NCBI GenBank assembly: GCA_050124795.1
Contig: JASFEO010000020.1
Span: 1-14,749, forward strand
Length of the DNA stretch: 14,749 bases
Reading direction: 5' to 3'
Origin: Candidatus Pacearchaeota archaeon
GTDB lineage: Archaea; Nanobdellota; Nanobdellia; Pacearchaeales; GW2011-AR1
Position 1 is the first letter of the stretch, and every line of letters begins with the position of its first letter. The notes under the pieces were generated by a model that saw nothing but the letters and a program-made list of their open reading frames with translations, was not told the DNA's origin and searched no databases. This document shows, in pieces, positions 1 through 14,749 of the stretch. Position numbers and translations under genes: made by a program.

Positions 1-372
1 GGGGTAAACAAATTTGCATTTTTTGATTATCTTTATGAAAAAGGAAAAGATTTTTTTGAAAGAGAATTAATTATCCCAATAAGAAATCAGGGATTTGATC
101 TGGGTTATCTTCACACAGACCAATTATCTTATGAATCTAAGAATTATGATGCTCTTATTATCAAGCCAGGTTACGAAATTATCCACGAAGAAAGTTTTTT
201 CTGGCGCACATTCCTGGATAGAAACAAAATTCCAACACTAATGATTTCCTCAGGAGAAAGAATAAATAAATTAAAAGAGATAATAAAACCAGACAACTAT
301 ACTTATACAACAGACCCTCGTTTAATGAGGAGAACCCAATTTTTAAGGGAAGAGTTAATAATTCGGCATTAA
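1..372 (+). CDS. 5'-truncated hypothetical protein (>=123 aa), possibly a degenerate receiver (REC)-like fold
   Basis: Frame 1 is open from base 1 to TAA at 370-372: GVNKFAFFDYLYEKGKDFFERELIIPIRNQGFDLGYLHTDQLSYESKNYDALIIKPGYEIIHEESFFWRTFLDRNKIPTLMISSGERINKL...IIRH*. Not in the ORF track because the start lies outside the window. Overlaps the 3' end of the convergent dph2-like gene by 18 nt. Confidence 0.75.
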   Translation, partial: GVNKFAFFDYLYEKGKDFFERELIIPIRNQGFDLGYLHTDQLSYESKNYDALIIKPGYEIIHEESFFWRTFLDRNKIPTLMISSGERINKLKEIIKPDNYTYTTDPRLMRRTQFLREELIIRH

Positions 373-651
373 TTCATTATGGCCAAACTGGATAACTAAA
401 TCAATTTTCTTTTTTAATTTTTCACTTAAAACAGGAGTGTCGCATGCGCCAAAGCAGGTGTCAAGCCAGATTAGAAATTCTGAATTTGTTTTTTCTTCGA
501 GATAATCCGCAATTGCGGTTGCATAAATTTTAAGCCCATCTGGAAATTGCAATAAAACAAGTTTTGCTTTTTCTTTTTTTATTTGAGAAATTATTTTTTC
601 AAAATCAAAATTATATTTTTCATTTAATTCTTTAATTGAAATATTTTTCAT
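355..651 (-). CDS. dph2: Diphthamide synthesis protein Dph2-like, N-terminal domain only (98 aa)
   Basis: Motifs LLQFPDGLK, DTCFGACD and DLVIQFGH are typical of the first domain of Dph1/Dph2. TATA-like AATATAAA (673-680, minus) starts 29 nt upstream of the ATG. Confidence 0.85.
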   Translation of the reverse strand: MKNISIKELNEKYNFDFEKIISQIKKEKAKLVLLQFPDGLKIYATAIADYLEEKTNSEFLIWLDTCFGACDTPVLSEKLKKKIDLVIQFGHNELMPNY

Positions 652-702
652 AAATAAAAAAGTAAAAATAAGTTTATATTTGTTGTCTTTTTTTCAGAGT
701 GA

Positions 703-716
703 GAAAGCCTTAAAAA
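703..716 (+). promoter_or_regulatory. BRE + TATA promoter for the putative triple-hairpin RNA
   Basis: GAAAG (703-707) followed by CTTAAAAA (709-716). The same octamer lies at 12710-12717, 29 nt before the 12739 ATG. This spacing predicts a transcription start near 736-738. Confidence 0.6.
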
Positions 717-735
717 CCAATTAAACATATACTGA

Positions 736-811
736 ATGTCTAACTTCGGTTAGACGTCTGCTTAACTTCGGTTAAGCATTTGGAGAGATTAATCTTCGGA
801 TTTTTCTCTCC
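736..811 (+). ncRNA. Putative small RNA of three tandem C(UUCG)G hairpins, family unknown
   Basis: ATGTCTAAC-TTCG-GTTAGACGT (736-757), TGCTTAAC-TTCG-GTTAAGCA (759-778), GGAGAGA-TT-AATC-TTCG-GATT-TT-TCTCTCC (782-811). Promoter upstream and T-rich tract (812-822) downstream. Confidence 0.65.
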
Positions 812-897
812 TTTATATTTTTATATTGCAATCAGGAGAATCCTGTGATAAACTTCTTATGCCAGTAATTTTTTCATAGATATTTAATCATCTTAAC

Positions 898-905
898 CTT
901 TAAAA
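898..905 (+). promoter_or_regulatory. TATA box of aIF5B gene (probably leaderless)
   Basis: CTTTAAAA starts 30 nt upstream of ATG 928, matching the spacing at other genes in the window. Confidence 0.6.
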
Positions 906-927
906 ATAAATATATTCTCTAAAATAT

Positions 928-2682
928 ATGACAAACACAACCAATAATCGCATCAGGCAACCAATAGTAACGGTCTGCGGACATGTTGATCATGGAAAGA
1001 CTTCTATCTTAGATTGTATAAGAAGCAGTTGCGTTCAGGGAGGAGAAGCAGGAGGAATCACGCAAAAAATTTCTTTTACAACTTATCCAATTGAAGAATT
1101 AAAAAAATCATGCCCTTTAATTGAAGCTTCAGGAATAAAATTACAGATTCCGGGATTTTTATTTATTGATACACCTGGCCATGCAGCTTTTACGAATCTG
1201 CGAAAACGAGGAGGAAGCTTGGCAGACCTGGCAGTTTTAGTTATTGATATTAATGAAGGAATAAAACCCCAGACTGCGGAAGTAATTGAAATTTTAAAAT
1301 TAAATAAAACTCCTTTTATGATTGCATTAAATAAAATCGACAATATTTCTGGCTGGAGAAAACAGGATGAATCATTGCCCAAGAGCATTTCAATGCAGTC
1401 TCAAAATGTGAAACAAATTTTTGATGAAAGATATTTAACTTTAATAGGTTCATTAAATTCTTATGGTTTTGACGCAGACCTTTATTTTAATATAAATGAT
1501 TTTTCAAAAAAAATTGCACTTGTCCCGGTTTCAGCAAAAACAAAAGAGGGAGTTCCTGAATTAATCATGATGCTTTGCGGACTTAGTGAAAAATATTTGC
1601 ACAACAGATTAACTCTTGGTGAAAAAGCAAAAGGAGTAATTTTAGAAATAAAAAAAGACAAGGCAATTAATTATGCAGAGAGCATTCTTTACGACGGAGA
1701 ATTAAAAAAAACTGACGAAATCGCAGTTGCAAGTTTAACAAGAGAACCCATAGTTACAAAGATAAGAACATTGGAGGAGATTGAAAGCTTGTGCGCGAGA
1801 TTCAAACCCAAGGAAAAAGTAACTGCTTCAACTGGTCTGAAAATGCAATTAATTGAGAAAGCAAATATTTTGCCTGGCATGCCGTTTGTTTTGTATGAAG
1901 ATAATCTGGAAGAAATAAAAAAAGAATTTTCAAAAGAAATTTCAGGGGCAGTGCAGACTTCTAAGCAGGGAATTATTGCGAAGGCAGATTCTTTGGGAAG
2001 CCTGGAAGCGCTTTTGGTTTTGTTAAAGCAGAATAATATTTCAGTTTTAAAAGCAGGGATTGGCAATATAAATAAAACAGATGTAATTTCAGCAAAAGCA
2101 AATTTAGAAATTAATGAACTTGATTCAATTATCGTTGGGTTTAATGTTAGTGAGGATGAAGAAGTAAGAGAAATGCAAGAAAGAAAAATCAAAATCATAA
2201 CTGACGATGTAGTTTACAAATTAATTGAAAATTTGTCAGCTTACCGTCGTGAAAAACAAATAGAGATTGAAAAAAATCGCCTTATGAAACTTTCGACAAT
2301 TGCAAAGTTAAAGATTCTCCCCCAGTATGTTTTCAGAAACACAAAACCTGCGATTTTTGGTGTGAAAGTTGACGGAGGAAAATTGATTTCAAATTTAAAT
2401 TTCATTAATGAGGCAGGAGAGAAAATCGGCAGAGTAAAAAATATTCAGTCTGAAAATAAATCTGTTACTGAATCAACTGAAGGAATGGAAGTTGCAATCT
2501 CAATTCCAGGTGTTAATTTTGAGAGGCAATTAAAAAATTCAGAGATACTTTATTCAGACATGAGTACAACGCAATTTAGAACTTTTAAAAAAAATAAGGA
2601 TTTGTTATCCAGTAAAGAAATAAAAATTTTACAGGAGATTGCAGAAATTAAAAGAAAAAAAGATAATGATTGGGGGCGATAG
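928..2682 (+). CDS. infB: Translation initiation factor aIF5B (IF-2), 584 aa
   Basis: IRQPIVTVCGHVDHGKT (G1), GEAGGITQ, DTPGH (G3), NKID (G4), KADSLGSLEAL and C-terminal VFRNTKPAIFGV. Archaeal length, no intein visible. Confidence 0.97.
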   Translation: MTNTTNNRIRQPIVTVCGHVDHGKTSILDCIRSSCVQGGEAGGITQKISFTTYPIEELKKSCPLIEASGIKLQIPGFLFIDTPGHAAFTNLRKRGGSLADLAVLVIDINEGIKPQTAEVIEILKLNKTPFMIALNKIDNISGWRKQDESLPKSISMQSQNVKQIFDERYLTLIGSLNSYGFDADLYFNINDFSKKIALVPVSAKTKEGVPELIMMLCGLSEKYLHNRLTLGEKAKGVILEIKKDKAINYAESILYDGELKKTDEIAVASLTREPIVTKIRTLEEIESLCARFKPKEKVTASTGLKMQLIEKANILPGMPFVLYEDNLEEIKKEFSKEISGAVQTSKQGIIAKADSLGSLEALLVLLKQNNISVLKAGIGNINKTDVISAKANLEINELDSIIVGFNVSEDEEVREMQERKIKIITDDVVYKLIENLSAYRREKQIEIEKNRLMKLSTIAKLKILPQYVFRNTKPAIFGVKVDGGKLISNLNFINEAGEKIGRVKNIQSENKSVTESTEGMEVAISIPGVNFERQLKNSEILYSDMSTTQFRTFKKNKDLLSSKEIKILQEIAEIKRKKDNDWGR

Positions 2683-2710
2683 AAAAAATTGTATTTGAGA
2701 AGATTTGGTA

Positions 2711-3385
2711 TTAGAAAAAATCCATTGAATTCTTATGAGCCATCAATAAAGCCATTTCATATGTTTTTGGGATGCCCGCTTGTTTTTGTTTTTGAATAAT
2801 TTCTTTGACATCATTTAAATTGCTTATTTTTATCTTCGTACTATCTATAAAATGACTTGTAAAAAACATGCCAAGCCTGACATAACTTAATCTGCTTGAT
2901 GGATCCCATTCAATTTCCATTTCATTGCTCTTCGGTATTTTACGAATATGTTCTTCATAAACTTTATTTCTTTCACTTTGGGATAAAAGAACTTTCTCCC
3001 AGTTTTCTTCTCCGGGATTTTTCCCCATTGCAATTTCTTCAACTATTTTTCTGTTTACAACATCGATTGGTTTGTCTCTAAGAAGATTTTCCAAAAGTGA
3101 ATGACCTAAATCAACATAGCTTCCTGTTGAACCAGGATTCCAAATAACCCTGATTCTTTTTGCTTCGTAAATTTCTCTTGCATGATCTCTGCAAATTCGA
3201 TAGCCGCCTATTGGGTCTTCCTGATTCGTGTCATCTGCAGGGTATAAAATCTGTGCCCCGTCTTTTCTTGCATCACTTAAATATCTTTCAATTTCCTCTT
3301 TCTCTCTCTTAGGAGCTTTTCTTACAGAACAAATAAGATAATCATAATCTCCGGGATATTTTCTTACATATTCAGGCAATTTCAT
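2711..3385 (-). CDS. Nucleoside 2-deoxyribosyltransferase (NDT)-like fold protein with internal duplication, 224 aa
   Basis: YLICSVR...ILYP.DDTNQ...RIC...W.P.STGSYVDLG...KPI resembles the NDT/Rcl-like flavodoxin-fold pattern (family call is inference). TATA CTTTAAAA (3407-3414, minus) starts 29 nt upstream. Confidence 0.6.
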   Translation of the reverse strand: MKLPEYVRKYPGDYDYLICSVRKAPKREKEEIERYLSDARKDGAQILYPADDTNQEDPIGGYRICRDHAREIYEAKRIRVIWNPGSTGSYVDLGHSLLENLLRDKPIDVVNRKIVEEIAMGKNPGEENWEKVLLSQSERNKVYEEHIRKIPKSNEMEIEWDPSSRLSYVRLGMFFTSHFIDSTKIKISNLNDVKEIIQKQKQAGIPKTYEMALLMAHKNSMDFF

Positions 3386-3486
3386 AATCCAAAAATAGAT
3401 TTTTATTTTTAAAGATTTATATTCAGGACTATAACTTTTTCAAGAACAAAATAAAATTTTCTGAATCTGAAAAATCTATGAATAAG

Positions 3487-3596
3487 GCTGCCAACTCCCG
3501 ACCCCGCACAAAGTTTTTGTGCCGGCGATACTTTTACCACGAAGTCACTCAGGATTTGAGTTTAATCGTTCCTGTGTTAAGCAAACACATAACAGC
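3487..3596 (-). ncRNA. Putative structured ncRNA (~110 nt), family unassigned
   Basis: GC-rich island in an AT-rich intergenic region. The minus strand folds with a closing stem GCUGUUA/UGGCAGC and five internal helices. Several G-U pairs would be A-C mismatches on the plus strand, supporting the minus strand. Confidence 0.65.
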
Positions 3597-3632
3597 ATAA
3601 ATGAATATTCAATTTTGTAAAATATTTTTGAA

Positions 3633-3707
3633 TGAGGCTGCTAGGATTTGAACCTAGGACCCCTGCCTTATCAGAGCAGTGCTCTGGCCAGACTGAGCTA
3701 CAGCCTC
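3633..3707 (-). tRNA. tRNA-Ile (anticodon GAT), 75 nt, no intron, CCA not encoded
   Basis: Cloverleaf GAGGCTG TA GCTC AGTCTGGCCA GAGC A CTGCT CT-GAT-AA GGCAG GGGTC CTAGG TTCAAAT CCTAG CAGCCTC A. TATA CTTATAAA at 3732-3739 (minus). Confidence 0.97.
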
Positions 3708-3760
3708 ATAGAAAAATTAGAGAATTATTTGTTTATAAGTTTTGTGACTTAGTAAATTTT

Positions 3761-4450
3761 CTATTCTTCACCAAGTTCCAAAATAAGTTTTCCTTTTGTT
3801 AAATTATAATTCATAACAGGCAGACTAATTGGGATTATTTTTGCATAAACTTTGTCCTCTGTCAAAGCCTTGATTTCAATTGAGTTCTCAAATTTATTTA
3901 TTGAAATATCATCAATTGTTTTTACCCCCGGAATATCAACTTCATAGATAAGTTTATCAGAAAATCTTTTTACATTTGTAGAAGGTTCCTGCTTTGGCAG
4001 ACTTAATGACTTTTCATGGTTTTCTTTTGAGAAATTTTTCTGCAAATCCACTTTTGGTTTTTCTTTAATTATTTTTTTATTATTAGCATTATCGCCAAAT
4101 GAATCAATTTGTATCTCAGGCTGATGCCCCCCGAGAGTTGAAATTTTTATGCTTATTCCATTTTGCCCAATTTTTTTATTTTGCGGTTTAGTCATTTTAT
4201 TATTCATTTGAGAAAATTCTCGATTTAATTCCTTGCTTAAATTTTTCATTAAAGAACCAAACATTTTATTGAATCCAAATGGCAGACCAAAATTATTTCC
4301 AAGATTTACCCTATCGTTTTTGCCCAGCATTCCAAAATCCAGGGGGTTTTCATCAAACTCCTGATTTAATAAATTCCCGCAGTGCGGACAATAATCATGT
4401 TTTTCACTAACAGAGTTTTTGCACTTTTTGCACTTTTTCTTTTTGAACAT
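3761..4450 (-). CDS. Zinc-ribbon plus Hsp20/alpha-crystallin-like domain protein, 229 aa
   Basis: N-terminal CKKC...CPHCG. C-terminal EPSTNV...YEVDIPGV..DDISI...SIEIKA...KGKLILEL matches the small heat-shock beta-sandwich pattern. Confidence 0.8.
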   Translation of the reverse strand: MFKKKKCKKCKNSVSEKHDYCPHCGNLLNQEFDENPLDFGMLGKNDRVNLGNNFGLPFGFNKMFGSLMKNLSKELNREFSQMNNKMTKPQNKKIGQNGISIKISTLGGHQPEIQIDSFGDNANNKKIIKEKPKVDLQKNFSKENHEKSLSLPKQEPSTNVKRFSDKLIYEVDIPGVKTIDDISINKFENSIEIKALTEDKVYAKIIPISLPVMNYNLTKGKLILELGEE

Positions 4451-4492
4451 TTCAAAATTAATTTAATTTTCTTTAAATAGTTTTTGATGAGA

Positions 4493-5878
4493 TTATTTCA
4501 TGAAAAAATATTTTTTTATATGCATCACGTCACGAACTTCTCCGTGTATTGTCGGTATTGCCTGCTTTAAAATAATTTCCTTAAATGCTCGGGAACTTCT
4601 AAAACTTCGCGTCTTTCTGACTTCTTTTATTTTTGGAAGCCAAAATAAAATAGAAAAAATTCTCAGAACACCCCCCAGAATAAAAATAAAAATAATTGAT
4701 TCTATAAAACTTGTATTAAGAAATTTAATTAAAAGCGCCCCAAGTCCTGAGCCAAAGAATATTCCCAATCCCCAAAGCAAATTATAATAAGAAACTGCAA
4801 GACCGCGCTTTTCTGCTTTCACATTCTCATAAATAAAATTTCTTTCTGTTAAATGTATGCCTGCCCATCCAATTCCGCTGATTAAAGACGGAACTAAAAT
4901 AAGATAAATAAATGAATGGTTCAAAATCCATAAAATCGGAAGAACGGCAATCACCCAAGAAGAAATGCAAAGAACCAAATAGTTTCCATAACCATCAGAA
5001 AATTTCCCCAACAATTCAATTGTGAATAAAGAAATCCCGGTTCCTGCAAAAATAATTATCATGTATTCAGCATAAGAAAAACCAAGTGTCCTCAATAAAT
5101 AAACAACTAAAAGTGAGCTTGAAATTGTATTGGCAAAAGTAAAAAAGAATCTAAAAAAGGCAAATCTTCCAAAATTATTATTCTTTGCATTCAATAAAAA
5201 TTGTGTAAAAGAAAAATAATCTCCTTTTTTTAATTTTATTTTTGGTTCATATGTCTTTTTAATAAATTTAATTGAACTAATTCTTGAAATAAATGCTATA
5301 AAAAACAAAATTGAAAAACCAATCATTGTCATGCCATGCCTCTTTAGATAATCAAGAAAAAACGACGAGGAAACAACTAAGACAACAGACATCACTCCTA
5401 TAAGCAAATTTCTTTTTGAAAACCATTTTCCGCGATTTTTTTCATTCACTATATCCCCCATCCATGAAAACCATGCAGGATGACCAATGCCTTTGAACAC
5501 TGAATAAAGCCCAAATGAAAAAAGCAAAATATAAGGAAGAGCTAAAATTAAAATTCCTTTTAAATATGCAATTGCAATCAAGACAAAAGGTATCCACATT
5601 AAAGCTTCAAAAAAAACTGATTTGAGTAAAATTTTTTTTCGTGAATATTTTTCAATTAAACGCGAGCCAAAGACTTCACTTAAAGGATCAATCAAACCAG
5701 TAACAGCACTCACCATTGCAACAAGAGCGCTGCTTGAATTAATTGCAACTGCAAAAGGCGAAACATAATGATGCCCCAAAGATGACTCAGCAGACCAAAA
5801 AATTCCCTCGCTAATGCTGTAGTTTCTTGCTTTCTCCTTTAATTTTTTTACCTCAGGAGAATCTTTTTTATTTTTCAT
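4493..5878 (-). CDS. MFS transporter (~461 aa); start reassigned to ATG 5878
   Basis: About 12 hydrophobic segments with MFS motif A-like GSRLIEKYSRK and GKFSDGYG, plus WFSWMGDIV...RGKWF. An SD-like GGGGTGA directly precedes ATG 5878, whereas the track start (5947) overlaps the primase 3' end. Confidence 0.88.
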   Translation of the reverse strand: MKNKKDSPEVKKLKEKARNYSISEGIFWSAESSLGHHYVSPFAVAINSSSALVAMVSAVTGLIDPLSEVFGSRLIEKYSRKKILLKSVFFEALMWIPFVLIAIAYLKGILILALPYILLFSFGLYSVFKGIGHPAWFSWMGDIVNEKNRGKWFSKRNLLIGVMSVVLVVSSSFFLDYLKRHGMTMIGFSILFFIAFISRISSIKFIKKTYEPKIKLKKGDYFSFTQFLLNAKNNNFGRFAFFRFFFTFANTISSSLLVVYLLRTLGFSYAEYMIIIFAGTGISLFTIELLGKFSDGYGNYLVLCISSWVIAVLPILWILNHSFIYLILVPSLISGIGWAGIHLTERNFIYENVKAEKRGLAVSYYNLLWGLGIFFGSGLGALLIKFLNTSFIESIIFIFILGGVLRIFSILFWLPKIKEVRKTRSFRSSRAFKEIILKQAIPTIHGEVRDVMHIKKYFFMK

Positions 5879-5918
5879 TTTCACCCCTATAAAAATCAAA
5901 GAAACATAATTTATAAAA

Positions 5919-7469
5919 CTACTTTTTCTCTTTTTTCTTTTTCTCACTCAACAAACTTTTCTTTATCACATAACTCGCAGGATTTTTTATTCTGCTGCAA
6001 AATTCATCTGGCGCGCAAACTCCAATTCCCTGATAAAACTCCTTGCAATTTGAAGGCATTATTGGCTTTTTCTTGTAAGCCCATGAAAGCTGAGTTGTTA
6101 TGTAGCCTTCTTTTAACGGTGGATTATTTTTTTTATTCCACTTAAAAATTCTTTTTTCCATTTCTTCACTTTCCATTCCAATGCTCCTGAATAAATTAAT
6201 CATTACAAAAAGTGCGCGTTTCTTTCCGTCGACAAGACCATTTAAAATATTTTTTAAGCAAGGGGGAAAATTTTCTTTATTAATTTCATCAAGTTTAATT
6301 GGTTTGTAATCAACATATTTTCCTGTTACATTCATCTGTGTTTCTCCAACTCTTACTTCATTTTCTTTTGTCCAGTCAAGTGCCTGCATGACAAGTTCCC
6401 TTGCTTCACCTTCTTTTGCTGTTGGCATAAAATTTTTTGGAACAACTTTCATTGGGTCTGCATTGCGAAATTCAAAACTATCAATTTCTTCAGGATTTAT
6501 CACAACACTTGCAAGTGCAGTTTTTTCATGAAGTGAATATGGCGTCCTAAACAAATGCCGGGGAGAAACAAGCAAAATATCCAAACCCATAAGTTCAAAT
6601 AAATCCTCTTCAATCACTTCTGAGAACTTCCCTAACTTTTTTCTTTTATTAAAATTGTCTGAAGTTGAATTGCATTTACTGCATTCAGAGATTTCCTTTT
6701 CAGATTTTTTTATTAATTCTCTTTTGCACTGGGGACAAAAATATTTTTTTTCATTATCATAATTAAAAATTTTCCTGTGTTCAGAAATCCTGCAGAATTG
6801 GCAGTGAAATTCAACCTGCTTAAAATGCTCTGCAATCTGGCTGCACTCCAAACATCTTATTCCTTTTTTTATTTTTGTATTTTTAAAATGCCTGTGAAAA
6901 TTATCTGGCAAATTTTTTCTTAATTTTTTTTCAGCCTCAAATTCAATATAAGAAATTATTTTTTTTGGCAAATCAGGAAAAAGATTTTTTGTTTTTTCTT
7001 CACCGATATTTTCTGGAAAAGATTTCCACGGAACTAAAATATGCCAGCCTTTTGAGCCGGAAAATTTCAACCCAATATTTTTAACACCATGTTCATTTAA
7101 AACTTCAATAATTATTTTTGCAGCAAGTTTTGAATAATCAAACCACTGGCAGTCAATATCAATTAATAAATCCCAGCCAATTCGCAAATCATTTGCCCGC
7201 CCTTCAGTCATGCCTGTTTCTATTTCCAATGGATTTTCCCATAATTCCTCAGAACAATTAAATGAAGTTGCTCCTTTTTTTACAAGTTCAAAAATATCCC
7301 CCAAATACTGAAAAGAATCTGGTCGTTTTCCAAACCCTTCAAAATAACGGGGAGAAATCTCCCGATTTTTAGAAAATTCAAAAATTGCTTTTTGCACATC
7401 ACGGCGCGAATAATAAAGATGAGTAATTTTTCTAATCTTCTCCTCCATTGCTTTTGTAAGATTTGCCAT
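5919..7469 (-). CDS. priS: Fused archaeal DNA primase (PriS catalytic domain + PriL C-terminal Fe-S-like domain), 516 aa
   Basis: PriS motifs WDLLIDID, KFSGSKGWH and RHLFRTPYSLHEKT. PriL-CTD motifs FPPC...GKKR...C...GVC.PDEFC..IKNP..Y. A single-chain PriS-PriL fusion is an established DPANN trait. Confidence 0.92.
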   Translation of the reverse strand: MANLTKAMEEKIRKITHLYYSRRDVQKAIFEFSKNREISPRYFEGFGKRPDSFQYLGDIFELVKKGATSFNCSEELWENPLEIETGMTEGRANDLRIGWDLLIDIDCQWFDYSKLAAKIIIEVLNEHGVKNIGLKFSGSKGWHILVPWKSFPENIGEEKTKNLFPDLPKKIISYIEFEAEKKLRKNLPDNFHRHFKNTKIKKGIRCLECSQIAEHFKQVEFHCQFCRISEHRKIFNYDNEKKYFCPQCKRELIKKSEKEISECSKCNSTSDNFNKRKKLGKFSEVIEEDLFELMGLDILLVSPRHLFRTPYSLHEKTALASVVINPEEIDSFEFRNADPMKVVPKNFMPTAKEGEARELVMQALDWTKENEVRVGETQMNVTGKYVDYKPIKLDEINKENFPPCLKNILNGLVDGKKRALFVMINLFRSIGMESEEMEKRIFKWNKKNNPPLKEGYITTQLSWAYKKKPIMPSNCKEFYQGIGVCAPDEFCSRIKNPASYVIKKSLLSEKKKKEKK

Positions 7470-7552
7470 AAACTAATAAATTAGAAGAAGTTTAAATTAT
7501 TTATTGTGATAAAAAAATTTACTAAAACAAAATCTTATTTTAATTAGGATAA

Positions 7553-7864
7553 TTAAAAACCACAATAATTTTCAAAAGCAACTGCGGGGCCAATATCACC
7601 TTCAAACTTGCATGCTTCATCCAAGCCTCTTGGAGCAAATTTACTTCCTCTTTTATCTGCAAATTGATATTCGCAACGTTCAGCACTTAAAACATAACTA
7701 AAAATTGAATTAGGCAATCTTCCTTCATCCTCAACTACACTGTGTTGTTTAAAAAATCTGCAACCCTCTTTGTAAGGACACTCAATTGATTTTCTAAATT
7801 CATTACTAAGTTTGTTTAATCGTTCATCATCTTTTGAAAAATACTCTGATTCATCTTCGCTCAT
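7553..7864 (-). CDS. Hypothetical Cys-containing protein, 103 aa
   Basis: ORF fills the intergenic gap. TATA ATTTATAA (7887-7894, minus) starts 30 nt upstream. Contains CPYKEGCRFF plus three more Cys. Confidence 0.7.
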   Translation of the reverse strand: MSEDESEYFSKDDERLNKLSNEFRKSIECPYKEGCRFFKQHSVVEDEGRLPNSIFSYVLSAERCEYQFADKRGSKFAPRGLDEACKFEGDIGPAVAFENYCGF

Positions 7865-7936
7865 AAAAAAATAAACAAATTAAACATTATAAATATTATG
7901 CCATTAAATTATATAATTAAAATCTCAAAGAAATTT

Positions 7937-8374
7937 TTAACTTAAATATTTCTTAGTTGAATCAATAAACTTCTCAAGCTTTTCAGAATACTCTTTTAAT
8001 TTTTCCAAATTAACATCAATTTCTCGTCCCTGAAAAAAAACCTTCAGATTAACATTTTTTCTAAACTCCCCGATTCTCTCTTTTCTTAAATCATTAATCC
8101 TCTTGAACATATTATGCAATTCAATAACTTCCAGAAAATTCTTATCCTTCTTCATCACCTTTTTTACCTGCTCAATTCGTCCGATTGGATTTCCTGAAAC
8201 CTCTGAAATCTTTTTCTTTCTCTTAGCCTCCTTTAAAATCTCATTTATGCTTGTCTCAATCATCCTGCTCCATCTCAACAAAAGATTAACAATCACATCA
8301 CAAGTTTTTGTATACTTCAAACTAACATAAAGAAGATGGTCTGCACTGATTTTCTCTTGAATTATTTCTTCCAT
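7937..8374 (-). CDS. Hypothetical helical protein with ADHLLYV motif, 145 aa
   Basis: Clean ORF with SD-like GGGGA upstream. Shares DHLLYV and overall layout with the adjacent ORF. Confidence 0.8.
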   Translation of the reverse strand: MEEIIQEKISADHLLYVSLKYTKTCDVIVNLLLRWSRMIETSINEILKEAKRKKKISEVSGNPIGRIEQVKKVMKKDKNFLEVIELHNMFKRINDLRKERIGEFRKNVNLKVFFQGREIDVNLEKLKEYSEKLEKFIDSTKKYLS

Positions 8375-8443
8375 AAATTAATCCCCATTGAAATTCCCCT
8401 GCGATTAGAATTATCTTTTACAAAGAAAACAGGGTTTTTATAT

Positions 8444-8908
8444 TTAACTCAAGATTACAAATTTTGCTTCCTTAAGGATTTTCTTGGATAAATTCAAAAA
8501 TTCGCGTATTTTTTTAACTGAAACTGTCTCAGATTTCATGCCCTCTGACAAAATAACAATTTTGCCATCTTTAATAAATTCCATTGAACTCTTTTCATGA
8601 AAATCAATTAAATCAAATAAATTAATAATAAGAGAAATCTCTTTTTTGTCTATGCCAAATCTTGATGCGGATTTTTCTTTGAAAACTTTGAAATTCTCTT
8701 CAGGAGTTTTATAGAGTTTGATTTTTTTATAGATATATTCATATTGCAGGATTGAATTTATGCATTTTGCAATTGCGTCTTTTGTATCAGTTAAAATTTT
8801 TAATAAAATCTTTTTATCTTTAACTAGCGGGAAAACAACATAAAGCAAATGATCGCATGAGAAAATTATTTTTTCTGCAGATTGCAAATTCTCAAAAAAT
8901 TTTTCCAT
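8444..8908 (-). CDS. Hypothetical helical protein with CDHLLYV motif (~154 aa); start reassigned to ATG 8908
   Basis: The track start at 8926 is TTG. ATG 8908 (MEKFFENL) lies 31 nt from TATA ATTTATAT (8932-8939, minus). Confidence 0.8.
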   Translation of the reverse strand: MEKFFENLQSAEKIIFSCDHLLYVVFPLVKDKKILLKILTDTKDAIAKCINSILQYEYIYKKIKLYKTPEENFKVFKEKSASRFGIDKKEISLIINLFDLIDFHEKSSMEFIKDGKIVILSEGMKSETVSVKKIREFLNLSKKILKEAKFVILS

Positions 8909-8955
8909 AAGATTATAGAGTTTCAAAGTTCATATAAATTTCTATACTTTTTCAT

Positions 8956-9285
8956 TCACGAAAGTTCCATTATTGCCTCAGCCAAGTCCCCTGTTTTTTC
9001 TAAAGTCTCTCTAGCTTCTTCTTCACTGCATCCGGTTTTTTCAACAATAGTTTGAATGTCCTCTTCACTTATTCCGACTTCTGCTTCAACTTCTGAAATC
9101 TCCCCTGCAATTTGAAAAGTCTCCTGCCCCTGCATTTTCACTTTTGTTACCGACGGGTTTTCAATAATAATTTTAGAATTATCTTCCTTTTCAATAATAA
9201 CTCTCACTGCATCAATTTCTTCCTGAGCAATTCCCATCTGCTTCATAACAGCCTGCATTTTTTTTGGATTTATTCCCGGAAACAT
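8956..9285 (-). CDS. nac: Archaeal nascent polypeptide-associated complex protein (NAC domain + UBA-like tail), 109 aa
   Basis: MFPGINPKKMQAVMKQMGI..EEIDA.RVII...IENPSVT...GQETFQI and C-terminal EEDI..IVEKTG.SEEEARETLE..GDLAEAIMEL. SD-like AGGAG upstream. Confidence 0.95.
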   Translation of the reverse strand: MFPGINPKKMQAVMKQMGIAQEEIDAVRVIIEKEDNSKIIIENPSVTKVKMQGQETFQIAGEISEVEAEVGISEEDIQTIVEKTGCSEEEARETLEKTGDLAEAIMELS

Positions 9286-9428
9286 TTCGCAATTTCTCCT
9301 AAATCTTTTTTAACTGAATCAATAGCATGTTGAGCAAAAGTTTTTCTTTTGTCTATTTCCTCTTGATAAGTTTTTGGAAAATATCTCTTCACTAATTTTG
9401 GAGGCAGACCCTTAAATAAATATTCCAT
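9270..9428 (-). CDS. Small hypothetical protein (52 aa) upstream of and overlapping nac
   Basis: MEYLFKGLPPKLVKRYFPKTYQEEIDKRKTFAQHAIDSVKKDLGEIAKCFRE*. TATA CTATAAAT (9451-9458, minus) starts 30 nt upstream. Overlaps the nac start by 16 nt. Not in the ORF track. Confidence 0.7.
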   Translation of the reverse strand: MEYLFKGLPPKLVKRYFPKTYQEEIDKRKTFAQHAIDSVKKDLGEIAKCFRE

Positions 9429-9469
9429 TTTAATTCTAAAAATTTTACTTATTTATAGTTTGCGGTTAA

Positions 9470-10000
9470 TTATCTTTTGAGCAACCCAGAAAGAAACCTG
9501 TCAAAAATAGGAAGGACATAACCAAACATTCTGTCTTGCGTAACTTCATTTCCTTCAATATGAGTAATGTAAGGAACAACAGAAAGTTTCCCGAAATCAT
9601 TGTTTGATAAAAAAAGATAAAACCCGCCTGTTGTATTCGGGCTCAACGACTGGGATTCTTCATAAGAAACCATTTTATCTACAAATTTCCACATGCGACT
9701 GTCAAGACCTCGTGAAGCTGAGTTAATTTTTACATTCTCGGGGAGAGATAGTTTTTTAATTTCATGCATATCATAAGCAATCTCATTTATCTTTACATCA
9801 TAATCTCCATTAAGAACATTTTTTTCTAAGTCCAATCCCGATGTTTCAAAGATCTCATCTTCTATTCTCGGCACTCTATAAAATCTCTCCCCGCGGGGTG
9901 AATTAAGGGGGTAAATTAAATCTCTGTTAATAGAAGATACAGAAATATCTACAAAAGGTCTACCCGGAATAAAAGTTTTAAGTCGATAATTCTCATCCAT
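9470..10000 (-). CDS. Hypothetical protein (~176 aa); start reassigned to ATG 10000
   Basis: The track start at 10021 is GTG. ATG 10000 (MDENY) lies 30 nt from TATA CTTTAAAT (10023-10030, minus). No recognisable motif. Confidence 0.72.
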   Translation of the reverse strand: MDENYRLKTFIPGRPFVDISVSSINRDLIYPLNSPRGERFYRVPRIEDEIFETSGLDLEKNVLNGDYDVKINEIAYDMHEIKKLSLPENVKINSASRGLDSRMWKFVDKMVSYEESQSLSPNTTGGFYLFLSNNDFGKLSVVPYITHIEGNEVTQDRMFGYVLPIFDRFLSGLLKR

Positions 10001-10064
10001 TATCAAAACATTAAAGAGCACTATTTAAAGATTTATTTATAAGAAAATATATAATGCGAAAGCA

Positions 10065-10226
10065 CTAATAAAACAATCCCAAGAAAACTCTGAATGCAAT
10101 GATCATAATTATAAAAACAATCACATGAATTGGTTTTAGATTTATCTTGCTTGCGTATTCCTCGCTAAACCGCATCAGCCCGCCAAAACCAGCAGGCATA
10201 TTTACTGAGCCGCCTTGTTGTGCCAT
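10065..10226 (-). CDS. secG: Preprotein translocase subunit Sec61-beta/SecG, 53 aa
   Basis: MAQQGGSVNMPAGFGGLMRFSEEYASKINLKPIHVIVFIIMIIAFRVFLGLFY*. The GLMRF.EE...KI.L.P motif plus one C-terminal TM helix is the archaeal Sec61-beta signature. Not in the ORF track. Confidence 0.92.
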   Translation of the reverse strand: MAQQGGSVNMPAGFGGLMRFSEEYASKINLKPIHVIVFIIMIIAFRVFLGLFY

Positions 10227-10248
10227 GACTAATCAAGAAAGAAAGAGT

Positions 10249-10256
10249 TTTTAAAA
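10249..10256. promoter_or_regulatory. Palindromic TATA box probably shared by divergent secG and valS
   Basis: TTTTAAAA lies in a 51-bp gap, 29 nt from the valS ATG and 30 nt from the secG ATG on their respective strands. Confidence 0.65.
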
Positions 10257-10277
10257 GTTTACTTCTTAAAATTTAAC

Positions 10278-12674
10278 ATGGCAAAAAATGAAATTGATTT
10301 TAAGGAAATAAAAAACTGGAATGCAGAAGTAGAAAGTGAGATTACAAAAGAATGGATGAATTCTGAAATGTTTAATTTAAATAAAAAAACAAAAAACAAG
10401 ATCTATTCAATTGATACCCCGCCTCCCTATGTAAATGCTCCAATCCACATTGGCCAGGCAATAACTTACTGCTATATGGATTTTTTTGCAAGATTCAAAA
10501 GAATGAAGGGATTTAGTGTTTTATTTCCTCTTGGTCTTGACAGAAATGGCCTGCCAATTGAAATGGCTGCTGAAAAAAAATTCAAAATTTCTCCATTTAG
10601 GGATGGCCGTGATAAGTTTATTGAAGCGTGTAAAAAGTTATTAGAAGAAACTTCAAATGAAACCCAGGATACATTTTCAAAACTTGGAATATCATTCACT
10701 TCATATAAAGAAGGGGGGCATTTTGGGGCAGTTTACAAAACAGATTCTCCTGAATACAGGAAAGTTACGCAAAGCACATTTATTGAATTATTCAAAAAAG
10801 GATTAGTATATGAGGACACCAGAATAAACAATTGGGACTCAAAATTGCAGACGACAATTGCTGATTCAGAAATCGAATACAAAGATATGATGAGCAATTT
10901 TAATAATGTTAAATGGAAAATAAAGGAAACAGGAGAGGAAATTGTAATCGGAACAACCCGCCCGGAATTAATTGCTACATGCGGAATGGTGATTTTCAAT
11001 CCTAAGGATGAAAGATATAAAAAATTAAAAGGGAAAACTGCAATCTCCCCGATTTTTGAAAAAGAAATTCCAATAAAGACTCACCCATTGGCGCAGATTG
11101 ATAAAGGGACAGGATTGGCCATGATGTGTTCCGCAGGAGACTTGTCAGATATTCAGTTTTTTAGAGAGCAAAATTTAAAGCCTGAAATTGCAATTGAAAA
11201 AGACGGGCGCATGAATAAAATTGCAGGACCTCTTGAAGGATTAAAAGTCAAAGAAGCGCGTGAAAAAATAATTGAATTATTAAAAGAGAAAAATCTTTTA
11301 GTTAAACAAGAGAAAATTTCTCATAGAACTCCTGTGTCTGAGAGAAGCGGGGCAGAGATTGAATTTATAGAAATGCCTGAGTATTATCTAAAGCAGGTTG
11401 AGTTTAAGGAAGACATGAAAAAAATTTCAAATGAAATTAATTTTTATCCAAAACAGGCAAAAAAAATTTTAAATGATTGGATTAATTCTGTTTCAATTGA
11501 CTGGCCGATTTCCCGTCGGCGTTTTTATGCAACTCCGATTCCGTTATGGACTGCAGAAAAAGATGAAAAAAAATTATATGCATTAGGAAAACCAGGGAAT
11601 TATTATGAACCCTGGAAGGAAAAACCTGAAAAAGATTTTGAAGTTTATTCTGAAAATAAAAAAGCAGGAGTTGTAAAAGATTTCAAAGATTTAGAATGGG
11701 TTGGAGAAACAAGAGTTTTTGATACCTGGATGGATTCCTCAATTTCCGAGTTAGTTTTGTTAAAATATAATTCTGATAATGAATTTTTTAATCATGCTTA
11801 TCCATGCTCGCTTCGTCCTCAGGGAAAAGAGATAATCCGAACATGGCTTTACTATACCTTGCTTCGCGGGTTTTTGGAAACCAATAAAAAATGTTTTGAA
11901 GATGTTTGGATTAATCAGCATATTGTTGATTCAACAGGATATAAAATGAGCAAATCAAAAGGAAATGTAATTGACCCGCAAAAATTATTAAAAAATTATG
12001 GAGCAGAAGCAATTCGTTTTTGGGCAGCAACAGAAGGAGATTTGTCAAAGGGAGATTTAAAATGTTCAGAGGAAAGAATCAGAGGAGAATTAAAAACTTT
12101 AAACAAACTAATGAATGTCTCGAAATTTGTTTTCTTGTTTGAAAAACCTAAAAAACCAAATCTTGAAAAACTTGATAAATTGTTTATTGATTATATTGAA
12201 GACTTAACAGAAAAAATCGAGAAAGAATACCACCAGTATGACTTTTATAATCCTGCAATTAGTTTAAGGAATTTTTTATGGGAAATTTTTGCTTCTCATT
12301 ATATTGAGATTATTAAAGGAAGAGCATACAATACAGAAAAAAAATTTTCATACAAAGAAACCAATTCTGCAAGATATACTCTTCATTATATTCTTGAAAG
12401 AACATTGTATTTGCTATATCCGATAATCCCGCAGGTCACAACAACAATTGCAAAAGAAAAAAATATTGACTTGTTAAAATCTGAATTTCCAAAGCCAGAG
12501 AAAGTGAATAGCAATTTAGAATTAGTTGGAAAGATAATTGATTTTAATTCAAAAGTTTGGAAAAAGAAAAAAGATAAAGGTATTAGTTTAAGAAATGAAA
12601 TAAGCGGGGTTAAGGTTCCAAATAAATTAAAAGACTTTGAAAAAGATTTAATTACTGCACACAATTTAGTTTAA
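10278..12674 (+). CDS. valS: Valine--tRNA ligase, archaeal type, 798 aa
   Basis: SIDTPPPY, HIGH-like HIGQ, GTTRPEL, KGTG..M.CS.GD..D editing domain, DWPISRRRFYATPIP, DTWMDSSIS, LRPQGKEIIRTW and KMSKSKGN. Confidence 0.96.
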   Translation: MAKNEIDFKEIKNWNAEVESEITKEWMNSEMFNLNKKTKNKIYSIDTPPPYVNAPIHIGQAITYCYMDFFARFKRMKGFSVLFPLGLDRNGLPIEMAAEKKFKISPFRDGRDKFIEACKKLLEETSNETQDTFSKLGISFTSYKEGGHFGAVYKTDSPEYRKVTQSTFIELFKKGLVYEDTRINNWDSKLQTTIADSEIEYKDMMSNFNNVKWKIKETGEEIVIGTTRPELIATCGMVIFNPKDERYKKLKGKTAISPIFEKEIPIKTHPLAQIDKGTGLAMMCSAGDLSDIQFFREQNLKPEIAIEKDGRMNKIAGPLEGLKVKEAREKIIELLKEKNLLVKQEKISHRTPVSERSGAEIEFIEMPEYYLKQVEFKEDMKKISNEINFYPKQAKKILNDWINSVSIDWPISRRRFYATPIPLWTAEKDEKKLYALGKPGNYYEPWKEKPEKDFEVYSENKKAGVVKDFKDLEWVGETRVFDTWMDSSISELVLLKYNSDNEFFNHAYPCSLRPQGKEIIRTWLYYTLLRGFLETNKKCFEDVWINQHIVDSTGYKMSKSKGNVIDPQKLLKNYGAEAIRFWAATEGDLSKGDLKCSEERIRGELKTLNKLMNVSKFVFLFEKPKKPNLEKLDKLFIDYIEDLTEKIEKEYHQYDFYNPAISLRNFLWEIFASHYIEIIKGRAYNTEKKFSYKETNSARYTLHYILERTLYLLYPIIPQVTTTIAKEKNIDLLKSEFPKPEKVNSNLELVGKIIDFNSKVWKKKKDKGISLRNEISGVKVPNKLKDFEKDLITAHNLV

Positions 12675-12676
12675 AG

Positions 12677-12698
12677 TTGAGTTTATTTAGAGACTCAA
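12677..12698 (+). terminator. Inverted repeat immediately after the valS stop (possible terminator, RNA stabiliser or operator)
   Basis: TTGAGTTT-ATTTAG-AGACTCAA: 8-bp stem with one G-U pair. No clear poly-T follows. Confidence 0.3.
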
Positions 12699-12738
12699 AG
12701 ATATAAATTCTTAAAAACTAATAGATTAGATAAAAGAT

Positions 12739-13056
12739 ATGGAAAATGAAGAATTTGGAAATTTTGAATATAATTCTGTTATGAAGCTTGAGGAGCCTTT
12801 GGAAGATTTTACAGGAAGAAATTCCAGAATGATCTATCTAACTACAAAAGTAGAACTTTCTCCTTCGGGGAACCAAAGTTCATATACAGAAGTTAGAACT
12901 GCAAGTTCATATTATATGGGCCAAATAGATCACAAATGCTTTGAATCCTTAATAGAAACAATCAATCATGCCTTAACAGGACACCAAGTAATAAGAGATA
13001 AGATTAAAAATTTATCAGAAAACAAAGGGACACTGGAAAAAGAATTGACAATATAA
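12739..13056 (+). CDS. Hypothetical protein, 105 aa
   Basis: ORF with TATA CTTAAAAA (12710-12717) starting 29 nt upstream. No recognisable motif. Confidence 0.72.
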   Translation: MENEEFGNFEYNSVMKLEEPLEDFTGRNSRMIYLTTKVELSPSGNQSSYTEVRTASSYYMGQIDHKCFESLIETINHALTGHQVIRDKIKNLSENKGTLEKELTI

Positions 13057-13123
13057 TTCTTAACTCACCAAACTTATTTGTAAGAACACAAATTTATTTA
13101 AACTAAAAACTCATTACATTTTT

Positions 13124-13402
13124 ATGGCAGACAAAACAATTAGTAAAGGTGGACTTAAAGTAAGAATTCTTGAGTTAGATCCAACAATTTCAGGATTGCA
13201 AAAACAATTAGAAAAAGAAAGAGGAAAATATTGCACAGCACACTATAAGGGGGGAAATAGTCAATATCCTGCCCCCGTCAAGTCAGGTAATCTGACTGGG
13301 GTAACAGAATCTGAGATTTATCTTCAGGAAATAACTGACCTTGTTCCTCAGCCAATTCCAACTACGGCTTTAGAATATTTTACTGTTTTTGAAATATTAT
13401 AG
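13124..13402 (+). CDS. Hypothetical protein, possible Sm/LSm-like beta-barrel, 92 aa
   Basis: TATA TATTTAAA (13095-13102) starts 29 nt upstream. Pattern LEKERGKYCTAHY...SGNLTGVTESEIYL...IPTTALEYF. Confidence 0.7.
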   Translation: MADKTISKGGLKVRILELDPTISGLQKQLEKERGKYCTAHYKGGNSQYPAPVKSGNLTGVTESEIYLQEITDLVPQPIPTTALEYFTVFEIL

Positions 13403-13451
13403 CAAATAATTACATAGCAATTATTATAAACTAAATTTTTCTTTATTTACT

Positions 13452-14537
13452 ATGTTAACTAAACAAGAACTTACTGAAATTGTCGAAGAACTGGAAGAAC
13501 ATAAAGGTCGGCACACTGAATTAATTAGTGTTTACATTCCTGAGGGTTATGATGTGAATTCTGTTCAAAAGCAGCTTGAGGCTGAAAAGTCAACTGCGAA
13601 AAATATTAAGTCAACTGCCACAAGAAAAAATGTTACAGACGCGCTTGAAAAAATCGTGAGGCACTTAAAATCATTAAAGAAAACTCCTGAAAATGGCTTA
13701 GCTGTTTTTTGCGGAAATGTTTCAAAAACCGAAGGACAGGATGATTTGCAACTTTGGGATATTGAACCTCCAATGCCGGTAAAAGTTAGACTATATCGCT
13801 GCGACAAGGATTTTGTTTTAGAACCATTAAAAGAGCAACTGGAAGTTGATGAAGTTTTTGGACTTTTAGTAATGGACAGAAAAGAAGCAACAATTGGGAT
13901 TCTCGAGGGAAAAAGAATTGAAATTTTGCAAAACATGACTTCAGGAGTTCCAAGTAAAGTTCGGGCAGGAGGTCAGAGTTCTCAAAGATTCCATCGTATA
14001 ACTGAAGGGCTCACAAAAGAATTTTACAAAAGAATTGCAGATGAAATGAAAAAAATATTTTTTGAAATGCCAAAACTAAAAGGAATTTTAATCGGCGGAC
14101 CAATCCCGACAAAAGATGAATTTATTGACAATGAATATTTAGTAACAAAATTAAGAGAAAAAATAATCGGCAGAATTGACATAGGTGGAAGTGATGAATC
14201 AGGAATAAAAGAACTTGTTGAAAAGGCCCAGGATATTTTAGCTGACCAGGAAATTATTCACGAGAAAAAAATTTTAGAAAAATTCTTTGAAACACTTGGT
14301 GAAAAACCAGACTTGGCAACATTAAAAATTGAAGCAACAAAAAAAGCACTTGAATACGGCGCAGTTGATACCTTGCTTTTGTCAACTAAAACAGAGAAAA
14401 AAATTTCAAAAGAATTATCACAATCAGCAAAAAACACAGGTTCAACAATTGAAATAATTTCAACAGACACAGAAGAGGGCAAACAATTTTTTAACCTTAG
14501 TGGGATCGGAGGAATTTTAAGATTTAAAATTGCTTAA
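13452..14537 (+). CDS. prf1: Peptide chain release factor aRF1, 361 aa
   Basis: GRHTELISVYIP, NIKS, YRCDKDF (YxCxxxF), AGGQSSQRF, GAVDTLLLS and GIGGILRF. TATA ATTATAAA at 13423-13430. Confidence 0.97.
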   Translation: MLTKQELTEIVEELEEHKGRHTELISVYIPEGYDVNSVQKQLEAEKSTAKNIKSTATRKNVTDALEKIVRHLKSLKKTPENGLAVFCGNVSKTEGQDDLQLWDIEPPMPVKVRLYRCDKDFVLEPLKEQLEVDEVFGLLVMDRKEATIGILEGKRIEILQNMTSGVPSKVRAGGQSSQRFHRITEGLTKEFYKRIADEMKKIFFEMPKLKGILIGGPIPTKDEFIDNEYLVTKLREKIIGRIDIGGSDESGIKELVEKAQDILADQEIIHEKKILEKFFETLGEKPDLATLKIEATKKALEYGAVDTLLLSTKTEKKISKELSQSAKNTGSTIEIISTDTEEGKQFFNLSGIGGILRFKIA

Positions 14538-14749
14538 GGTAAATTAGCTAATTTTTCTAATCCATATTTTTCAATATCATCTATGTTCCAAACCATACTT
14601 TGGTTTAGCGTCAGGCAGCTAATATTTTTTGATACAATATTTTTATCTTTATCATATAAATCAAATTGAACACAGTCACTAGCATCTCTTCCAAGTACAT
14701 AATACCCTGCTAACTTTCCTTCATCATTATTAATCTCTTTAAATTCCAT
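14534..14749 (-). CDS. Hypothetical protein (>=71 aa, may extend beyond the window)
   Basis: ORF begins with ATG at the last base of the window. Its stop overlaps the aRF1 stop within TTAA (14534-14537). Confidence 0.6.
   Translation of the reverse strand: MEFKEINNDEGKLAGYYVLGRDASDCVQFDLYDKDKNIVSKNISCLTLNQSMVWNIDDIEKYGLEKLANLP

Follow-up and report, generated by a model that had tools for sequence, protein, structure and literature searches.

What is the array of three tandem hairpins that lies between the divergent genes for Dph2 and aIF5B in this archaeal genome: a gene in its own right, part of the aIF5B leader, or a repeat? The array is located near the start of the window, by which we mean the whole stretch of DNA that was analysed (14,749 nucleotides). 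The genome, G000, has 1.06 Mb in 38 contigs, with 32% G+C and an estimated completeness of 90%. A previous reading of the window made from the letters alone (the sequence-only reading) had labelled its source as DPANN, which fits small AT-rich archaeal genomes. Window positions 703 to 829 very probably constitute a real structured RNA gene, as judged from sequence comparison. Our main reading is that of an independent non-coding RNA gene on the + strand, with a product of about 76 to 90 nt that would act as a multivalent protein-binding platform, and we hold this statement as a whole at a probability of about 40%. The features of the locus are listed below.

355-651, - strand: N-terminal piece of a split Dph2, the divergent upstream neighbour (PF01866, positions 1-59 of 302)
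703-717, + strand: promoter of the small RNA (BRE/TATA-like), with the TATA word at 710-717 behind an A-rich BRE
736-757, + strand: hairpin 1, 9 bp including one U-G pair, TTCG loop at 745-748 (sequence and fold)
759-778, + strand: hairpin 2, 8 bp, C-UUCG-G with the loop at 767-770 (sequence and fold)
782-811, + strand: hairpin 3 (terminal), outer stem of 7 bp, UU/UU internal loop, inner stem of 4 bp, C-UUCG-G with the loop at 795-798
812-829, + strand: T-rich tail, likely termination zone and 3' end of the RNA
896-910, + strand: TATA-like promoter of aIF5B, separate from the RNA gene (from sequence; a similar word is kept in G014 and G010)
928-2682, + strand: aIF5B gene, the downstream neighbour (Pfam GTP_EFTU, IF-2, GTP_EFTU_D4)

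Sequence reading and folding showed that positions 736-811 consist of three adjacent hairpins, each capped by C-UUCG-G, and reproduced exactly the stems, linkers and loops that had been described for them. The linkers have 1 and 3 nt, a C-G pair closes every loop, and the three stems differ from one another in sequence. Hairpin 3 has a purine-rich 5' arm and a pyrimidine-rich 3' arm. The minimum free energy of the element was -35.7 kcal/mol, compared with -14.6 ± 2.8 kcal/mol in 200 dinucleotide shuffles (z = -7.4), and none of the 200 shuffles folded as well. No ORF of at least 40 aa was found across the element. Hairpins of the C-UUCG-G type with a stem of at least 5 bp are scarce in the 1.06-Mb genome; five were listed, two of them in the element, the 4-bp inner stem of hairpin 3 being below this cut-off. 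Hairpin 2 looks like a duplicate of hairpin 1, and it is the one that is missing from the two-hairpin members of the family described below.

The opposite strand gave a weaker fold (-29.8 kcal/mol). The same preference was found throughout the family, as the sense strand folded better in 34 of 34 members and G-U pairs made up 121 of the 799 predicted pairs. A strand-symmetric DNA palindrome was ruled out by this bias and by the G-U pairs, and the + strand preference that had been read from the window is borne out in all of these members.

The promoter proposed ahead of the first stem and the T-rich tract proposed behind the third were both seen. The TATA word of the window is located 26 nt ahead of the first paired base of hairpin 1. 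In the family, a TATA word with an A-rich BRE ahead of it is found at a distance of 26 to 30 nt (mode 28) in 30 of 36 members; in the remaining six, TATA-like words are present that escaped the regular expression used. The BRE/TATA word of the window is nearly identical to that of tRNA-Gln in the same genome and has a similar spacing, and the transcript is therefore predicted to begin with the first base of hairpin 1 (736 ± 2).

At the 3' end, hairpin 3 is a stable hairpin directly before a T-rich run. This is the layout of a terminator, and transcription is predicted to end in the T-rich tract past hairpin 3. Such an intrinsic-terminator-like layout of hairpin and T-run is an unusual picture for archaea. 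Hairpin 3 probably doubles as a terminator hairpin, by analogy, because many of the 29 tRNA genes in this genome (for example on contigs C1, C2, C16, C17 and C18) have the same layout behind them, a hairpin within a few bases and then a T-rich run. A T-rich tail was present in every homologue, where it often opens with AC and holds a short UUAUAUUC-like word. The 7-mers of this word were only 1.3 to 1.6 times enriched in the 60 nt after 544 long ORFs, an enrichment that is not telling, and the word was rejected as a general terminator motif.

Homologues were sought at several levels. Among 60 relatives, blastn picked up a three-hairpin element in G005 and one with two hairpins in G025. The two belong to other genera and lie in other gene contexts; their stems are different, their loops are the same, and each comes with a TATA word of its own. 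A pattern of three CTTCGG words was found in 41 of 401 genomes of the same family, compared with four control matches counted. Thirty of these pattern loci were read, which gave 23 clear hairpin arrays behind a TATA word, one ambiguous case and six chance or coding repeats. A covariance model, R1, was then available from 11 three-hairpin members; with a match cut-off of E up to 0.01 it matched 36 of 151 relatives. Within the archaeal family the matches came from 28 of 90 genomes in many genera, and 17 family genomes reached 33 bits or more. Several genomes have two or three copies, and the paralogues of G005 are strongly divergent from each other.

Outside the family, R1 matched 7 of 60 genomes, and of the four that were read only G050, from another family of the order, looks related. 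At its locus L060 (about 1395-1660, + strand), a structured region spans about 200 nt and includes five UUCG-capped helices; it is preceded by a TATA word and comes shortly after a tRNA gene. Rfam gave no match for this region, which may be distantly related to the RNA family. A stricter triple-loop pattern was scanned over all prokaryote species. At least 80 loci were scored, mostly from bacteria; six reached E ≤ 0.01 and none exceeded 34 bits, and three R1 matches that were read, among the matches listed, were plain direct repeats. The same stricter pattern gave 77 loci in viral contigs, with a best R1 score of 31 bits. Of the seven that were read, five were direct or coding repeats, and two, L218 and the three-hairpin locus L201, were something other than plain repeats. 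L201 (1729-1805, + strand, on an IMG/VR viral contig with 56% G+C) has three perfect tandem hairpins, each with C-UUCG-G, and is probably an independent invention. Another IMG/VR viral locus, L244 (4707-4783, - strand), has an R1 score and a G+C content equal to those of L201.

The members share one plan: simple UUCG hairpins, from one to at least six in number, come first, then a terminal hairpin rich in purines, and a T-rich tail closes the array. Members have between 2 and at least 7 UUCG hairpins; in 3 of 34 members the terminal hairpin has no UUCG. The simplest ones consist of a simple hairpin with a RAC-UUCG-GUY top, a terminal hairpin with a purine 5' arm and a pyrimidine 3' arm, and the tail; the window type is this plan with a second simple hairpin inserted. 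In one genus, the two-hairpin unit is repeated two or three times in tandem. G413 has seven UUCG hairpins, and in G378 a three-hairpin gene precedes a second gene, which consists of seven simple UUCG hairpins, further stems and a terminal hairpin. Of 86 loops, 79 were C-UUCG-G and four U-UUCG-G, that is, 83 of 86 were UUCG, a constancy that is partly built in since most members were retrieved by a pattern or model demanding UUCG loops. The linkers have 0 to 3 nt across members, and the tail is AT-rich and variable between genera.

A Y-shaped form was found in four genomes, with a 7-bp closing stem around two UUCG hairpins and a tail that opens with AC. We count it as a tentative relative because its R1 score is only 21 to 28 bits. 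The Y-shaped loci are L062, L064, L065, L066 and L070. In three genomes the form lies within about 100 nt of a tRNA-Leu(UAA) gene, and in the fourth (L065) the distance is about 900 nt. A staphylococcal-nuclease-like gene is located within about 1 kb of it at L062, L064 and L070.

Covariation was evaluated on 17 three-hairpin members, a set of mutually related sequences of which 11 had built the model and whose alignment was fitted to it; in this set 98.0% of the cells pair, compared with 85.5 ± 1.0% after shuffling, and none of 500 shuffles was as high. Changes on both sides were found in 11 of 18 pairs, where the shuffled mean was 6.4 and none of the 500 shuffles reached 11. Controls with slid partners gave just 19 to 54% pairing. 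On a MAFFT alignment that had not been fitted to the model, RNAalifold predicted 18 pairs, 9 of which had compensatory changes. In hairpin 1, all six modelled pairs stay paired in the 17 homologues and four of them change on both sides. In hairpin 2, 97.8% of the cells are paired and five of eight pairs change on both sides. G-U pairs dominate the inner stem of hairpin 3 in the homologues; its outer stem was out of register in the MAFFT alignments and was judged from single-sequence folds, not from column counts. It had been noted in the window that the stems differ yet keep pairing, and the homologous stems bear this out with compensatory changes, both for the pairs changed on both sides and beyond all 500 shuffles. 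Judged from these alignments, the structure is conserved through compensatory change, and the family is clearly under selection for structure.

The flanking genes had been named as dph2 and aIF5B. The latter was right; the former is only the N-terminal piece of a split Dph2, matching no more than profile positions 1-59 of 302. The remaining Dph2 is a separate gene on contig C2 (52134-52712, + strand; profile positions 63-273). Such a short N-terminal Dph2 ORF (about 85 to 160 aa; about 98 aa in the window) is the rule in 79 matching genomes of the order, and a full-length Dph2 frame of 329 to 356 aa was found in seven genomes. The Dph2 piece and aIF5B diverge and neither ends at the element; the hairpins therefore are not the terminator of a flanking gene. 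The aIF5B gene looks leaderless, with its TATA about 30 nt before the ATG. That aIF5B has its own TATA, so that the element is not simply its leader, had already been proposed, and the proposal holds, as this promoter persists in G014 and G010, where the RNA is missing.

The order Dph2 piece, RNA and aIF5B is kept in eight loci of four genera, three of them besides the genus of the window. The Dph2-piece loci of 29 relatives were then surveyed irrespective of the presence of the RNA. A family member adjoins the Dph2 piece in 3 of the 29 (G006, G064 and the second copy in G005), and a different UUCG-bearing small RNA is found there in four. In two, G014 and G010, the Dph2 piece and aIF5B are adjacent with a short spacer and no RNA. 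The spacer has 52 nt in G014, whose Dph2 piece, with 73% identity, is the closest to that of the window among the relatives searched. The remaining loci of the 29 have other neighbours, and no hairpin RNA was seen in them. The expectation that the hairpins persist at this site in close relatives was thus borne out in part: four genera retain the RNA between the Dph2 piece and aIF5B, and G014 and G010 lack it there. Because the survey mixes RNA-bearing and RNA-less sites, the RNA is common among near relatives yet gained and lost. No member was found in five family genomes (87 to 95% complete), even with lax filters. Because of these five genomes, and because G014 and G010 are empty at the same site, the RNA is dispensable.

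The different small RNA beside the Dph2 piece occurs in G020, G061, G062 (two tandem copies) and G078. It is equipped with a TATA word of its own, and its long purine/pyrimidine closing stem surrounds an internal loop, which is conserved, and a UUCG hairpin similar to the inner part of hairpin 3 of the window. Its loci are L288 (about 1866-2052, + strand), L284 (about 1857-1960, + strand), and L278 and L291 on the reverse strand. It had no match in Rfam at E up to 0.1.

Other members of the family flank unrelated genes, or sit a few hundred nt from tRNA-Ser or tRNA-Leu genes. The downstream gene is co-oriented in 28 of 39 cases and convergent in 11. No protein neighbour common to all loci was found beyond local gene order; the recurring ones (the Dph2 piece, aIF5B, a DsbD-like membrane protein, a thioredoxin-like protein, and a nuclease near the Y-shaped forms) reflect local gene order only, and a conserved protein neighbour was given up as a lead. 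In its own genome the element is single-copy: blastn of the element found only itself and three chance matches of 14 to 19 nt, and R1 had one match in G000. The dispersed genomic copies that would have pointed to a repeat were also missing from the hairpin list, and a REP/MITE-like dispersed repeat was rejected with one copy in the genome. Since the genomic contexts differ and the element is single-copy in this genome, the RNA element does not depend on the genes beside it and is neither a leader nor a dispersed repeat. With homologues in other contexts, a TATA word at a fixed distance and a single copy, the proposed stand-alone and promoter-driven small-RNA gene is supported by comparison, its transcript being predicted. 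Of the public sequencing runs, a wetland DNA metagenome, perhaps the source of the assembly, is the only one that contains this DNA.

We compared the element with known RNAs. With Rfam 15 (4227 models) at the gathering score, only tRNA-Ile at 3633-3707 passed in the window, and nothing passed at the element. In window 640-940 with E up to 10, only chance-level matches to SNORD20 (E = 1) and MIR162_1 (E = 2.6) were obtained. The SNORD20 match is on the - strand at 833-899 (18.8 bits, chance level), opposite the aIF5B promoter region, and has C-like and D-like words. In 12 homologous loci Rfam found only tRNAs and one SRP RNA, and no family for the element. The SRP-RNA-like match (Bacteria_small_SRP, 40.5 bits) is at L066 2999-3085 (+ strand) in G002, about 1.4 kb past the Y-shaped element. 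The claim that no known family has this layout therefore agrees with the Rfam check, which gave no match for the element in the window or in the 12 homologous loci. A search of the openly available full-text literature found no description of such an RNA. The family matches no described family; it is a structured small RNA with a modular hairpin-array design in archaea.

Several identities were rejected one by one. The genome has copies elsewhere, above the cut-offs, of SRP RNA (contig C1, 98 bits), RNase P RNA (C17, 103 bits) and 5S rRNA (C7, 62 bits), and these identities were discarded for the element. ARAGORN called only the tRNA-Ile in the window and nothing at the element in 41 homologous loci; with 4-nt loops throughout and no 7-nt anticodon or T loop, a tRNA or tRNA-like identity was rejected as well. 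C/D box sRNAs carry a C box (RUGAUGA) and a D box (CUGA) at their two ends, and both boxes are missing from 736-829 on the + strand. No CRISPR-like array turned up when the assembly was scanned, crudely, for the spacing of 20-mers, and a CRISPR-related solitary repeat was rejected. Type III antitoxin RNAs (ToxI-like) are similar to the element in having tandem structural modules of varying number; in contrast to them, the modules here are not near-identical direct repeats and no conserved toxin gene is adjacent.

How such an RNA would work has to be weighed against four other explanations. It is unlikely, in our estimate, that the RNA is a real and independent small RNA whose hairpins only stabilise and terminate it, with antisense base pairing through the linkers, the 3' tail or an opened C/U arm of hairpin 3. 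Many bacterial small RNAs are indeed built of a seed, hairpins and a terminator, and a short word recurs in the tails after the AC step; yet the linkers have just 0 to 3 nt, and the tail is plain AT-rich sequence that differs between genera. The C/U-rich 3' arm of hairpin 3 is like an anti-Shine-Dalgarno mimic, but a stable stem keeps it locked, and no conserved GGAGG is seen in the purine arm. Moreover, aIF5B looks leaderless, so that targeting of Shine-Dalgarno sequences may matter little, and base pairing would give the variable number of hairpins no role. A device acting in cis, either a promoter-plus-terminator unit or a terminator stack that insulates or tunes the neighbours (for example as a leader or attenuator of aIF5B), seems to us quite unlikely. 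The element is found in the same direction directly 5' of aIF5B in eight loci of four genera, and the co-oriented downstream genes (28 of 39) are in line with such a role. However, 11 of the 39 members are convergent with the next gene, members stand beside unrelated genes, and the TATA of aIF5B persists in G014 and G010 without the RNA. Hairpin 3 and its T-rich tail resemble the tRNA-gene trailers of this genome and share the layout of intrinsic-type terminators, for which covariation and G-U pairs would also be expected. At the window, though, the Dph2 piece is divergent and no upstream gene reads in. Unlike in intrinsic-type terminators, the hairpins directly follow a dedicated promoter with nothing else in the predicted transcript, and the extra upstream hairpins are conserved in their own right. 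A conserved strong promoter exactly one TATA-to-start distance from hairpin 1 would be hard to explain for a pure terminator.

That the element has no RNA function, being either a hairpin repeat (neutral or selfish) of REP/MITE type or the promoter and terminator left from a lost tRNA gene, is very unlikely in our view. REP and MITE repeats are likewise stable, palindromic intergenic hairpins, sometimes in tandem. The distribution is patchy, with two or three copies in some genomes, expansion of tandem arrays and loss from the same site in close relatives, and the promoter and trailer resemble those of tRNA genes. The element differs from such repeats in being single-copy in this genome and in having its own promoter, strand-specific G-U pairs and compensatory evolution, with stems that change while pairing is kept across many genera and a position that is kept in four. 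The paralogues in G005 are too different to come from recent transposition, and by eye no terminal inverted repeats or target duplications were noticed between the occupied site in the window and the empty G014 site. We give hardly any chance to a strongly diverged known archaeal class, whether an H/ACA guide RNA of one to three hairpins or a processed, CCA-tagged tRNA-like minihelix. Archaeal H/ACA RNAs do have one to three tandem hairpins and, like the element, their own promoter. AC, often ACC or ACU, directly follows the terminal stem in about half of the members, and the four Y-shaped relatives have a 7-bp closing stem followed by AC near tRNA-Leu genes. However, in archaeal H/ACA sRNAs the upper stem contains a kink-turn or K-loop and the lower stem is directly followed by an ACA box on its 3' side, and by inspection neither was present: there is no tandem G-A, and the tails start with U, or with AC and then C/U. 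A pseudouridylation pocket is also missing, since the folds of 34 members have no internal loop of target size, only one of at most 2x2 or 1x1 in hairpin 3, and the 2x2 UU/UU loop is itself missing from several members. The 4-nt loops leave no anticodon or T loop, ARAGORN made no call at the element, and the Rfam search with E up to 10 gave only the two chance-level matches.

We therefore return to the protein-binding platform. In the predicted fold the RNA is nearly all double-stranded; what is constant are the loops and the hairpin tops, and what varies is the number of hairpins. A multivalent platform for protein is favoured because there is little single-stranded sequence, the loops and tops are constant, and the hairpin number drifts. 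The RNA would then most likely act in trans, as a multivalent platform of high stability, be it a sponge, a decoy or a scaffold. The binding protein would recognise the hairpin tops, and hairpin 3 would double as the terminator. Protein binding as the mechanism of the small RNA is put forward here tentatively, by analogy.

The protein-sponge reading comes from a design shared with sponge RNAs such as CsrB. Like the element, CsrB and RsmZ of bacteria have a stand-alone gene, a variable number of hairpins, one loop motif, drifting stems and a terminator hairpin. The element has the variable number of hairpins with a shared loop that characterises these sponges, which is a likeness in architecture only. 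Their loops are GGA and those of the element are UUCG, the element is hosted by an archaeon, and no relation in sequence or in Rfam was found. It is a possible, though doubtful, view that the element is an archaeal counterpart of the bacterial sponge RNAs, titrating or scaffolding a protein that recognises the C-UUCG-G tops. The number of binding modules (2 to at least 7) would then change fast in evolution, and gains and losses of the gene would separate the genera.

CsrB and RsmZ need the partner CsrA in the same organisms. CsrA does not track the element RNA: it was found only on the phage-like contig C8 and in 3 of 90 family relatives, compared with 28 of 90 for the RNA, and was rejected as the partner. 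Contig C8 has 50270 bp and 28% G+C, and its first and last 130 or so bases are nearly identical, with an offset of 3 nt. Because its ends are nearly identical, the contig is circular or terminally redundant. The starts of its ORFs read as phage-type genes (a YqaJ-like exonuclease and a cell-wall amidase), and its two CsrA homologues score 59.5 and 43.6 bits. Probably, then, a phage genome was binned together with that of the archaeon. A search of this 90%-complete genome for RNase III and for dsRBD proteins found none, and they too were rejected as partners.

Two observations weaken the protein-sponge model, namely that the constancy of the loops is partly built in by the search and that UUCG caps occur in another small RNA. 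Since the different small RNA at the same locus in four relatives also has UUCG, the caps may be a habit of the lineage in capping helices rather than a recognition signal.

To our knowledge, very few non-coding RNAs are known in uncultured small-genome archaea beyond the universal ones, and we know of no such archaea that are genetically tractable as yet. Conserved RNAs are among the few leads to regulation in these organisms. The family described here is easy to recognise and unusual in its build, with hairpins only, one invariant loop and a number of hairpins that varies between genera. Even if its function is modest, the covariance model can be used to annotate hundreds of metagenome-assembled genomes. 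The UUCG tetraloop is usually seen as a passive structural cap. If a protein binds the hairpin tops, this would be a natural case of specific UUCG tetraloop recognition and the first sponge- or scaffold-type RNA system proposed for archaea. The sponge reading, if true, would point to an undiscovered system of post-transcriptional control in small-genome (DPANN-like) archaea.

Follow-up and report, generated by a model that had tools for sequence, protein, structure and literature searches.

A block behind tRNA-Ile in a Pacearchaeota genome is probably one of many tRNA-trailer units built around a structured hairpin repeat that also occurs as a tRNA intron

In a Candidatus Pacearchaeota genome, the block at positions 3487 to 3596 (minus strand) of the window, by which we mean the whole 14,749-nt stretch of DNA analysed, is probably the tRNA-Ile member of a set of tRNA-trailer units built round a selfish hairpin repeat resembling REP, RPE and MITE elements, mobile now or formerly, some copies of which are tRNA introns. 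The repeat itself, which we call the core, is an undescribed interspersed element of one family of small-genome archaea of the Nanoarchaeota type; our search of the literature outside supplementary files found no description of it. The core is about 56 nt long; variants whose tip is longer reach about 80 nt. Its fold is conserved on a single strand. Copies have accumulated within genomes and have inserted cleanly into conserved protein genes, and in tRNA-Gln(CUG), tRNA-Leu(UAA) and tRNA-His the core forms an intron of the anticodon loop.

The genome (G000 below) comprises 1.06 Mb in 38 contigs at ~31% G+C and is 90% complete. The proteins of the window (an aIF5B-like GTPase, an eRF1-family protein, the primase small subunit, and a class I tRNA synthetase) are archaeal.

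A sequence-only reading of the window had seen in the block a structured, strand-specific element without a known RNA family, and this description stands: covariation and G-U pairs, given below, bear it out, and there is no Rfam 15 match to the block at the gathering threshold, while over 3400-3750 no model, those for 5S, SRP, and RNase P RNAs included, matched up to an E value of 10 except tRNA. Five further loci, holding at least 10 core copies, also gave only tRNA matches in Rfam 15. As judged by eye, the block lacks the defining boxes or cores of a small ribozyme (hammerhead or other), a C/D or H/ACA guide RNA, an internal-loop kink-turn, a split-tRNA half, and a group II intron domain V. 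A check of the sequence finds every complementary segment named in the earlier reading on the minus strand, each where it had been placed; the block does start ~36 nt behind tRNA-Ile on the same strand (ARAGORN, Rfam); and it is indeed more GC-rich than its flanks, with a GC fraction of 0.41-0.43 in 100-nt windows over 3450-3599 vs 0.24-0.30 in adjoining intergenic windows.

The block is composite, with a spacer module, a 9-nt T-loop copy, one 56-nt core, and a degenerate tRNA 3′ end. The parts are listed here in transcript order; R1 is a covariance model built from aligned paralogues (14 copies, alignment A1), and MFE is the minimum free energy fold.

3632-3708, minus strand: intact tRNA-Ile(GAU) (ARAGORN; Rfam tRNA match at 3633-3707, 70.1 bits)
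3597-3631, minus strand: AT-rich tRNA trailer/spacer; contains a T4 run and possibly a UUCAA/UUGAA hairpin (sequence)
3590-3596, minus strand: spacer strand GCUGUUA, able to pair with the duplicated acceptor 3′ strand (MFE)
3560-3589, minus strand: hairpin 3573-3589 and semi-conserved spacer module (alignment A3 of 13 spacers; BLAST)
3551-3559, minus strand: T-loop and start of the T-stem 3′ strand, a copy of tRNA-Ile TCAAATCCT, 9/9 identical to 3643-3651
3495-3550, minus strand: core repeat, 56 nt (R1 match, 73.1 bits; covariation)
3548-3550, minus strand: GAG of the core (covariation)
3540-3547 with 3499-3506, minus strand: P1 of the core (covariation)
3535-3539 and 3507-3509, minus strand: internal loop of the core, UGGUA / GUG (covariation)
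3530-3534 with 3510-3514, minus strand: P2 of the core (covariation)
3515-3529, minus strand: variable apical part of the core (covariation)
3495-3498, minus strand: GGAG of the core (covariation)
3470-3491, minus strand: degenerate second tRNA-Ile acceptor 3′ strand and trailer, with a T5 run at 3470-3474; 18/22 identical to 3620-3641

The tRNA-Ile gene at 3632-3708 is the "empty" copy of the insertion target. Within it the two pieces at 3643-3651 and 3620-3641 are separated by one base only; their counterparts downstream flank the core, with a gap of three bases between the core and 3470-3491, and the core thereby splits an incomplete duplicate of the tRNA-Ile gene end that comprises T-loop, 3′ end, and trailer. 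When the window copy is removed in silico, the virtual empty site finds a match 101 nt upstream (score 17 vs a shuffle maximum of 13). The first part of the trailer/spacer 3597-3631 recurs after the second tRNA-end copy; the duplicated stretch thus extends beyond the tRNA end into flanking DNA and is a copy of the gene region rather than of the mature tRNA. The unit is an older one in decay, to judge from the loss of the T-stem, whose 5′ strand is not kept, and from the 4/22 tRNA-end positions that differ; base 72 would form a G-U pair.

The spacer module at ~3560-3589 has an alignment consensus of roughly GTTnGCTAAACTCAAnAAnnATT (A3, 13 spacers) and is common to tRNA trailers in four other genera; in this genome it also lies behind tRNA-Pro, Leu, Cys, Ser, Lys, and Thr, and nt 13-103 of the block are 72% identical to the tRNA-Cys trailer by BLAST. 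As the open reading frame beside the block (2711-3385) has no homologue in 36 family genomes, an orthologous empty tRNA-Ile site could not be found. Contigs from one DNA sequencing run, possibly the source, contained only the source contig and pieces of other copies, and no joint across the unit.

Folding predictions for the whole block are moderately better than chance, at -33.4 kcal/mol on the minus strand (z -2.33, 2/200 shuffles as good) and -24.8 kcal/mol on the plus strand (z -1.81, 7/200). It is the recurrence of the core that places the feature far beyond chance. The consensus of the 14 aligned copies (56-70 nt) reads, 5′ to 3′, GAG, an 8-bp P1, UGGUA facing GUG, a 5-bp P2, a variable tip, and GGAG or CGAG; the internal loop UGGUA/GUG is invariant, and the ends GAG...GGAG are conserved. 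The reverse complement of the G000-type consensus, as we read it, is free of stops in every frame. In A1, 95.6% of cells are paired and 9/13 pairs show changes on both sides; 0/500 shuffles reach the observed pairing, slid controls are 30-48% paired, and RNAalifold independently predicts the same P1 and P2. In alignment A2, which holds 64 distinct copies from other genomes and was fitted to the covariance model in a way that favours pairing figures, P1 is 98.8% paired and 12/13 pairs show double changes. The P1 cells of A2 include 62 G-U pairs vs at most 6 unpaired cells, so the fold belongs to one strand, whether as RNA or as a single DNA strand.

These alignments also sort out the helices of the sequence-only reading. 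Its junction stem GACUUC/GGGGUC is P1 and is carried by covariation over the 14 paralogues; its two inner hairpins are the MFE of the window copy only, and the family instead pairs AAAG(U) with (A)CUUU as P2. The MFE of the core alone (3494-3551) reproduces the proposed three-way junction exactly (-16.5, z -1.74, 12/200 shuffles), whereas the MFE of the whole block retains the closing stem (3590-3596 with 3487-3493) and the first two hairpins and loses GACUUC/GGGGUC. The closing stem pairs the spacer strand with the duplicated tRNA 3′ end, and locus-specific support for it is weak: its own duplex scores -10.2 vs a mean of -6.6 with foreign flanks, and over 29 units the means are -8.3 vs -7.4, with 110/5000 permutations equal or better.

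A BLAST search of the block against its own genome adds four copies of nt 46/57-102 (82-88% identity), a profile built from these raises the count to 14 copies, and R1 yields 18 core matches in the 1.06 Mb. Fourteen of the 18 lie behind tRNA genes, arranged as in the window, 1 in an intron of tRNA-Gln(CUG), and 2 in a reverse-transcriptase gene, and 1 is an orphan. The 14 tRNA-linked cores lie 26-175 nt behind a same-strand tRNA gene (eleven of these tRNAs are ARAGORN calls, to which we added Val, a Leu-like gene on contig C11, and Glu(CUC)), and tRNA-Arg(CCU) is followed by a unit with half a core that R1 misses; ~15/35 tRNA genes, about 40%, carry a unit. We searched downstream of all 35 tRNAs for copies of the last 15 nt of the tRNA with up to 3 errors; such a copy follows 9 of the 16 tRNAs that have a core no more than 400 nt away and none of the other 19, the upstream control giving one weak match among all 35. 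Since the duplicates occur only where a core is nearby, we conclude that duplication accompanies the core and did not precede it. In the Lys and Thr units the T-stem round the core is intact. Behind tRNA-Gly(UCC) there is no T run between tRNA and core and one follows the unit, making co-transcription of the two likely at this gene.

Outside this genome the core is widespread within one family and patchy there. R1 finds matches in 27/101 family genomes, this one included, at 1 to 47 each, and none in the other 74; in an order-wide sample it is positive in 20/105 genomes of the family vs 0/45 from eight other families. BLAST of the 110-nt block against 40 relatives found nothing although R1 is positive in other genera, so that the structured core alone is shared. 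A loose pattern scan with one genome per species led to archaeal records titled Woesearchaeota, Pacearchaeota, or Nanoarchaeota; R1 confirmed none of the pattern matches tested from bacteria (5) and viral contigs (3). For 42/55 copies the most similar other core is in their own genome, vs 8.7 expected (0/1000 label shuffles), and the cores must therefore have been multiplied or homogenised after the genera split.

The arrangement of an intact gene followed by an interrupted partial copy recurs behind tRNAs in other genera, often in tandem: G094 has two exact 129-nt units in tandem at tRNA-Leu(UAA), and G078 two units each behind tRNA-Gly(UCC), His, and Ser; in a further record set 13/73 copies lie behind tRNAs. 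It is also found at the 3′ end of a HerA-like gene in five genera, again with tandem units. Joining the flanks in silico recovers a junction-spanning "empty site" 49-370 nt upstream for 10/18 G000 copies and for 17/65 tested elsewhere, and downstream controls are high in tandem arrays only. The upstream target copy remains intact, leaving the tRNA or HerA-like gene undamaged. Unit type and position are common to the same tRNA across genera for Gly(UCC) in G000 and G078, Leu(UAA) in G000 and G094, and Thr(UGU) in G000 and G116, and a core lies directly upstream of an Spt5-type gene in three genera; these recurring copies could be old, retained, and possibly useful.

Cores also lie inside open reading frames, in sense orientation, in frame, and free of stops, in the following genes.

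Topoisomerase IA of G099 (795 residues)
Kinase/RIO-like gene of G042
MnmA-like gene of G176
155-residue ORF of G052
Reverse-transcriptase copy B of G000

These are 5 of 6 in-ORF copies; the sixth, reverse-transcriptase copy A of G000, differs by 2 nt in the CT repeat of the tip and is frameshifted. The one polymorphic insertion dissected at the DNA level, in the G099 topoisomerase, adds 57 nt (19 residues) in frame between conserved codons, is missing from 5/5 orthologues compared, and leaves a target duplication of at most 1 ambiguous nt. A second topoisomerase insertion, in G087 and G082, proved not to be a core. All gene-associated copies are in sense orientation: the five that keep the frame, the frameshifted reverse-transcriptase copy, and every tRNA-linked copy examined. 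In G087, all 17 copies examined fall between genes and show no fixed orientation relative to the adjoining ones (4 sense and 4 antisense among those between co-oriented genes), and only the core is conserved there. The flanks of 141 distinct copies have C at -1 in 114 (G never), G at -3 in 91, and A/T at +2 in 132; their profiles hold nothing conserved further out, no repeat, and no conserved target tetranucleotide. One record (L131) has four head-to-tail cores, the first three identical and 58 nt apart.

As an intron, the core is found at the canonical position in at least five tRNA genes from at least five records. The 63-nt intron of tRNA-Gln(CUG) in G000 (C3:77486-77621), called by ARAGORN with introns allowed, consists of the core and a few bases, and the Rfam tRNA model spans the gene across the insert at 47.9 bits. 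tRNA-Gln(CUG) of two other records has a core intron as well (ARAGORN assigns a wrong anticodon to one of the two), as does a tRNA-Leu(UAA), and a tRNA-His has a divergent one. Removing the core from tRNA-Gln, Leu, and His restores the cloverleaf; the window copy is not inside tRNA exons. The exons keep the cloverleaf even though their stem sequences differ between genomes, from which we infer that the introns are removed in vivo. The intron form is ...G37 | YC-GAG...GGGAG-A(N) | A38, and the repeat unit, with the C at -1 and two A/T-rich bases after the core, has the same limits as the tRNA-Gln intron. By hand, the GGAG tail can be paired with CUCU in the anticodon loop of tRNA-Gln so that a 3′ bulge of 3 nt remains; the MFE of the intron-bearing arms contains this pairing in 1/3 tRNA-Gln genes and no textbook bulge-helix-bulge (BHB, two 3-nt bulges on either side of a 4-bp helix) in 2/3. 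A complementary 4-mer suited to the central helix of a BHB is found in the 10 nt before 39/141 copies vs 18-29/141 in control windows, a weak enrichment, and most copies are probably not framed by a splicing motif. One gene encodes the splicing endonuclease; across five genomes its open frame measures ~130-180 residues (~176 in G000). A 2026 preprint treats the arrival route of Asgard tRNA introns as still open.

We picture the spread of the core as follows. The hairpin may be recognised, as ssDNA or RNA, by an enzyme of the host or of the element, and insertions would survive i) where nothing is broken, as between genes; ii) where the reading frame stays open; iii) where the splicing endonuclease removes the insert from an anticodon loop; or iv) where an intact target copy accompanies the interrupted one. 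In anticodon loops, the core would have become, or begun as, an intron. The intact-plus-interrupted arrangement could stem from a Campbell-type or unequal crossover between an interrupted and an uninterrupted copy, a single crossover between a core-bearing regional copy and the chromosome taking place on the 3′ side of the core; repeated events of this kind, or unequal crossing-over, would generate tandem units.

REP/RAYT and IS200/IS605-derived elements have a single imperfect one-strand hairpin, make no target duplication, spread between genes, and form tandem arrays. The core is likewise a one-strand imperfect hairpin found between genes and in tandem, with no target duplication; it differs from them in favouring only C at -1 and G at -3, and in showing no association with a Y1 (HUH) transposase, which is present in 8/27 element-positive vs 26/74 element-negative genomes. 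"Intron transposition" between tRNA genes is known in Thermoproteales, and the core is like archaeal BHB tRNA introns in that some copies are anticodon-loop introns, related introns sitting in different tRNAs; unlike them, most cores, the window copy included, lie outside tRNA exons. Eukaryotic Introner elements are DNA transposons that create spliceosomal introns. The likeness to these is that one repeat family makes up both genome-wide insertions and introns removed by the host splicing machinery; the differences are those of domain, splicing system, and size, and the archaeal core is plausibly spliced in anticodon-loop copies only, copies within open reading frames appearing to be translated.

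With its 56-80 nt and 1-47 matches per genome, the core is small, multicopy, and non-coding, as MITEs are; a target duplication of fixed length was found neither in the topoisomerase (at most 1 nt) nor as a repeat in the flank profiles, the only inverted repeat of the core is its own P1 stem, and the loci read contain no longer, gene-bearing copy. As it makes no target duplication and, its own stem apart, lacks terminal inverted repeats, the core is not a textbook MITE. RPEs are described, in passages of one review (PMC10969869), as short hairpin repeats that lie between genes and in frame inside housekeeping genes, with no known transposase; the core too is a hairpin, multicopy in a small genome, intergenic and also in frame inside unrelated genes, and without a known transposase. 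The resemblance is one of description and not of sequence, RPEs being bacterial and ~150 bp long and the archaeal core being 56-80 nt with an invariant asymmetric internal loop, and the core further departs from what those passages (PMC10969869) say of RPEs by occurring as tRNA introns and in duplicated gene ends. An intact tRNA gene followed by a displaced partial 3′ copy also recalls the attL/attR pairs left by integrating elements, here extended to the 3′ end of a protein gene; the core units differ in having only ~50-280 nt between copies, no integrase gene there, and a second copy split by the core, and in that G000 duplicates are seen solely where a core is nearby. An earlier paper (PMC3293823) proposes a model in which a mobile element disrupts tRNA genes. 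Several observations count against a selfish repeat: neither Y1 nor reverse transcriptase turned up as a mobilising partner, units behind the same tRNAs and cores before the Spt5-type gene recur across genera, units on ~15/35 tRNA genes are many for junk, and a pure DNA transposon does not predict that gene-associated copies are all sense, although the reverse complement of the G000-type consensus is, as noted, free of stops.

The uniform orientation would be accommodated if the mobile form were RNA. RNA cut from a pre-tRNA by the splicing endonuclease (YC-GAG...GGGAG-NN, linear or circularised) would then re-enter transcripts or DNA and be fixed via reverse transcription and recombination, the trailer units acting as transcribed launch pads. 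We regard this as unlikely, for all that it draws on the canonical-position introns in at least five genes and records, the match of the repeat unit (C at -1 in 114/141 copies, two A/T-rich bases after) to the tRNA-Gln intron limits, the strand-specific fold, the head-to-tail array of L131 with its 58-nt spacing, and a duplicated segment that reaches the T run and is 5′-truncated, as a reverse-transcribed primary transcript would be; BHB motifs are where archaeal tRNA introns are cut out and made circular, according to one paper (PMC12558985). Reverse-transcriptase genes occur in 40/101 family genomes, but with no association: they are found in 12/27 element-positive vs 28/74 element-negative genomes, a weak comparison given genomes 61-92% complete, and in G078 (29 matches, 84% complete) and G059 (17 matches, 77% complete) neither a reverse transcriptase nor Y1 was detected. 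The intergenic copies of G087 in mixed orientation, the 4-mer at only 39/141 copies, and the tRNA-Gln genes whose MFE lacks a textbook BHB likewise tell against an RNA route. Its fullest form would be an archaeal "introner", in which one family supplies canonical tRNA introns as well as mobile repeats all over the genome, and the moving form is the endonuclease-released RNA, ligated or circularised, copied to DNA, and recombined in behind the gene it came from; such a route would account for the sense orientation, the unit of intron size, gene ends duplicated as far as the terminator, and the head-to-tail arrays, and we give it a small but real chance of being right.

That the core instead serves the host, as a protein-binding or processing signal kept by selection in trailers and untranslated regions (for 3′ maturation, termination, or stability, for example) and spread by duplication, seems to us improbable. 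The loop and ends invariant over genera, the compensatory changes in both stems, the same unit type behind the same tRNA in different genera, the core before an Spt5-type gene in three of them, the share of G000 tRNA genes with a unit, and the likely co-transcription at tRNA-Gly(UCC) are all what such a module would lead one to expect, but 74/101 family genomes do without it and the rest have anywhere from 1 to 47, copies sit inside conserved protein genes, the intergenic copies of G087 face both ways, and the window unit is decaying. We consider it very improbable that the core is a T-loop intron and that the downstream partial copy supplies a real or alternative tRNA-Ile 3′ end through a broad-specificity endonuclease. 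DPANN alpha4-type endonucleases with an L3 loop are indeed reported to go with more disrupted tRNA genes (PMC5829648), and the T-stem round the core is intact in the Lys and Thr units; against this, the upstream tRNA-Ile is complete at 70.1 bits, the window T-stem 5′ strand is not preserved and base 72 gives G-U, the G000 endonuclease is a single gene of ~176 residues, and the signal for a general BHB at cores is weak. Finally, the two proposals of the sequence-only reading, a divergent 5S rRNA or a single novel ~110-nt stable RNA gene, may be dismissed despite the size, GC content, and multi-helix fold of the block and its lack of an Rfam match: the 5S model (RF00001) finds a canonical 5S rRNA elsewhere in the genome (C7:6173-6287, 62.3 bits, above the cut-off) and nothing in the block up to E 10, the two halves of the block, 5′ and 3′, each have homologues of their own, and the core is multicopy, with 18 matches in the genome.

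How archaeal tRNA introns are gained is a long-standing question. A selfish hairpin repeat, which we continue to think the probable reading, bears on it in that one covariance-model family is found in four settings: introns of anticodon loops, fresh in-frame insertions into housekeeping genes, repeats between genes, and duplicated tRNA ends; "mobile repeat becomes intron", or the reverse, can thereby be tested directly in a lineage for which hundreds of public genomes exist. For annotation the units carry a warning, as they look like new small RNAs, pseudo-tRNAs, or peptides inserted into conserved proteins. The core is also a new structured motif, with an invariant UGGUA/GUG loop and GA...GA ends, whose binding partner is worth finding. 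If the archaeal "introner" were true, it would be the first concrete route for the arrival and spread of archaeal tRNA introns.

The reverse-transcriptase gene (RVT_1) is present twice on contig C2 of G000, the source genome of the window (C2:336-498 and C2:818-1533; C2:37837-38550). Each copy holds a core, the structured hairpin repeat, with a (CT)n microsatellite within the core tip that differs by one unit between the two copies; copy B is missing its N-terminal part, and an Rfam RT-16 RNA motif match (94.8 bits) precedes one of the two. When the family was scanned with RVT_1, many reverse transcriptases gave two adjacent matches per gene, broken near profile position 105-110, which is the site of the core in the G000 reverse transcriptase, as in these examples:

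G072:C3:27391-28046, split RVT_1 match
G109:C6:29991-30633, split RVT_1 match

In some of these split genes there is no space for an insert between the two matches, so the split may result from a frameshift, or the gene may consist of two ORFs.

Cores also lie before a Spt5-type gene in three genera, sense-oriented and separated from the start codon by 12-30 nt; the assignment was confirmed by Pfam Spt5-NGN in L037, and made by similar N-terminal sequence in L041 and L026:

L037:1501-1570, sense, core before Spt5-type gene
L041:1501-1570, sense, core before Spt5-type gene
L026:1501-1590, sense, core before Spt5-type gene

The topoisomerase orthologues of G087 (L100) and G082 (L101), genomes of the same family, each have a second insertion site, where an additional stretch of some 25-45 residues is present; R1, the covariance model of the core, found no match in it.

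Locus L131 holds four cores in a head-to-tail array (1237-1481), the first three identical, spaced at 58 nt and joined by TA, the fourth distinct and with a longer tip. At four G087 loci (L052, L053, L056, and L057), a second inverted-repeat motif, of the type AAGTAGTG ... CACTACTT, recurs 60-120 nt upstream of several cores, and short GAGCAA and TCGTCGA motifs are also recurrent nearby; together these may represent another repeat family.

In the unit behind tRNA-Arg(CCU) of G000 (C7:7191-7280; L009:191-280), the core is represented by its 5′ half only, joined to the T-loop copy via the AAUCC of the core tip; in one subfamily of cores the tip reads AUAAUCC and resembles a T-loop.

Elsewhere in G000, tRNA-Glu(CUC) (C3:78517-78700) contains an intron of 109 nt that has no relation to the core, and the tRNA at C4:64615-64724, which has an odd-looking 5′ half, drew conflicting ARAGORN calls, Thr(UGU) without an intron versus Ser(UGA) with one. 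The genome, although 90% complete, yielded only 29 to 35 tRNA genes, so it probably contains more tRNA genes that are disrupted.
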